A DNA stretch of 64,000 bases from Candidatus Poribacteria bacterium (GTDB lineage Bacteria; Poribacteria; WGA-4E; WGA-3G). Positions within the stretch are counted from its first letter, which is position 1. Each line of letters begins with the position of its first letter. The stretch is from NCBI GenBank assembly GCA_963665235.2, contig CAXXLX010000001.1, positions 1,472,001-1,536,000 on the forward strand. Reading direction: 5' to 3'. Shown piece after piece: positions 1 through 64,000 of the stretch. Under the pieces are notes generated by a model. The model was not told where the DNA came from and searched no databases. It was given only the letters and a program-made list of their open reading frames with translations. The position numbers were made by a program, and so were the translations under genes.

Positions 1-8
1 CGCATCTG

Positions 9-668
9 TTGATAACGACAAACGACCTCCTTAAACTTGATACTATTACGTATACGGGCTCTGATGAAACTTATGACCGTGGTGCAGCTGTTCATTTTCT
101 CATGCCAATTCGCAGCCGAGAAGTGGCACCTTCCGTGCAGCAAACAGACTTGATTCCACACAGTTCGCGAACTATGGATACGCTTTCGCTAAATGGAAAG
201 GACTATCCACCAGGGCAATGGATGTTGCAAGGTGTTTCAATTATCGACGAGGGTGATACCTGGTCAGCAAAGGTTCATGGAATAACCAGGGACGGTAAAT
301 TTTCTCTACCCCCAGCGGAATTACGGATTGGCACGTCACACATCAAGTCTGAGAAAAAGGGAGTCCCAGGCTCTATCGTTGTTTTTTCTAATGAGACGAA
401 CCAGAAGGTGCAGGCATTTTATGTATCAGCAACCGCTGCACGTTTACTGACAGTTCGACTATATCTTTTTCTGGAGGAGATTCCTGGTTTTTCGTTGCTA
501 TATGATACTAATTCTGAAGAGCGGTGTGAACTTGATGGGTTCCGGCTCTGGAAAATTGAGTATCCCGAAACAGTTCAACCCGAGCCGAAATATCGGCAAC
601 ACGATTTTCCTGAAACTGAAAAGCAATTGAAACATTCATGGGAAAGGGGTGAGCTTATAGGTCGTTAG
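9..668 (+). CDS. hypothetical protein (possibly 5'-truncated by the window edge)
   Basis: 219-aa ORF with a TTG start at the window edge; no recognised motif. Confidence 0.5.
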   Translation: MITTNDLLKLDTITYTGSDETYDRGAAVHFLMPIRSREVAPSVQQTDLIPHSSRTMDTLSLNGKDYPPGQWMLQGVSIIDEGDTWSAKVHGITRDGKFSLPPAELRIGTSHIKSEKKGVPGSIVVFSNETNQKVQAFYVSATAARLLTVRLYLFLEEIPGFSLLYDTNSEERCELDGFRLWKIEYPETVQPEPKYRQHDFPETEKQLKHSWERGELIGR

Positions 669-791
669 CAGAAGGGTCCGTATAAAAAGAGGAACCCTAT
701 TAGTACGAGTTGTGCTAAATAACTATTTGTCCAATATTATTTCACAATTATATAACGTCTTGTTAGTTTTTGTCATTGGTTGATTCCTTCT

Positions 792-921
792 TTAGTCCCA
801 GTATTCGGGCAAGCAGCCCGCTCTTTAAGGACGATATCTTTATAGAAAGTCGTTTCCGCCCCGGCCTCTTAGTCCCAGTATTCGGGCAAACAGCCCGCTC
901 CTCAAGGACGATATCTTTATA
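792..921 (+). repeat. two copies of a ~56-bp REP-like hairpin repeat (long form)
   Basis: TTAGTCCCAGTATTCGGGCAA[G/A]CAGCCCGCTC..AAGGACGATATCTTTATA at 792-848 and 869-921. Confidence 0.85.
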
Positions 922-1212
922 TGAATGTCAAATATCTGTGAAAACAACAAAAACAATGCGTTAACTGGCACAAGTCGTTATTAGTAGGATTTTCCGTTTT
1001 CTATAAATTGTCAGAATCTTGGATTACACGGATTTTAGGGTATGTAACATCCACAGTTTTGTGATTAAGGATGTTGCGTTTTTTCCGCATTATCGACACA
1101 TAAGTACAAAATACAAAATATTTACACAGGCCATGTCAAAGGGTGTGTAAAGTTTTTGTACAAGTAGAACTTACGCATTCCCCTCCGCTCCTCTACTAGC
1201 GGGATATCAGTA

Positions 1213-1344
1213 TTAGTCCCAGTATTCGGGCAAACAGCCCGCTCTTTAAGGACGATATCTTTATAGAAACACAAAACATGCACCCCCTCTTAGTCCCAGT
1301 ATTCAGGCAAGCAGCCTGCTCTTAAGGACGATATATTTATAGAA
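1213..1344 (+). repeat. two more copies of the long REP-like repeat
   Basis: Copies at 1213-1269 and 1290-1344; the second has the compensatory stem change CGGGC/GCCCG to CAGGC/GCCTG. Confidence 0.85.
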
Positions 1345-1433
1345 TGAAAAAAATGTTGTGGATTATTACCATTTATTGCCCGTCGCAGCCCTGATTCTAG
1401 TAGAAAAACGCATCGCGCATCACAACCCTATAC

Positions 1434-1717
1434 ACGCGAGCTTGATAATAAATATCCGTTTTCTCTAAACATTTTTGAGGTTCTCCGAAAAAAGCGGAAT
1501 GAGTGGAGCAGAAACGGCTGCTTCTATAAATATATCGTCCCTACGGGACTAAGAATCGGGGCGGAAATGGTTTTCTATAAATATATCGTCCCTACGGGAC
1601 TAAGAGGCGGGCAGAAACCCAGATGCCTATAAACATATCGTCCCTAAGGAGCGGACTTTCAGTATTCGGGCAACCAGCCCGCTCCTGATACGAGGGGAAA
1701 ATTTTTCAAACTCACGT
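1434..1717. mobile_element. MITE family B copy, interrupted by REP-like repeats
   Basis: Ends ACGCGAGCTTGATAATAAA...TTTTCAAACTCACGT; ends and internal sequence match 34365-34517 and 48321-48470. Confidence 0.7.
1521..1688 (-). repeat. three REP-like repeats (short form) in reverse orientation
   Basis: CTATAAATATATCGTCCCTACGGGACTAAG at 1524-1553 and 1575-1604, plus a degenerate copy from 1627. Confidence 0.8.
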
Positions 1718-1787
1718 TATACGACACGACGGGCGATGAATCGCCCTACTACGAACGGAGGTCCAAAAACTTTACGCACCCATGTCA

Positions 1788-3052
1788 CAGGGCCATTTAG
1801 TTTTAAGAATTTTCATGTGATGAGGTTAACTGCGAGTTTAGGTTTTGAGGCGAAAGATCGTATTGTCTCGGTGATTTTCGTATAACCGGCAAATCGTAAG
1901 ACTGCCAGTGCGGTGTTGCGTAAAGCTGCCATGACTTGGGGGATGCTGCCTGTTCTTGCTTTTGAGGCATCCTCTCCTAAAACCACGTCTCGAACCCAGT
2001 GGGATTTGTTTTCTATCGTCCAATGTTCTCGGTGTAGTTTTAGCAAGTCTTCCGCTGTTGCCTCTGCGACAAGTTAGTGATACCATACTGGATAGAAGTT
2101 TCACATTCACCTGTTTTGGTATTGACGCGCTGCACTTTGTATAGACTTGTGCAAGACCCGGCCAGTCAATATAATCTGACACGCTTGTGCTAGCTGTTCC
2201 CGTGTGATGATAAATCCGCGGTTTCTTCAACAAGGTGTGCCCCTGCTTGCGTGTGTGCGTTTTGAAGTCTGCCTTGATCGGGGGGGTCCGTCTAACAAGG
2301 GGGGCAAAGACCCACACAATATCGATATACATCTGTTTCTGATTCTTTTTGACACGCAGCACATAATAGGCTTTCTGTTTGATAAGTTCTTTACAAAAAG
2401 CACGTTGGGTCAATAGAGCATCCGTTGTCACCACTTTTCCTTTGACATCAAACTTTTCCAGCAGTTGCCGGGAAATAGGTATCTCATTGGTCTTGTGACT
2501 GACGGCACATGCAAGGGTAACCCCTAACTCATGACAGACAGCGGAGAGTAAATGGGTTCGGCGGCCGGTGTCTATGTCTATGGAACCGCAGAGTTCTTTA
2601 CCATCTATAGCAATGCCTTTCAAACCCGAGGGGTCTGTCCCTTCAAGAGCCGCAAGTTGTAAAGACACCCATTCGGTTGAGGGCGGTTTCTAAACTTTCT
2701 ATATCAAGATGCTTAAACAGATTATGAAAAACGGGGTCTTCCCACAACGGAAACCTAACGCTTCAGCCAGTTCAGGTTCATTGCGGGCCCAGGTCGCTAT
2801 AGACGTATAATATGACCGCACAGAAAACCGATAACATAAGAGCAAGGATGGAAACCAAAGGATGCCGTTTGCCTTTTGGGTGGATCTACAATTTGTGATA
2901 ATATACTGAGTAACATACTTCAACCTTCCTAAAAAAAAGGATTATTTTATTTACAGTGAAGTAAGCAGATGCAGCGAAAAAAGTCACGCTGCATCTGTCC
3001 AAATCAAAATAATAACAGATAGGAAAAAAATTCCTAAAACTAAATGGCCCTG
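1788..3052 (-). mobile_element. ISAs1-family insertion sequence (~1265 bp)
   Basis: IRs CAGGGCCATTTAGTTTTA[A/G]GAATTTT at both ends; perfect 10-bp target duplication ACCCATGTCA at 1778-1787 and 3053-3062. Confidence 0.93.
1813..2923 (-). pseudogene. ISAs1-family transposase, split by frameshifts
   Basis: Three fragments with ISAs1 motifs IAIDGK, KTNEIP, VVTTDALLTQR, VKKNQ and REHWTIENKSHWVRDVVLGED. Confidence 0.88.
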
Positions 3053-3071
3053 ACCCATGTCAAATATTTTC

Positions 3072-3100
3072 TTGACATAAAAAATGAAATAATGTAAAAT
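3072..3100 (+). promoter_or_regulatory. sigma70-type promoter
   Basis: TTGACA-N17-TAAAAT upstream of the 3.3-14.2 kb cluster. Confidence 0.7.
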
Positions 3101-3111
3101 ATAATTTTATT

Positions 3112-3273
3112 GAGGGTGGGTCGGACATAAATCCTCGTAACTGCACTGATGGGAACCATAAATGTCTCAGTATTCGTTATAGTGTGGTCGGAAGCTGTAG
3201 CACGCTCTGTTAGATTGTGACTGCATCTTGCAAACGGACATTACGAAACCGCCGCGAATAATGAACCCACCTC
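3112..3273 (+). ncRNA. candidate structured leader or ncRNA
   Basis: 5' GAGGGTGGGT pairs with 3' ACCCACCTC; internal pairings TCGTAA/TTACGA, CTGA..TCAG, GTTATAG/CTGTAGC; no convincing ORF. Confidence 0.3.
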
Positions 3274-3327
3274 GTTTAATTTTAATTTATGAGAATTTCA
3301 AAACGATACGAAAGGAGACCGAAAACA

Positions 3328-4074
3328 ATGCGCAAACGATTAGAGTTAATTCTGACAGCCCTACTTCCTGTAGCGGTTTTGTCAATCGGTTTTGTCACGT
3401 TTTCTTCAAAGGCTGGACTAAATAGCAACGAAACGGCTTCTCCGAAAGCATCCGGTGATTATTACAGAGCACCCGGTAAGGATGGTATGTACTTCGGTCC
3501 AGAAGTCTATTCCAGCACTCTAAACGGTGGCCCTTTTAATAACGGCTTTGAGATTGTGTATACAAACGAGTGTGGCAGTGTTTCTGCATCATCCACTCCA
3601 AATGCTGTTAGTTGGCACCGAAACCAAGTTTGGTCTTTTAGCACGGACCCTGAACATGATACACCGCCATGGGGCACCACTTCCTCCTACATTGCCCTCA
3701 GAGACGACCTTGGATGGGACGAGATTAGTCTTGGTGGAGGAACTACCGGGTATCCCTGGGCAGGATACGAAATACATGAAAGTGAGGCCGATTCCCTCAT
3801 AGTATCAGGCTGGACCGACGTAACAGGGTATAGACGTCATCCCGTGGATGCTGATGCTGATGATGAGCCGATATACATCTGTCCGATGTACTACAAGACA
3901 GGGGACTGGGTCTATGATGGTGCCACTGGGGGTAAGTCTCCGGATAACGTAGAAGAATATAAACAATCGAAAGGTCGCTTTGGACCTCCTATGTTTCGCG
4001 ATGAAGAAGAGCAAATACTCAGTCGGTTCGTAGCGGATTTAGATCGTTGGTTTGACTGTATAGAGTTGAATTAG
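3328..4074 (+). CDS. exported Cys-containing protein, family A copy 1
   Basis: ATG 3328 after AAGGAG; N-terminal hydrophobic segment; clear paralogue of 11740-12504 (PWGT.TSYI.L.DDLGW.EIS.GGGTTGYPW, CPMYYK, RW.DCI). Confidence 0.8.
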   Translation: MRKRLELILTALLPVAVLSIGFVTFSSKAGLNSNETASPKASGDYYRAPGKDGMYFGPEVYSSTLNGGPFNNGFEIVYTNECGSVSASSTPNAVSWHRNQVWSFSTDPEHDTPPWGTTSSYIALRDDLGWDEISLGGGTTGYPWAGYEIHESEADSLIVSGWTDVTGYRRHPVDADADDEPIYICPMYYKTGDWVYDGATGGKSPDNVEEYKQSKGRFGPPMFRDEEEQILSRFVADLDRWFDCIELN

Positions 4075-4170
4075 ATCTCGTAGTTTCAACCTTTTCAAGC
4101 AATGGGAAGGGAAGTTTGTATCTTTTCCCATTGCTTCTTCGCTAATCTCACAAAGGCAAGGAGGTGCCAC

Positions 4171-4947
4171 ATGAAACAGATGGCAAAAACTTGGATAGGT
4201 CTTGTGTTAATCGTCATACTTAGTGTTTTATCTCTATCTGCTTCTGCTCAGGTTTTTCGGGATGATTTTGATGTCCTGAAAGAGGCTGACTGGGAGCTTT
4301 GGGATGACGCTTCTGATTCTGTGTGGCGAGTTAAAGATGGGTTTTTAAGGGTAGCAATACCATCGAATGACTTTTTTAGACCTGCTGGATTCTTCCAATT
4401 TAAGGGAATTCCGGGCAACTACGAGACCTTCGAATTTTTTATTGAAGACCTTTTAATTCAGCGGCAGGAAAAGAAACCGGGGCCTGAGGTTTTCACAATT
4501 AAAGTTAACAATTTGGGTTCAAAAAAGGCGAGTTTTGGTGTCGCCATTGGACGAAGATTTCCAGAAGTGAGCAAAGGATACTCGTTCTTTTATGTGTTTA
4601 CCACCTATGGAATAGAGGCAAAGGCGTACATGTGGTTTGGTGTAGATCATTGGTCGGACAAGGAACCGCGCCACCCTAACGTCTTTCGGGAGGGGATATG
4701 GGCATTAGCATCCATGGAGATTCGTTTTGATAGGGGACATTTTCTATGGTTTGCGGATGGTGAAAAACGCGCGGATTTTGAAGACCCCGATTTTTCACAA
4801 ATTGAGCTCATCGGGTTTCTAATACGACCAGGTATTTTGGATGGTGGGAGTGGATGGGTGGATTCATTTACGATTTCGTATTCAGGGCTTGCTGTTTCAC
4901 CGCAAACCAAGTTAGCGACAACGTGGGGAACGTTAAAACGGTTTTGA
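4171..4947 (+). CDS. secreted beta-sandwich protein with TTWG C-terminal motif, family B copy 1
   Basis: AGGAGG RBS; signal peptide ending ASA; ends AVSPQTKLATTWGTLKRF. Confidence 0.85.
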   Translation: MKQMAKTWIGLVLIVILSVLSLSASAQVFRDDFDVLKEADWELWDDASDSVWRVKDGFLRVAIPSNDFFRPAGFFQFKGIPGNYETFEFFIEDLLIQRQEKKPGPEVFTIKVNNLGSKKASFGVAIGRRFPEVSKGYSFFYVFTTYGIEAKAYMWFGVDHWSDKEPRHPNVFREGIWALASMEIRFDRGHFLWFADGEKRADFEDPDFSQIELIGFLIRPGILDGGSGWVDSFTISYSGLAVSPQTKLATTWGTLKRF

Positions 4948-5137
4948 ACGGACACAAAACCAGAACGGCCGTAGAAATAGGGATTTTTAACCCCCTATTC
5001 TCCTTATCGAGGGGGATGCGTAAGTCCTGAAAACTTTAACTAAATAGTTTTACCCTGACAGGAGACAATCTATTATGAAAGTTAAAACTGTAAGTTCCAT
5101 CTGCCGGTCCGTGTGTATTTTCAACCTCACTGCGGAC

Positions 5138-5908
5138 ATGAGGAAGTATATCATAAAGACCGTCCTTTGTGCTGTGCTTTTGGGGGTTTTTGCAATTGGA
5201 TATAGCCAGGCCGGAACTTGGAGCGACGATTTTAGTGGAGCGGAACTCAACGGATGGGAACGTATTTTCGAAGAGGATCCTTGGTCTGTAGATTGGAGAC
5301 TTGTAGCCTGGGGACCTATGGATGACCATTTCCTCCTCTTTGGTGATATTCGTATGCCTAAACAAGAGGGTGTGACAGCAGCCGATTTTCTGCACTGGAA
5401 CGCCCATCCATTTCAACTTGACAAGTTAAAGGTAGTAGGTGATGAGATACGTTATGGACGGCCCGCCTCTGGTGAACTTTGCTTATTCCTCGGCAAACGG
5501 CAACCCGAACCTGACTTTGCCGAAGGTTATATTTTTTCTCCTGAAAAGGCAACGAAAATGCAATTTACCGAAAATGGGGTGTATAATAAAGGGGAAGTGA
5601 AAGCCGAGTATGCCCCCATGTTCCGGCTGACTTCAGGAGACTTAAAGGTTTTTTTTGACACAGGAACATTTCAAATCTTTACGCAAGACCTTTTCATAAC
5701 GGAATTCTTTGACGCTGAGATTACTATGATTGATGTCATCGGTTTAATGATAGTGTTTGAATTTCCAGTTGCCGATGTGCGATGGTTTGATGGATCGATT
5801 TCAACCTTTTCGGTTTCCGGAGAGGGTATTCCGAATCATAATTCTCTTGATGTGCCGTTGGGAAACATGCAACTGACGACCACTTGGGGAGAATTGAAAC
5901 GTTTCTGA
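5138..5908 (+). CDS. secreted beta-sandwich protein with TTWG motif, subfamily C copy 1
   Basis: Signal peptide; WSDDF start of mature domain; ends MQLTTTWGELKRF; paralogue of 7848-8600. Confidence 0.82.
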   Translation: MRKYIIKTVLCAVLLGVFAIGYSQAGTWSDDFSGAELNGWERIFEEDPWSVDWRLVAWGPMDDHFLLFGDIRMPKQEGVTAADFLHWNAHPFQLDKLKVVGDEIRYGRPASGELCLFLGKRQPEPDFAEGYIFSPEKATKMQFTENGVYNKGEVKAEYAPMFRLTSGDLKVFFDTGTFQIFTQDLFITEFFDAEITMIDVIGLMIVFEFPVADVRWFDGSISTFSVSGEGIPNHNSLDVPLGNMQLTTTWGELKRF

Positions 5909-5950
5909 ACATATCACTTTATCAACCTCACAAAGGCAAGGAGGTGCCAC

Positions 5951-6739
5951 ATGAAACTGATAGCAAAGACCTGGGTGGGTCTTGTGTTAATCGTCGTACT
6001 TAGTGTTTTATCTCTATCTGCTTCTGCTCAGGTTTTTCGGGATAATTTTAATGTCCTGAAAGAGGATGACTGGGAGCTTTGGGATGCCGCCTCTGATTCT
6101 GTGTGGCGAGTTAAAGATGGTTTTTTAAGGGTAGCAATACCAGCGAATGACTTTTTTATTCCTGCTGCATTCTTCCAATTTAAGGGAATTCCTGGGAAGT
6201 ACGAGACCTTCGAATTTCTTATTGAGGACCTTTTAATTCAGCGGGAGGAAAAGAAACCGGGACCTGAGGACTTCACAATTAGGGTTAAAAATTTGGGTTC
6301 AAAAAGGGCGAGGTTTGGTGTCGCCATTGGACGAAGATTTCCCGAAGTGAGCAAAAGACACGCGTTTTTTTATGTGTTTACCACCTATGGAATAGAGGCA
6401 AAGGCTTACATGTGGTCTGGTACGAGTCATTGGTGGGACAAAGAACCGCGCCATCCTGACGTTTTTCGGCAGGGACTATTGGAATTATCATCCACGGAGA
6501 TTCGTTTTAATAAGGGACATTTTCAGTGGTTTGCGGATGGTGAAAAACGTGCAGAGTTTGAAGACCCCGATTTTGCACAAATTGAAATCATCGGGTTTCT
6601 AATACAAGCAAATATGTGGCATGTAGGGAGTGGATGGGTGAATTCGTTCAGGATTTCGGGGTCAGGGCTTTCGAAGCTTGCCGTTTCACCACAAGCCAAG
6701 TTAGCGACTACATGGGGGCAACTCAAACAGCGAAGGTGA
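5951..6739 (+). CDS. secreted beta-sandwich protein with TTWG motif, family B copy 2
   Basis: Nucleotide-level duplicate of 4171-4947 including the upstream CTCACAAAGGCAAGGAGGTGCCAC; ends AVSPQAKLATTWGQLKQRR. Confidence 0.88.
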   Translation: MKLIAKTWVGLVLIVVLSVLSLSASAQVFRDNFNVLKEDDWELWDAASDSVWRVKDGFLRVAIPANDFFIPAAFFQFKGIPGKYETFEFLIEDLLIQREEKKPGPEDFTIRVKNLGSKRARFGVAIGRRFPEVSKRHAFFYVFTTYGIEAKAYMWSGTSHWWDKEPRHPDVFRQGLLELSSTEIRFNKGHFQWFADGEKRAEFEDPDFAQIEIIGFLIQANMWHVGSGWVNSFRISGSGLSKLAVSPQAKLATTWGQLKQRR

Positions 6740-6743
6740 CATC

Positions 6744-7841
6744 ATGTCAAGACGTTCCGTTATCACAACAATCATCATTCCGGTGCTGCTGATTTCGGTG
6801 TTGGTTATCGTGCTCGTTAATAACCAGCGGGAGTTCCCTGGCGAGCTTGTTTTCGCGCAAAATAAGGTGGACTTCGGAACAATTCCTGAGTGGGAAGGGG
6901 TTGTAACACGTTCAGTGACAGCGAGAAATACGGGGGGAGGCACACTCCAAATAGAAAAAATTCGGGCAAGGTGTAGTTACGCAAAGATTACGGGCCCAAA
7001 ACTACTTCAACCCGCCGAGGAAGGAACGTTCGAAGTTGTGATTAATCCGCAAATCGTTCCGCTCGATGCGACCCCAGCGACGGCTGTCCTTTTCACGGAT
7101 AGCCCACGGACACCACAGGTTTATCTCACAATTGTCGCTTCGGCACAGCGGTTCGCCACCCTAAGCGCGGACATCTGCGATTTCGGAGAGATTCTCCCTG
7201 AAACGGTGCATGAAAAGCGGGTCAAACTGTGTGTAAACGCGCCACTCAATTTAGCGGAGGTCCGCCTCATGCCATCGACACATCCAGGGCTGATGTGGAA
7301 AATGTCGCCCGAGCCGGATTCAATCTGTTTCCACATCACAATTCAGTTGCAAGCTCCGAAAAAACGGGAACGGGTAGACACAGAGTCGCCTCCGGGCACT
7401 GCCGAAAACTTTTTTTCCGCGATACTTACCGTCGCTTTTCCGAATGAGCGAACTTTGACGTTGCCGATTGCTGCGAAAATAGTGCGTCCCGTGACAGTTC
7501 ACCCGGAAACCCTCTCCTACGGTGCGGTGGACAGAGGTACGGAGCCGTTTACTGAATTCACGCTCTCCGCGAAAAAAGGTTTTAAGGTGCTAAGTCTTCA
7601 GGTTCCGGACTCTGTGCGGGTTGCTGCGCCGGACGATTGGACGCAATCCTTACACGCCTACAACGCACACGGACAACCAGAGAAACGGTTCAAGGTTTTT
7701 TGGGAGGTGGCGAACTCACCTGAACTGCTGCGTGAAGAGATCCGGGTGCTGACCACAGCAGACCCGTTACCGCTCCGTATTCCTATTTACGGGTTAATTC
7801 GTTCCACAAAGGGTGGAACTATTACATCAGCTGGGAGGTAA
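6744..7841 (+). CDS. DUF1573-like (Ig/PapD-like) membrane-anchored protein
   Basis: N-terminal TM helix; VDFGTI...ARNTGGGTLQIEKIRARCSY...LQPAEEG pattern, repeated DFG motifs. Confidence 0.75.
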   Translation: MSRRSVITTIIIPVLLISVLVIVLVNNQREFPGELVFAQNKVDFGTIPEWEGVVTRSVTARNTGGGTLQIEKIRARCSYAKITGPKLLQPAEEGTFEVVINPQIVPLDATPATAVLFTDSPRTPQVYLTIVASAQRFATLSADICDFGEILPETVHEKRVKLCVNAPLNLAEVRLMPSTHPGLMWKMSPEPDSICFHITIQLQAPKKRERVDTESPPGTAENFFSAILTVAFPNERTLTLPIAAKIVRPVTVHPETLSYGAVDRGTEPFTEFTLSAKKGFKVLSLQVPDSVRVAAPDDWTQSLHAYNAHGQPEKRFKVFWEVANSPELLREEIRVLTTADPLPLRIPIYGLIRSTKGGTITSAGR

Positions 7842-7847
7842 ACTGTT

Positions 7848-8600
7848 ATGAGATATATCATAAAAATCGCTTTTAGTGTAGTGCTTTTGAGCATTTTCGC
7901 AATTGGACAGGGTTCTGCCGAAGTCTGGGTTGAGCCGTTTGAGGATGAGGAACTCAACGGGTGGGAATCCCCTGTGGAGCATTGGCGCGCCTGGTGGGAA
8001 GCTATAGAGGGAATGCTTTTCGCTCGAATTCAGAGATCCAATCACCGACCAATATGTGAGAAGAACATAGCAGATTTTCTGCACTGGAAAGCCGTTCAAT
8101 TTCAATTTGAGCAGTTAACAATGGTAGGCAAGGAAATGATTTATCAACAGGAGGGGCATAAAGGTATGGGGGAACTCTGTTTGTTCCTCGGTAAACAACA
8201 AATCGCACCTGACTTTGCAGTGGAGGGGTATATTGTCAGTCCCGAAGAGACAAGCAAAATGACGTTCTCCGAAACTGACGCTTACAATAGAGGCAAAACG
8301 AAGGCGTGGTACGGCGACAAATTCCCATTCACTACAGACCACCTAAAAGTTGTTTTTGATTCAGGAAAATTCCAGGTGTTTACGAACGAAGTCCTGCTAA
8401 CCGAATTTACGGATGATGACTTCACGAAGATTGATGTTGTGGGATTGGTCATTACGTGTCACTTCGGCGGCGACTGGTTTGGTGCCCGCATGTCAAGTTT
8501 TTCTATTTCTAATGTCGATATTCCTAATCATGGTCTTGCAGTTCAATTGCGGGGAACGCAGCTCGCTACAACCTGGGGAAATTTGAAGCAGTTTGAGTAA
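7848..8600 (+). CDS. secreted beta-sandwich protein with TTWG motif, subfamily C copy 2
   Basis: Shares ADFLHW, GELCLFLGK and EGYI.SPE with 5138-5908; ends TQLATTWGNLKQFE. Confidence 0.82.
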   Translation: MRYIIKIAFSVVLLSIFAIGQGSAEVWVEPFEDEELNGWESPVEHWRAWWEAIEGMLFARIQRSNHRPICEKNIADFLHWKAVQFQFEQLTMVGKEMIYQQEGHKGMGELCLFLGKQQIAPDFAVEGYIVSPEETSKMTFSETDAYNRGKTKAWYGDKFPFTTDHLKVVFDSGKFQVFTNEVLLTEFTDDDFTKIDVVGLVITCHFGGDWFGARMSSFSISNVDIPNHGLAVQLRGTQLATTWGNLKQFE

Positions 8601-10708
8601 TGTACAACGCTATCCGTGTTTATGTCGTCCTGTTTCTGCTATGTTTCGGGACTCCTATCGGCATCTGCCAATCCCAAAAGGTCGGAACAATTCAGGGACA
8701 GGTTACAGATAAACAAAACAATCCACTCACTGGCTACACCGTCTCAACAGTTTCACAAAGAGACGACATAACCTACGCTGCCAAAACTAAGGCTGATGGC
8801 CAGTTTACGCTTACCAACCTTCATGCCGACACCTGGACGATAGAAGTTCGCCACTTCAGCACCCTCCTTGCACAACGTGAGGTCACAGTTGCCGGCGAAA
8901 CCGAAGTCAAAGCAGATTTTGTGATTGAAGGAACAGCCGTTATTTCCGGATTTCTGCTCGATTCTGTCAGTAAACTCCCCTTGCCGATTACGGGTCAGAT
9001 ACAGATTGGTCTCCTCACGTCTGACGACGAATGGATAGAGAGGACATACCGAGGTGAAATCGCTCATGGATATTTTGAAGTCAAAGATTTGTTAGCGGGA
9101 CGCTACGCCATTATCGATGCTTTTGACGGTTATGTCTCTGCAATGTCCGATTTACCCGTGGTAGCAGTTTATCCAGGAAGCATTGTGGGTGGTGTAGAGA
9201 TATTTTTGAAACCGGGGGCATCGCTCTCCGGTGTTTTCGTTGATTCTGAAAGCCGAGCCCCTGTCTCCGGGGTTGCTGTCAACGTGGCATCTGAAGTGAA
9301 AAATACCGTTTATCCTGACAGGACGTTCGCACATAAAACAGAGACAGGCGTAAACGGTGAATTTCGCCTCACAACGCCAAGTGACCCTGAAATCTATTAC
9401 GCCTTCACGCTTATGGCATCGCACCCACGGTATCAAACGCACCAGTGGCGGCGGGAGCTGTCACCGGATAAAAATGTGTATGCGTTAGGTGAACGGACAC
9501 TGAACCCGTTCTTGTCGCTACAAGGCACGGTGTCAGCTTCAAACTCGCGCGAGGCTGTTGATGGACTCACAGTGCGTTTAAAGATGCACAACAGAGCGGC
9601 AGATTTTTTCCGCGCAGCAGCCCAACCTGAACACACAGTGCGTCCTGATGCAAACGGCAATTTCCTTTTCTCTGAACTCCACCCAATTGAATATAGTTTG
9701 ACAATTTCCCGGAACAGTGTTATTATAGTGAATAAGGAGTCGGTCAACCCGCAAAGCGGGAAACCGCTTAAAATCCGCTTGCCGAAAAAATTGGAGACGT
9801 TACGCGGCACAGTTGTCGATGCCGAACAACGTCCGATTGCCGGTGCGAATCTCTATGCAGCGCGGCGCAGCGAAACCCGGCACGGGCACGACGTGCTCCT
9901 GTCCAAAACACAAACGGATGCAAACGGGGTTTTCCAAATGCAGGTGTTAAAAACAAAACCGCATCTCCTGTCCCTTGAGGTATCCAAAAAAGGGTATCTG
10001 TCAAGGGTATATCCGAACGTGGAGCTCCAAAAAGAGCCGTTGACTGTTCCGCTTCAAAAAGGATTTACGATTAAGGGGCGCGTCATTCTCCCGCGGAATG
10101 TGTCACCAGATGGATATTACATTGTGAACCTCTTTCCCGAATCGGCAAAAATGGAGCCGACGTTGAATCCACTGGGATTGAATAGACCGCTTCTCTCAAA
10201 ACGATTTCCTGTAACGCAGCCGACTTTCGTACTGGATGGACTATTTGAGGAAAAATACAGCCTCTATATCGCCGGAGAGGGTATCGCTACAACCGACAAA
10301 TTGAAGTGCCAAGCAGATGTGGATAGTGGAGAAGTGCTCATCGTAGCGGATAGACCCACAGTGGAATTAAAGGGACAAGTGCTTTGGGCGGATACAGGCG
10401 AACCTGTGCAAAACGCCTCGGTATCTCGCTCGTGGTATCCGTGGGAACTAACCCAATACGATATGTCTTTAACCCTAGACCGCTTTGAAACCGAGACAGA
10501 CGCACAGGGACAATTTGCGTTCTCAAATTTGACACAGGCACAGTATCAGCTGCGCATCCGTGCTGTCCAGTCGGTATTTGAAAAAGGGGTTGATGCATAT
10601 CAACATGTGTACCTCCAGAAGCAGGTTGCAATACCAGCTTGTAGTGATAATGTGCATCGTATCTATATAGGGAAAGCGGACGGTACCGCTTTTGGAGGAA
10701 AAAAATGA
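8600..10708 (+). CDS. carboxypeptidase regulatory-like (prealbumin-fold) repeat protein, secreted
   Basis: Signal peptide; repeated G.I.G.V.D....P..GA.V ... TD..G.F motifs. Confidence 0.8.
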   Translation: MYNAIRVYVVLFLLCFGTPIGICQSQKVGTIQGQVTDKQNNPLTGYTVSTVSQRDDITYAAKTKADGQFTLTNLHADTWTIEVRHFSTLLAQREVTVAGETEVKADFVIEGTAVISGFLLDSVSKLPLPITGQIQIGLLTSDDEWIERTYRGEIAHGYFEVKDLLAGRYAIIDAFDGYVSAMSDLPVVAVYPGSIVGGVEIFLKPGASLSGVFVDSESRAPVSGVAVNVASEVKNTVYPDRTFAHKTETGVNGEFRLTTPSDPEIYYAFTLMASHPRYQTHQWRRELSPDKNVYALGERTLNPFLSLQGTVSASNSREAVDGLTVRLKMHNRAADFFRAAAQPEHTVRPDANGNFLFSELHPIEYSLTISRNSVIIVNKESVNPQSGKPLKIRLPKKLETLRGTVVDAEQRPIAGANLYAARRSETRHGHDVLLSKTQTDANGVFQMQVLKTKPHLLSLEVSKKGYLSRVYPNVELQKEPLTVPLQKGFTIKGRVILPRNVSPDGYYIVNLFPESAKMEPTLNPLGLNRPLLSKRFPVTQPTFVLDGLFEEKYSLYIAGEGIATTDKLKCQADVDSGEVLIVADRPTVELKGQVLWADTGEPVQNASVSRSWYPWELTQYDMSLTLDRFETETDAQGQFAFSNLTQAQYQLRIRAVQSVFEKGVDAYQHVYLQKQVAIPACSDNVHRIYIGKADGTAFGGKK

Positions 10709-10908
10709 AACCGAGTACCCGCTACGCAAAAATAGTCGAATGGTCTGACGAAGATGGATGTTATGTTGGAAGTTGTCCAGGGCTCTTTTACGGCGGCTGT
10801 CATGGTGATGATGAACAGGAGGTCTTTTCAGAATTGTGCAACATCGTTGAGGAGGTAATTGAAGAATATCAGCGTGAAGGTAAAACCCTACCTATCTTAG
10901 TCCCGTAG
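10705..10908 (+). CDS. hicB: HicB-family antitoxin (short form)
   Basis: EWSDEDGCYVGSCPGL..GCHGD..E..L....E...E.Y..EG..LP pattern; ATGA overlap with the upstream gene. Confidence 0.75.
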   Translation: MKPSTRYAKIVEWSDEDGCYVGSCPGLFYGGCHGDDEQEVFSELCNIVEEVIEEYQREGKTLPILVP

Positions 10909-10975
10909 GGACGATATATTTATAGAAGAGACCACCACACCTCTTAGTCCCATAGGGACGATATATTTATAGAAG
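10896..10975 (+). repeat. two short-form REP-like repeats
   Basis: CTTAGTCCC[G/A]TAGGGACGATATATTTATAGAAG at 10896-10928 and 10943-10975. Confidence 0.85.
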
Positions 10976-11033
10976 CACAAAACGTCCGCCCTCTAATATA
11001 TTTCTTGCCAATCGCTAATCGCTAATCGCTAAC

Positions 11034-11720
11034 ATGAGAAACCTTTTGAGAATATTCATAACAATTTTTGCCATCCTCGTTTTACAAGGAATTGCCGATG
11101 CCGTTACATGGCAAGATGACTTTACGCAGGAAACAGAAGATAACTGGCAACTCATAGGAAACGATTCTGTATGGCAAATTGACGATGGATTTTTAAAAGT
11201 AGAAATTCAGACCGAAAAGCAGTGGCGAACCCTCTTCGAACTGTACCAATTTATAGCCTTCCCCGGTCCCTATAATAACGTTACAATCACACTTGAAACT
11301 ATCGGGGTATCGGACGCACGATTCGGTATTGCCATAGGAAAACGTTTCCTAAATACCGAAGGAGAAGTAGAGGAAACAGGGTATTATCTATTTTTCACAA
11401 ACGATATGCAAGCGTCACGAAACCAAAACGTCTTTATCGGGCCCGGTCAACGTTGGAACACAGACGAACTCAAACAGATGGTGTTACACATTAACAACGG
11501 TCGATTTCAACTGTTCGGTGATGACGAATTGCGCATGGATTTTACGGACGCGAACCTCACACAAATTGACATCATCGGGTTTGTTCTCGTCGACTATGTT
11601 ACAGATGCCGTAAGCACAGCGAGAGCCTGGGTAGATAAATGGACGATTTCCGGGCTTTCAGTTTCACCAAAGGACAAACTCACCACGCTCTGGGGACACC
11701 TGAAGAAAAAACAGCCGTAA
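11034..11720 (+). CDS. secreted beta-sandwich protein with TTWG-type motif, family B copy 3
   Basis: Signal peptide; WQDDF, SVWQIDDGFL, ELYQF, IDIIGF; ends SVSPKDKLTTLWGHLKK. Confidence 0.85.
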   Translation: MRNLLRIFITIFAILVLQGIADAVTWQDDFTQETEDNWQLIGNDSVWQIDDGFLKVEIQTEKQWRTLFELYQFIAFPGPYNNVTITLETIGVSDARFGIAIGKRFLNTEGEVEETGYYLFFTNDMQASRNQNVFIGPGQRWNTDELKQMVLHINNGRFQLFGDDELRMDFTDANLTQIDIIGFVLVDYVTDAVSTARAWVDKWTISGLSVSPKDKLTTLWGHLKKKQP

Positions 11721-11739
11721 ATTGTCATCTAGGAAAATT

Positions 11740-12504
11740 ATGTTGCGAAAAAATTTAGATCTGGTCTTTAACGCCCTTCTGCTATTACTCGTTTTAGGTG
11801 TCGCGTTCTGGGGTAGATTTGTTAGCGCGAGATTGAACTCGAGCGAACGGGCGCAACCCGCCGCATCGGGTGCGTACTATAGAACCCCCGGTAAAAACGG
11901 AAGGTGGTTCGGCCCCGAAGTGAATTCCCTCACACTCTGCGAAGGTGTCCATAATCCTTACAACAATAGAGGGTTTTTTGACATCGTTGAAACGATTGAG
12001 AACGCGGTAGTGTCCGCGTCAAGAATTCGCGGCGCGCTCCGCTGGTATCGTGGACAAAAGTGGGTTTTTGGAACAAACGACACTCCATGGGGAACAAACA
12101 CCTCCTACATCACCCTCCACGACGATTTGGGGTGGAGTGAAATCAGTCCTGGCGGCGGCACAACGGGGTATCCGTGGAGTGGCATTGAACGACACTGGCG
12201 CGATGGCGACATTATCCGCTCACAGGCAGTCGTGGTAGGATGGCGGCAGCAGCGATACGGCTCACAGCTATGGGTTTGCCCCATGTACTATAAAATCGGC
12301 GGCTGGGAAGGTGAACACCTTGAAGTCCACTGCCACACTCTCAGAACATGGTTTCCACCCGACTGGAACGTTCTCAAACAGAAGGATGGCGACTTCGGGA
12401 GACCCACCGAACGCAAACCCGGAGTGCTAAGCCGAAGAGGGCACAAAACCTCCCGCTGGTACGACTGTATACGGATATCCGAAGGTGATTCAAATCCGAG
12501 GTGA
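11740..12504 (+). CDS. exported Cys-containing protein, family A copy 2
   Basis: Paralogue of 3328-4074; ATG 11740 after AGGA. Confidence 0.8.
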   Translation: MLRKNLDLVFNALLLLLVLGVAFWGRFVSARLNSSERAQPAASGAYYRTPGKNGRWFGPEVNSLTLCEGVHNPYNNRGFFDIVETIENAVVSASRIRGALRWYRGQKWVFGTNDTPWGTNTSYITLHDDLGWSEISPGGGTTGYPWSGIERHWRDGDIIRSQAVVVGWRQQRYGSQLWVCPMYYKIGGWEGEHLEVHCHTLRTWFPPDWNVLKQKDGDFGRPTERKPGVLSRRGHKTSRWYDCIRISEGDSNPR

Positions 12505-12544
12505 ATTCCCTCACGCTCTGTTACAACAATAGGTTTTTCAAATT

Positions 12545-13264
12545 ATGTCTAACAGAAATTCGGCAAAATCGCTTTTAATAGTATGGATAGCTGTTTATGC
12601 CACTATTGGCTGCACTCTATCTGCAGCGGCAGTGCGCTGGCATGACGATTTCGATACCGAAAACCCCGAAGCGTGGCACGTCGTCGGAAACCGCTCTGTC
12701 TGGAAAGTCGCGGATGGCACCTTGCAGGCACACGTCGATCGGGACTGGGATGTGCGGTATGAACTCTACCAATTCATAGCAGTCCCGCCCCCCTACAGAA
12801 ACTGGACAATTATTATAAACGACTTTGGCGGCGACAAGGTCCGCTTCGGTCTCTGCATCGGACGACATTTTCCGGAGACCGCCAAAGAAGACCCGTTTTT
12901 TTATGTCTTTTTTCCCGATGAAATTAGAGCCCGAAGATTCAACGGCAAAGGCAGCAGTCATCCGTTTCGGGTCCGGTTATCCCGCGAACCTCGGACACGA
13001 TGGAACACAGATGTGCTGCAACAGATGGAGCTGCATTTCAATTCCGGATATTTCCTACTGTTCGCAGATGGTGAATTCCGAACGGCATTCCGTGATGCAA
13101 ATTTCGCTAGCGTTGAAATAATAGGTTTTGTCCTAGAGGGCATTAATATTGCAAACGAATGGGTCGGCCAGGGATGGGCAGGGTCATTCACTATTTCGGG
13201 ACTAGATGTCTCCGCAGAGCTCCGATTAACCTCAAGTTGGGCACAGCTCAAAGGAAACCGATAG
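12545..13264 (+). CDS. secreted beta-sandwich protein with degenerate TTWG motif, family B copy 4
   Basis: WHDDF, SVWKVADG, ELYQF, VEIIGF; ends DVSAELRLTSSWAQLKGNR. Confidence 0.82.
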   Translation: MSNRNSAKSLLIVWIAVYATIGCTLSAAAVRWHDDFDTENPEAWHVVGNRSVWKVADGTLQAHVDRDWDVRYELYQFIAVPPPYRNWTIIINDFGGDKVRFGLCIGRHFPETAKEDPFFYVFFPDEIRARRFNGKGSSHPFRVRLSREPRTRWNTDVLQQMELHFNSGYFLLFADGEFRTAFRDANFASVEIIGFVLEGINIANEWVGQGWAGSFTISGLDVSAELRLTSSWAQLKGNR

Positions 13265-13280
13265 GCATCCGCAAACCGAC

Positions 13281-13766
13281 ATGCAAATTCACACCGCAAC
13301 CCCTCCTGAGCGCATATCCCATCGGCAAATCTACAAAGAAGCACTCATCGTCATTCTCTACATCGGGGTTGGTGCGCTAACGCTTTGGAGCACAGACCAG
13401 CTCGGGTATCTCTCCTCTACCGTTCAACCTATCAGCGGAACCGCCATGGTAGTTGAGTTTCCCGCTGTCCATCAAATCTGGAAACGGGGAGAGGCAGTAT
13501 TCGTTGATGCACGCTCGGCTGGTAGCTTCAGGCGGGGCCATATTCCTGGTGCCATCAATGTGCCTATCAACCGGGTCAAACAAACCCTCCCCGCACTGCC
13601 GACAGACAAAGAGACGCTACTAATTACCTATTGCGGGAGCATAGAATGCCCAAACGCCTATCAACTGATGCATCTGCTGTTAGGGTACGGTTACCGAAAC
13701 GTCAGGTTTCTCCCGCGGGGTCTAAAAGACTGGCAGGCATTAGGGTATCCAGTAGAGACAGAATGA
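13281..13766 (+). CDS. rhodanese-like domain protein, membrane-anchored
   Basis: VFVDARS...F..GHIPGAINVP; active-site loop YCGSIECPNA. Confidence 0.88.
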   Translation: MQIHTATPPERISHRQIYKEALIVILYIGVGALTLWSTDQLGYLSSTVQPISGTAMVVEFPAVHQIWKRGEAVFVDARSAGSFRRGHIPGAINVPINRVKQTLPALPTDKETLLITYCGSIECPNAYQLMHLLLGYGYRNVRFLPRGLKDWQALGYPVETE

Positions 13767-14230
13767 CGATTTCATCAGTCCTAATAACAGCCCTTAGAGT
13801 CCTCCTCGGTGTCATCCTGCTTTTTGCGGGTATTGCCAAACTCTCAGGGTTCACTGCTTTCGCTATGCATGTCGCCAGCTATCAGTTGTTACCGATAGCA
13901 TTGGTCAAACCGATAAGTTATCTAGTGGTATCAGCAGAGATAACGCTAGGGGTGGTATTGTGCATCGGTTATTTTTCGCGGGGGGCAGGTATACTTGCAT
14001 CGCTTCTCTTTCTGATATTTGCAGTAGCCGTGACAACCGTGTTATGGCGAGAGCTGCCGTTGACAGATTGCGGGTGTGCCAATTTCCTCTTTAGTTTGTT
14101 GTTAGAGATGAAAACAGCTCCGAGCTGGCAGCACGTGTTCGGGAATGTCGTGCTAGCAGGTGGCAGTTTTGCCGTTACCTATTCCTCGCAGCGGGGATAC
14201 GGTTTGGAATCGTTCATCAAATGTTTGTAG
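13763..14230 (+). CDS. MauE/DoxX-family redox-associated membrane protein
   Basis: RVLLGVILLFAGIAKL, Y.LLP, AEITLG, DCGC motif; ATGA overlap with the rhodanese gene. Confidence 0.85.
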   Translation: MTISSVLITALRVLLGVILLFAGIAKLSGFTAFAMHVASYQLLPIALVKPISYLVVSAEITLGVVLCIGYFSRGAGILASLLFLIFAVAVTTVLWRELPLTDCGCANFLFSLLLEMKTAPSWQHVFGNVVLAGGSFAVTYSSQRGYGLESFIKCL

Positions 14231-14345
14231 TAGGGAAACCATTTATGGTTTCCCTCGATTACCGATGTTTGTAGTAGGGCGATTCATCACCCGTCGTGTC
14301 GTCTAGGTTTATCACATATTCAGTTCGTAGTAGGGAAACCATTTA
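14227..14345 (+). repeat. cluster of GTAG-type REP palindromes between convergent genes
   Basis: GTAGTAGGGAAACCATTTATGGTTTCCC and GTAGTAGGGCGATTCATCACCCGTCGTGTCGT; the latter is inverted at ~1721-1752. Confidence 0.75.
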
Positions 14346-14473
14346 TTGCCTGCCATGACGAAAAAGCAAAGCACGCCCCACGCCCTATGTCTGTCAACCG
14401 ACCAGATAAGAAAATAGACAGATACTGTGTCCGATATCTGCCTATGCTTAATGCGCTTTTGGATTTGTCTGAC

Positions 14474-15514
14474 CTACTGCTTCAGCACTCCCCACGTTAC
14501 TTTTTTTTTATCGCGTGGAGTAACAGGCAGCACATCATCACTGATCCAATCCAACGTTTTATCATGCCCCGGGTGGTTTGTGAGCCGTGTAATCACGTGT
14601 GTCTGGCGATGATACTTATAGATATTAGGTGGTGGGAACTCAAAATCACCCGGTAGTGCTCTGTTCAAAGGTATGGCTGCACATGCACTAAAAACGATTG
14701 ATTTCCCGTCATCCATCCAGTCAACGCTAATTCCTTCCTGGTCCTCTGGTATTTGTAGCTGTCTGATGTTTTCTCCGTTGCGGTCACATATCATGTACCG
14801 AAACGCCTTGAAGAAAGGCCCTTCCCTGGGCTCATTGGGTACATGCACGGTTTTCCACTCTTTCTGGAGAAACACAATCTGTTTTCCATCTGGGGACCAA
14901 CGCGGTTTTGAACGGTGAATCCAGAATTCCCCGCCTACAGCCGGTGCCGGTATCAGTGGGCGGCGGTTGCGCCCATCGGCATCCATGATCCAGATCGTGG
15001 TATGGACTCCGTGCGTTCTCCATTCTGAGAAAATAATATGCTTGCCATCTGGCGACCAATCACAATTGCCTGCCATGATTTGTGATGCGATTTCCTCCAT
15101 CTTCAGCGTCTTTATATTCAGCACATAGATACCGTATTTGGTCTTATTGTTTTTCTGAACAATCCAATCGAAAACGATAGAGTGACCGTCCGGTGAAAAT
15201 GAACCTGTGCCGATAGTACCGCCATCGTCATCTATGAGTTCCCGAACATTTGTGCCATCTGCATTCATCAAAGACAAACCGAAACTCTGAAACAGTATCT
15301 GTTTACCGTCTGGTGACCAGCAATATGGGAATGGTATCATTTTCTTTATACCACCTGGCGACTCTCTGAGAAGTGTCTGGTTGCTGCCGTCATCGTTCAT
15401 CACATAGATACCTTGAACACCCTCGCGTTTTGAGCTAAAAACGATTCTGGCATGGGCGGCGGTTGACAAAAGCAGTAGCAGCAGGCATAGCAAAATAACC
15501 TTGTGTCCATTCAT
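14474..15514 (-). CDS. TolB-like (PD40) beta-propeller protein with TTWG-type motif
   Basis: Repeated WSPDGKQI and IYVM..DG motifs; signal peptide; ends PVTPRDKKKVTWGVLKQ; start at 15514 after AGGAG. Confidence 0.87.
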   Translation of the reverse strand: MNGHKVILLCLLLLLLSTAAHARIVFSSKREGVQGIYVMNDDGSNQTLLRESPGGIKKMIPFPYCWSPDGKQILFQSFGLSLMNADGTNVRELIDDDGGTIGTGSFSPDGHSIVFDWIVQKNNKTKYGIYVLNIKTLKMEEIASQIMAGNCDWSPDGKHIIFSEWRTHGVHTTIWIMDADGRNRRPLIPAPAVGGEFWIHRSKPRWSPDGKQIVFLQKEWKTVHVPNEPREGPFFKAFRYMICDRNGENIRQLQIPEDQEGISVDWMDDGKSIVFSACAAIPLNRALPGDFEFPPPNIYKYHRQTHVITRLTNHPGHDKTLDWISDDVLPVTPRDKKKVTWGVLKQ

Positions 15515-15572
15515 GGGTATGCTCCTGAAAAAAGAGCGGCAGGGGTGTGTGTCCCCTGCCGTTGCAATAGGG

Positions 15573-16168
15573 CTATGGACCATCTTTCCAAGTAAACGTC
15601 ACAGCAGTTGTGTTTGTCTGTTGTTTTGTATCTACTTCCCAGTCGTCTCTTTCAAGATTACCTGTCGTTGTGGACACCTGAAGGTGGGTGTGCGCCCCAA
15701 AATAATATGCATTATCACCTTCTATAAGGGTGCCGACCCAACGATTGAATTCCCTCCCCTCGTCGTCAAAAGCACCGGGATAAAAATACTGAGAGGTTTC
15801 ACCAACTTTAATAATTTCGGGTGGCTTGGTATCGCGTCGCTCAGGAGCTATACGGGCACCCTTGGGTCCGTCGTATTCATTCGTTATGAACCACGGAGCA
15901 ACTTCCAGCGGGTTCTCGTTTGGGTTTTTTGCCTTGAGGTTATCCGTTGGGTTTGAGGCATAGGCAAAAGAATCCATAACAACATACGAACCGTCGTAGT
16001 AGAATCTACTGTGATACCGTTATAATGGTATGTGATACCGTTATAAGAATACTCTTCGGTGTCAGATGGGAACTCCACAATCTTAATGGCTTCACTATTC
16101 TGGACACCGACTACCAATAGAGAACAGAGTATCGCGATTGCGATACCGATTGATTTCAATCTTATCAT
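15573..16168 (-). pseudogene. secreted hypothetical protein split by a frameshift
   Basis: ORF 15884-16168 has a signal peptide and RBS and overlaps ORF 15573-15977 in another frame; a 15-bp duplication lies near the break. Confidence 0.55.
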
Positions 16169-16461
16169 TTTTTTCTCCTATAGTATTGTTTAGGGGGCCC
16201 TCTCCTTGTTCGGTAGACATTCCATCCGAAGTTAAGAAAGGATTGGGGGACCCTGTCAACATGGTAAGTTATCGATATTCTAAAACGTTTTCATATTTCT
16301 GTCAACATTTTTTTGAAAACGTTTCTCCTTTTCTTAACAACATTTTTATGATATAATGTAAAGTAAAGTACAATTATCGTCTGCTATAAACATATCGTCC
16401 AACGGTCTGAAGCGCGTGGTTTCTATAAGTTGAAATCTATACACTTTACAAAAGGTAGCCC

Positions 16462-17265
16462 ATGAATCCATTAAAATTCCTTAAGAACAAGATTGAAAAA
16501 AGATTTTACAGTGCTTACCAAAAACGGTTGGAAGCAGAAGCGGGCACGTGGAACATTCCACGCCATATCGGTGTTATCCTCGATGGAAACCGCCGCTACG
16601 CCAAAGCCACCGGCTTGGATAACGTCATTAAGGGACATTACCAGGGGGCAGACAAACTTGAAGAAGTCCTTCATTGGTGCGATGAACTCGGCGTGGAAAT
16701 CTTCTCAATCTGGATCTTCTCGCTTGATAACTTCAAGCGTGCCGACGATGAGGTCGAGGGCATCCTCGGATTAATTGAAAGAAAACTGCGGGAATTGGTC
16801 ACCATTGAAGGGCTCCATGCAAACCAGATTAAGGTGCGGGCAATGGGACAAATTGAGTTGCTACCGCCAAGCCTTCAGGAAGCAATCCGGCAGGCTGAAG
16901 AAGCAACCCAAAATTATGACAAGTTTATCCTTAATGTAGCTGTCGCTTATGGCGGACGTGAAGAAATTATTGAAGCGTTCCGAGGACATCTAAAAGCGGA
17001 GATTCAAAACGGCAAAGATGCTGAACAGATTCTAGAGGAATTGAGCGTCGATAAAATCGCTCCATATCTCTATACATCTAATCTGCCTGACCCCGAATTG
17101 ATTATTCGCACCAGTGGGGAGGTACGGCTCTCCGGATTTTTGCTGTGGCAGAGCGTCTATTCAGAGTTCTATTTTTGCGATACCTATTGGCCCTCGTTTC
17201 GGAAGATAGACTTTCTCCGGGCGCTGCGTGCTTACAGTGAACGCAAACGCCGATTCGGGCAATAA
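16462..17265 (+). CDS. uppS: cis-isoprenyl diphosphate synthase (UppS family)
   Basis: PRHIGVILDGNRR, FSLDNFKR, YGGREEI, IIRTSGEVRLSGFLLWQ. Confidence 0.93.
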   Translation: MNPLKFLKNKIEKRFYSAYQKRLEAEAGTWNIPRHIGVILDGNRRYAKATGLDNVIKGHYQGADKLEEVLHWCDELGVEIFSIWIFSLDNFKRADDEVEGILGLIERKLRELVTIEGLHANQIKVRAMGQIELLPPSLQEAIRQAEEATQNYDKFILNVAVAYGGREEIIEAFRGHLKAEIQNGKDAEQILEELSVDKIAPYLYTSNLPDPELIIRTSGEVRLSGFLLWQSVYSEFYFCDTYWPSFRKIDFLRALRAYSERKRRFGQ

Positions 17266-17281
17266 ATTAGAGGAGGAAACA

Positions 17282-18424
17282 ATGAAATGTAGAAAAAAAC
17301 CGCTACGTATCCTTAAGGTTTGCGCGATTCTCCTATTTTGCGGAATGACTGCCGCAATCGCACAGACCCCTGAAAGAATTGCACAAGATGCCAGAGCCGC
17401 CACCGTCCTTTTGGAAATGAAAAAAAATAGAGGCGGAAATCCACAAGGCAGTGGATTCTTCATCGGCAATGGACTAATTGCAACTAACTACCACGTTATC
17501 GAAGGTGCCACAGCAGGCACGGTGAAGTTGGTAAATGCGAAAGAACGGTTTGACATCCAAGGCTACACCGCAATTGATAAGCAACGGGACCTCGCCATCG
17601 TAAGCGTTGCAAACCTTCAGGCACCAAGACTTCCGCTCGGCAACAGTGACACAGTGAGGGTAGGTGAAACTGTCTACACAATAGGCAACCCGCGAGGTTT
17701 AGAGGGCACATTTGCAGCAGGACATATCAGCAACATTCAACGGCGGGAAACCCCGCAAGGCACAGATAAAATGCTCCAAATTACCGCACCGATTTCACCC
17801 GGAAGCAGCGGCGGTGCTGTCCTTAATACCAGCGGTGAAGTCATCGGAATCGCTGTTGAAACCCGAGACGATGGGCAAAACCTCAACTTCGCTATCCCCG
17901 TAAACGTCCTTAAGCAACTGCTTAGAAATATGGGACCCGTAACATCGCTTGCTGCAGATGCCCCATTAATCTCCAAAAATCCCGGACCTAACCTCCTAGG
18001 GCTACTTCTTCTCAGCGCAGTCGCTTTCTGTATCATCAAGTTTATACCAACAGTGAATGCAGAGAATTTGTTAATAACTATAGGGGTTGCAATCGGACTT
18101 GGTGTTATCAAAACCCTTACTATAACTATTATGACACACCCTATAGTGCCTACAATGGCAGCGGAGAGCTTCAAAACGTTTCTCACAGCGAGCCCGCCTG
18201 ATAATTTGATTCATGCATTAGAGGAGTGCAATAACTGCTTTCAGCAACTCCTTTTTTCTATCATAAAAGTCCCCACTTACATTATAGGCATGGCTTTTCT
18301 GCTTGGGATTGCCAATAAAGCTATTCCCGGTTTTAAGCTTGAGGGATTTTTCAATACATTTTTTGTGGCAGCACTCATCGTCGGGGGTGAAGTTGTTTTA
18401 CTTTTGCTGATTCCTTGGTTCTAA
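17282..18424 (+). CDS. trypsin-like serine protease fused to a YvlD/phage-holin-4-like membrane domain
   Basis: GSGF..TNYHV, DLA, PISPGSSGG triad; C-terminal hydrophobic domain with AIPGFKLEGFFNTFFVAALI. Confidence 0.8.
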   Translation: MKCRKKPLRILKVCAILLFCGMTAAIAQTPERIAQDARAATVLLEMKKNRGGNPQGSGFFIGNGLIATNYHVIEGATAGTVKLVNAKERFDIQGYTAIDKQRDLAIVSVANLQAPRLPLGNSDTVRVGETVYTIGNPRGLEGTFAAGHISNIQRRETPQGTDKMLQITAPISPGSSGGAVLNTSGEVIGIAVETRDDGQNLNFAIPVNVLKQLLRNMGPVTSLAADAPLISKNPGPNLLGLLLLSAVAFCIIKFIPTVNAENLLITIGVAIGLGVIKTLTITIMTHPIVPTMAAESFKTFLTASPPDNLIHALEECNNCFQQLLFSIIKVPTYIIGMAFLLGIANKAIPGFKLEGFFNTFFVAALIVGGEVVLLLLIPWF

Positions 18425-18502
18425 ACGCAGTATCTGTAGGTCGGCTCGAACGCAGAGAAATCCGACAAATAACTAGACGCAAACACAAGAGGGAGCGAAC
18501 AC

Positions 18503-19279
18503 ATGCGATTTGGGGTTTGTACCGGTTTACAAAACGTCAACCGGCTCGCGGAGGTCGGATATGACTATATTGAACTAGGCGTGCGAAGCGCGCTTATGCC
18601 AGAAGCAGATGAAACCGAATTTCAGAAAATCAGAGAGCAGGTAGCAGAATCCCCGCTGAAACCTGAAGCGTACGCGGGGTTTATTCCGCGAGACTTACGC
18701 GTCGTAGGCGACGCAGTGGATTTGCCTAGATTGTCCCACTATGTAGAAACCGCATGCCGCCGCGCCAGCAGCCTCGGAGGAAAAATAATCGTCTACGGAA
18801 GCAGCGGCTCCCGTAACGTAGCAGACAACTATCCACACGAACGCGCTCTGGCACAGATTGCCGAATTTCTCGATATGGCCGCCGACCATGCCGAAGCACA
18901 CAGTATCACGATTGTTATTGAACCGATCTGCTGGAAAGAGGGGAATATCCTCCGCACCGTCGCAGATGGACTCGCTATGGCACAACGGGTCAACCGAAAA
19001 GGCATTAAGGCATTAGCCGACCTATACCACGTCTGGCAGGAAGACGAACCGATGCAAAACATTGTTGATGCCGCATCGGTGTTAGCACACGTACATATCG
19101 CTGAACCTGTCAAACGTTCGTACCCCGGCAACGATGATTTCGATTTCACCGACTTTTTCGCAGCACTCCAAGAAGCGGGATACACCGGACGTATCTCCTG
19201 TGAATGCAAATTTGATAACTTCGATGTAGATGTTGAAACCGCCTTGAAAACGATGAAACGCTATAAAAACGGAACTTAA
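18503..19279 (+). CDS. sugar phosphate isomerase/epimerase (AP endonuclease 2 TIM barrel)
   Basis: GYDYIEL, IVIEP, DLYH, HVHIAE, ISCEC. Confidence 0.88.
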   Translation: MRFGVCTGLQNVNRLAEVGYDYIELGVRSALMPEADETEFQKIREQVAESPLKPEAYAGFIPRDLRVVGDAVDLPRLSHYVETACRRASSLGGKIIVYGSSGSRNVADNYPHERALAQIAEFLDMAADHAEAHSITIVIEPICWKEGNILRTVADGLAMAQRVNRKGIKALADLYHVWQEDEPMQNIVDAASVLAHVHIAEPVKRSYPGNDDFDFTDFFAALQEAGYTGRISCECKFDNFDVDVETALKTMKRYKNGT

Positions 19280-19294
19280 CTTTACGCAGCGCAA

Positions 19295-20269
19295 TTGTCG
19301 CATCAACACTCTCGGGAGGTGACGTTTATCCTCACACGTGAACAAGGCAGAGTTATCCGTGCCCGAACCGGCTCTTACGATGTCCAGCACGGTGAACTTG
19401 TCCTACGATGCACACTCCGCGGTACCCTAAAACGGAAAAGACGTTCTGAAACCGGACGCAGGCTTTACGCCGATCCTGTCGCTGTCGGAGACCGGGTTAT
19501 TTTTACCCAGCTCGATGCGGAGGAGGGCGTGGTAGAGGAAATTCTGCCTCGCGAAACCAAATTCTCACGGCAATACGCAGGGAGAGATAAAACCGTTGAA
19601 CAGATTATTGTCGCCAATGCCCATCAAGTCGTAGCTGTGGTTTCAACGCGGATGCCGCCCCTTAACTTTCGGACGCTAGATAGATTTCTGATTCTTGCAG
19701 AAGCGGGGGACATGGCAGCTATTATCTGTCTCAATAAGATAGACCTCGTGGATTCAGCACAGCATGCCCAACTCGCTGCGACCTTCACAACCTATCAGAA
19801 ACTCGGTTATCAGGTTGTCTATACAAGCATCAACGTGCCTGCCAGTGTGGAACATCTCAAGGACGTGCTGAAAGACAAGTTCAGCGTTATCGTTGGGGCA
19901 TCCGGTGTTGGAAAATCGAGTCTTCTGAATGTCATACAACCGGAGCTCGGTTTGCGAACAGGTGAAGTCGGCCAGAAGACACGGAAAGGACGACACACGA
20001 CGACGCATGTTGAACTGTTCACGCTTGACATAGGCGGGGAGGTCGCTGACACCCCCGGCATCCGGGAAGTCGGTTTGTGGGGTGTAGATACAGAAAACCT
20101 GGAATACTATTTTCCGGAAATGGTCCCCTACCTCGGAACTTGCAAGTACAACGATTGCGCGCATGTCAAAGAACCGGATTGTGCAATCCAGCAGGCAATC
20201 GAAACCGGGGAGATACATCCAGAGCGGTATCGGAGTTACGTTGTCCTGAAAACAGGCGACGCGCCGTAG
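19295..20269 (+). CDS. rsgA: ribosome small subunit-dependent GTPase A
   Basis: NKID, GASGVGKSS, GRHTTT, DTPG, C..C.H..EP.C zinc finger. Confidence 0.95.
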   Translation: MSHQHSREVTFILTREQGRVIRARTGSYDVQHGELVLRCTLRGTLKRKRRSETGRRLYADPVAVGDRVIFTQLDAEEGVVEEILPRETKFSRQYAGRDKTVEQIIVANAHQVVAVVSTRMPPLNFRTLDRFLILAEAGDMAAIICLNKIDLVDSAQHAQLAATFTTYQKLGYQVVYTSINVPASVEHLKDVLKDKFSVIVGASGVGKSSLLNVIQPELGLRTGEVGQKTRKGRHTTTHVELFTLDIGGEVADTPGIREVGLWGVDTENLEYYFPEMVPYLGTCKYNDCAHVKEPDCAIQQAIETGEIHPERYRSYVVLKTGDAP

Positions 20270-20312
20270 AGGTTAGCAAATACTATAAAAATTTTACAAA
20301 CCCATTTTTTTC

Positions 20313-20341
20313 TTGACAGAGTTAAGTTTTTTGTGTATAAT
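20313..20341 (+). promoter_or_regulatory. sigma70-type promoter
   Basis: TTGACA-N17-TATAAT, perfect consensus. Confidence 0.8.
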
Positions 20342-20486
20342 AATTAACGTAACATGTTACGCGGAATGTGCGTTTCTTTATCGATGCCCTGGCAAAAAGG
20401 TAAAGCGGGCAAAAATAACAGAAACCGCTCCTTTCGCATCGAACGTAATCAAAAAATTTTTTACATACATGAGGAGGAATTAACTC

Positions 20487-21269
20487 ATGCGGTTTACGAT
20501 TTATCTGTTTATTGCGACACTGTTTTGTGTTGGCGGTATTCTTCCCACACACGCTGCGTTAGAAGACGGCTTAATCCTCTACTTCAACTTTGACAGAGAG
20601 GTTGATGGCACTGTTCTTGATGCTACTGAGGGAAAGAATAACGGAACGCTCCTAAACGCAAGTATTACAACAGACGAAAAGAAAGTTGGACTCGCCTCTC
20701 TGGAAATGTTGGATGAGAATGCCAGCTTAGAGGTTGAATCTTTTCCAGAGTTGGAAGAATATCAGGACAACAGCTTTGTGTTCTGGCTCCACTTCATTCA
20801 GGGACATAACGGTGCTTGGAGCCAAATTTTCGCAAAGAAAGCCCCCGGTTCCGACCGCTCCCCCGGCGTATGGACATGTCCGAATTCTTTGAACATTCAC
20901 TACCGGTTCAATCCCGGAAACCAGGGTTCAGGTTGTGCTGGGCCTGGTGGAGAAAATGAACAGTTTACAACCGGTACATGGCATCACATTGCTGGTGTCA
21001 AAGAGGGTGGCAAATTCCGTTTTTACATCGATGCCGAGCTCGCTGGCGAATATGACGTGCCAGCAGAACATGCCCAAGGTGAAGAGAAGTTATACCTCGG
21101 TAAAACAGGATATAGGTCCGCAACCTTCTACGTTGATGACTTTTTTGTTTTCAACCGAGCCCTCGGTAGCTCTGAAGTAGAAGATATCATGAACGGTTTA
21201 CTTATTTCTGTTGAACCTCGCGATAAGTTGACAACAACTTGGGGAGCTCTCAAAACAACGCGGGATTAA
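20487..21269 (+). CDS. LamG-like jellyroll protein with TTWG motif
   Basis: GLILYFNFD, WHHIAGV, YIDA, DDFFVFNRAL; ends SVEPRDKLTTTWGALK. Confidence 0.9.
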   Translation: MRFTIYLFIATLFCVGGILPTHAALEDGLILYFNFDREVDGTVLDATEGKNNGTLLNASITTDEKKVGLASLEMLDENASLEVESFPELEEYQDNSFVFWLHFIQGHNGAWSQIFAKKAPGSDRSPGVWTCPNSLNIHYRFNPGNQGSGCAGPGGENEQFTTGTWHHIAGVKEGGKFRFYIDAELAGEYDVPAEHAQGEEKLYLGKTGYRSATFYVDDFFVFNRALGSSEVEDIMNGLLISVEPRDKLTTTWGALKTTRD

Positions 21270-21294
21270 CACACAACAGTTCGCATAAACCAAC

Positions 21295-21330
21295 GAGAAG
21301 GGGGAAAAATGTTTTCCCCCTTTCTCTTTA
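21295..21330 (+). terminator. putative intrinsic terminator
   Basis: GAGAAGGGGGAAAA-ATG-TTTTCCCCCTTTCTC hairpin followed by TTT. Confidence 0.6.
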
Positions 21331-21356
21331 GCACTATTCCCTCCGGACGTTCATAT

Positions 21357-22676
21357 ATGTTAGCTTTCCGCCTATTTTTCTGCTGCTGCTTAGCCTTGTG
21401 CATGATTCAGTGGGGAACACCTTCGGTATGGGGTGAAACTGAGGAGGGGTTCAAAGACCCGCTTGCCCTTGGGCGCCGCTATCTACAAATGGAGCAGTAC
21501 GATAAGGCGTTGGCAGCGTTTGACGCTATCCGAAAACAGAACCCGAGTAGCCGTATTTACTGTTATATCGGCATCGTGTTTCAGGAACAGAATAGACTCA
21601 GCGATGCATTGGCAGCATACCAGAACGCACTTAGGTTTCAAGCTCCCCCGCCAATACACGGCAGTGCACACCTGCACCTCGGCATCGTCTATAAGGCACA
21701 AGGAAAATTACGATTTGCTGAGACACATCTTAAAGAAGCTGTTGAACTTACGCCAGAAGCAGCGGAAGCATATATCCACCTCGGAGAGGTTTATCTCCGC
21801 CAACGCCGATTGGACAAAGCAGCGGATGCCTATCGTCAGAGTATTCGATTGAACCCAAATTTTACCGAATCTTATTACGGATTGGGCAGAGTGACAGAGA
21901 TGCAAAACGATTTCGTCTCCGCTATTAACAACTATCGGCTCGCCATTAAGCGAAACCCTTACGACCCGCAACCGCATTACCGACTTGCAATGGCTTTTCG
22001 GCGGACACAGAAACAGAAAGAAGCACAAAACGCCATGGCACAGTTTAAACGGATGAAAACCTATTCTGACACTGTGCATCAGTTTCGGGAGGCGATTTAT
22101 AAGAATCCGAACATGCCGATGTTGTACGTGAAGCTCGGGGAACTGCACGAAAAATTCAGCAACTTTGCTGAGGCACAACGCGTCTATCAGACCGCGATAA
22201 CACTGCATCCCACCTTTGTACCTGCTTATCAGCAGCTCGGCGCAATTCTTATTGAGGAACGGGACCTGGAAAAAGCCGCAGCGGTTTATCATAAGCTAAC
22301 AGAAATCGCACCGAACGATGTTCAAGCCTGGCTGAAATTAGGGGTTATACATATTAACAGAAAACAGTTCAACGCAGCAATTGAGGCGTTCAAAAGTGCT
22401 ATTGCAGCGGATGATACAGCCGCAGAAGCGTATAACAATTTAGCACGGGTTTATGCAGGGCTCGGCACAGAGAAGACGCAAGCCGTTGTGCTCGCCAAGA
22501 GGGCAGTTGAATTATCCGCGATAGCAAAACATTACGATACCCTCGCTTACGCCTACTACCACAACCAGCAATATCCGGAGGCATTAGCAGCGATTAACAA
22601 GGCGGTCACCCTCGCGCCCCATGTAACGGCCTACGGAAGACTTCGCGCGAAAATACAGGAACACATTAAGGAGTGA
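21357..22676 (+). CDS. tetratricopeptide repeat protein
   Basis: Multiple TPR units (AEAYIHLG, AEAYNNLA); signal peptide. Confidence 0.88.
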   Translation: MLAFRLFFCCCLALCMIQWGTPSVWGETEEGFKDPLALGRRYLQMEQYDKALAAFDAIRKQNPSSRIYCYIGIVFQEQNRLSDALAAYQNALRFQAPPPIHGSAHLHLGIVYKAQGKLRFAETHLKEAVELTPEAAEAYIHLGEVYLRQRRLDKAADAYRQSIRLNPNFTESYYGLGRVTEMQNDFVSAINNYRLAIKRNPYDPQPHYRLAMAFRRTQKQKEAQNAMAQFKRMKTYSDTVHQFREAIYKNPNMPMLYVKLGELHEKFSNFAEAQRVYQTAITLHPTFVPAYQQLGAILIEERDLEKAAAVYHKLTEIAPNDVQAWLKLGVIHINRKQFNAAIEAFKSAIAADDTAAEAYNNLARVYAGLGTEKTQAVVLAKRAVELSAIAKHYDTLAYAYYHNQQYPEALAAINKAVTLAPHVTAYGRLRAKIQEHIKE

Positions 22677-22691
22677 CGATAGGATTTTAAC

Positions 22692-23264
22692 ATGGTGTCA
22701 AATAAAGAGATTTATGTGGTCGGTTTAGTCGGTAGCCTCCGTCAAGGCAGCACGACACATGCTGCGCTCTCGCTGGCTCTCGCTGGCGCGGCGGAGGTCG
22801 GCGCGGCGGTAGAATTGCTCTCACTGAACACATATCAACTCATCTTCCACGGGGCCATCGCCGATGAAGCCGATTATCCGCCCGATGTATTCAAACTGCG
22901 GGAGAAGGTGAAACGTGCTGATGGTATCCTGCTCGGAACACCGGAGTATCACGGCAGTTTCAGCGGTGTACTTAAAAATGCGTTAGACCTCATGGGATTT
23001 GACGAATTTGAAAATAAGGTTGTCGGATTAATTGGCGTTTCCGGGGGCAGAATGGGAGCTGGCAGTGCCCTGTCTATGTTGCGGACAGTGGCGACAACGC
23101 TACGTGCATGGGTTGTGCCAAACGACGTATCTATTCCACGTGCCGCCACAGCGTTCGATGAAAACGGCAATTTACACGATGTTGAATTGGCAACGCGGGT
23201 CAAAGCGGTCGGCCGACAGGTCGCCCAATTTGCCCGCCATTGGAATTCAGGTGTAGCAGAATGA
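22692..23264 (+). CDS. NADPH-dependent FMN reductase
   Basis: GSLRQGS, TPEYHGSFSGVLKNALD. Confidence 0.92.
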   Translation: MVSNKEIYVVGLVGSLRQGSTTHAALSLALAGAAEVGAAVELLSLNTYQLIFHGAIADEADYPPDVFKLREKVKRADGILLGTPEYHGSFSGVLKNALDLMGFDEFENKVVGLIGVSGGRMGAGSALSMLRTVATTLRAWVVPNDVSIPRAATAFDENGNLHDVELATRVKAVGRQVAQFARHWNSGVAE

Positions 23265-23947
23265 ACTCAATACATAACTGGCATGCATGGCTCGGCACCG
23301 ATGAAGCAGGAAAAGGCGATTACTTCGGTCCCCTCGTCGTTGCAGGCGTTTACGTAGATGCCCCCTGCCGCGAGGCTTTTGCAGGTTTGGGCATTGTTGA
23401 CAGCAAAGTGCTGTCAAACCGACGCATTAGAGATATGGCAGCGTGGATGCGGAACCATTATGAACGACACATCGTCGTTGTGCAAAAGATGCCGAACGCA
23501 TACAATTCGCTTTACAGCACGCTCCGCGAACAGGGAAAAAATCTGAATACACTGCTGGCAAGCCTCCATGCGGAAGCAATTCAAACGTTGCAAACCCGCC
23601 TCGGGGCAAAGCATGCCCTCGTCGATAGGTTTTCTAAAAATGATCTTCTCACGCCTCAACTGACACAAGGCGAAATAGAGGTGATACAGGTACCGAAGGC
23701 TGAAAGCGACATCGCAGTGGCTGCCGCCTCAATTATTGCACGCGACGTTTTTCTCACAGGTATGGAGAATTTATCTCAAAAATATAGGTTTCGATTGCCG
23801 AGAGGAGCCTATCGGGTTACGGAAGCGGGCAGAGAATTTATCAATATCCACGGACCGGAAGCGTTGGAAGATGTGGCAAAACTCCATTTTAGTTTAACGA
23901 AGACTATCCTCAATCCACAACAATTGCCTCTTTTTAAGGATGTATAG
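23261..23947 (+). CDS. rnhC: ribonuclease HIII (catalytic domain only)
   Basis: GTDEAGKGDYFGPLVV, DSK, VAAASIIAR, AKLHF. Confidence 0.85.
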   Translation: MNSIHNWHAWLGTDEAGKGDYFGPLVVAGVYVDAPCREAFAGLGIVDSKVLSNRRIRDMAAWMRNHYERHIVVVQKMPNAYNSLYSTLREQGKNLNTLLASLHAEAIQTLQTRLGAKHALVDRFSKNDLLTPQLTQGEIEVIQVPKAESDIAVAAASIIARDVFLTGMENLSQKYRFRLPRGAYRVTEAGREFINIHGPEALEDVAKLHFSLTKTILNPQQLPLFKDV

Positions 23948-23949
23948 TC

Positions 23950-25128
23950 ATGCAGCAGCCAGAGAAACTCTTTATCGTTCATTACGCGGAAGTCGGGCTC
24001 AAAGGTAAAAACAGAGGGTTTTTTGAAAAGCAGCTCGCTGACAATATTAAGTTGTCCCTGCAAGGTACAGGATACGCCACAGTAGAGCGACTTCACGATA
24101 GAATTATAGTGAAGCTCCGGCAAGACGCAGACATAGCTGAAATTGAGAAACGGCTGCACCGCGTCATGGGAATTGCACATTTTGAGCTCGCGGCGCGAAC
24201 CGAAAAAGAGATTACAGCCATTAAAGAGATTGCCCTACAGCAAACCGCGGGGCGTACGTTTGAGACACTCAAAGTTGAAACGAAAAGGTCAGATAAAACC
24301 TTTCCGCTAACATCGCCTGAAATTAGTGCACAAGTCGGGGGTTATCTCATAGAAAAAACGGGCGCGCGGGCGGATATGCACACCCCCGATATGCGCTATT
24401 GGATAGAAATCGCACAAAACGCCGCTTATGTCTACACAGAAAAACGTCAAGGTATTGGCGGGCTCCCCGTTGGCGTGAGTGGGAAGGTGTTGGTTATGCT
24501 CTCCGGTGGTATAGATTCGCCTGTCGCCGCTTGGCAGATGATTAAACGCGGCGCGAAGGCGGTTTTTATTCACTTTTATAGCTACCCCTATACCGACAAA
24601 GCCTCGCTGGAGAAGGTCCTGGAGCTTACACATATCTTGTCGGAGCCAAACTATCGGAGCACAGTTTATCTTATTCCATTCGCTGAACTCCAACAAATTA
24701 TCGTGACAGAAACGCCTGCCCCGTTTCGAGTGCTGCTGTATAGACGGATGATGACCCGCATCGCACAACGGGTGGCAGCCCTCGTTGATGCGGAGGCACT
24801 CGTTACAGGCGAAAGTCTTGCACAGGTGGCCTCACAAACCCTCAGCAACCTTCGCGCAATTGAGGCAATTGCGGACATACCGATTCTCCGACCGCTCATC
24901 GGTGACGACAAGGCGGATATCATCGAAAAAGCACAACAGATAGGCACTTTTGAGATTTCTATACAGCCGCATCAGGACTGCTGCTCCCTCTTCGTTCCGA
25001 AACACCCAGCGACTCGCGCCTCACAGGCCGATTTAGACAAAGCGGAGGAGGGCCTAGATATAGAAACCCTTGTAGAATCAGCGATGAACGGTCTTGAAAA
25101 ACAGGTCATCAGCTTTTCTTATGCTTAA
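23950..25128 (+). CDS. thiI: tRNA 4-thiouridine synthase ThiI
   Basis: THUMP region, PP-loop SGGIDSPVA, TGESLAQVASQT, DCC. Confidence 0.95.
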   Translation: MQQPEKLFIVHYAEVGLKGKNRGFFEKQLADNIKLSLQGTGYATVERLHDRIIVKLRQDADIAEIEKRLHRVMGIAHFELAARTEKEITAIKEIALQQTAGRTFETLKVETKRSDKTFPLTSPEISAQVGGYLIEKTGARADMHTPDMRYWIEIAQNAAYVYTEKRQGIGGLPVGVSGKVLVMLSGGIDSPVAAWQMIKRGAKAVFIHFYSYPYTDKASLEKVLELTHILSEPNYRSTVYLIPFAELQQIIVTETPAPFRVLLYRRMMTRIAQRVAALVDAEALVTGESLAQVASQTLSNLRAIEAIADIPILRPLIGDDKADIIEKAQQIGTFEISIQPHQDCCSLFVPKHPATRASQADLDKAEEGLDIETLVESAMNGLEKQVISFSYA

Positions 25129-25142
25129 ACCGGTTCAAAAAA

Positions 25143-26138
25143 ATGGAAAGGATTTTACTCATTCGACTGAGTTCACTTGGGGACATCGTGCTGACAACCC
25201 CGGCAATTCGGGCTGTTCGTGCTCATTTTCCAAACGCGTACATTGCGATGCTGGTTGCTAAGCAATCGGCAGCGGTACTGCATGAAAATCCGCACCTCAA
25301 TGAAATAATCCAATTCGATAGACACGCCAAAGATAAGGATACCGGGGAGATGCTCCGAATTATCCGCACCTTGCGTCAACGGAAATTCGGGCTCACAATT
25401 GACTTTCAACACCGGTTCCGCACAGAGCTGTTAGCGTCCTTTAGCGGTGCCCCCGAACGCGTGGGCAAAAGTATACTCAGCACAATCCGAATCCCCCAGC
25501 ACGATAACAAACATGCCACTGAACGTTATTTTGACCTATTGCATGCCGCCGGCATTCCAGCCCAAAATCAGCAATTGGAGATGTTCCTCGCGAAGTCCGA
25601 AAAAGCGGAAGCCTGCCAGCAGTTTGAAGAAGCAGGCGTTGTAGATGAACGTTTGAAGGTGGGCATGTTCCCAGGCGCAGGATGGAAGCTGCGGGAATGG
25701 ATGCCGGAACGGTTCGCCGCTATCGGAGACAAATTAGTTCAGGATTTTAGTGCACAAGTGCTCATCTTCGGGGGCCCGAAGGAGATTGAACTTGTGAACA
25801 ACGTGGCGAATCTGATGAAAACGCGGGCATTTCCGTTTGCTGGCACACTTCAGATTCGGCAATTAGCGGCGTGTATTGAAAGATGCAATCTTTTTCTGAC
25901 AAACGATACCGGTCCAATGCACATCGCCTCAGCAGTTGGCACACCGACTGTGGCTCTTTTCGGTCCTGGCAATCACATCCGTTTTCAACCGCTCGGTGCC
26001 GCCCACACAACTATCCGCCACGATGTCCCGTGCAGCCCATGTAAACAGTTTACCGATAAATGTCAAAACAATATCTGTATGAAACGAATTACGGTAGATG
26101 AGGTTTGGGAGTCTATTTGTCATGCCCTCACCGGTTAG
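25143..26138 (+). CDS. waaF: LPS heptosyltransferase II-like glycosyltransferase (GT9)
   Basis: IRLSSLGDIV, NDTGPMHIASA.G.PTVALFGP, C-terminal CSPC. Confidence 0.8.
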   Translation: MERILLIRLSSLGDIVLTTPAIRAVRAHFPNAYIAMLVAKQSAAVLHENPHLNEIIQFDRHAKDKDTGEMLRIIRTLRQRKFGLTIDFQHRFRTELLASFSGAPERVGKSILSTIRIPQHDNKHATERYFDLLHAAGIPAQNQQLEMFLAKSEKAEACQQFEEAGVVDERLKVGMFPGAGWKLREWMPERFAAIGDKLVQDFSAQVLIFGGPKEIELVNNVANLMKTRAFPFAGTLQIRQLAACIERCNLFLTNDTGPMHIASAVGTPTVALFGPGNHIRFQPLGAAHTTIRHDVPCSPCKQFTDKCQNNICMKRITVDEVWESICHALTG

Positions 26139-26145
26139 CCACGTT

Positions 26146-27069
26146 TCATGTTTCGGACAAAAAGGCAGTGAACGTCTCTAATTCTTTAGAGACATTATCA
26201 AACAGCTTACGCACCCGCTTTGCATGCTTCGCCGAGCGCTCATAAATCAGTTCATCGCCATAGATATTGTTAACCTTATGTCGGAACTTTAAAAGTCGTC
26301 TTAATCGCCGCTGGGTGACTAGGGAAATTATAGGAGGACGTTCCGGGCGGCGTTCCGCCATTTGTGCAAGCAAATCCTTATGCCATTCAGCACCACTCGG
26401 TGTATGGTTATCCACCTCACGGGCAATCCGCTCGAAAATTTTCTCTATGCCGCTGTAAACTTCAGCCAAATCTGCTGCAAGTGCCCGTTCAATGAATTCC
26501 CGTGCTTCGTCCGGGAGTACATCAATTTTTTCCAACGCTCTCTCAATTCTTTGAACAGTTCTCTCTATTTTTGTGCGTTCATCGGCAATCCGTTGCGTGA
26601 GTTTGTCTCGATGCATTTCGTAAATTTCTCCGGCGGTCGGGTGTATTTCGTTGATAAATTTGAGAATGTCCATCTCCGCACTATCAATCGGAACGGCTTG
26701 ATTCAGCACGCGCCTCCGAAATAGCTCGCTAGTCTCCTCAAAATCTATAATGTCTATTTTAAACCCACCATTCAAACCCTCAGTTCCCCAGAGTGCGTCG
26801 AGGCATTTGTCGTACGAGAGCCCCCAGACGACAATATCTATGTCCGAGTGTTCGGCGAACAGGTGCCGTTCCGTGAGTGACCCGAAGACAGCCACCTTCG
26901 CCGCATCATATTCTTGATAGAGGACAGCAGCGATGCGATGCGCGGCCTCCCAGGCGCGGCGGAGCAATGCCTCATCAACCTGTTGCGTTTCCCAGTGGCG
27001 TTTGAGGTTTTCCCGGCATTCCGCACGCTCGGTTGACGACATTTCGTACGTTAAAGTTATGTCAGGCAT
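26146..27069 (-). CDS. fused minimal nucleotidyltransferase (MNT) and HEPN/HepT-like ribonuclease
   Basis: N-half VFGS...SDID; C-half YSGIEKIF.RIA...WHKDLL...FRHKVNNIY; single frame. Confidence 0.85.
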   Translation of the reverse strand: MPDITLTYEMSSTERAECRENLKRHWETQQVDEALLRRAWEAAHRIAAVLYQEYDAAKVAVFGSLTERHLFAEHSDIDIVVWGLSYDKCLDALWGTEGLNGGFKIDIIDFEETSELFRRRVLNQAVPIDSAEMDILKFINEIHPTAGEIYEMHRDKLTQRIADERTKIERTVQRIERALEKIDVLPDEAREFIERALAADLAEVYSGIEKIFERIAREVDNHTPSGAEWHKDLLAQMAERRPERPPIISLVTQRRLRRLLKFRHKVNNIYGDELIYERSAKHAKRVRKLFDNVSKELETFTAFLSET

Positions 27070-27166
27070 TTTTGAAACTCCCATGCATGGCGTGTGTATC
27101 GCGAGCAAAGCTCGCTCCTACAAAAGAGTGCTGAAAAAAAATAGCAGCCCCGCGTTGTTTTTCCGA

Positions 27167-28150
27167 TTACGGTTGAATAGCTCCAGCATAAAGGTCATCC
27201 AATGCGTCTTCGGGAAGCGGTTCTGGACTATTTTTGGCGAAATCTAGTGCTTCCTCAAGTTCGTTTGCGAGTTCCGCTTCTAGGGCGGCAAGTTCATCTT
27301 CCGTTATCCCCTCCTCTTCGATAAGTGTCTGTGTGAGTCTACGGATGGGGTCGCGTTGGCGTTCCTGTTCTTGCACCTCTTCTCGGTCACGATAGGATGT
27401 GCCTGGGTCACCGATGTGGTGTCCTCGGAATCTGTAGGTATCACAATTGAGGAGGGTCGGTCCTCCGCCTTCTCGTGCGCGTGTGACGGCTTCGTGTGCT
27501 GCGGTGTAAACCTTGAGCACATCATTGCCATCGACGGTGACCCCTGGCATATCGTAGGCGGGTGCGCGGACAGCAATGTCCTCTACTCGCTGATGTTCAT
27601 GTTGCGGTGTTCCCATACCGAATCGGTTGTTTTCACAGACAAAAACGACTGGCAATTCCCATACCGCGGCGAGATTGAGCGTCTCATGAAATACGCCCTG
27701 GTTTGTCGCTCCGTCACCGAAGAAGGAGACAGCGATTTGCTGCGTTCCCCGGAGCTTGGCAGAAAGTGCTGCGCCAGCAGCTAACGGAATGCCCGCGCCG
27801 ACTACACCGTTGGCACCAAGGATGCCGGTCTCTTTGTCGGCGATGTGCATTGAACCCCCTTTGCCTTTGCAGTACCCGGTGGTGCGTGCAAACAGCTCCG
27901 CCATCATCCTGTCACGTTTACCCCCTTTTGCAATAAGGTGGCCGTGGCCGCGATGCGTACTCGTGATGTAATCGTCATCTTTTAGATGCACGCAAACACC
28001 TACAGCGGTGGCTTCTTCACCGATATAGAGGTGGAGAAAACCGGGGAGCTGTCCGCTCTGGTAAAGCGTTCCTGCGGCTTCTTCGAACTGACGAATTTCT
28101 ACCATCTTGCGATACATTAAAAGCATCTGCTCTTTATTTGGTTTTGACAT
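27167..28150 (-). CDS. TPP-dependent dehydrogenase E1 alpha subunit (PdhA/AcoA family)
   Basis: GFLHLYIGEEA, GKGGSMH, FFGDGATNQG..N motif, YRFRGH. Confidence 0.92.
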   Translation of the reverse strand: MSKPNKEQMLLMYRKMVEIRQFEEAAGTLYQSGQLPGFLHLYIGEEATAVGVCVHLKDDDYITSTHRGHGHLIAKGGKRDRMMAELFARTTGYCKGKGGSMHIADKETGILGANGVVGAGIPLAAGAALSAKLRGTQQIAVSFFGDGATNQGVFHETLNLAAVWELPVVFVCENNRFGMGTPQHEHQRVEDIAVRAPAYDMPGVTVDGNDVLKVYTAAHEAVTRAREGGGPTLLNCDTYRFRGHHIGDPGTSYRDREEVQEQERQRDPIRRLTQTLIEEEGITEDELAALEAELANELEEALDFAKNSPEPLPEDALDDLYAGAIQP

Positions 28151-28209
28151 AATTCCTTTCCTAAAAAATAGTGGCGCGACAGCGAACAGCGTCCGCCTAC
28201 TACCGCTTT

Positions 28210-28890
28210 CTACAAGGGTTCAATGCACTCTGGCGAATTGTTCATGGGCCGATTGACAAACCGAGAGACCGGGTAAGCCTCCATCTCCTCCGCGGAATAG
28301 GGGACGAGAAGCGGTTGTAGAACGTCCGCAGTGCACTCATCAGGCACAAGCCACGCTGCATAAGCATCCGGTGGTAAAATCACAGGCATCCGATGGTGAA
28401 TCTTTTCCAACTTATGATTAGGCGGACAGGTGATAATAGTGCAAGAGCGGAGCGGTTGCTGCGTCTCGTCTGGCTGCCATGTTTCCCATAACCCTGCGAA
28501 TGCAAACGGCTGTTGTGATTTGAGCCGGATGTAGATGGGTTGTTTAAGGCGGGTGTCGGGAATCTTTTGCCATTCATAATAGCCATCCGCCAGGATAAGG
28601 CATCGCCTACGTTTATAAGCTGCACGGAAGGACGGTTTTTCCGCAAGGGTTTCCGAGCGAGCGTTAATCATCCGATTGCCAATCTTTGGGTCTTTTGCCC
28701 AAGATGGAATGAGTCCCCAATGAAAAAACGCTAGAGGCATCTCTGTCTCAGTCGGTGTGTTTGTAATGACAGCGACATCCTGTGTCGGTGCAATATTGTA
28801 GCGTGGTGCCAAGGTCACGGGTGCGTCAAAGTTGAAAAAAAGCTGCTGCAGCGTCTCCGTGTCGCTTGCCAGGGTAAATCGTCCACACAT
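28210..28890 (-). CDS. SOS response-associated peptidase (SRAP/YedK, abasic-site crosslinking)
   Basis: Starts MCGRF; RYNIAPTQ, WGLIP.W, INARSE, H.RMPVIL. Confidence 0.93.
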   Translation of the reverse strand: MCGRFTLASDTETLQQLFFNFDAPVTLAPRYNIAPTQDVAVITNTPTETEMPLAFFHWGLIPSWAKDPKIGNRMINARSETLAEKPSFRAAYKRRRCLILADGYYEWQKIPDTRLKQPIYIRLKSQQPFAFAGLWETWQPDETQQPLRSCTIITCPPNHKLEKIHHRMPVILPPDAYAAWLVPDECTADVLQPLLVPYSAEEMEAYPVSRFVNRPMNNSPECIEPL

Positions 28891-28903
28891 TGTCAGCTCC
28901 TTT

Positions 28904-29743
28904 TTAAGAAGGATTTTTGGGTTGCGGGACCAGAATATCATCTCTCCATCGGAGTCGGAAGGAGGGGCGGACAAGTGCCTCAGGGGATTGGAGTGTCAAT
29001 CCGCCATCGGCTGTCAACACGATGCCTGTGACGAAGTCTGCCTCATCGGATGCTAAGAAGAGCGCGACATTGGCGATATCTTCAGGTTTACCGTAGCGTC
29101 CGATAGGGTAGCAGTCCCGGGAGGCCTGTTCCTCTAATGTATCCGCTGCCAGGGATGCTTCGCCGCGTTCGCCGACAATTTGTCCTGGAGCGATAGCATT
29201 AGCACGGATGCCCTCCCTTCCGTAGTCAAGCGCGATGCTTCGCGTTAAGGCGTTCAATCCGCCTTTACCTGCCCCGTAAAGCCCGAACCCTGGGTTCGTA
29301 ATGGTGGCGTTAACGGTAGAGATGAAGACTAGCGTTCCGCCACCATTACGTATCATTTCAGGGATACAGTATTTGGCTCCGAGCCATGGCCCACCGAGCG
29401 TTACACCGAGGCTTTCGTTCCACTCTTCGGGTGTAAATTCAATCGCCTTTTTGGTGTAGGAGTGCGCTGCGTTATGAACGAGAGACGTTATCTTTCCGTA
29501 GTTCGTTAGTGCGGTTTCGACAAGCGTCTGCCACGTTTTTTCATCGGCGACATCACCCATAACGGGGGTCGCTTCTCCGCCAGCGTCCGTAATTCGGGTT
29601 ACGGTTTCAGCGAGTTTTTCTTCGCGTCGACGTGTGTTGACAACAACTTTCGCCCCTTCACAGGCGAATCGATAAGCAGTCGCTGCCCCAATTCCACCCC
29701 AGGCAGCTCCTGCAACAATGGCAACTTTTCCTTCCAGTCTCAT
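28904..29743 (-). CDS. short-chain dehydrogenase/reductase
   Basis: GAAWGGIG, NAA, YGAGK, IRANAIAPG. Confidence 0.9.
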   Translation of the reverse strand: MRLEGKVAIVAGAAWGGIGAATAYRFACEGAKVVVNTRRREEKLAETVTRITDAGGEATPVMGDVADEKTWQTLVETALTNYGKITSLVHNAAHSYTKKAIEFTPEEWNESLGVTLGGPWLGAKYCIPEMIRNGGGTLVFISTVNATITNPGFGLYGAGKGGLNALTRSIALDYGREGIRANAIAPGQIVGERGEASLAADTLEEQASRDCYPIGRYGKPEDIANVALFLASDEADFVTGIVLTADGGLTLQSPEALVRPSFRLRWRDDILVPQPKNPS

Positions 29744-29771
29744 AACAAATTCCTTTCTGTTGCGTTGGCAA

Positions 29772-31094
29772 TTATTCGTTCATCTCCATTTGTCTGATAG
29801 CAACAAGGTGCATGGCTTTCAAAAGATCTCGTTCTGCCGCCGCTATATTCCCTAAGTCTTCGTTAGCTACTGCTCGCGTGAGGTGTGCTTCGACGCTATC
29901 GGGTTCTAGGCGAATTGCCTCGTTCAGGTCAGCGAGCCCTTCTTCGCGGAGCCCAAGCCCAGATTTCGCGATAGCTCTATTGAGATGTGCCTCGGCGTTA
30001 TCCGGTTCTAGGCGAATTACCTCGTTAAAATCAGCAAGAGCCTCTTCATATAACTCAATGATACCCTTGGCTATACCGCGGTGACAGTAAGCTTCGGTGT
30101 TGTCTGGTTCTCTGCGGATTACTTCATCGAAATCTTTGATCGCCTCTTTGAGCTCACCTGTCCCCCACTTTGCCATGGCGCGGTTGTAATATGATACGGA
30201 GTCGTCAGGATTCAGCTGTATCGCTTTATCAGCGACTTTAATTACGGCTTTATATTCCTCGATATCTTCTTCAGATAACTCAAATAGATTTTCAAAAGGG
30301 GACCTGTCTAGTTCTCCGGCTAGGAGTGCTTGGAAAGGGTTATCTTCCGTGCTATTTGGCAGAAAGAAAAATTCATCCTCCTCATCGTCATATTCATCGT
30401 CATATTCATCGTCATATTCATCGTCATACACGTCCTCATATTCACCTTCATAGATATCTGCATCCGTGTGGATTTCGGTTATGAGTTCATGTCGCTCCTC
30501 CCGTGCCTCGAGATTATTGGGATTGAGGCGTATCGCTTCATCGTAATCGGCACGGGCAGCGTCAACCTCACCCCTACTTAATCTGAGTCCGGCGCGATAA
30601 TAGAGAGCCTCGCTGTTATCCGGTTGGAGCTGTAACGCTTTGTCATAATCAGCGAGTGCTTCATCACGGAGTTGCAACTCCTCTTTTGCTATGCCGCGGA
30701 CACAGTAGGCATCGGAAAAATTCCGGTTTAGCGTAATTGCGGTATTACAATCTTCTATGCTTGTCTGAAACTCACCGATAATACAGTGTGTGTAACCGCG
30801 TTTTACATAGGCTTCGACGTATTCCGGCTTATGCTCAATAGCGTCTTCGAAATCTTTAATAGCCTTGTCACATTCATCTAGCGCAAGATTTGACATACCG
30901 CGATTGTAGTACGCCTCGGCATAATCCGGTTTGGAACGTATTGCATTGTCGTAGTCCGCAATTGCGTCGACGTATTCGTCTCGAGCGGCTTTTGCAAACC
31001 CCTGCTTGTTATATTGTGCAGGACGCTTGATAATCTGACGTTTCCTTTTGTTGGAATGCCGTTTACGCTTGTTAGTCGGTTTCTTCTTAGCCAT
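29772..31094 (-). CDS. TPR protein with a central acidic (EYDD)n tract
   Basis: AEAYYNRG-type TPRs; basic N-terminus; 12-bp DNA repeats encoding DDEY. Confidence 0.88.
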   Translation of the reverse strand: MAKKKPTNKRKRHSNKRKRQIIKRPAQYNKQGFAKAARDEYVDAIADYDNAIRSKPDYAEAYYNRGMSNLALDECDKAIKDFEDAIEHKPEYVEAYVKRGYTHCIIGEFQTSIEDCNTAITLNRNFSDAYCVRGIAKEELQLRDEALADYDKALQLQPDNSEALYYRAGLRLSRGEVDAARADYDEAIRLNPNNLEAREERHELITEIHTDADIYEGEYEDVYDDEYDDEYDDEYDDEEDEFFFLPNSTEDNPFQALLAGELDRSPFENLFELSEEDIEEYKAVIKVADKAIQLNPDDSVSYYNRAMAKWGTGELKEAIKDFDEVIRREPDNTEAYCHRGIAKGIIELYEEALADFNEVIRLEPDNAEAHLNRAIAKSGLGLREEGLADLNEAIRLEPDSVEAHLTRAVANEDLGNIAAAERDLLKAMHLVAIRQMEMNE

Positions 31095-31215
31095 CCGTTC
31101 GTATCTCCATTATTTTTTATTAATTTATCGGCTCAAACACCTTATTAATTATCATACCATATTATCCACTTTTTTGCTATAATAATTTTAATCGTTACGA
31201 AGGGAGCCAATATAT

Positions 31216-31575
31216 ATGAAAACAGCGATAAAAGACTGGCTTGACAATTGTGTGGAAAAACTGAGCATCGGCGAGCTGACAGCAGCGGATTTACAAGGTG
31301 TAACAGCTGCATTGAATTCGGAAAAACAGCTTATCCTCTATCTCTATTCCAAATCGACGAACCTACGTTCGCCTATTGCGGGGTGGGCACTGTATGACCC
31401 AACGGCACCTGACGAGCCGATGCTGCCTTCGCAAGATGCACCTTACAGTTCTGTGCTCGACGCGGTTCGCGACGGGTGGCGGATTGTGCAATTTCCGCGC
31501 CCCGAACTTTACAACTTTTCTGATGTTGACAACGCCTATCTCAGTTTCGAGTTTATTCTGGAAAAAATTCTGTAA
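31216..31575 (+). CDS. hypothetical protein
   Basis: GGGAG RBS; co-oriented with the PhyH gene; DAVRDGWRIVQFP. Confidence 0.7.
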   Translation: MKTAIKDWLDNCVEKLSIGELTAADLQGVTAALNSEKQLILYLYSKSTNLRSPIAGWALYDPTAPDEPMLPSQDAPYSSVLDAVRDGWRIVQFPRPELYNFSDVDNAYLSFEFILEKIL

Positions 31576-31587
31576 AGGAGAAAACAG

Positions 31588-32379
31588 ATGATTAACGTTG
31601 AACCGACCCTAGATGACCATCAAATCATGCAATTTATTCACAACGGCTATATCACGTTAGAGCGAGTCGTTGACGCAGATTTCAATCGGGAATGCGAATC
31701 TGTTAACGGCGGACACCTAAGCGATTTTGTCCAAACCGATGCATTCCGCCGAAACGTGCTGCTCCATCCGACCGTTGCAGGTGTCGCGCGGTCGCTGCTA
31801 GGCGAAGATTTCATCGTGCCAACCAATGCACACCATCACCTCTTTGAAGCACCGCACCGTGGCCAAACCTGGCACTCCGATGGACTTACCGAATACGGAT
31901 ACGGTATCACACATCTTCAGTGCTACTATTATCCCAAAGCGGTCGAAATAGAGGATGGCCCAACGATGATTTTGCCAGGGTCACACTATCGCCTCGTCGA
32001 TCGGGAAGCAATTGCGCATTATGGCGATATTTTGGGACAGCTCTCACTCACAGTACCAGCGGGCACCGTCGCAATGACACGTTACGGCATCTGGCATAAG
32101 GCAGGCCCGAAACTTAACGCTGACAAACGCGGCATGATTAAGTTTTCATACCTCCGAACGGCAAAACCTAAGCGGGATTGGCTACGCGAGTCCGATGAAA
32201 TTCCGACTTATCAGCATAAGGGACGGCACCCCTATGTAACGGAGGTGGAATCCTACCGTGACAGACGCAGAGGGGAGCTGACATGGAATTGGTTATGCGG
32301 ATTGACAGAGGTTGAGGAAACGCTTCCACCGGAGAAGATGTTTCATAGCGGTATACCGTTATCGAAAATCCAGCTTTAG
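31588..32379 (+). CDS. phytanoyl-CoA dioxygenase (PhyH) family Fe(II)/2OG protein
   Basis: F..NGY, WHSD (HxD), GPT.ILPGSH, WHKA. Confidence 0.85.
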   Translation: MINVEPTLDDHQIMQFIHNGYITLERVVDADFNRECESVNGGHLSDFVQTDAFRRNVLLHPTVAGVARSLLGEDFIVPTNAHHHLFEAPHRGQTWHSDGLTEYGYGITHLQCYYYPKAVEIEDGPTMILPGSHYRLVDREAIAHYGDILGQLSLTVPAGTVAMTRYGIWHKAGPKLNADKRGMIKFSYLRTAKPKRDWLRESDEIPTYQHKGRHPYVTEVESYRDRRRGELTWNWLCGLTEVEETLPPEKMFHSGIPLSKIQL

Positions 32380-32588
32380 TAGTCCAATCAATTTAATGAT
32401 ATTAACGGGCAACTGCGATTTTCGCAACGTGTGAATCTACCGCCGCATTACCGATGCGGTTCAAGAATGCGTTGTGTCCTCTGCTTCCTCACTAACTGCA
32501 TCACGTCCCTCAGCCTTGGGAAAACAGAGTAGACCGACCATAGCCAATAGACATTATAATGATTTAATCAGAGTGTGCCTATGAACCT

Positions 32589-32705
32589 TGTAGGGGCAAG
32601 GGGACCTCGCCCTATGAACAGGGATAACCTCGAAGCGGGCGGGGAAACCCCGCCCCTACGCACCGCAACGGATAACGAAACAGGATGGGGAAACCACGCG
32701 CCTAC
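32589..32705. repeat. GTAG-type REP cluster
   Basis: GTAGGGGCAAGGGGACCTCGCCCTA, GGCGGGGAAACCCCGCCCCTAC, GGGGAAACCACGCGCCTAC. Confidence 0.7.
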
Positions 32706-32879
32706 AACAATTAAACCAGCATAATGTCTAATGCGTAAGTCCTGTCTAAGGTAAAGTGACACGTTACCTCTCAAAAATAGATGTTTTTGGACTACAAACC
32801 GCACAAACCCATCTGTTAAACACGACGAGCAATGAATGGTTCCCCTACTACAAACGGCACAGCTGCAAAGGTTGATGTC

Positions 32880-33677
32880 CTAACGCGCACCACACGCTTG
32901 TAAACACGCCTGCATGTGGCCACGCGATTCCGCAGCAATAGTGCAACACTGTGCTAAACTATACTCCTTCGCACCGATGACCTCCAAGTTAAGCGGTCCG
33001 GTATAACCGTTTTCATGGAGCACACGGATATAACCGACAAGGTCAATGTCGCCGCGCCCATTCGCTTGTAGTTCAGGTGGCCCGGGGCCCCGTTGTGTCC
33101 CCTTACAGTCGCGAATATGCACGTGTTTGACACGTGAAACAACGGCTGCAATTGCCTCCACCGGGTTCTCCTCGGCACGATGAATATGTGATGGATCCAT
33201 GTCTATACCGAATGCTGGTGAGGAAATCGCTTCCATCGCACGGAGGGTTGTCGGCGTATTATAAATGCTTGCACCGACATGCGCCTTGACGCAGAGCGTT
33301 ACGCCGTAATGCTCCGCCCGCGCTGAGAGGCTCCCCAAAGAATCAATTACCTCGGGCCAGGCATCTTCGTTGTCAGATGCCCCGCCGGGCCCGCAGTTAA
33401 TAATCGGGATACCTATTTCAGCCGCTGCTTGAAAAGCAAGTTCCATTCTTTGCGGGTCGCGAGAGGGTTGTTCCATCGCCAGCAACTCAAGTTCGTACGT
33501 TTTTGAGAGCTGTTTGATGTCGTCTGCGATTTCCTGCCAGTTTGAGAGGACGAGATGCTGGCTCATCCCATCAATTGCAGAAAGTTCAATGCCGTCGTAG
33601 CCGGCCATAGCGATGTGCTTAAAGGCGGTTTCCATATCGTAACCGCCGAATAGCACAGAATTTGCTCCTAATTTCAA
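32880..33677 (-). CDS. sugar phosphate isomerase/epimerase
   Basis: TTG start after AGGAG; GYDGIEL, DPSH, HVHIRD, LEV. Confidence 0.87.
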   Translation of the reverse strand: MKLGANSVLFGGYDMETAFKHIAMAGYDGIELSAIDGMSQHLVLSNWQEIADDIKQLSKTYELELLAMEQPSRDPQRMELAFQAAAEIGIPIINCGPGGASDNEDAWPEVIDSLGSLSARAEHYGVTLCVKAHVGASIYNTPTTLRAMEAISSPAFGIDMDPSHIHRAEENPVEAIAAVVSRVKHVHIRDCKGTQRGPGPPELQANGRGDIDLVGYIRVLHENGYTGPLNLEVIGAKEYSLAQCCTIAAESRGHMQACLQACGAR

Positions 33678-33804
33678 ATTGAGGTCTCCTTTGTAAAATC
33701 GTTGCGGTTGTAAACATATCGTCCTTCTGGAACGGGTGATAAATCCCCCTACTACGAGCCCTAGTGAAGCCCGCTTCTCTGGACAATTCATTGCGCGTTA
33801 AGGT

Positions 33805-34248
33805 TTAGGTGTCTGTAGTATCAGGTGGTTCAGGGAACGGTTCGGTGAATGGTTCATTGTGTGTCTCAGCATCAAGCCGTCTGTTATTCCATTCAGCGAT
33901 TTTTTGGTAAACCTCGGCTTTTCCTTTGGCTATCCCTTCGGCTCTTGCTTCAGCGAATCGTCTTTTCCGTCTGTCCCGATGATCTTGAAGACGCGAAAAC
34001 ATAATCATACCTCCTTCTACGAACAGGTTTATACTTGTGGCCCAGGCCAACGCGTCACCTCCGTGCTCTAGCATCACGTAAAATGCCGCGGACCACGTCT
34101 GCCCATCAAGTATTCTCTCATGGAGGATAATCCCTCCTAATATTAAAAACAGAATCAATATTAAACGAACTAGCGCGTCCTCAGCATCCTGAACAGTGAA
34201 CAACGCAGCTCGAGGTTTCTCCGTATTTTTCATAGCTTTTCTTTCCAT
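33805..34248 (-). CDS. hypothetical membrane protein
   Basis: TM segments; C-terminal AEGIAKGKAE coiled segment. Confidence 0.6.
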   Translation of the reverse strand: MERKAMKNTEKPRAALFTVQDAEDALVRLILILFLILGGIILHERILDGQTWSAAFYVMLEHGGDALAWATSINLFVEGGMIMFSRLQDHRDRRKRRFAEARAEGIAKGKAEVYQKIAEWNNRRLDAETHNEPFTEPFPEPPDTTDT

Positions 34249-34364
34249 TATTGATGTCCCTCGGCCGATCGGTTGTTAAAAATACCGCGCTATGCCGTAG
34301 AGGGTACATCTTTGTAAATTCTTACCTAGGTTTTGAAATCAGCCTTAAGGTTACTTAAAAGATA

Positions 34365-34517
34365 ACGCGAGCTTGATAGTAAATGTCCGTTGGTTTCCGT
34401 AGACACTTTTCAGGTTCTCCGACAAAAGCGGGATGAGTGTAGCATGAACGTTTATTGTGCCGTTTTTTCTAAAGCGACTATGGGATGTTGGGGATGAAAA
34501 CTTTTTCAAACTCACAT
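34365..34517 (+). mobile_element. MITE family B copy (153 bp)
   Basis: TIRs ACGCGAGCTTGA / TCAAACTCACAT flanked by TA; homologous to 1434-1717 and 48321-48470. Confidence 0.75.
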
Positions 34518-34620
34518 TAAATAAATATTTCGGGAATCGACGGGTGATAAATCACCCGACTACCAGCCATTCTGCGATTTATCGCACGTGCTGTATCTAT
34601 CAGTTTTCCGTGGTGTGCCG

Positions 34621-35700
34621 TTATAATCCCTTCAAAGTTGGAAGCGGATGCGGACGCACCAAGATACCCCCCTGTTCGTAAGATTCTATTGCTGCCCAGG
34701 TGTATTCAAGCGCAGCGAGGGCATCTCTGCCGGAAGCGCGTAGTTTTTCTCTCGGCACACCGTTCGTTATATCCTCCAAAAACGCGTGAATTCTTAAGGG
34801 GAACGTCCGCCCGAAATCACTGATGCCGGACTCGGTGACAACTGTCTCGCCACCTTCAGGGGCACCAGGGGAGGGCCAAAACGTAATCTTTTCGATGCAG
34901 TTTTCAATGCAAAATGTGCCGCGGGTACCCGCCAGCTCAACACTCCACCAGCCTCCAAGCCCGAACGTAGCATCGCCACGTTGGCTCAGCAGATACCCGA
35001 TACATCCGTTTTCAAAACGGAGATGGATGCTGTTAATAGAGACCATCAAATCTCCTTCGCGCCGTCGAAAATGGGGACGTTCCATAAATGCCTGTACGTG
35101 CGTCACGTCTCCGCAGAAATGGCGCATCACACTAAACGGGTGCGACAGGAACGCTTTGACGTGAAAGTATGGAAAACCGTCTGAGCGGGGTGCAGTTGAA
35201 TAGGTATAGTTGAATTCACCACCAGCAAATCCCATTTTGTGAAGGCAGTAGACCTGCTCCCCAATTTGTCCGTTATCAATATATTTCTTCGCCTGTTCAG
35301 CAGGTGGCGTGAAGTAGTGGTTCAGGTTACACCCGAGGTAAAGCTCTTTCCTTGCAGCGGTTGCCACCATGTCGCGTGCCTGTCCGATATCGTTAGAAAT
35401 CGGTTTTTCGACCAGTACGTGTTTTCCGTTTTCAAGTGCTTCGATTGTGGGTTCATAGTGCCAGCTGCCGTTTTCATTTCCGCCGGTGCTGACATCCACG
35501 ATGTCCAGGTCCGGTTCGCCATCAATCATATCAGCTAGACGATAATATGCCTTTACGCCGAGGCGTTCTGCTGCGCTGTCCGCGCGGTCTTTCACAATGT
35601 CGCAGACTGCCACAAGTTCTGCTAAGTCGTCATTTGCGTAACAATTTGCATGGTTATTGCCAATGCCGCTCATGCCGACAACGCCAACTTTTAATGCCAT
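34621..35700 (-). CDS. Gfo/Idh/MocA-family oxidoreductase
   Basis: VGVVGMSGIG, GKHVLVEKP. Confidence 0.9.
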   Translation of the reverse strand: MALKVGVVGMSGIGNNHANCYANDDLAELVAVCDIVKDRADSAAERLGVKAYYRLADMIDGEPDLDIVDVSTGGNENGSWHYEPTIEALENGKHVLVEKPISNDIGQARDMVATAARKELYLGCNLNHYFTPPAEQAKKYIDNGQIGEQVYCLHKMGFAGGEFNYTYSTAPRSDGFPYFHVKAFLSHPFSVMRHFCGDVTHVQAFMERPHFRRREGDLMVSINSIHLRFENGCIGYLLSQRGDATFGLGGWWSVELAGTRGTFCIENCIEKITFWPSPGAPEGGETVVTESGISDFGRTFPLRIHAFLEDITNGVPREKLRASGRDALAALEYTWAAIESYEQGGILVRPHPLPTLKGL

Positions 35701-35790
35701 TTTTTAAAATTCCTTCCAATAGGTAAAATAGACTTTGCATTTAATTATAACATGTTCGCGATTTTGTCAACAAATATTTTAAAAATTATC

Positions 35791-35819
35791 TTGACATCAA
35801 TTCATAACCGTGCTATATT
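35791..35819 (+). promoter_or_regulatory. sigma70-type promoter
   Basis: TTGACA-N17-TATATT with extended TG. Confidence 0.6.
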
Positions 35820-35915
35820 TTTCATTATAATCAGACCTACGCATTATGTAAAATTGTGTTATCAACGCGAAGCGTAAGTTCTAGGTAAATTACAGCAAAA
35901 AGGACATTATCAGTA

Positions 35916-36341
35916 ATGAATACACAAAATTTGATCTTGCTAACTCTCGGGTTGCTATGTTGTATATTGGCATGTAGCCGTGATAGCGATACAGGAAACG
36001 GGGAGCCAATCACTATTGACCCCCGAGCTTCATTTGAACAGAATCTTTTGCCAATCCTCACGGCGCGCTGCGCACTTGCTGGATGCCACGTCGCTGATGG
36101 GCCTCACGGTTTAGATTTTAGGACATACGAATCTTTCATGGCGGGCGGAGAGCATGGGTCAGTATTTATCCCGGGAGATGCAGAAAATAGTGAGATTATT
36201 GAAGAGATTGTTTCCGGGAAAATGCCACCTAACGGGCCTCCGTTGAGTGAGTCGGAAATTCAATTGTTCACTGATTGGATTAACGGTCAGGAAGCAAACC
36301 CTGATGCTCATACCCACGATGACGAGCACGGGCACGACTAG
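35916..36341 (+). CDS. c-type cytochrome lipoprotein (Planctomycete cytochrome c-like)
   Basis: Lipobox ILAC; CALAGCH haem motif; MPP axial Met; WI..G; His-rich tail. Confidence 0.8.
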   Translation: MNTQNLILLTLGLLCCILACSRDSDTGNGEPITIDPRASFEQNLLPILTARCALAGCHVADGPHGLDFRTYESFMAGGEHGSVFIPGDAENSEIIEEIVSGKMPPNGPPLSESEIQLFTDWINGQEANPDAHTHDDEHGHD

Positions 36342-36387
36342 CAATGTTTCCGGTATCTCGGAAAATCGAGGATAAGTCGCCTCTTAA

Positions 36388-36491
36388 CCTATACGGACCC
36401 TACGGGGCTAAGTACGAGTTGGCATACCGTTCTCTATAAACATAACGCCCTTGAAGAGCGGGAAACTGTTTGCCCGAATACTGGGGCTAAG
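36388..36491 (-). repeat. REP-like repeats (short and long form)
   Basis: Reverse complement CTTAGCCCCAGTATTCGGGCAAACAG..CCCGCTCTTCAAGGGCGTTATGTTTATAG. Confidence 0.75.
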
Positions 36492-36543
36492 CGGGGGAAC
36501 GGAAACACCTACTGCTTTACACACCCTATCTTGAAAAATTTCC

Positions 36544-36572
36544 TTGACACCAATTCAGATATGTGCTATTTT
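36544..36572 (+). promoter_or_regulatory. sigma70-type promoter
   Basis: TTGACA-N17-TATTTT with extended TG. Confidence 0.5.
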
Positions 36573-36617
36573 TTCATGACAGCACATATTATAAAACGCT
36601 AAAGGAGAAAAAATCGG

Positions 36618-37721
36618 ATGAGTATCAGTGTTGGGATGGTAGGTTTAGGGATGTTTGGTCCCTCGTTTATCCAATCCTATAAAGCACATCCAGACGTAGC
36701 GCGACTCGCCTTATGTGATTTGCGGGCAGATAGGCTCGCGAAATGGGCCAAGCAGTTTGAGATTTCCGAGACGTATTCAAGCCTTGATGATATCTGTAAA
36801 TCGGATTTGGATGCGCTCGTCATTATCACGCAGCATTGGATGCACGCGCCACAAGCTATTCAAGCGATGGAAGCCGGAAAACACGTCTACACGGCTGTTC
36901 CCGCTGCAGTTTCGTTGGATGAATGTGAACAACTTGTTAAGACTGTAGAGCGAACCGGGATGATTTACATGAACGGGGAGACAAGCTATTTTCGCCCGGA
37001 GGCGGTTTTCTGTCGCCAGAAAGCAGCGGAGGGGGCTTTCGGTGAATTTGTTCACTGCCGCGCCGAGTATTTTCACGACATCAGCCACGGACTCTATGAT
37101 GTCGCAAAAAATCGATGGGGGGAACAGTGGAGCCCTGACAAAAGTGGCGGTATCCCTATGTATTATCCGACACACTCAACCTGTTTTCCCATCTCCGTGA
37201 TGAACGCACACGCGACCTCGGTTTCCGCACAAGGCTACGTCTATCCGAATGACGATTGGTTTCGGCAGGACACCATCCATCAAAACCCTTTTTCCAACGA
37301 GGTCGGCCTGTTCACAATGAGCAACGGCGCAACGATGCAAATCTGCGAATTTCGGCGGATTGGACACCCCGGATGTGAACGAGCCAGCGGTATCTACGGC
37401 ACCGAAGGGAGTTTTGAGCAGAACCTTGCAGGCAGAATTTGGGCAAGTAAACACGGAACAGAGACAGTGCAACCCCCGCAACACCATAGTGATTTACCGG
37501 AAGCACTTGCCGCTAACTTAGGCGGACATGGCGGTTCACACGCCTATCTCGTACACGAATTTGTAGATTCTGTTAACCGCCAACGTTTACCGCGTATCAA
37601 TGTTTGGGAAGCAGTTCGGTATTGTGCCCCGGGGCTTGTGGCACATGAATCAGCCCTCCGGGATGGCGAATTACGCCAAATTCCGGATTGGGGAGATGCC
37701 CCTACCAAAAATTTCTCTTGA
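36618..37721 (+). CDS. Gfo/Idh/MocA-family oxidoreductase
   Basis: VGMVGLGMFG, GKHVYTAVP, YPTH, GHGGSH. Confidence 0.88.
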   Translation: MSISVGMVGLGMFGPSFIQSYKAHPDVARLALCDLRADRLAKWAKQFEISETYSSLDDICKSDLDALVIITQHWMHAPQAIQAMEAGKHVYTAVPAAVSLDECEQLVKTVERTGMIYMNGETSYFRPEAVFCRQKAAEGAFGEFVHCRAEYFHDISHGLYDVAKNRWGEQWSPDKSGGIPMYYPTHSTCFPISVMNAHATSVSAQGYVYPNDDWFRQDTIHQNPFSNEVGLFTMSNGATMQICEFRRIGHPGCERASGIYGTEGSFEQNLAGRIWASKHGTETVQPPQHHSDLPEALAANLGGHGGSHAYLVHEFVDSVNRQRLPRINVWEAVRYCAPGLVAHESALRDGELRQIPDWGDAPTKNFS

Positions 37722-37746
37722 CTTTTATGATTTTTTAATGTATAAT
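37718..37746 (+). promoter_or_regulatory. sigma70-type promoter
   Basis: TTGACT-N17-TATAAT upstream of the sulfite reductase gene. Confidence 0.7.
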
Positions 37747-37889
37747 ATGTTTTTTAATAAAGGTTTCTCGCTGCAAATCGGAAATCAACTAACGCACACG
37801 ACAAATGCCATAAGACGATAAACGTGGCATGCCCATTTGGTGCATTCGACGTTGATTTGTACAAACATTGAGGTTAAAAGGAGCAAAGC

Positions 37890-40327
37890 ATGGCTATTGA
37901 ATACGCGGGAGCTTACGATATATCAGCTATCCCTGTTGATGTTGCCCGTGAAATTGAAATTTATGAAATCCAACTCGGTCGTGTACAAGCCGGCCAGGTT
38001 GAAGAGGACCTCTTTACCGAATTTAGGCTCCGCCACGGGGTTTACGGACAACGTGATGACCGGTCGCAGATGATACGGGTCAAAATCCCTTTCGGCGGGC
38101 TCACAGCCACACAACTTGAAATGTTAGCCGATGTCGCCGAAGAATTTTCGGATAACATCATCCACATTACAACCCGTCAAGATGTACAATACCACTACGT
38201 GGACATCAACAACACACCTGAGCTGATGCGTCGGCTTGCAAGTGTCGATATCACAACAAAAGAGGCGTGCGGGAATGTCGTACGAAACGTCACTGCATGC
38301 CCAATCAGTGGGGTCTGCCAAGACGAAACGTTTGATGTGACCCCCTACTCCAAGGCGTTATCCGCGTTTCTCTTAGGACACCCGGACGCGCAAGATTTCG
38401 GACGTAAGTTCAAAATTGCATTCTCCGGATGTGAAGAACACGCTTGCGGTTTAGCCAATATGCACGACATCGGGGCAGTCGCGGCTGTCAGAGAGGTAGA
38501 TGGTGAAGTCAAACGCGGTTTCAAACTCTTCGTCGGCGGGGGGCTCGGTGCAGTGCCACATCAAGCGAAGGTTTTCGATGAATTCCTCCCCGCAGAGGAA
38601 CTTCTGCCGGTTTCACAGTCAATTTGCAGAGTTTTCACCCGTCTCGGGGAACGTAGAAATCGCAATAAGGCACGTCTGAAATTCGTCATTGCCAAATACG
38701 GCATCGAAGAATTTCGTAAACTGGTGCTTGAAGACCGCGAAACCCTACGGCACGACCCCGAATGGACAGCCTACCTTGACAATTTGGATGCATACAATGA
38801 AAGTCCACTCAAAGCCCCCACACAACTCAACGGTGCCTTAAAACCGGAAGGGTTTGAAGAGTGGTATAAATCCAATATCCGGTTACAGAAGCAGCCTGGT
38901 TATGCTTTTGTGACCATTACGTTACCGCTCGGCGATATTACCGCCGATCAGACCCGTGCCCTGGCGGACATCTCGCGGAAATATGTGAAAGACACCATCC
39001 GGGCAACAGTGGAACAGAATATTGTTTTACGTTGGGTGACCATGACCGATTTGCCTGCCCTCTATCGTGAGCTAAAAGCAGTCGGTTTAGGTGAGCCAGG
39101 GGCTGAATCCTTGGTAGATATTACCGCATGCCCCGGGACCGACTCCTGCAAACTCGGTATCTCTTCCTCGCGTGGACTAGCAGCGCATCTGCGAAGCTAT
39201 TTCATCGAAAACGGCCTGGAGCATGACATCAAAGATTTCCGAATCAAGATTAGCGGATGCCCCAACTCATGTGGACAACATCACATCGCGAATATTGGCT
39301 TCTTTGGCGGTTCGAAACGGATGGGCGAGCATATCGCACCTGTTTACCAGGTCCTGCTCGGTGGACACATGATTGAAAATGCCAGCTCTTACGGACTTGC
39401 CACCGGAAGAATCCACGGTAAGTATATCCCCGCGTTCATTGAGGAATTAACCGGTAAGTATACAGCGGAACGAAATGCGGAGGAATCCTTCACCGAATAC
39501 GTCGCACGTCTCGGCAAAGCGGAGATTAAGACCATCTTGTCCAAATACGATAAAATTCCTGCTTACGAGGATGCACCGGAATTTTACGTAGACACGGGGG
39601 ACACGAAAGATTACCAACTCAAAACTGGGGTCGGGGAATGTGCTGGTCAGTTGGTTGCACTTGTCTCCATGAAGTTAGAAGAAGCCGATCGGCTTATCTA
39701 TGAATCCGGTTTGGGGTTAGAAAAAGGAACGTATCAAGAATGCGCGGATAAGGCATTCGATGCGATGATTAGGGCTGCAGATGGTCTCCTAACAACTGTG
39801 GGGTTGCAATATATTGACGACGCAACAACCATCAACGAATTTCGTAATCGCTTCTTCGAGCCCGGTAACTTTTTCATAGGATACGGGGCACATCTATTCA
39901 AGGCTACCGAAGAAGATAGCTCTACCTTCGACCAGGAATTGGCACACCGTCGCGTAGAAGAAGCCACCCTCTTCGTAGAAGAATCGCATAACGTATACAA
40001 TCGTATGCGTATCAAGCAGGAGGAAGAGGAGGCGAGCAAGCGCAAAGCACGAAAGGCTCGACCTGCACCGAAACCGAAGGTGGTCAAAGAGACAAAACCG
40101 GTTGAGGAAATTGTCGATAGCCTCGATCTGAAAGGTGTCGCCTGCCCGTTCAACTATGTCCAAGCGAAAGTGCGGTTGGAAACGATGCAAGTCGGTCAGC
40201 TTTTGGAAATTACCATTGACGATGGCGAACCGATTGAGAAACCGAAAATACCAACGATGGACACGACATCTTGGATACCAAGAAGCTCGGAAAACACTAC
40301 CGTCTGACTATCCGGAAGGGTGAGTAG
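37890..40327 (+). CDS. ferredoxin-type sulfite/nitrite reductase with HEPN-like and TusA domains (frameshift near 40245)
   Basis: G.YGQR, HITTRQD.Q, CGNVVRN, CPGTDSC, SGCPNSCG; LDLKGVACP TusA motif; an alternate frame completes NDGHDIL...YRLTIRKGE*. Confidence 0.88.
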
Positions 40328-40414
40328 CACAACGTTTCGGCAGTTTTCACATTTTTTTGAGGGGGTGGGTTTGAAACCTGCCTCCTACAAACCTTCAGCA
40401 TCAGGTTAATCCGC

Positions 40415-41090
40415 AATGCATGACGTACACCCACGAAAAGTAAAGATCACCCTGCTAAAATGGGTGCTTTGACATAGCGTAACCACACGTTCCCTGTCAA
40501 AGATTAAGTTCTTCACTACTACCGCCAAAGGTGTTTCGGACTATCCGGAAGGGTGAGTGATGCCGACAAAGTTTCGGAAGTTTTCGACCCTTCATTTTTT
40601 TGTAAGAAGGGGGTCAAGAGCGGGTTTGAAACCTGCCTCCTACAAATCGAAAAAAGAAGCAGCACAACCTTCAGCGTATCAGGCACACGTGCAAGAATTG
40701 GAAACTTCGGATATTAGATGTCTAACCTCTATCCTGAAAAATGAGAACATATCGCGAGTACCTTATCGAAATCTTTACCGACCGCGAACCTTTGAGGCAA
40801 TTGCACATATTGAAGTAGCATTGGAAGACTACCCAACCTATGTGAATAGGCGATGGATTCCGATTTGTTACTACAGACCGTAATTGAATAAAGCACAACA
40901 AATACGGATTAACACGCCTTGCGGGTGTTAATGCTAAAGGACTATTCTCTGTCTATTCAAAAGATGGACACCGATTAACAACGGGGGCAAAACGCACGGA
41001 TTTTCAAGTGCTAACACGCTTGAACTTCAACTATAAAGGCGGATTTTCCTCCCCCGCATAAATGCTGGGGGTTTCCAATCCGAAGATTTT
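40415..41090 (+). pseudogene. degraded duplicate fragments of the adjacent toxin-antitoxin genes and the reductase 3' end
   Basis: 40741-40890 matches 41092-41230; 40415-40445 matches 41506-41535; 40539-40558 repeats 40307-40326. Confidence 0.55.
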
Positions 41091-41091
41091 G

Positions 41092-41499
41092 ATGAGAACA
41101 TATCGCGAGTACCTTATCGAAATCTTTACCGACCGCGAGGAGGCAATTGCACATATTGAAGTGGCATTGGAAGACTATCCAACCTATGTGAATAGTGATA
41201 GATTCCGATTTTTACTACAGACCGTAATTGAAGCACAAGGCGGTGTTTTCGAACTTGCGAAACAAAACGATATGGACCCAAAAGCACTTTCAAAAATGCT
41301 AACTCACGAAAAGACACCGCTAATTGACGCACTTGGAACCGTTCTTAACGTCCTTGGACATCAATTCTCAATCAAACCGATAGACCCCGAGGATATGAAC
41401 CTTGAAACCTATAGCGAGGCGTTAGAGACACAGAACGCACCAGCACATGTAGCCGAAAAGGAAGGCGTTCGGACAGAACAACCAGAGGAAATAGGATAG
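41092..41499 (+). CDS. addiction module antidote protein (HI1420-like)
   Basis: L.TV.EAQGGV..LAK......AL..ML.....P.I..L..VL..LG. Confidence 0.8.
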   Translation: MRTYREYLIEIFTDREEAIAHIEVALEDYPTYVNSDRFRFLLQTVIEAQGGVFELAKQNDMDPKALSKMLTHEKTPLIDALGTVLNVLGHQFSIKPIDPEDMNLETYSEALETQNAPAHVAEKEGVRTEQPEEIG

Positions 41500-41505
41500 C
41501 CATCA

Positions 41506-41841
41506 ATGCGTAACGTACACCCACAAGAAATACGCGTCTACCAAACTTCAAGCGGCAGAGAGCCTTACAACGAATGGGTAAGATCAATTCGAAATACAAG
41601 CACACGAAACCGTATTCGGGCACAGCTTGAGCGGTTCAAACTCGGAAATTTTGGAGATGTCAAATTTGTCGGTGATGGCGTTTTTGAGAAGCGTTTACAC
41701 TTCGGAGCAGGTTATAGAATCTACTTCGGAAAAGTGGATAACACAATCGTCCTTCTGCTCTGTGGGGGTGATAAATCATCGCAGATGCGCGACATTGAAC
41801 AAGCAAAAAACTATTGGCGAGAATACACGGAGGAAAACTGA
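41506..41841 (+). CDS. RelE/ParE-family toxin (HI1419-like addiction module killer)
   Basis: GNFGDVKFVGDGVFEKRLHFGAGYRIYF, LLLCGGDKSSQ..DI..AK. Confidence 0.92.
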   Translation: MRNVHPQEIRVYQTSSGREPYNEWVRSIRNTSTRNRIRAQLERFKLGNFGDVKFVGDGVFEKRLHFGAGYRIYFGKVDNTIVLLLCGGDKSSQMRDIEQAKNYWREYTEEN

Positions 41842-42194
41842 TGAGAAAAATGAGAACATACCGCGAATGCCTCATTGAAGATTTGGCTGACCGGGATGAA
41901 GCAATTGGCTATCTCCAAGCAATCCTTGATGACTACTACGTGTTCGGAAGTACCACCATCGTTCGGGATGCCCTTGAAACCGTAGTTGAAGCACAAGGCG
42001 GTGTTTCCCAACTTGCGAAACAAAACGATATAGACCCAAAAGCGTTTTCAAGAATGCTAACTCACGAAAAGACACCGCTGATTGACGCACTCGGAACCGT
42101 TCTTAACGTCCTTGGACATCAACTCTCAATCAAACCGATAGACCCCGAGGACATGAACCTTCAGACGTGTACTCACGCGGAGGAAACCCAATGA
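41841..42194 (+). CDS. addiction module antidote protein (HI1420-like), copy 2
   Basis: Paralogue of 41092-41499; TGATG overlap with the toxin gene. Confidence 0.85.
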   Translation: MRKMRTYRECLIEDLADRDEAIGYLQAILDDYYVFGSTTIVRDALETVVEAQGGVSQLAKQNDIDPKAFSRMLTHEKTPLIDALGTVLNVLGHQLSIKPIDPEDMNLQTCTHAEETQ

Positions 42195-42925
42195 CATCAA
42201 ACATAAACCCCTTACCTTTAGTAGATATGTCCCCCATGCAGTTCCAAGAGTGGCTCCGCCTGCTCACGAATGAGCCCCTATTTGCTGATCGGAATAAATT
42301 ACTTGGCATGCTATCAGATGACGCGGACCGCGAAACGTTGGCGGAGGGGTTTAGAGAATTTTTTGAAGCCTATTCCTACGAGCTCGCATTTGAGTTAGAC
42401 ACACAGGAGGTGTACATACTCACGGTTTTGGAAAAATCTGAAACGTTTGCACATCTCAAAAGACGCGTGGCGATTGTCAACGCGGAACGGAAAACTTCGC
42501 CTATAGAACGCACAGCACGGAGACTCGGCGGAATTCCTAATACCCCGGGCCCCACAATAAAGGTGAGAACGTTAGGTGATGGCGAATTCCGAATGCTAAT
42601 AGAGACGCTTGTGAACTCAGAACTATTTGCAGCGCGAGAGCGAATCGTGAAGTTGATGAAGGAGCCCTCTTCAAGTGCCGTACATGTGCAGTTGCAAGCA
42701 GCGTTCTATGAATTCTTCGTTTGCCATCTAGAATTGGAACAGTTCCTAGAAGATTACGAATACGACCCGGACGAAGGGCTTGAAATGCGTCCGGAGGTTG
42801 CTGAAGAACTAGAACACAGTATCACTGATTACGAATCAGGAAAGGTTAAGGGCAGTTCTCTTGCGGAGGTAGCGAAGGCGTTCGGAGTTAAAAGGTATAT
42901 GACCCCCCATCCGCATAAAACATAA
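42191..42925 (+). CDS. hypothetical protein with an internal repeat and antitoxin-like C-terminus
   Basis: Two copies of F..L...L.N..LFA.R..L...F.EFF; ends LEMRPEVAEELE...SLAEVAK.FG. Confidence 0.65.
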   Translation: MTSNINPLPLVDMSPMQFQEWLRLLTNEPLFADRNKLLGMLSDDADRETLAEGFREFFEAYSYELAFELDTQEVYILTVLEKSETFAHLKRRVAIVNAERKTSPIERTARRLGGIPNTPGPTIKVRTLGDGEFRMLIETLVNSELFAARERIVKLMKEPSSSAVHVQLQAAFYEFFVCHLELEQFLEDYEYDPDEGLEMRPEVAEELEHSITDYESGKVKGSSLAEVAKAFGVKRYMTPHPHKT

Positions 42926-42936
42926 AAAAATAACAG

Positions 42937-42965
42937 TTGACTTTTTTGTCAGCTTTCAGTATAAT
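42937..42965 (+). promoter_or_regulatory. sigma70-type promoter
   Basis: TTGACT-N17-TATAAT. Confidence 0.6.
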
Positions 42966-42978
42966 AGGGGACTATCTT

Positions 42979-43278
42979 ATGGCAGATCCAGCAATAACAG
43001 CCGCAGGTACCGCAACAGTTGCAGGTGCCGCAGCAATTGCCGAGGCTATCAAAGCCTCCGGGGCAATTATTCGGCTGGAAGCGAGCGAATTTCAGAAAAT
43101 CTTATCAAAAAGTGAGAGCCCCCTCATCGTCACAGCATTAGGCGGGGTTTTCTCTAAAAAGTTTCTGTATCTAACCAACTATAAAGGTTTACACTTTTTT
43201 TGTAAGTCGTCTACGCCTATTCAACTCCCCTCTGATGCGGAGATAGTTCAGTCCAAAAAGATATATATTCCCGGATAG
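42979..43278 (+). CDS. hypothetical protein
   Basis: AIAEAIKASGAII, YLTNYKGLHFF. Confidence 0.7.
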   Translation: MADPAITAAGTATVAGAAAIAEAIKASGAIIRLEASEFQKILSKSESPLIVTALGGVFSKKFLYLTNYKGLHFFCKSSTPIQLPSDAEIVQSKKIYIPG

Positions 43279-43287
43279 GAGAAAAAA

Positions 43288-43533
43288 ATGGCAACAATCG
43301 TCAAAGATAAAGCAACAGGCAAACGTTACTGCTTGCTCGGTACCGGTTTTGGTGTCTATCAATCCTCGAAACCCAACGTCTTTCTCGGAAATTTGCTGGC
43401 TGATGTGAAAGAAGGTGAATTCGCAATGGTCTGCGTCTGTGATAGTACCGGTGACATCTTCTGGATAGCAGCTGAAGCCGTTGCCGTTGTAAGTGTTGAT
43501 GGGCAGAACATCGGAGAACTCTCAATTACGTGA
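43288..43533 (+). CDS. hypothetical protein
   Basis: AGGAG RBS; YCLLGTGFG, V.VVSVDG. Confidence 0.7.
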   Translation: MATIVKDKATGKRYCLLGTGFGVYQSSKPNVFLGNLLADVKEGEFAMVCVCDSTGDIFWIAAEAVAVVSVDGQNIGELSIT

Positions 43534-43695
43534 TGGACTACAATCCGCGCCTTGTAGCGGGTTGTAATGTGTATCAGCTCATACAGAAGAAAAGCCCAAA
43601 CAACGTGCAGGGCTGGATATATGGAAATGAACGTTTTCATAAAACCCGCCTTATCAAACCGCAAGGAAATATCAAACCGCAAGGAAATATCAAAA

Positions 43696-44274
43696 ATGGA
43701 GCTACAACAGATTAACATCAAGGTCTTCGCAACCGAAGATAGCAAAATCAACCACACCCACTTTATCAAGGTTTTCAACCGCTGGATGAAGGAAGCGGAT
43801 TCAGAAGATTATCTGAACTACGCCGACTACTCACACGTCGACGCGGGCCCAGGTGTGTTGTTGATTCTAAAGCAAGCCAACTATAGCATCGACGAGGCTT
43901 ATCATGAACCCGGGTTTCTCTATAACCGGAAACATGCAATGGAGGGCGACAATCCGGAAAAAATCCGCCATGCCCTTACAGAGGTATTGTCCAAATGTGA
44001 ACAGTTGGAAGCCGCAGCAGAGTTAGAAAACGCTGTCCATTTCAACGGGGCGGACCTCCTTTTTATGATAAACAACCGCAACATCGCACCGAACACGCCA
44101 GAGACCGCTGAATCTATTGAGGCAGACCTCACCCCAGTGCTGCAGCAGATGTACGGCGATGACAATTTCACAGTGGAGCGTACCTCCGATGACCGCCGTG
44201 AACGGTTCACAGTCCGAATCTCCGCAAACTCGGAGAAACCGATTTCGGAACTCATCGCCAATCTGGGAGCTTAA
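43696..44274 (+). CDS. hypothetical protein directly upstream of moeB
   Basis: YADYSHVDAGPGVLL; stop 2 nt before the moeB start. Confidence 0.7.
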   Translation: MELQQINIKVFATEDSKINHTHFIKVFNRWMKEADSEDYLNYADYSHVDAGPGVLLILKQANYSIDEAYHEPGFLYNRKHAMEGDNPEKIRHALTEVLSKCEQLEAAAELENAVHFNGADLLFMINNRNIAPNTPETAESIEADLTPVLQQMYGDDNFTVERTSDDRRERFTVRISANSEKPISELIANLGA

Positions 44275-44275
44275 C

Positions 44276-45082
44276 ATGTTTAACTTCAGCAATGAACAGA
44301 TTGAACGGTACAGCCGACATATCATTCTCAAAGAGGTCGGCGGGATGGGACAGACGCGGCTGCTGGAATCGAAAGTCCTGCTCATCGGTGCGGGCGGGCT
44401 CGGCTCGCCTATTGGGGTTTACCTCGCCGCAGCGGGAGTCGGCACACTCGGCATTATTGATGATGACGTGGTTGACCTCAGCAATTTGCAACGTCAAATC
44501 CTACACGGCACAAGCGACATCGGCACACCGAAAACAGCGTCCGCGGCAGCAACTATTACAGAGATGAACCCAGACGTGAAGGTCATCCCTTACAACGAAC
44601 GGATTACCTCCGCAAACGCCTTCAAGATTCTGGAACAGTACGATCTGATTGTAGATGGGTGTGATAACCTACCGACACGCTATCTCCTCAACGATGCCTC
44701 TGTGATGCTCGGTAAACCGATTGTGCACGGGAGCATCTTCCAATTTGAGGGGCAGGTGACCGTCTTTTATCCAGGGAAGGGGCCGTGTTACCGCTGTCTC
44801 TATCCCGAACCGCCACCCCCGGGCATGGTGCCGAGTTGTCAGGAGGCTGGGGTTTTCGGCGTTCTGCCCGGTATTATCGGCACAATCCAAGCTGTTGAAG
44901 CGATTAAAATTCTTTTAGACATTGGTGAATCTTTAATCGGCACCCTTCTACTTTTCAACGCGCTGACGATGGATTTCAAACGATTGAAACTCCGCCAAGA
45001 CGAGGGCTGCCCGATGTGTGGTGAAAACCCCTCTGTCACTGAACTCATCGATTATGAAGAGTTCTGTCAGGTCCGTTGGTAA
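44276..45082 (+). CDS. moeB: MoeB/ThiF-family adenylyltransferase (sulfur-carrier activating enzyme)
   Basis: RYSRH, GAGGLG, SNLQRQ, PCYRC, SCQEAGV, CPMC; no C-terminal rhodanese. Confidence 0.9.
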   Translation: MFNFSNEQIERYSRHIILKEVGGMGQTRLLESKVLLIGAGGLGSPIGVYLAAAGVGTLGIIDDDVVDLSNLQRQILHGTSDIGTPKTASAAATITEMNPDVKVIPYNERITSANAFKILEQYDLIVDGCDNLPTRYLLNDASVMLGKPIVHGSIFQFEGQVTVFYPGKGPCYRCLYPEPPPPGMVPSCQEAGVFGVLPGIIGTIQAVEAIKILLDIGESLIGTLLLFNALTMDFKRLKLRQDEGCPMCGENPSVTELIDYEEFCQVRW

Positions 45083-45134
45083 ATATCAATTTTAACAGGA
45101 TGTAATCTACACAGATAGCAAAGGAGACAAAATC

Positions 45135-46202
45135 ATGGCAACGGCTCAGACATATCGTATCGGAATCATCGGTTGTGGTGGCATGGGCAGGTCGCATTCG
45201 CGTTCCTGGCAAAAACAGTCAAACGTTGAACTTGTAGCAGCGATGGACATCTACGAAGCGTCCGCGAAACGGGTCGCAGACGAATTTGACATCCCGGCTA
45301 TCTATACCGATGTTGATGAGATGGTAGCAAAAGAGGATTTAGACATCGTCAGTATCACGACGTGGCAGGGCCCGCGTGCGGAGGCCACAGTTGCCGCGGC
45401 GAAATCTGGCGTAAAAGGCATTATCGGTGAAAAACCGATGTCCGCTTCACTCGGGCAGGCAGATGATATGCTCGCCGCCTGTGAAGAGAACGATGTCAAA
45501 CTTGTCATTGGGCATCAGGGCAGATACAGTCCTGTAAACACAGAAATTCAGCGACTTGTCGCCGCAGGTGCAATTGGAAAACCGACACTCCTTCATCACC
45601 GCGCGAAAGCGCACGCGGGTCTCCTTAATACGGGCACGCATGCAATTGATGGGTGGCGTTATCTATTGTCCGACCCTGAGACATTGTGGGTTATCGGGCA
45701 AACTTCTCGCACAACCGACCGATGGGAACGCCGCACTATTTGCGAAGACCTCTGTATGGGATTAATCTGCTTTGAAGGCGGTGCCCGCGCTATCTATGAA
45801 GGCGACCTCCCCGACCCTGCCGTGTCCATGCCGAGAATCGCTGGCACAGAAGGGCAAATACGCAACGGGGATAGCGGCACAGTCCTACTCCAAAACGGCG
45901 ATGCAAAAGAGTGGCAGGTCATCACACCCCCACCGGAACCCAAAAATCAGTTTCAAGAACTCATCGAGTGGATAGAGGGCAAAATTCCGACCCACCGAGG
46001 CAGGGGAGAACAGGCCCGATATACTATCGAAATTATGATGGCGATTTATGAATCCTTACGCATCAAAGATGTCGTCACAATGCCGCTCGAAACGAGAGAA
46101 TTACCCCTTGAATTGATGGTCAACGATGGCACGTTGCCGGTCCTAGAGGAAGGCAAATATGACCTACGCACACCCTTTGAAGGGCAAACACGAAAACGGT
46201 AA
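45135..46202 (+). CDS. Gfo/Idh/MocA-family oxidoreductase
   Basis: IGIIGCGGMG, EKPM, GTHAID. Confidence 0.9.
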   Translation: MATAQTYRIGIIGCGGMGRSHSRSWQKQSNVELVAAMDIYEASAKRVADEFDIPAIYTDVDEMVAKEDLDIVSITTWQGPRAEATVAAAKSGVKGIIGEKPMSASLGQADDMLAACEENDVKLVIGHQGRYSPVNTEIQRLVAAGAIGKPTLLHHRAKAHAGLLNTGTHAIDGWRYLLSDPETLWVIGQTSRTTDRWERRTICEDLCMGLICFEGGARAIYEGDLPDPAVSMPRIAGTEGQIRNGDSGTVLLQNGDAKEWQVITPPPEPKNQFQELIEWIEGKIPTHRGRGEQARYTIEIMMAIYESLRIKDVVTMPLETRELPLELMVNDGTLPVLEEGKYDLRTPFEGQTRKR

Positions 46203-46219
46203 CGCATAGGAGAAAACAG

Positions 46220-46687
46220 ATGGCGAAGGAGGACAGACGTTCTTTTTTACAAATCGCAACAGCATGCATCGGCGGCATACTTAGCTTCGCCGCGGGCATC
46301 CCGCTAATCGGATTTGCAATCTCACCCGCATGGAAAAAAGGCGAATCCAAATGGGTCGACCTAGGGCTAATAGACCGACTCAAAAACAGCCGCTATAAGA
46401 AGGTAAATTATACCTTCACCGCAAAAGATGGATGGGTCAAAACGACAAAAAAGCGTTCTGTTTACGTGACAGATGCGGGTAACGGGGAGTGGACCGTATT
46501 TTCGCGAACCTGTTCTCACCTCGGATGCCTCGTACGCTGGAATGAAAAGCAGGAGGTGTTTCTCTGTCCATGCCACGGTGCTGTGTTTGACAAAGATGGG
46601 GTTGTAACCGCCGGCCCGCCGCCGCGCCCCCTGCAAAAACTAGAGGTTAAGGTTGAGGATGGCATCTTGTATGTGAAGGAGTTCTGA
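46220..46687 (+). CDS. qcrA: Rieske 2Fe-2S subunit of a cytochrome bc complex
   Basis: Tat motif RRSFL; CSHLGC; CPCHG; GPPPRPL. Confidence 0.92.
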   Translation: MAKEDRRSFLQIATACIGGILSFAAGIPLIGFAISPAWKKGESKWVDLGLIDRLKNSRYKKVNYTFTAKDGWVKTTKKRSVYVTDAGNGEWTVFSRTCSHLGCLVRWNEKQEVFLCPCHGAVFDKDGVVTAGPPPRPLQKLEVKVEDGILYVKEF

Positions 46688-46689
46688 AG

Positions 46690-48174
46690 ATGATGCAGTT
46701 TCTGAAGGAACGTCTTCCACTATCGGAGGTGTCCGAACATCTGCGCAAACCGCTGCCGAAACATATCAACCTACTTTTCTCCCTCGGCAGTTTGGCAATG
46801 TTTCTGCTACTGCTCCAAGCTGTTACAGGGGCACTCCTTGCGTTATCCTATTCCCCAACGCCAGACAACGCTTACGACGCGGTAACCTATATCAGCAACG
46901 AGGCACCGTTCGGTAGTTTTGTGCGCGGCTTGCACCATTGGGGTGCAAGTGCCATGGTTATCATTGTCTTTCTGCACCTGCTCCGTGTCGTCCTTTACGG
47001 CTCCTATAAAGCCCCCCGTGAGTTGACGTGGGTTGTCGGTGTCCTTCTGTTATTGGTGGTGCTAGGGTTTGGGTTCACGGGTTATCTGCTGCCGTGGGAC
47101 GAAAAAGCGTATTGGGCAACGAAAGTCGGGGTTGAAATATCCGGTAAGGCCCCGGTCCTAGGCGGATGGGTTGCAAAAGTGCTACGCGGCGGCACAGAGG
47201 TCGGCGCGGTGACATTGTCACGTTTCTACGCACTCCACACGATTTGGTTACCGTGGTTAGCCTTCGGCTTAGTCGGTTTACATCTATTTTTGGTCCGGTA
47301 CTACGGTTCTTCAGGAACGCCACAGAACACCCTGGAAGATATGAAAATGGGAAAACCGTTCTATCCTGACCAGGTGTTTGAGGACGTTGTCGGCATGCTG
47401 ATTCTTTTTATAGTGTTAGCATCGGCTGCGTTGTTCGTTCCCGTTCCGCTTGAAGATGTCGCCGACCCAACGAATGCCAACTATGACCCCCGCCCTGAAT
47501 GGTATTTTCTCTTTCTGTTTCAGCTGCTGAAATATTTCCAAGGCCCGTTTGAAATCATCGGGACGTTTATCATCCCGACAGTCGGCATGGTGCTACTGCT
47601 GCTGCTTCCCTTCTTAGACAGAAGTGAACGTAAAGCGCTTTGGAAACGTCCCGTGGCACTTACTGTCACAACCTTTTGCGTTGCAGCAGTTGTGACATTG
47701 ACACTCCTCGGCGCAACTGCAAAGAAATTGGAGACGGTCGAACCAGAGACACCCCAGCCTGTACAACAGGCAGCCGATACGGATACACAAAATGGCGAAA
47801 CTACTGAAACAGAAGCTCCGCCCGAAGTCGAAGACCTGAAAGAACTCATGAGGTTGATGATGGATGCCTACTATGAGGTCGTTGACTACTTCGACACCGG
47901 TGAAGGTAAAGCGGAAGCTGTTGAAGGGGCGAAACAGCTCGCTACATATTCAAAAGCGATTGTAGCCTTTGAACCCCCGAAAAATGCCGAGCTGACTGAA
48001 GAATATGCCGAAATACAGGAACAGTTCGCGGAAACGCTCACACAATTTGCTGAAAAACTTGAACAGGAGGGCATCACCGACGAAACACGTCAGCAGTGGG
48101 ATGATATCGTAACATTGGTCAATCAAGCACACCAACGGTTCAGCGAGGAGGAGATTGACCTAGAGGCATACTAG
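46690..48174 (+). CDS. qcrB: cytochrome b (b6 + subunit IV fused) with a C-terminal four-helix domain
   Basis: RGLHHWGAS, FTGYLLPWD, RFYALH, PEWYF; acidic helical tail ending VNQAHQRF. Confidence 0.9.
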   Translation: MMQFLKERLPLSEVSEHLRKPLPKHINLLFSLGSLAMFLLLLQAVTGALLALSYSPTPDNAYDAVTYISNEAPFGSFVRGLHHWGASAMVIIVFLHLLRVVLYGSYKAPRELTWVVGVLLLLVVLGFGFTGYLLPWDEKAYWATKVGVEISGKAPVLGGWVAKVLRGGTEVGAVTLSRFYALHTIWLPWLAFGLVGLHLFLVRYYGSSGTPQNTLEDMKMGKPFYPDQVFEDVVGMLILFIVLASAALFVPVPLEDVADPTNANYDPRPEWYFLFLFQLLKYFQGPFEIIGTFIIPTVGMVLLLLLPFLDRSERKALWKRPVALTVTTFCVAAVVTLTLLGATAKKLETVEPETPQPVQQAADTDTQNGETTETEAPPEVEDLKELMRLMMDAYYEVVDYFDTGEGKAEAVEGAKQLATYSKAIVAFEPPKNAELTEEYAEIQEQFAETLTQFAEKLEQEGITDETRQQWDDIVTLVNQAHQRFSEEEIDLEAY

Positions 48175-48175
48175 A

Positions 48176-48305
48176 TTGGCAATTGGCGATTGGCAATTAG
48201 CAATTGGCAAGATTTTGTGATTACAGAACGCGGTCTGACGCGCGTCAGAGCCCTCTTTCTCTTGCTATAAACCAAAAACCAATAGCTAATCTGGCAAATA
48301 GCAAG
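48176..48305. repeat. heptamer-repeat element (TTGGCAA/TTAGCAA)n with internal palindrome
   Basis: Five heptamers, CTGACGCGCGTCAG palindrome, CTCTTGCTATAAACC shared with 51548-51660. Confidence 0.65.
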
Positions 48306-48320
48306 AGGTTTGTGATTCCA

Positions 48321-48470
48321 ACGTGAGTTTGAAAAAAGTTTTGATCTGTAGCGTTCTCTAGTAGTTTCAGCAAAAACCAGTGCAAACTAAACGTTCATGG
48401 GACAATTATATCGCTTTTTTCGGCCTGAAAGGTGTCTACGGCAAACGGTTATTTATTATCAAGCTCACGT
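48321..48470 (-). mobile_element. MITE family B copy (150 bp), reverse orientation
   Basis: ACGTGAGTTTGAAAAAAG...TTATTATCAAGCTCACGT; internal match to 34365-34517. Confidence 0.75.
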
Positions 48471-48518
48471 TTTTTCTAATATTCTGCAAAAAATTTGACA
48501 TTGATTACAGTTACCGGA

Positions 48519-48822
48519 ATGTATGCTCTCAGTGGTTCGTATACCGCCGCGCCAGGAGATATACACGAGGTCTGTCTTATCACTGATGCTCCTTATGCCA
48601 ATGTCTATTGGTATGTGAAGGTGCCTTGGGATACCATGCCTGGGGCGTTTAGGAACATTGGAAGAAACTGATACCGGAGATGGGACCACAAAGGAGGCGA
48701 CTTTCAGTTACACGTTCCCTAGTGGTGCCATGCATACTGGGACATTCACGATAACGGCGTATATTTACCGAAGTGACAATACTATCTATGAAGAAAGTTA
48801 CACAGTGACGGTAGCTAACTAA
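48519..48822 (+). pseudogene. frameshifted fragment of an Ig-like surface-protein domain
   Basis: GSYTAAPGDIHE..PYANVYWYVK then, in a shifted frame, GDGTTKEATFSYTFPSG..TITAYIY..YTVTVAN*. Confidence 0.5.
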
Positions 48823-48980
48823 TCCGCTAATATTTGGTTTTTAAGGCGGGACATCTTAGAGGTATACCATTTCTATTTAAATGGTGCACATTATGCTATC
48901 TATTCGGAAGGACTCTTCTGTAGGCGCGTGCTCTTGGTCGCGACCGGGAGGTTGCGCCTAGAAGAAACCTCCGCACCCGT

Positions 48981-49143
48981 ATATTAACCCAAGTTGCTAC
49001 TTATAGGTTTTTAGACCTGGAAACACCGTCTTTAATGAAAATATGCTGATAATTAGGCAATATTTGTAGCGTCCACTTTTAGTTTGCACACAAATATGCA
49101 CAATCTGGAAGATTATGCTACTATGTGGCAACTTAGGTTATAT
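48981..49143. repeat. small inverted-repeat element containing GTAGC REPs
   Basis: AACCCAAGTTGCTAC / GTGGCAACTTAGGTT ends; REP copies at 49066-49089 and 49098-49121. Confidence 0.55.
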
Positions 49144-49172
49144 TATTCGCGAGTCAGACTCAGACAGGATGA

Positions 49173-49201
49173 TTGACATTTAAGCCAAGACATGTTAAAA
49201 T
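49173..49201 (+). promoter_or_regulatory. sigma70-type promoter
   Basis: TTGACA-N17-TAAAAT with extended TG. Confidence 0.7.
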
Positions 49202-49264
49202 GGTTTTATATTTGGTATATGTCTTTCTACCCAGATTAGGACAGCTTAAAAGGAGAACTACCCC

Positions 49265-50293
49265 ATGAAAAACACGTCGTATTCCATTTTAATAGCACTG
49301 TTTATAGCAGCAACATTTACGCCTATCAGCCTCGCCCAATATTCCCCGGGAGGCGATTCCCCTGATGGCGAGAAAGCGCGCGTCAGGAAAGGCAAGCTCC
49401 ATATCTATGATGTAAAGTATTCACCAGATAGCACACGGGTCGCGGTAGCCGGTAGTTTCGGTATCCGGCTCTATGATGTTCAGACAGGTGAAGAACCGGT
49501 TCAATTCATAGGGCACCGAGGTAAGAAGGTCTGGAGCGTGGCGTTTAGTCCGGATGGAAAAAGGTTTGTGAGCGGTGGACAGGATAATACCATTCGGTTG
49601 TGGGATGTGAACACAGGAAAACTCCTCCGAACAATCACAGAACGGGCCTGGAGCGTAGCATTTAGTCCAGATGGCACGACGATAGCAAGTGGGGATTGGA
49701 TTCAGACCATTAGTCTATGGGATGTGAACACAGGGAAACGTCTACTTACACTCCCTGGGCATACGATTAAGCTCTGGAGCCTAGCGTTTAGCCCGGATGG
49801 AAGGATGCTTGCGAGTTGTGGCTGTGATTACAATACCGGCAGTGGGTACGATAGCATTCGGTTGTGGGATGTGAAAACAGGAAAACACATACGAACAATC
49901 GGAGAAGAGGCTGCTGGGAATGGCATCACAGACGTGGCGTTTAGTCCGGATGGAAAGACTATAGCTAGTGCCAGCTCATCTATCCTTCGGTTGTGGGATG
50001 TGAAAACAGGAAAACACATACGAACATTTACAGAGGACGCGGCTAGTGTCTGGAGGGTGGCGTTTAGTCCGGATGGAAAGACTATAGCTAGTGCAAATAT
50101 CGGTGCCATCATCGGTTTGTGGGATGTGGAAACGGGAAAACTCCTCCGAACAATCAGCGGGCAGGGTTGTGTCGGAAAAGTGGTGGCGTTTAGTCCGGAT
50201 GGAAAGACTATCGCAAGCGGGGGTTGGCAGGTGGCATATCTGTGGGATGCGAACACGGGACAACGCCTCCGAACACTCATAAAGGATTATTGA
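49265..50293 (+). CDS. secreted WD40-repeat protein
   Basis: Signal peptide; repeated VAFSPDGKTIAS...LWDV.TG. Confidence 0.93.
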   Translation: MKNTSYSILIALFIAATFTPISLAQYSPGGDSPDGEKARVRKGKLHIYDVKYSPDSTRVAVAGSFGIRLYDVQTGEEPVQFIGHRGKKVWSVAFSPDGKRFVSGGQDNTIRLWDVNTGKLLRTITERAWSVAFSPDGTTIASGDWIQTISLWDVNTGKRLLTLPGHTIKLWSLAFSPDGRMLASCGCDYNTGSGYDSIRLWDVKTGKHIRTIGEEAAGNGITDVAFSPDGKTIASASSSILRLWDVKTGKHIRTFTEDAASVWRVAFSPDGKTIASANIGAIIGLWDVETGKLLRTISGQGCVGKVVAFSPDGKTIASGGWQVAYLWDANTGQRLRTLIKDY

Positions 50294-50509
50294 TACAACT
50301 GCGCAGCGGTATATTGCAAGGGGAAACATCATGAAATATGTCAACGCCTGCCTGTTTACGACTTTTATAGTAAAGCTTACAATTATTTATACATGGCAAT
50401 GTGGCAAAAACGCCCGGTTTTCCTCTGCCCCCGCGGGCGGGGGGATAAAGGGGGGTCTTAAAGTCAATGTCCATTTATTTTCCAACTTTACTATATCCTT
50501 ATAACAGCT

Positions 50510-51547
50510 GTGCAAATCGGTTGTTTATCTACGGGTGTCATGGGCAAGGCAGAGAAATTAGTTGACGCGCAGGATTATCGAGGGGCGATAGACGCTTATC
50601 AAAGCATCATTGATAGTAAACCTGGGACGGTTGACGCACGCGCAGCCCAACTCGCTATCGGTGAACTCTACATTGCACATATCAATCAACCCGAACAGGG
50701 GACTAAAGCATATCAAGCAGTCATTGCTGAAACCCCCGATAGCGATGAGGCGGCAGAGGCACACTATCGTCTCGGAATGCACGCCTATCGTCAAAAAGAT
50801 TTTGACGCAGCGCAAACTCACTTTCGGACTATCGTTATCCGATTTTCGCATCTACATGTACGATTGCGTCAGAATGCTCACCTGATGTTGGCAAAGAGTT
50901 ATGAGGGGGGACAGAAATATGAACAAGCTGTGAAAACTTTTGAGAATTTTGTGAACTGCTATCCACAGAGCAAACGCGCTGCCCAAGCCATAGTCAATAA
51001 AGCGCGCGTCCAACGCAAAATCCTTAAAAATGAGCGGGCGGAATCGCATCTTGAAAAACCAAAAGAAGCGTTCATTGAACGCAATACCTCTCCCTTTGGA
51101 TTTGGCCCATATCCTGAAGTTCCCGCCAATTATCGGTTTCGGAGACAACTTTGGGATAATGCCACGCCAGAGCATGAGTTGTTAGAACGTGTCCGCCTTA
51201 AGTTATGGAAACAGGGCACACAAATTAAAGGTGCCATGTTTGATAATAATGGTCTCATTTATCCAACTATTCCGGGTGTAATTTACGTGGAATGGCGTAC
51301 CGTTGAAGAAGGGCCCCTACAGTTCGTGGGACGACGGTATGCCGCGCACGTCATGGGGCACCCAAATACTGCTAAAAAATGGAGTGCTTCATACCTAACT
51401 GAACTTGGGTTTGAACGCACAGACGTAAAGAAGGACAGTGAGGCATCAGGTATAAAGGTTTATGAGTATCCAGATGGGGGGATAGACCCCTACACATTTC
51501 TCGATTTACCGAAGAGCCTCACTCAAAATCCTCTGCATGAAGATTAA
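50510..51547 (+). CDS. TPR (BamD/CpoB-like) protein with an uncharacterised C-terminal domain
   Basis: P.S..A..A TPR pattern; C-terminal SPFGFGPYPEVP...GIDPYTFLDL; start uncertain. Confidence 0.7.
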   Translation: MQIGCLSTGVMGKAEKLVDAQDYRGAIDAYQSIIDSKPGTVDARAAQLAIGELYIAHINQPEQGTKAYQAVIAETPDSDEAAEAHYRLGMHAYRQKDFDAAQTHFRTIVIRFSHLHVRLRQNAHLMLAKSYEGGQKYEQAVKTFENFVNCYPQSKRAAQAIVNKARVQRKILKNERAESHLEKPKEAFIERNTSPFGFGPYPEVPANYRFRRQLWDNATPEHELLERVRLKLWKQGTQIKGAMFDNNGLIYPTIPGVIYVEWRTVEEGPLQFVGRRYAAHVMGHPNTAKKWSASYLTELGFERTDVKKDSEASGIKVYEYPDGGIDPYTFLDLPKSLTQNPLHED

Positions 51548-51964
51548 TTTATACTGGCAATTAGCAGTTAGCAATTAGCTCATTGGCGATTAGCGATTGG
51601 CAAGAAATATAAGAGAAGAGAAGAAACCTCTTTGTTTTCTTCCTCTTGCTATAAACCATTAGCCAAAGGTCGATTTGGACAAATCACGTTACCTATTTCC
51701 TGCTGTTTTTTTCAACTGCTTAGCGGTGCGGAGCTGTTCTCTAAGGTGAGGCATCCCCTCAGGTTTTATACTGGCAAATAGCAATTAGCAGTTAGCAATT
51801 CCCAGGTTTCTGAAGCGCGTCAAAAACCTCTTTCTCTTCTAACGGTTTCCAACAGCATAAGCCATAAGCCATAAGCTATAAGCCAATTACACGTTACCTA
51901 TTTCCTGCTGTTTTTTTCAACTGCTTAGCGGTGCGGAGCTCTCTAAGGTGAGGCATCCCCTCAG
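51548..51964. repeat. tandem duplication of a heptamer element plus the 3' end of the TPR gene
   Basis: 51685-51762 matches 51890-51964 except for a 3-bp indel; both units begin TTTATACTGGCAA.TAGCA. Confidence 0.8.
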
Positions 51965-52769
51965 CCTGCTGTATAAACGTGTCCAGAGCCCGGTGCATCA
52001 TGACGGTGTCACCCTTTTTCTGATATGCCTGCGCAAGCCGATAGTGTGCCTCTATCTCACTCTTATCTAACGCTAACCCCTTTTCATAGACAGGAATAGC
52101 GTTGAGAAAGTCTTCGCTCTCTTCATAAGCGAGTCCGAGGTTGAAATAGACCGTAGCGTCACCGCCATCTAGGGCTATGCCCGCTTTATAATGCTGAATA
52201 GCCTCCGGATAGGCTTCCTGATTGAGATACGCATCCGCTAGATTGTAATAGGCATCCACAAATGTTGGGTCTGAATCGATAGCACGCTGATAGGCGACTA
52301 CAGCTTCATCGAACCGGTTGGACATGTCGTAAGCATAACCGAGGTTGTTATAGAAGGCGGGGTTTCCGGGTGAAATTTCAAGTGCCACTTGAAACATATC
52401 TATCGCCAAGAGAAATAGGCGGAGGTCAACGTACACTAAACCGAGGTTGTTATATGCCTGCTGATGGTCTTCGTCAAGCGAAATTGCTGTTTGAAACCTC
52501 TCTATCGCCTTCTCATGTTCACCCAATTTATGATAGATTTTCCCTAATGAGAGATGCCCTTCCGCGTCGAGCGGATTGAGCGTTTGTCCCATCTCAAGTT
52601 TTAGTGCCTCGCGCTGGAGTTCTCTCCGCTGCTTCGTCTCCTCCGGCGCAGAACAGCCGTAGAAAAAGCAGACTATCACGATTATGAATAACAACGTTGA
52701 AACACGGAAACACCGTTTCCCAACAATATTAGGAGGACAAGCCTGATGATTATTGATACCCATACGCAT
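51894..52769 (-). CDS. TPR lipoprotein
   Basis: FFYGC lipobox-like; AYNNLG and YFNLG TPRs; true start probably ~52694. Confidence 0.82.
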   Translation of the reverse strand: MRMGINNHQACPPNIVGKRCFRVSTLLFIIVIVCFFYGCSAPEETKQRRELQREALKLEMGQTLNPLDAEGHLSLGKIYHKLGEHEKAIERFQTAISLDEDHQQAYNNLGLVYVDLRLFLLAIDMFQVALEISPGNPAFYNNLGYAYDMSNRFDEAVVAYQRAIDSDPTFVDAYYNLADAYLNQEAYPEAIQHYKAGIALDGGDATVYFNLGLAYEESEDFLNAIPVYEKGLALDKSEIEAHYRLAQAYQKKGDTVMMHRALDTFIQQAEGMPHLRELRTAKQLKKTAGNR

Positions 52770-53582
52770 TTTTACGACCCGACCCGTCCTGAAGGCGTGC
52801 CGTGGCCAAACCCGAATGATGACCTACTTTACCGAAAAGTTATGCCTGACGACTATAAAAAACTTGCGGTGCCTGAAGGTGTAACCGGCACCGTCGTCGT
52901 TGAAGCCAGTGGGTGGCTCGAAGATAACCAATGGATTCTTGAACTTGCCGCAGATGAACCGTTTATTGTCGGTTTCGTTGGAAATTTAGCACCCAGCGAC
53001 CCAAATTTCGCGGCCAACCTTGAACGATTCTCGGCAAATTCGTTGTTCCGAGGCATACGGCTCGGCAGCGGACATCTTCAAGCACTCAGTGATACAGATT
53101 TCTTGGCGAATATTGAGACGTTGGCAGAAAAGGAGCTCACCTTAGACCTGCTGATTAACCCTGCAGCCCTAAAGCACGTGCCCGCCCTAGTTGAGCATAC
53201 GCCGACAATGCGGATTGTGATTAACCACGTCGCAGGCGTTCGCGTTGATGAGAATCCGCCCGACGCAGCATGGGTTTCAACTATACAAGAGGTTGCACGC
53301 TACCCAAATATCTACTGCAAGGTCTCCGGTTTGGTAGAACACACGGGACAAACACCCGCACCGGACGATGTCGCCTACTACACCCCAACAATTGATGTTT
53401 TATGGGATGCCTTTGGAGAGGATAGGCTCATCTACGGCAGCAATTGGCCCGTATCTGAACGTTTCGCACCCTACGCCACAGTGCAAAAAATTGTCAACAC
53501 CTACTTCAGTGCGAAAGGCGATGCTGTCAAGGCGAAGTTCTTCTGGGAAAATGCAAAGGCAGCGTATCAGTTATCGGTTTAG
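52746..53582 (+). CDS. amidohydrolase 2 family (sugar lactonase-like)
   Basis: IIDTHTH, INH, KVSGL, GSNWPV; AGGAGG RBS. Confidence 0.9.
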   Translation: MIIDTHTHFYDPTRPEGVPWPNPNDDLLYRKVMPDDYKKLAVPEGVTGTVVVEASGWLEDNQWILELAADEPFIVGFVGNLAPSDPNFAANLERFSANSLFRGIRLGSGHLQALSDTDFLANIETLAEKELTLDLLINPAALKHVPALVEHTPTMRIVINHVAGVRVDENPPDAAWVSTIQEVARYPNIYCKVSGLVEHTGQTPAPDDVAYYTPTIDVLWDAFGEDRLIYGSNWPVSERFAPYATVQKIVNTYFSAKGDAVKAKFFWENAKAAYQLSV

Positions 53583-54148
53583 GCAACCCATCGCATAAAC
53601 TCTCCGACCGGTTTCCGCGCTGGCTCCTTAATCTCTGCGGGATACCCGGTATAGAAAAAGCCGATGATATATTCCTGCGATGAATCTACGCCGAGCAACT
53701 GATAAGTCTGCTCTTCCATTGTAATTGGCCCCGTGCTCCACTGCATGCCTACGCCTGCATCCCAGGCAGCGAGTTGGACGTTCTGCATTGCACAACAGGC
53801 AGCAGCATAATCTTCGCGTTGGCGTTGTTCATCCCCCTCTTGCAGGCAGGAAACGGCGATAATAGTCGGCTTAGACATAAATTTCTCATAAGCCAATTGT
53901 CCAATCTTCGCAAGATTCTCTGCATCGACGTGGTCGGGTGTACCCTCCATCTTAATTTCGCGGTACCGTTCGGCGAGTGTCTGTTTCGTCTTCTCACCGA
54001 TGACGGTAAACCGCCACGGTTCTGTAATATGGTGATTCGGTGCCCATATTCCGTAGCTAAAAATTTGTTCGATTACATCGTTCGGAACGGTGTCCGGTTT
54101 GAACTTAAAAATAGTGCGTCTTGAAAGAATAGCGTCTTTAACATCCAT
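53579..54148 (-). CDS. nitroreductase family protein
   Basis: SRRTI..F, WAPNH..TEPWRF, QN.QLAA...G.G..WSTG. Confidence 0.9.
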   Translation of the reverse strand: MDVKDAILSRRTIFKFKPDTVPNDVIEQIFSYGIWAPNHHITEPWRFTVIGEKTKQTLAERYREIKMEGTPDHVDAENLAKIGQLAYEKFMSKPTIIAVSCLQEGDEQRQREDYAAACCAMQNVQLAAWDAGVGMQWSTGPITMEEQTYQLLGVDSSQEYIIGFFYTGYPAEIKEPARKPVGEFMRWVA

Positions 54149-54235
54149 AAAAAAAATCCTCCTTACTGAATTGAATTATAGTCTATTGGAAGGTTAATTG
54201 CAAAAGTTGACATGTGTCCTATTTAAGCCGTTCCA

Positions 54236-55117
54236 CTAAACGTGCTCAAAGGTTTTGGGTTTTAATTCTACTGCCCTGTTATAGTCCTTGATGGCTCTAT
54301 CCAGCTCGCCTTTTTCATGGTAAGCCGTGCCGCGATTGTAATACGCTTCAACAAAATTTGGTTTTAGTTCAATCGCTATGTCATAATCTTTAAGGGCGCG
54401 GTTATAATCTCCTTTGTCGCGGTAAGCAGCACCGCGATTGCTATACGGCGCGGGATAATCATTTTTTAGCTCTATTGCTTTGGTGCAGTCTTCTATAGCT
54501 AAATCATGGTCGCCCCTGACACGATAAACAGCCCCGCGATTGTTATAGGCAAAGGCATAGTCTGGTTTGAGCGCAATCGCTTTATTAAAATCTTTGATAG
54601 CAAGTTCGAGCTCACCCCTTTCTCCGTAATCAATACCGCGATTGTTATAAAAAGTAGGCTCGTTTGGAGCTAATTCTATCGCTCGGTTATGGTCTTTGAT
54701 TGCGCTATCAACCCTATTTTTTTCCCGATACACGTTACCGCGATTATTATAAGCCCCTGCATAATCAGGTTTCATACAGATTGCCAAATCATACGCAGAA
54801 ATAGCCGATTCTCCGTTACCCCTTTCAGAAAGGAGATAGCCAATGGCAAAGAACGCTGCTGCAGCAACATCCGTCTCGATTTGTTCTACTGTCGCAGCAC
54901 AGGGTGTAATGCCCTCGCTCTCCAATTGAGCCCATACCTCCTCCACTAATTCCGGAAAAAGAGCTTCTATCTTTGGAAAGTGCTGCTCCTGATATGCCTT
55001 AATAAGTATACTGACCCATGTCATGACTGCCGATAAGGGATGATTTTCATCTCCACCGACACCATAGACCAAATCATCTAATACTGCTGCTAGGTGTTGG
55101 TACTCGATTTCTGTCAC
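54236..55117 (-). CDS. TPR protein with a HigA-like N-terminal domain
   Basis: EY..L..VLDDL...VG.DENHPL..M...LI..Y...H.P followed by AYNNRG TPRs. Confidence 0.75.
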   Translation of the reverse strand: MTEIEYQHLAAVLDDLVYGVGGDENHPLSAVMTWVSILIKAYQEQHFPKIEALFPELVEEVWAQLESEGITPCAATVEQIETDVAAAAFFAIGYLLSERGNGESAISAYDLAICMKPDYAGAYNNRGNVYREKNRVDSAIKDHNRAIELAPNEPTFYNNRGIDYGERGELELAIKDFNKAIALKPDYAFAYNNRGAVYRVRGDHDLAIEDCTKAIELKNDYPAPYSNRGAAYRDKGDYNRALKDYDIAIELKPNFVEAYYNRGTAYHEKGELDRAIKDYNRAVELKPKTFEHV

Positions 55118-55210
55118 CGTGACACAGCTAAGATCTTCATTCCGATTTGCGATACCGGTGAATAGGTCCAGTAAACTTATACCATTTCTAATTGAAAATG
55201 TTTCTTTATT

Positions 55211-55480
55211 GTAGCATAAACTTCCAGTTTGTGTGCTTTATCGTAGCATAAACTTCCAGTTTGTGTGCTTTATCGTAGCATAAACTTCCAGTTTGTGTGC
55301 TTTATCGTAGCATAAACTTCCAGTTTGTGTGTGTAGCATAAACTTCCAGTTTGTGTTTTTGTAGCATAAACTTCCAGTTTGTGTGCTTTATCGTAGCATA
55401 AACTTCCAGTTTGTGTGCTTTATCGTAGCATAAACTTCCAGTTTGTGTGCTTTATCGTAGCATAAACTTCCAGTTTGTGT
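55211..55480 (+). repeat. tandem array of nine GTAG-REP-like units (24-bp core, mostly 32-bp period)
   Basis: GTAGCATAAACTTCCAGTTTGTGT at 55211, 55243, 55275, 55307, 55333, 55361, 55393, 55425, 55457. Confidence 0.92.
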
Positions 55481-55725
55481 CCTCCGTTCTCCGTTTCATT
55501 TCCAACAACCGGTAATGATAGAATAATTAATAAAAATGGTATTACAAGCCATTTCACTTCACTTTCCGTATCGGCTGCAGTATCAACAAATTCGGGCTGT
55601 AAAGGTTGTTCATGGGCAAGTAATACCTGTTTTTTGGGGCTATGTTCGCCTGAGAATATGGGCTCAAAAGGCGTGAACGTTGACAATATATTTGGCAGAG
55701 ACTGCGTTCCGACTAGCATGATTTG

Positions 55726-56637
55726 TTAACTCAACAGTGCCTTAAGCGCAGCATCAATCGTCGGATAGCGAAATTCGTAACCGCTCGCCTCAGTTTTCTC
55801 CGGTAGAACATTCTGGCTCAACATAACGAAATCCGCGAACTCCCCCATCATCAACTTCAAACCGAACGCTGGCACCGGAAACAGCGTCGGCCGCCGAAGC
55901 ACAGCCCCGAGTGTCTTTGTGAACTTAATATTTCTGACCGGTGTAGGCGCAGTCGCGTTCAACGCACCGCTTACCTCGTCATTTTCCAAAGCGTGCAGGA
56001 TAATACCCACCACGTCATCAACATGAATCCATGACATCCACTGTGTACCGCTGCCAAGTTTACCGCCGACTCCCATTTTAAAAGGCGGCAGAACTTGATT
56101 CAAAAGTCCCCCCCCTAAGCCGAGCACAAGTCCGATACGAACCGTGACGACCCGGGTGCCAAATTCGTTCGCTTTTAGTGCTTCGGTTTCCCATTCTTGG
56201 CAGGTTTCCGCGAGAAAATCGTTTCCGACAGGGGATTCCTCCGTGAAGGTATCCTCGCCGCTGTCGCCATAGTAGCCGATTGCCGAGGCACAGACGAGCA
56301 CATCCGGTTTAGTATCAGCCTCAGCGAACGAGGCAACGAGGTTACGGGTAGAGAGCACACGACTGTCGCGTATCCGCCGTTTTTTTTCTGCGTTCCATCT
56401 CCCTGCAATCGCTTCACCTGCCAGATGAATCACCGCTTGCACGTCTGATGTCGCTTCTGTGGGAAGCTGCTCCGTTTCAGGGCTCCACCGGTGGAAGGTT
56501 TCTGCTGAATTTAATGTCGTTTGTGCGCGGTCGGGGTTTCGAGACAAGACATGTACTGCATTTCCCTTTTCGTTGAGGGCATCACAGACACGAGTGCCGA
56601 TGAAACCTGTTCCCCCTGTGACCAATACATTTGCCAT
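55726..56637 (-). CDS. TIGR01777-family NAD-dependent epimerase (YfcH/SDR39U1)
   Basis: VTGGTGFIG, HLAGE, SAIGYYG, GSG.QWMSWIH. Confidence 0.92.
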   Translation of the reverse strand: MANVLVTGGTGFIGTRVCDALNEKGNAVHVLSRNPDRAQTTLNSAETFHRWSPETEQLPTEATSDVQAVIHLAGEAIAGRWNAEKKRRIRDSRVLSTRNLVASFAEADTKPDVLVCASAIGYYGDSGEDTFTEESPVGNDFLAETCQEWETEALKANEFGTRVVTVRIGLVLGLGGGLLNQVLPPFKMGVGGKLGSGTQWMSWIHVDDVVGIILHALENDEVSGALNATAPTPVRNIKFTKTLGAVLRRPTLFPVPAFGLKLMMGEFADFVMLSQNVLPEKTEASGYEFRYPTIDAALKALLS

Positions 56638-56657
56638 CGTTTTCCTCCATGATATTT

Positions 56658-57386
56658 CTATTTTGACAGTTCAGCGATAGCCGCTTCTAAGTGTCGATAA
56701 TCATCAATGACAGCATCGCTGAGTGTATCGTCTACCTCTGCATTATTGAATCCTGTGAAACGTATCGCCTTCATCCGTGCATTTTTTGCCCCGACGATAT
56801 CGGTTCGGTAAATATCACCGATATGGAGTGCTTCTGTCGGTTCAACGTTCAGCTCCTTTAAGGTGGAATGGAATTGCACCACTTCAGGCTTTGTGTGTTG
56901 CGTTTCATCGGAAAAAGTGAACGTTGTGAAGAATTGCAGGATACCGTCGCGTGCCATAAGTTTTCTTACAAAAGTGCCGGGTGTCAAGGCGGAGTCGGAG
57001 ATAATTCCCAGCGGATAGTTTTCGCTGAGCCGTGCCAACACCGGCTTAATATGCGGGATGAGGACTGGCGGGGACGCTAAGAACGCATTGCCAAGACACA
57101 CAACTAACGCATCGATATCGGTGTCCTGAAGGGGAAGTCCGAGTGTCTTAGCCAACCCTCTCATGCAGGTCTCCACCGAAATACCTTTATGTTCATACCA
57201 ATGAGACACCGTCAACTGATACGCCTCCTCAAGTCCATTTTCCACTTCGGTTAGTAGACAATCATATCCACGGTGCGTTAAGTAGGTATGGCACTGTTCT
57301 ATGCGTATAGCTTGACGTTTATGCCAATTCTCGTGAGAATCCGCATAAAGTGTTTGCCAAAAATCAAATGTAATTGCTTTAAGCAT
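56658..57386 (-). CDS. HAD-superfamily hydrolase
   Basis: FDFWQTL, KP, HIGD...DI.GA. Confidence 0.88.
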   Translation of the reverse strand: MLKAITFDFWQTLYADSHENWHKRQAIRIEQCHTYLTHRGYDCLLTEVENGLEEAYQLTVSHWYEHKGISVETCMRGLAKTLGLPLQDTDIDALVVCLGNAFLASPPVLIPHIKPVLARLSENYPLGIISDSALTPGTFVRKLMARDGILQFFTTFTFSDETQHTKPEVVQFHSTLKELNVEPTEALHIGDIYRTDIVGAKNARMKAIRFTGFNNAEVDDTLSDAVIDDYRHLEAAIAELSK

Positions 57387-57448
57387 TGAATTTCCTATTT
57401 TCGCAAAGATTTCAAGTAGCTTGTCTTTATGTCGAGCTGTTCTGTTTA

Positions 57449-57477
57449 ATTTTAGTTAATTTGTGTTCAAATGTCAA
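57449..57477 (-). promoter_or_regulatory. sigma70-type promoter for the HAD gene
   Basis: Minus strand TTGACA-N17-TAAAAT. Confidence 0.6.
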
Positions 57478-57490
57478 GAAATATATAAAG

Positions 57491-57890
57491 AGGGGTGTAA
57501 AGTTTTCGTACAAGTTGTTCCGTATTAGCCCAGTATGGGCATTATGTTTATAGCGTGACTTCTGCAGCGGAAACGAACAGGAAAATAGACCTAAATCTTA
57601 GAATCAATCGTCTTTATGTGCTTGTTGAGATGATTTCAGACGCTTTTTTCGTCTTTATGCGCCGTTTTGTGTCAGAAATCGGGGTTAGAAACCCCTTGCA
57701 GAAGAAGTCGAAACCATTAATTCGACTTGTGGGTAACAGCTAGCTTCTTAGCCCAGTATGGGCGTTATGTTTATAGAAGCAGGGGTTCTGCCTCTCCGCA
57801 AACAGGACTCTAATCAAAAAACTTGGATTGTTACACATCTTAAAATCCGCGAAATCCGTGTAATCCGCGATAATCCGCGATTTAGACAGA
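57491..57890. repeat. cluster of dispersed repeat fragments
   Basis: Solo TIR-like end at 57491 (matches 1141); REP-like copies at 57525 and 57747; AATCCG repeats at 57810-57890 matching 1009-1068 inverted. Confidence 0.6.
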
Positions 57891-58044
57891 AGAGAAACGG
57901 TGAAAAATCCGGTAACCCCGAGCATGCATTTTTTTTGAAGAAAATCTGGACAGTTCGCAACTAATAGAACAGAGAAAAGCTGGCGTGAAATCCGCTAGCG
58001 CCCCGGAATAGCTGCAGGTTGCTTTGCAAAAAACAGCGACAAAT

Positions 58045-58073
58045 TTGAAAAATGACTTTTTTTAAGGTATAAT
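58045..58073 (+). promoter_or_regulatory. sigma70-type promoter
   Basis: TTGAAA-N17-TATAAT. Confidence 0.55.
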
Positions 58074-58121
58074 ATTAACAGCCGATATGTTGACGCGTCA
58101 AAAATTTGTCCGGGAGGCATT

Positions 58122-59627
58122 ATGTTGCGTTGGAATCGTAGAATTACGCCGAGCTATCCGACCGGTCGGTTAATGCTTATCTTTTTTAGTGTCGGTGTAT
58201 GTATATTGATATTTGTGTTTGCTTACTATACACGCCAAATTTCTCAATTGAACGCCGATATAGAGGCACAGATACAAATTTTTGTGAACCTCGCTGTTGA
58301 ATTGCCGAGCATTGAGGACCGTGCGTTGCAAGAACGGCTGCTTCGGGTGATGAGACAGGAGCTCTTAGCGGAGGGGAGGTCGCGACGGTTTGCGTTCATC
58401 ATCACAGATGCGGATGGAAACGTGGAAATTTCACAGGGAATTGATACAAAATTGGACGCGAAAGTCAACGAAAATGACAGAATTCCGTTAACCCATGATG
58501 AGAAGGAGCTATTGAACACAACATTGGCGCGGATGAAAAAGAAAAATCAGCGTCGGAAAATACCGTTCCTTCGGGAAGACAGGAAGATTACAGGATACTT
58601 CTACTACGGGGATGTGGCACCGAGTGAAATGGCACAACTGCCTTTTGCAATAACCGATACGACGAAGACACCCCAGAAATGGCAGATGTGGGACGATGTT
58701 ATCACAGCAGAGACAGCGACTCCACAAGAACGGGAGCGTGCAGAAATTTTCGTCAAAAACACCGCCGCGTTCTCTGCAATTCAAACCACACCTGCTTGGC
58801 ATGAAGGGTATTTCTACTACGAAATAAAATCCTATTACGGATTATTGGTGACCCCGTTCGTATTATTTATCGTTTTGCTTAGTTTTGGGTTCGTCTGTTT
58901 TCTTATCTATTCACGGATAAAGTCTTATGAACATGCTGCAATTTGGGGCGGCTTAGCCAAAGAAACCGCGCATCAACTCGGCACCCCCATCTCTGCACTC
59001 CTCGCTTGGACAGAGCTGCTGGATGAACGGAGCCAGGAGACAGGGGATACAATTCTCGCGGAGCTCTCCAAAAATATGCAGAGCGACCTGAAACAGTTAC
59101 AGAAAACGACCGCACGATTCGGAATGATTGGTACACAGCCAGCAAAAACAGAGATACGTTTAGAAGATGTGCTCGCGGAAGTTCTAACCTATTTCGAGAA
59201 GCGGCTCCCACAAGTCAGCCGCAGTGTTGATATTCGCATCACACCCAGCGAGATACCACCGATTTTGGCAAACGCACATCTGCTACAGTGGGTGCTCGAA
59301 AATCTCATCCGCAATTCGCTGGACGCGATGGATAAACCAGAAGGGCACATTGAGATAAAACCGCGTTATGATGAACGGCGAAAACACGTCATCATTCAGT
59401 ATACTGACAACGGAAGTGGTATCCCTCGCGAAAATCAACGCATTATTTTTGAACCCGGGATGACTACCAAAGCACACGGATGGGGACTCGGTTTGACAGT
59501 AGTACAACGAATTATTAAGGAGTATCATCACGGAAACATACGGTTGGTCGAAAGTAATCCAGCAGGAACAACTTTTGAAATCCAACTCCCTTGCACCGCA
59601 ACAGAAGTAGCTCGCAAGTCCGTATGA
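58122..59627 (+). CDS. sensor histidine kinase
   Basis: Two TM helices; H-box ETAHQLGTP; N-box ENLIRNSLDA; DNGSG; F-box; GWGLGL. Confidence 0.93.
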   Translation: MLRWNRRITPSYPTGRLMLIFFSVGVCILIFVFAYYTRQISQLNADIEAQIQIFVNLAVELPSIEDRALQERLLRVMRQELLAEGRSRRFAFIITDADGNVEISQGIDTKLDAKVNENDRIPLTHDEKELLNTTLARMKKKNQRRKIPFLREDRKITGYFYYGDVAPSEMAQLPFAITDTTKTPQKWQMWDDVITAETATPQERERAEIFVKNTAAFSAIQTTPAWHEGYFYYEIKSYYGLLVTPFVLFIVLLSFGFVCFLIYSRIKSYEHAAIWGGLAKETAHQLGTPISALLAWTELLDERSQETGDTILAELSKNMQSDLKQLQKTTARFGMIGTQPAKTEIRLEDVLAEVLTYFEKRLPQVSRSVDIRITPSEIPPILANAHLLQWVLENLIRNSLDAMDKPEGHIEIKPRYDERRKHVIIQYTDNGSGIPRENQRIIFEPGMTTKAHGWGLGLTVVQRIIKEYHHGNIRLVESNPAGTTFEIQLPCTATEVARKSV

Positions 59628-59646
59628 TACCCCTTGGGGAACAGAT

Positions 59647-61218
59647 ATGCCAAAATCATATAACATTCTGTGGATAGACGATGAGATAGAAGCACTGCGG
59701 CCACACAGACACTTTTTAGAAAACCGCGGCTACCATGTCACACCCGCTACCAACGGTGATGATGGAATAGCACTGCTAAAGCAGCCTGACGTACAATACG
59801 ATGTCATTTTGCTTGACCAGGTTATGCCCGGAAAAGATGGTATGGCAACCCTTGACGGTATTCGCACTATCGACCGCCAGGTCCCCGTTATTCTTGTAAC
59901 ACAGACTAGTGATGACCGGTTTATCGATGTCGCCCTCGGCAAACAGGTGACGGATTTTCTCGTAAAACCTATCGGTGTTACACAGATTGCTTCAACCCTC
60001 AAACGGGTGCTTGAACAACAACAGATAGTAGAAACCCAAATACCGGGCCGCTACACGAACGATTTTAACACCATCAGGTCCCTGAAAGAGGCACAACCTA
60101 CGTGGCAAGACTGGCTTAACATTTACATCAAATTACTAGAATGGGATTTGGTTTCCGAGCGGCTGGTTGAGCAGGGATTAGAAGAAACACATTTGGCACA
60201 GAAAAAGGAGTGCAATACCGAATTCTCCGATTTTGTCGAAGCGAACTATCCGGACTGGGTGGCAGGCAGTGAAGATGCCCCCCCGCTTTCAGTCGGCGTA
60301 CTAGACCGGCATGTTGTCCCTTTACTACAGAAAGGGGTACCTGTCTACTTTATCGTTGTAGACTGTTTTCGACTCGATCATTGGATGGCGATAGAACCGT
60401 TGTTGTATCCCTATTTTTCTATTGACCGGCAGTACAATTTCTCTATTTTGCCGAGTGCCACGATGTACTCACGGAACGCGCTATTTAGTGGGCTCTATCC
60501 GGCAGAATTGGCAAAGGATTACCCCGAATATTGGCAGGAACGGTCAGAAGGTGACACCAGCACAAACCGATACGAACGGCAGATGCTTGAGGCGTTTTTA
60601 CAAAGACGAGGCATCACACTGAAACCGGGGATACAATACTTCAAAATTTTTGATACGCGGGGCGGAAATGAATACAAAAGACGTGTCGCAGCTGCACCGA
60701 AAATTAGTCTCGCGACACTCGTTGTTAACTTCATAGACATATTAACGCATCAGCGGTCACAATCGGAGGTGTTGCAACAGCTTGCCCCAGATGAGCCAGC
60801 TTTTCGGGCATTGGCGAGTTCTTGGTTTTCGCATTCTATCCTGTTTGACATTCTGCGCCTTATTGCTGCTCAGGGGGCTTTCGTCGTGCTCACAACGGAC
60901 CACGGCTCCGTATTCTGTAACAGGGCCACCCGTGCTTACGGCAATCGCGATACCACTACAAGTCTCCGGTTCAAAATCGGCAATAATCTGGCATGTGATG
61001 AGAACGAAGCGGTGTATATCCCGAACCCGCTTAAATATCAGTTGCCCGCCGAAACGGCGAGCAAAGATTATATTCTCGCAAAAGACGACTTCTATTTCGT
61101 CTATCCAAACGACTTTTATAAGTACAAGCGGCAGTTTCAGGGCGGATTTCAACACGGCGGCATTTCAATGGGAGAATTAATAACGCCTGTCGTGACACTA
61201 ACCCCACGCAATAGGTAG
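59647..61218 (+). CDS. PorX-like response regulator with a PglZ/alkaline-phosphatase domain
   Basis: REC domain (WIDDE, LDQVMPG, KP); VDCFRLD, ILPSAT.YSRNALFSG, TTDHG, FQHGGIS. Confidence 0.9.
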   Translation: MPKSYNILWIDDEIEALRPHRHFLENRGYHVTPATNGDDGIALLKQPDVQYDVILLDQVMPGKDGMATLDGIRTIDRQVPVILVTQTSDDRFIDVALGKQVTDFLVKPIGVTQIASTLKRVLEQQQIVETQIPGRYTNDFNTIRSLKEAQPTWQDWLNIYIKLLEWDLVSERLVEQGLEETHLAQKKECNTEFSDFVEANYPDWVAGSEDAPPLSVGVLDRHVVPLLQKGVPVYFIVVDCFRLDHWMAIEPLLYPYFSIDRQYNFSILPSATMYSRNALFSGLYPAELAKDYPEYWQERSEGDTSTNRYERQMLEAFLQRRGITLKPGIQYFKIFDTRGGNEYKRRVAAAPKISLATLVVNFIDILTHQRSQSEVLQQLAPDEPAFRALASSWFSHSILFDILRLIAAQGAFVVLTTDHGSVFCNRATRAYGNRDTTTSLRFKIGNNLACDENEAVYIPNPLKYQLPAETASKDYILAKDDFYFVYPNDFYKYKRQFQGGFQHGGISMGELITPVVTLTPRNR

Positions 61219-61471
61219 ACCGCTACTAGCAACGGCACTCCCTGAAATGCACTATTTTTAAGCATGAGAGGACACTGAAAAATTATAGCGCGCCATTCAC
61301 TATACCCAAAAACGCTCCGGACTTAGAGGACCCGCACGTGTTAAATCCGCCAACACGCCCGAACGGTGCCCGAATCCCATGCTATTAAGACACTGTCGCT
61401 TCTTGATATGACCGAATTCACTAACCGATATGCCTTGCATTCAAGAGGCATGATAGGAGGAAACACTGACA

Positions 61472-63022
61472 ATGGAAAAGGAGATACTTATTTCTGATGA
61501 TGAATATGAAAGCCGATGCGCTGTCCTTGAGAAGGGAGTACTCAATGAAATTTATATCGAACGAAAAGCGGCAAAACCGGTCCTCGGAAACCTCTATAAG
61601 GGAAGGGTCGAGAATGTTTTACCCGGCATGCAAGTCGCTTTTGTCGATATCGGTCTAGAGCGGCACGCTTTTTTACATATTTCAGACCTAAAATACAATG
61701 ATGGGACCGAAAACGGAAACGCGGATGATGGATTGCCGACTTTGGACTTGCAAGATAAATCGTCCCGGCAATCCCGAGGTGGCAGAGGCTTCCCTTTTTT
61801 GATAACCGACCTCATTTCAAAAAAGCAGGAGCTGCTCGTTCAGGTCGGAAAAGAACCGATAGGCAGTAAGGGTGCACGCGTTACAAGCAATATCACTCTG
61901 CCGGGACACTACGTTGTCTACCTGCCGAACTCATCCACTATCGGTGTCTCACGACGTATTGAATCCGCCAGCGAACGCGACCGACTTCGCGACCTTGCAC
62001 AAACATTGAAAGCGGATGTAGAAGGCGGTTTTATTATCCGAACCGCTGCAGAAGGTCTCAGCGAAGAAGAGTTCGCCTCTGAAATCCGATACCTAATTGA
62101 CCAATGGAAACAGACACGCGAACGGGCAAAACGGAAACCTGCCCCCAGCCTCGTCAGCAAAGATATCGGATTCACTAATCGAATCATTCGTGATCTGCTC
62201 AACAAAGATGTCAAAAAACTTCTTATCGATTCACAAGCCGAATATCAGGAAACACTTAACTATGTTTCGACCGTGATGCCTGACTTGCGAAATCGAGTCG
62301 CCCTTTACAAAGAGAAAACTACCCTCTTTGACGCTTATGGGGTAGAGGAAGAATTGAAGAAAGCACTCAGCGAAAAAATTTGGCTCAAGTGTGGTGGACA
62401 TATCATCATTCAGCAGACAGAAGCGATGGTGTCAATCGATGTCAACACTGGCGGCTTCGTCGGAAAGTCCGACCCGGATAACACAATCCTAAGTGCTAAC
62501 CTTGAGGCGGTAGAGGAGGTCGTCCGACAAATCCAATTACGCGATTTAGGCGGCATTATCGTCGTCGATTTTATTGACATGGACGAACCCGCACACCGAA
62601 AACGGGTGCTTAAGATGCTACAGGAAGCATTGCGTAAAGACCGAGCCCGTACTAATATCCTCCATTTCTCCGATTTGGGACTGGTGGAAATGACACGCCA
62701 ACGAACCCGAGCGAGTTTAGCAACCCTGCTCATGGAACAGTGCCCCTACTGTGATGGACACGGCACTATTCTCTCAATTGAAACTGTCGTCATCGGATTG
62801 TTCCGGGCAATAAAAGCAGCATACCAACAGACTCGCCAATCCGCGTTGCGCGTTATCGCTAACGACCACGTGATTTCACATCTCAACGCACAGATGTCCG
62901 CTAAATTCCGTGACCTCAAGCGGACGCTAAAGGTGGAATTGACACTTGAATCTGATGCTGACCTACATCTTGAAGATTATCGAATCTTCGCAGCCAACGG
63001 TGAGGAATTATTCCTGAGTTAA
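61472..63022 (+). CDS. rng: ribonuclease E/G family (RNase G-like)
   Basis: GNLYKGRV..VLPGMQ.AFVDIG, IDVNTG, GGIIVVDFIDM, CPYC. Confidence 0.92.
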   Translation: MEKEILISDDEYESRCAVLEKGVLNEIYIERKAAKPVLGNLYKGRVENVLPGMQVAFVDIGLERHAFLHISDLKYNDGTENGNADDGLPTLDLQDKSSRQSRGGRGFPFLITDLISKKQELLVQVGKEPIGSKGARVTSNITLPGHYVVYLPNSSTIGVSRRIESASERDRLRDLAQTLKADVEGGFIIRTAAEGLSEEEFASEIRYLIDQWKQTRERAKRKPAPSLVSKDIGFTNRIIRDLLNKDVKKLLIDSQAEYQETLNYVSTVMPDLRNRVALYKEKTTLFDAYGVEEELKKALSEKIWLKCGGHIIIQQTEAMVSIDVNTGGFVGKSDPDNTILSANLEAVEEVVRQIQLRDLGGIIVVDFIDMDEPAHRKRVLKMLQEALRKDRARTNILHFSDLGLVEMTRQRTRASLATLLMEQCPYCDGHGTILSIETVVIGLFRAIKAAYQQTRQSALRVIANDHVISHLNAQMSAKFRDLKRTLKVELTLESDADLHLEDYRIFAANGEELFLS

Positions 63023-63142
63023 CCTATACAATAGGATGCGTCATGGGGAAGTTCCCTGCGGAAACAGACCTATGACGCACCTACGTATCCCGATAGAGAA
63101 TGGATTAGTGCTACGAATCTGCTGTAAGAGAAGGAGTAACCG

Positions 63143-63874
63143 ATGCGAAGCCACGAAATAGATTACGAAATTTTTGGAAACGATATGCAAGTCGTCGAGA
63201 TTGAACTCGACCTAGACGAGACCATCATCGCGGAAGCCGGTGCTATGAACTGGATGGAGGACGACATCATCTTTGAGGCAAAGATGGGTGACGGCTCCAA
63301 AGGGGACGAAGGTTTGATGGGCAAACTTTTCAGTGCTGGCAAGCGAGCCCTCAGCGGTGAATCGCTATTTCTTACACATTTCACCAACACAAGCAGCCAC
63401 AAAAGACGGGTTGCATTTGCTGCCCCATACCCCGGTCATATTATCCCCATCGATTTGGCACAAATGGGCGGCGAACTCCTTTGCCAAAAAGATGCTTTCC
63501 TCTGCGCGGCCCTCGGGACTGAACTGAGCATCGCCTTCACGCGGAAATTAGGCGCGGGGTTTTTTGGCGGTGAAGGGTTTATCCTTCAAAATCTCCGTGG
63601 CGACGGCATGGCATTTGTACATGCAGGCGGGGCAGTCATCAAAAAGGAGCTCGTCAACGAGACGCTCCGAGTTGACACCGGGTGCCTTGTCGCCTTCTCT
63701 GCCAGCGTCGACTATAGCATTGAAATGAACAAAGGGTTAAAGTCAATGTTTTTCAGCGGTGAGGGGTTTTTTCTCGCAACCTTGAGGGGTACCGGCACCG
63801 TTTATCTCCAAAGCCTCCCCCTTTCAAGGCTTGCCGACCGCATCCTTGAACACGCCCCGGCCACGAGCAATTGA
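63143..63874 (+). CDS. TIGR00266/AIM24-family protein
   Basis: [30 protein letters not shown]. Confidence 0.92.
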
Positions 63875-64000
63875 CAATGACTCTTTGGCAGTGGCTCATG
63901 TTATAGGTGTGTGCGATTGTTTTAATAAACGCAATGGCCACAGGGATTAAATTCTCTTATGCACTTATTTTTTACATGAGCCAAACCCTTTATTACAATG

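Follow-up and report, generated by a model that had tools for sequence, protein, structure and literature searches.

A Poribacteria-specific gene cluster with putative roles in envelope glycosylation, glycan binding and oxidative folding

The 13 co-oriented genes described here may make up most of an envelope cluster restricted to Poribacteria that would serve glycosylation, glycan binding and oxidative folding outside the cytoplasm; judged from sequence, we give this reading a probability of somewhat under one half (about 0.45). The combination itself, an STT3 oligosaccharyltransferase with a disulfide pair, sugar-binding-type secreted proteins and the orphan protein A, has not been described before. 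The window, i.e. the whole stretch analysed, comprises 64,000 nucleotides of Candidatus Poribacteria bacterium (assembly GCA_963665235.2, CAXXLX010000001.1:1,472,001-1,536,000, forward strand), a member of a sponge-symbiont phylum, and the locus studied occupies window positions 3328 to 14230. An earlier sequence-only reading had seen in it a MauE-rhodanese-DUF1573 module maturing diversified secreted binders. That interpretation is partly supported, and it overlooked the WWDYG-bearing STT3, the central enzyme of the same conserved set.

Layout of the locus and its interrupted STT3 gene

All 13 ORFs lie on the plus strand in the order previously given, A1-B1-C1-B2-DUF1573-C2-CPD-'hicB'-B3-A2-B4-Rhd-MauE (Table 1; Rhd, rhodanese-like). 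Their supposedly tight spacing is real at nine junctions (C1-B2, 42 bases; B2-DUF1573, 4; DUF1573-C2, 6; C2-CPD, -1; CPD-'hicB', -4; B3-A2, 1; A2-B4, 40; B4-Rhd, 16; Rhd-MauE, -4; negative values are overlaps), but the measured distances at A1-B1 (93), 'hicB'-B3 (125) and B1-C1 (190) are loose. The MauE start is likely the ATG at 13763, overlapping the rhodanese stop. The single consensus promoter envisaged ahead of the genes exists, its -35 hexamer beginning 20 bases past the end of an insertion sequence (IS); a site of equal quality lies at 9698-9726, within the CPD gene, and promoter-like sites total 16 vs a shuffle expectation of 15.6. RNA-library contigs from one study, which may include DNA carry-over, touch eight cluster genes and bridge none. 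The 67-residue ORF lost its 'hicB' label, having no Pfam or NCBIfam match even at E<=1, and is probably a toxin-antitoxin remnant outside the system. Both hairpins in the spacer that follows it are terminator-like matches, and the core of their repeat has 220 copies in the genome. A PIN ORF adjoins the 'hicB' ORF in loci L039 and L028.

Table 1. Features of the locus and its upstream region, in window coordinates.
Feature	Position	Strand	Basis or remark
STT3/AglB-type oligosaccharyltransferase, last 221 codons of 958 aa	3..668	+	ORF open at window 5' end
Mobile-element debris between STT3 and A1	705..3052	.	blastn vs genome, 237 matches
Multi-copy repeats	705-980 and 1141-1782		within STT3-A1 debris
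IS copy	1788-3052		95% identical to C1:1909063-1910385
DDE transposase ORF in IS copy	1838-2668	-	Pfam DDE_Tnp_1 9.8e-8
Sigma-70-like promoter TTGACA-17-TAAAAT	3072..3100	+	consensus match only, 11/12 positions
A1, lineage-specific paralogue of orphan secreted protein A	3328..4074	+	45% identity to A2
B1, tagged ConA-like fold protein	4168..4947	+	recent B2 duplicate, 79% identity, dN/dS 0.49
C1, tagged ConA-like fold protein	5138..5908	+	recent C0 duplicate, 83% identity
B2, tagged ConA-like fold protein	5951..6739	+	whole-length alignment
Membrane-anchored DUF1573/HYDIN-VesB-like Ig-domain protein	6744..7841	+	Pfam DUF1573 1.8e-8
C2, tagged ConA-like fold protein	7848..8600	+	whole-length alignment
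CPD, 702 aa, five carboxypeptidase-regulatory-like (prealbumin-like) domains	8600..10708	+	Pfam 1.3e-48
67-aa ORF ('hicB')	10705..10908	+	conserved in g5, 84-88% identity in 5 loci
Two genome-wide hairpin repeat copies, 'hicB'-B3 spacer	10898..10976	+	sequence read directly
B3, core tagged ConA-like fold protein	11034..11720	+	conserved synteny
A2, core orphan secreted protein, four conserved Cys	11722..12504	+	
B4, core tagged ConA-like fold protein	12545..13264	+	alignment and conserved synteny
Membrane-anchored rhodanese-like protein, CX4C	13281..13766	+	Pfam 2e-16
MauE/DoxX membrane protein, CGC	13763..14230	+	Pfam MauE 2.2e-20

Upstream of A1 the cluster goes on, both in the first bases of the window and beyond its edge. 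The full STT3 ORF (L001:9792-12668) begins before the window, at G000:C1:1469792, where C0, a seventh B/C paralogue, lies ahead of it; in this genome MITE and IS insertions between STT3 and A1 cut the cluster. The STT3 protein matches the Pfam families STT3 (2e-14) and STT3-PglB_core and carries the WWDYG motif, in the form AAWWDYGS in all eight full-length cluster STT3s, while its acidic ADRDA segment aligns with the YDNEA segment of yeast STT3. Among solved structures the yeast and human STT3 proteins are closest to it and, among genomes, archaeal AglB rather than PglB. The WWDYG STT3 is single-copy in this genome and is split in three g5 loci. N-X-S/T sequons are not enriched in the cluster proteins (0.43-0.58 per 100 residues vs 0.43 for the genome).

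The secreted and membrane-anchored proteins

The six B/C proteins are paralogues, as had been proposed: aligned end to end, the other five are 79, 35, 36, 23 and 25% identical to B1, and 22 columns are invariant, those holding W, L and K of the tail among them. Homologues of B2 number 86 and their source, wherever named, is always Candidatus Poribacteria. Foldseek comparison of the AF2 model of B3 (pLDDT 90.2) returned lectin and GH16 jelly rolls with a best E of 2.7e-7, the best fold matches including GH16 O-glycanases, laminarinases and CBM66. The B/C fold is concanavalin-A-like, and none of 59 B/C proteins has the GH16 catalytic motif. These fold matches and the numerous invariant Trp, Tyr and Glu residues of A would suit a foraging locus of polysaccharide-utilisation type, its lectin-fold proteins and A capturing or cleaving host polysaccharides. 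We regard this as very unlikely, given the missing catalytic motif, the absence of any transporter, SusC/D or glycoside hydrolase from the 13 proteins and their conserved neighbours, and the nature of the linked enzyme, STT3 being a biosynthetic transferase and not a degradative one.

The TTWG tail, previously listed as a shared feature of the locus, does end 58 of the 59 B/C ORFs (21 loci) in this or a closely variant form. It is not locus-specific, however, since it ends 49 ORFs genome-wide and its coding pattern occurs in 170 of 176 Poribacteria genomes. The tag being phylum-wide and A family-limited (109 of 111 genomes of family f1 have A), the cluster is not the tag's general machinery. 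Many other lectin-fold proteins also bear this export tag.

In this genome the cluster has grown by recent duplication, which gave the pairs C0/C1 and B1/B2 and an A1 copy. The first pair has about 85 bases of upstream sequence in common and a dN/dS of 0.35; with the value for B1/B2, this leaves the supposed diversification weak. A1-type copies are restricted to g1/g5 loci.

A1 and A2 proved to be Cys-containing paralogues as claimed (E 2e-54). No sequence relatives outside the A family and no fold match were detectable. Three of its cysteines (C73, C204 and C249) are conserved in 28/28 sequences and C186 in 24/28, and all four are retained in g6, a genus without MauE. The DUF1573 protein keeps Cys77 in 11/12 and Cys145 in 12/12. 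CPD, with five CarboxypepD_reg stretches by Pfam, prealbumin-like SpaA among them, has a lipobox-type Cys23 at the end of its signal peptide in 21/21 and is probably a lipoprotein. Pfam matches and motifs likewise bear out the labels originally given to the DUF1573, prealbumin-repeat, rhodanese (CX4C) and MauE (CGC) genes.

Conservation and loss across Poribacteria

Of 21 loci, drawn from six genera, 18 have CPD-B-A-B in full, 14 have DUF1573, eight have Rhd-MauE and six have STT3; the invariant core is lipoprotein-B-A-B, CPD-B-A-B being the part most often retained. The same gene set, in shuffled order, occurs in three Poribacteria families, so that the anticipated co-occurrence of A and B/C with DUF1573, MauE and rhodanese holds across f1 and in one genome each of f5 (G005: A'-B-B-Rhd-MauE-DUF1573-A-B-B'-sugar epimerase/dehydratase-STT3-CPD) and f3 (G029: CPD-A-B-B-HEAT-B-MauE-DUF1573-B-STT3). 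DUF1573 adjoins STT3 in g4, g5, f3 and f5 loci. Among GTDB species representatives, ten loci hold an STT3 at least 49% identical to that of the cluster (five of them in genomes already sampled), accompanied by B in 10/10, DUF1573 in 9/10, CPD in 8/10 and A in 8/10. All such counts overstate independence because the compared genomes are related.

In g2, g3, g4 and g6 the core lies between housekeeping genes, with rplM-rpsI-purA on one side and, in g3 and g6, SecA on the other, so part of the synteny may be inertia. Taken to its limit, there would be no system at all, just unrelated exported-protein genes kept together by slow rearrangement of a conserved chromosomal region, as such flanks and the close kinship of the compared genomes might suggest. 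This is scarcely probable: f3 and f5 have these protein families too, in other orders and with other flanks, order differs even inside f1 (e.g. L053 and L048), and A and strong MauE matches are both present or both absent across families.

Strong matches to MauE (PF07291) were found in 47 of 176 Poribacteria genomes, of which 46 have A, at no more than 10 kb from MauE in 38; homologues are therefore not scattered in the way that would have told against a linked system. Here MauE is the sole copy in the genome. The rhodanese gene is invariably directly 5' of MauE, and the CX4C and CGC motifs are invariant in 9/9 orthologues. Cluster-type STT3 and true MauE are essentially confined to cluster-bearing Poribacteria.

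Neither is needed by the core, even so. The MauE-rhodanese pair is missing from the cluster neighbourhood in g3 and g6, with PF07291 absent from all five g3/g6 genomes that retain CPD-B-A-B, and in G069 the pair is sited away from the cluster. STT3 is missing from the cluster neighbourhood in g2, g3 and g6, and no orthologue was found in the genomes of these genera that were searched (best matches 27-35% identical).

Such losses bear on two alternatives. In the first, CPD-B-A-B would stand on its own as a structure of the surface or periplasm, a lipoprotein stalk carrying lectin-like binders, its target perhaps sponge matrix glycans, and STT3, DUF1573 and Rhd-MauE would be ancestral neighbours, each with a general role of its own. 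Persistence of the core through the loss or relocation of STT3 and MauE, the lipobox-type Cys of CPD, and an export tag that B/C share with so many lectin-fold proteins all fit this structure, which we consider rather unlikely but of some weight; true MauE and the WWDYG STT3 are almost never seen in cluster-free Poribacteria and accompany the cluster through three rearranged layouts. In the second, MauE, rhodanese and DUF1573 would be a dedicated module maturing variable B/C binders, or A-B/C effector-partner pairs. The position of Rhd-MauE close behind B4, the limitation of MauE to cluster-bearing genomes, mostly near A, and the invariant cysteine motifs speak for it. However, past the signal peptide 31 of the 59 B/C proteins lack Cys altogether, and a further 11 contain a single one. 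The majority are therefore unable to form a disulfide and, as a mostly Cys-free family, B/C cannot be the disulfide clients they were proposed to be. Since the core also survives without MauE in g3 and g6, the dN/dS of recent duplicates (0.35-0.49) indicates no diversifying selection, and STT3, which co-occurs as regularly, is left out, we find such a dedicated module improbable.

Relation to known systems and possible working

Bacterial N-glycosylation loci centre on PglB, as in Campylobacter pgl, with AglB and STT3 as the archaeal and eukaryotic counterparts. Like these systems, the cluster has a single STT3-family membrane transferase with WWDYG and aligned acidic motifs, encoded in an envelope gene cluster, and in G005 a nucleotide-sugar epimerase/dehydratase adjoins it as in pgl-type loci. 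Unlike pgl, no glycan-assembly glycosyltransferases or flippase adjoin the cluster within the window, and STT3 is accompanied by lectin-fold, Ig-like, prealbumin-repeat and thiol-redox proteins. Eukaryotic oligosaccharyltransferase has thioredoxin-like Ost3/Ost6 (TUSC3/MagT1) subunits, and malectin and calnexin are lectins of the ER. In its possible working only, the cluster resembles these in setting an STT3 beside thiol-redox, beta-sandwich membrane and lectin-fold proteins; the accessory proteins are likened by analogy only, and any binding by them is putative.

A preprint reports that a CXC site lets MauE take over the role of DsbB in E. coli (Gonzalez et al., bioRxiv 10.64898/2026.03.05.709764). 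The cluster shares with that pathway, as set out there, a CXC (CGC) MauE, and DsbB and VKOR were found in none of five genomes searched. It differs from both this pathway and DsbB-DsbA in the partner, a membrane-anchored CX4C rhodanese instead of a thioredoxin-fold DsbA or MauD (rhodanese has 0 occurrences in the available part of the preprint), and Poribacteria MauE is linked to the cluster rather than general.

On the reading that we prefer, an envelope cluster for glycosylation, glycan binding and oxidative folding, the ancestral content would have comprised the WWDYG STT3/AglB-type oligosaccharyltransferase, the membrane-anchored DUF1573 Ig-like protein, CPD, the four-Cys A, several Cys-poor TTWG-tagged B/C proteins, the membrane-anchored two-Cys rhodanese and MauE. 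The module would act extracytoplasmically: STT3 would transfer a lipid-linked glycan, and the non-catalytic lectin-fold B/C proteins would bind the glycan or glycoprotein. MauE may be a DsbB-like oxidase that reoxidises the CX4C rhodanese, which would in turn introduce disulfides in A and the DUF1573 protein, the members that bear Cys; from their conserved cysteines these two, and not B/C, are possible redox clients. The products would be assembled on the lipoprotein scaffold.

The cluster and its recurrence across Poribacteria

All 13 open reading frames (ORFs) assigned to the locus in the sequence-only reading lie on the + strand and in the order claimed, A1-B1-C1-B2-DUF1573-C2-CPD-'hicB'-B3-A2-B4-Rhd-MauE. 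Here A is an orphan secreted family with four Cys residues, B and C are concanavalin A-like proteins ending in TTWG, CPD is a probable lipoprotein with prealbumin-like repeats and Rhd is a membrane-anchored rhodanese. Pfam bears out the labels DUF1573, rhodanese, MauE and prealbumin repeat, the last as five CarboxypepD_reg/prealbumin-like domains (PF13620, 163.7 bits over five stretches of the repeated profile); the lipoprotein-like Cys closing the CPD signal peptide is present in 21/21 orthologues. The proposed paralogy also stands: homology among the six B/C proteins spans their full length, and A1 and A2 are 45% identical. The tight spacing described earlier holds for nine junctions (-4 to 42 bases) but not for A1-B1 (93 bases), B1-C1 (190) or 'hicB'-B3 (125). 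Similarly, the consensus promoter ahead of A1 is present but cannot be called single, an equally good site lying within the CPD gene; the total count of promoter-like sites equals the shuffle expectation. Features with coordinates are collected in the table.

Features of the cluster, its surroundings and related genes elsewhere in the source genome (G000; C1, contig CAXXLX010000001.1, of which the window is 1472001-1536000)
Feature	Coordinates	Description
STT3 end	window 3-668	ORF open at the first bases of the window
Multi-copy repeats	window 705-980 and 1141-1782	between STT3 and A1; many genomic copies, 83-97% identity
IS copy	window 1788-3052	95% identical to another genomic copy; ends 20 bases upstream of the promoter -35 hexamer
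Promoter	window 3072-3100	TTGACA-17-TAAAAT
'hicB' ORF	window 10705-10908	67 aa
Hairpin repeat	window 10898-10976	32-base unit with the hairpin GTCCC-NTA-GGGAC, present as two direct copies; 'hicB'-B3 spacer
Three tandem ORFs	G000:C1:1456870-1459220	~250 aa each; 13-15 kb upstream of the window; weak B/C-profile matches
WD40-B fusion	L043:3123-5477 = G000:C1:1697113-1699476	784 aa, tagged
STT3-like ORFs without WWDYG	G000:C1:2201012-2203461, 2849111-2851601, 3495708-3498298, 803682-805715, 2112998-2114083	three of the five split into two ORFs

Conservation of the neighbourhood was assessed on 20 loci from five additional genera, all taken from assemblies that were either complete or large, giving 21 with that of G000. 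The arrangement CPD-B-A-B is complete in 18 of the 21 and is the persistent core of the cluster; the three exceptions are a locus truncated where the fetched sequence stops, a locus without B4 and a partial, secondary one. DUF1573 occurs in 14 loci, the Rhd-MauE pair in 8 and an STT3 gene in 6. Flanking genes in genera g2, g3, g4 and g6 are housekeeping ones, with rplM-rpsI-purA on one side and, in g3 and g6, SecA on the other, so that synteny is weaker as evidence on its own. Relatives in g5 have the uninterrupted order C-STT3-DUF1573-C-B-CPD-('hicB')-B-A-B-Rhd-MauE, and g4 has CPD-B-A-B-DUF1573-STT3. In genome G005 (family f5) a single contig carries A'-B-B-Rhd-MauE-DUF1573-A-B-B'-epimerase/dehydratase-STT3-CPD, and G029 (family f3) has CPD-A-B-B-HEAT-B-MauE-DUF1573-B-STT3. 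The predicted co-occurrence of A and B/C with DUF1573, MauE and rhodanese genes is therefore seen across Poribacteria family f1 and in one genome each of f5 and f3. That these protein families recur in three distinct orders is the strongest argument that they constitute one functional set.

Two further neighbours were seen in some relatives. A Sulfotransfer_5 gene, absent from the window, lies on the opposite strand beside the MauE end in five g5 loci (L027, L029, L035, L039 and L040), adjoining MauE itself in four and B4 in L029, where Rhd and MauE are missing. In L032, L036-L038, L040 and L041 (g5/g6) a conserved block upstream of CPD encodes a TPR-thioredoxin/redoxin protein, an ECF sigma factor and, in tandem, two or three 247-aa proteins that belong to no known family; the block may serve the cluster as a neighbour with regulatory or redox functions.

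The stretch A1-B1-C1-B2 is an expansion specific to the lineage. The B1/B2 pair has dS 0.23 and dN/dS 0.49, while C1 and C0, a further paralogue outside the window, have dS 0.23 and dN/dS 0.35 and share around 85 bases of upstream sequence. Substitution patterns in both pairs point to duplication under relaxed purifying selection, diversifying selection not being demonstrated: positive selection on the recent duplicates was considered and rejected on these overall ratios, an excess of replacements appearing in only a few 30-codon windows.

The label 'hicB' found no backing, with neither the window ORF nor its 83-aa orthologue matching Pfam at E<=1, and no NCBIfam match. The ORF is kept in g5, a PIN ORF adjoins it in L039 and L028, and it looks like a toxin-antitoxin remnant inside the cluster. 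Its Cys spacing and FYGGC motif gave a weak match to a Kunitz-type inhibitor (E 0.0068, the sole match in a PDB sequence search), but since a signal peptide is absent this is probably a chance motif match. The 23-base core of the adjacent hairpin unit occurs in 220 copies in the 5.3 Mb assembly, indicating a REP/MITE-like element.

Evidence of expression comes from assembled contigs of two metatranscriptome runs from one study, in which fragments were 90-99% identical to eight genes (A1, B1, DUF1573, CPD, B3, A2, B4 and MauE). DNA carry-over is possible in these data and uncovered parts carry no meaning; in neither run did an RNA contig span a gene junction.

An STT3-family protein at the window edge

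The ORF open at the start of the window is the end of a 958-aa protein of the STT3 family, so the boundaries and gene set first drawn for the locus left its key enzyme just outside. The match to PF02516 scores 54.3 bits against a cut-off of 24.5, with values of 57 and 70.9 bits for the proteins in L025 and L045, respectively. The WWDYG motif is present as AAWWDYGS in 8/8 full-length cluster STT3s. In the second external loop, the acidic DXD/DXE motif appears as ADRDA, in which D170 and D172 are invariant (7/7) and which aligns with the catalytic YDNEA segment of yeast STT3. Immediately before the STT3 gene lies C0, a seventh B/C paralogue with 83% identity to C1.

The cluster protein is the sole WWDYG-containing STT3 in G000. 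The genome's other STT3-like ORFs, listed in the table, may represent GT-C paralogues that have diverged or are in decay. Among GTDB species representatives, ten loci have an STT3 at least 49% identical to it, all in Poribacteria and five of them from genomes already in the locus sample. B is present in all ten, DUF1573 in nine, and CPD and A in eight each; the gene surroundings of more distant STT3 paralogues are different. Elsewhere, an Armatimonadota MAG contig (L064) bears a WWDYG STT3 paralogue (27% identity) with a B-profile match four ORFs upstream, a hint that the combination of STT3 and a lectin-fold neighbour may extend beyond Poribacteria. In three g5 species (L050, L051 and L054) the cluster STT3 is split into two ORFs, in one case with an opposite-strand ORF between the halves, which suggests that loss of the transferase is under way in some symbiont lineages.

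The setting differs from that of pgl-type N-glycosylation loci, where glycosyltransferases for glycan assembly and a flippase are adjacent: a search of the 13 genes, and of the ORFs in the window up to 32 kb, found none. A single GT9 heptosyltransferase is located 11 kb away, and in G005 the STT3 gene has only an epimerase/dehydratase beside it. The idea that the cluster proteins are themselves heavily N-glycosylated substrates was rejected, their sequons showing no enrichment.

Lectin-fold proteins, the C-terminal tag and protein A

The AlphaFold2 model of B3 (pLDDT 90.2) is a concanavalin A-like jelly roll, with 476 Foldseek matches in the PDB at E<=0.001. The top matches are GH16 enzymes, legume lectins and YesU, at TM-scores of around 0.5. 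Pfam and NCBIfam searches with the six B/C proteins at E<=0.1 gave only chance-level matches, with no Laminin_G_3, DUF1080 or similar family among them. The catalytic strand of GH16 enzymes carries the motif E-x-D-x(x)-E, which is present in none of 59 B/C ORFs, and a binding role is therefore more likely than a hydrolytic one.

Strong members of the B/C family in G000 are confined to the cluster locus, where there are seven copies. An eighth copy sits at the C terminus of a WD40 protein, as a domain whose fusion to an N-terminal propeller marks B as a portable module. Longer relatives of B3 that carry a fusion were looked for and not found, which is weak evidence. The three tandem ORFs upstream of the window match the B/C profile at E values of 2e-6 to 1e-4, and two further proteins with the tag, also close to the locus, belong to Laminin_G_3; the wider region around the cluster is rich in lectin-fold exported proteins.

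The TTWG tail is not specific to the locus, as the ending [TS][TSL]W[GA]x[LIVM]K closes 49 ORFs across the genome and its coding pattern occurs in 170/176 Poribacteria genomes, covering every family, with almost no matches in a reversed control. The tail is a general tag, some 17 residues long and modelled in B3 as a low-confidence helix. It does not correspond to a T9SS sorting domain as far as the Por_Secre_tail profile can tell, there being no match in the six B/C proteins.

One role considered for protein A was that of receptor for the tag in general, or of the enzyme that processes it. The distribution of A does not match: it is found in 113 of the 176 genomes, with 109/111 in f1, 2/29 in f3, 1/3 in f5 and none elsewhere, so that a protein of f1 and three genomes outside it cannot be the machinery for a tag of all families. 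Homologues of A number 9 among 5.8 billion clustered proteins and, by profile, 40 among 1.84 billion representatives, and no match was obtained in Pfam or NCBIfam; the ESM Atlas gave nothing usable for A2. A 1296-aa T9SS/PKD protein, P0129, matched the A profile (E 4.9e-7) and was judged spurious because the hhalign probability was 1.5%. The sequences have a signal peptide whose A-x-A site is conserved, as are four Cys residues. Against solved structures the A model (pLDDT 86.3) yielded nothing at E<=0.001 with Foldseek (best E 0.038), and exhaustive VIA-align comparison with 48,161 chains gave a best Z of 3.4, such a weak match not proving a new fold. Because its model is confident yet no structural relative could be detected, A is a good target for structure determination. 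Complex prediction for the A2 ectodomain with B3 scored 0.01, a value that says nothing for or against binding.

Proposed oxidative folding and the reading of the cluster

The cluster MauE matches PF07291 with 73.7 bits (cut-off 27, E 2.2e-20), DUF1573 matches PF07610 with 34.7 bits (cut-off 26.1; 46 bits for the G005 orthologue) and the rhodanese matches PF00581 with 60.7 bits (cut-off 22.2). C118 of the rhodanese is invariant, with four residues between it and a second Cys (CX4C, 9/9); the catalytic loop, CGSIEC, is without the usual Arg or Thr, which is uncommon for a rhodanese. In M. tuberculosis, DoxX reportedly forms a complex with SseA. The CXC motif of MauE, with its cysteines at residues 147 and 149 in the long ORF, reads CGC and is invariant in 9/9. 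According to a 2026 preprint (10.64898/2026.03.05.709764), this motif defines the active site through which MauE replaces DsbB; A-N-F follows CGC in the cluster protein, in contrast to the common F-G.

A housekeeping role for MauE as DsbB substitute throughout the phylum was also weighed. DsbB (PF02600) and VKOR (PF07884) were not found in the five genomes searched (G000, G069, G169, G142 and G068). The phylum-wide role is rejected because strong PF07291 matches (E<=1.2e-15) occur in only 47/176 genomes, namely G000, three of three in g2, one of two in g4, 39/40 in g5, G029, G005 and G006; the remaining 23 are weak and partial matches that resemble DoxX. Among the 47, 46 have A, and in 38, counted by eye from coordinates, no more than 10 kb separate MauE from an A gene, a pattern that favours MauE as a member of the cluster. 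PF07291 is absent from 5/5 g3/g6 genomes that keep the core, yet the four conserved Cys of A persist there, and in G069 a distance of 2 Mb separates Rhd-MauE from the cluster. The B/C proteins, originally proposed as disulfide substrates, turn out to be Cys-poor, with 31/59 having no Cys after the signal peptide and 11/59 having one. Rhd-MauE is therefore a cluster-linked but dispensable accessory, for which A and the DUF1573 protein, rather than B/C, are plausible clients.

What the sequence-only reading observed is thus confirmed and its interpretation supported in part: the conserved cluster is real and corresponds to no named system testable here. Its content is best read as a putative glycosylation, glycan-binding and oxidative-folding module centred on STT3, the mechanism being drawn from comparative genomics alone. 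A more ambitious proposal, to which we give a probability of roughly 15%, is a bacterial counterpart of the endoplasmic reticulum (ER) glycoprotein factory, that is, a multi-component oligosaccharyltransferase station in Poribacteria coupling glycosylation to oxidative folding. The eukaryote- or archaeon-like STT3 would work with DUF1573 as a β-sandwich membrane subunit, the B/C proteins would be lectin-fold glycan readers, A would be an orphan protein of new fold, and a dedicated disulfide relay would run from MauE to the CX4C rhodanese. The parallel would be with Ost3/Ost6 and malectin/calnexin, which couple glycosylation and folding in the ER. We know of no bacterial STT3-type system with accessory proteins of this kind.

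Literature searches found no description of the cluster, the tag or a Poribacteria oligosaccharyltransferase; a paper containing both 'Poribacteria' and 'oligosaccharyltransferase' concerns, by its title and abstract, taxon-specific peptide k-mers. The link to STT3, the restricted distribution of MauE and an A protein without any fold match are new. Even on a conservative reading the first picture is corrected, with a general tag, B/C proteins that are not disulfide substrates and an STT3 outside the original coordinates. If the reading is right, STT3-type protein glycosylation would gain another bacterial phylum, and the two-Cys rhodanese would become a non-thioredoxin partner, alongside defined candidate clients, for the disulfide pathway recently proposed for MauE. 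It would also provide the first functional context for the orphan families A, B/C and DUF1573, which are near-universal in the dominant family of sponge-symbiotic Poribacteria.
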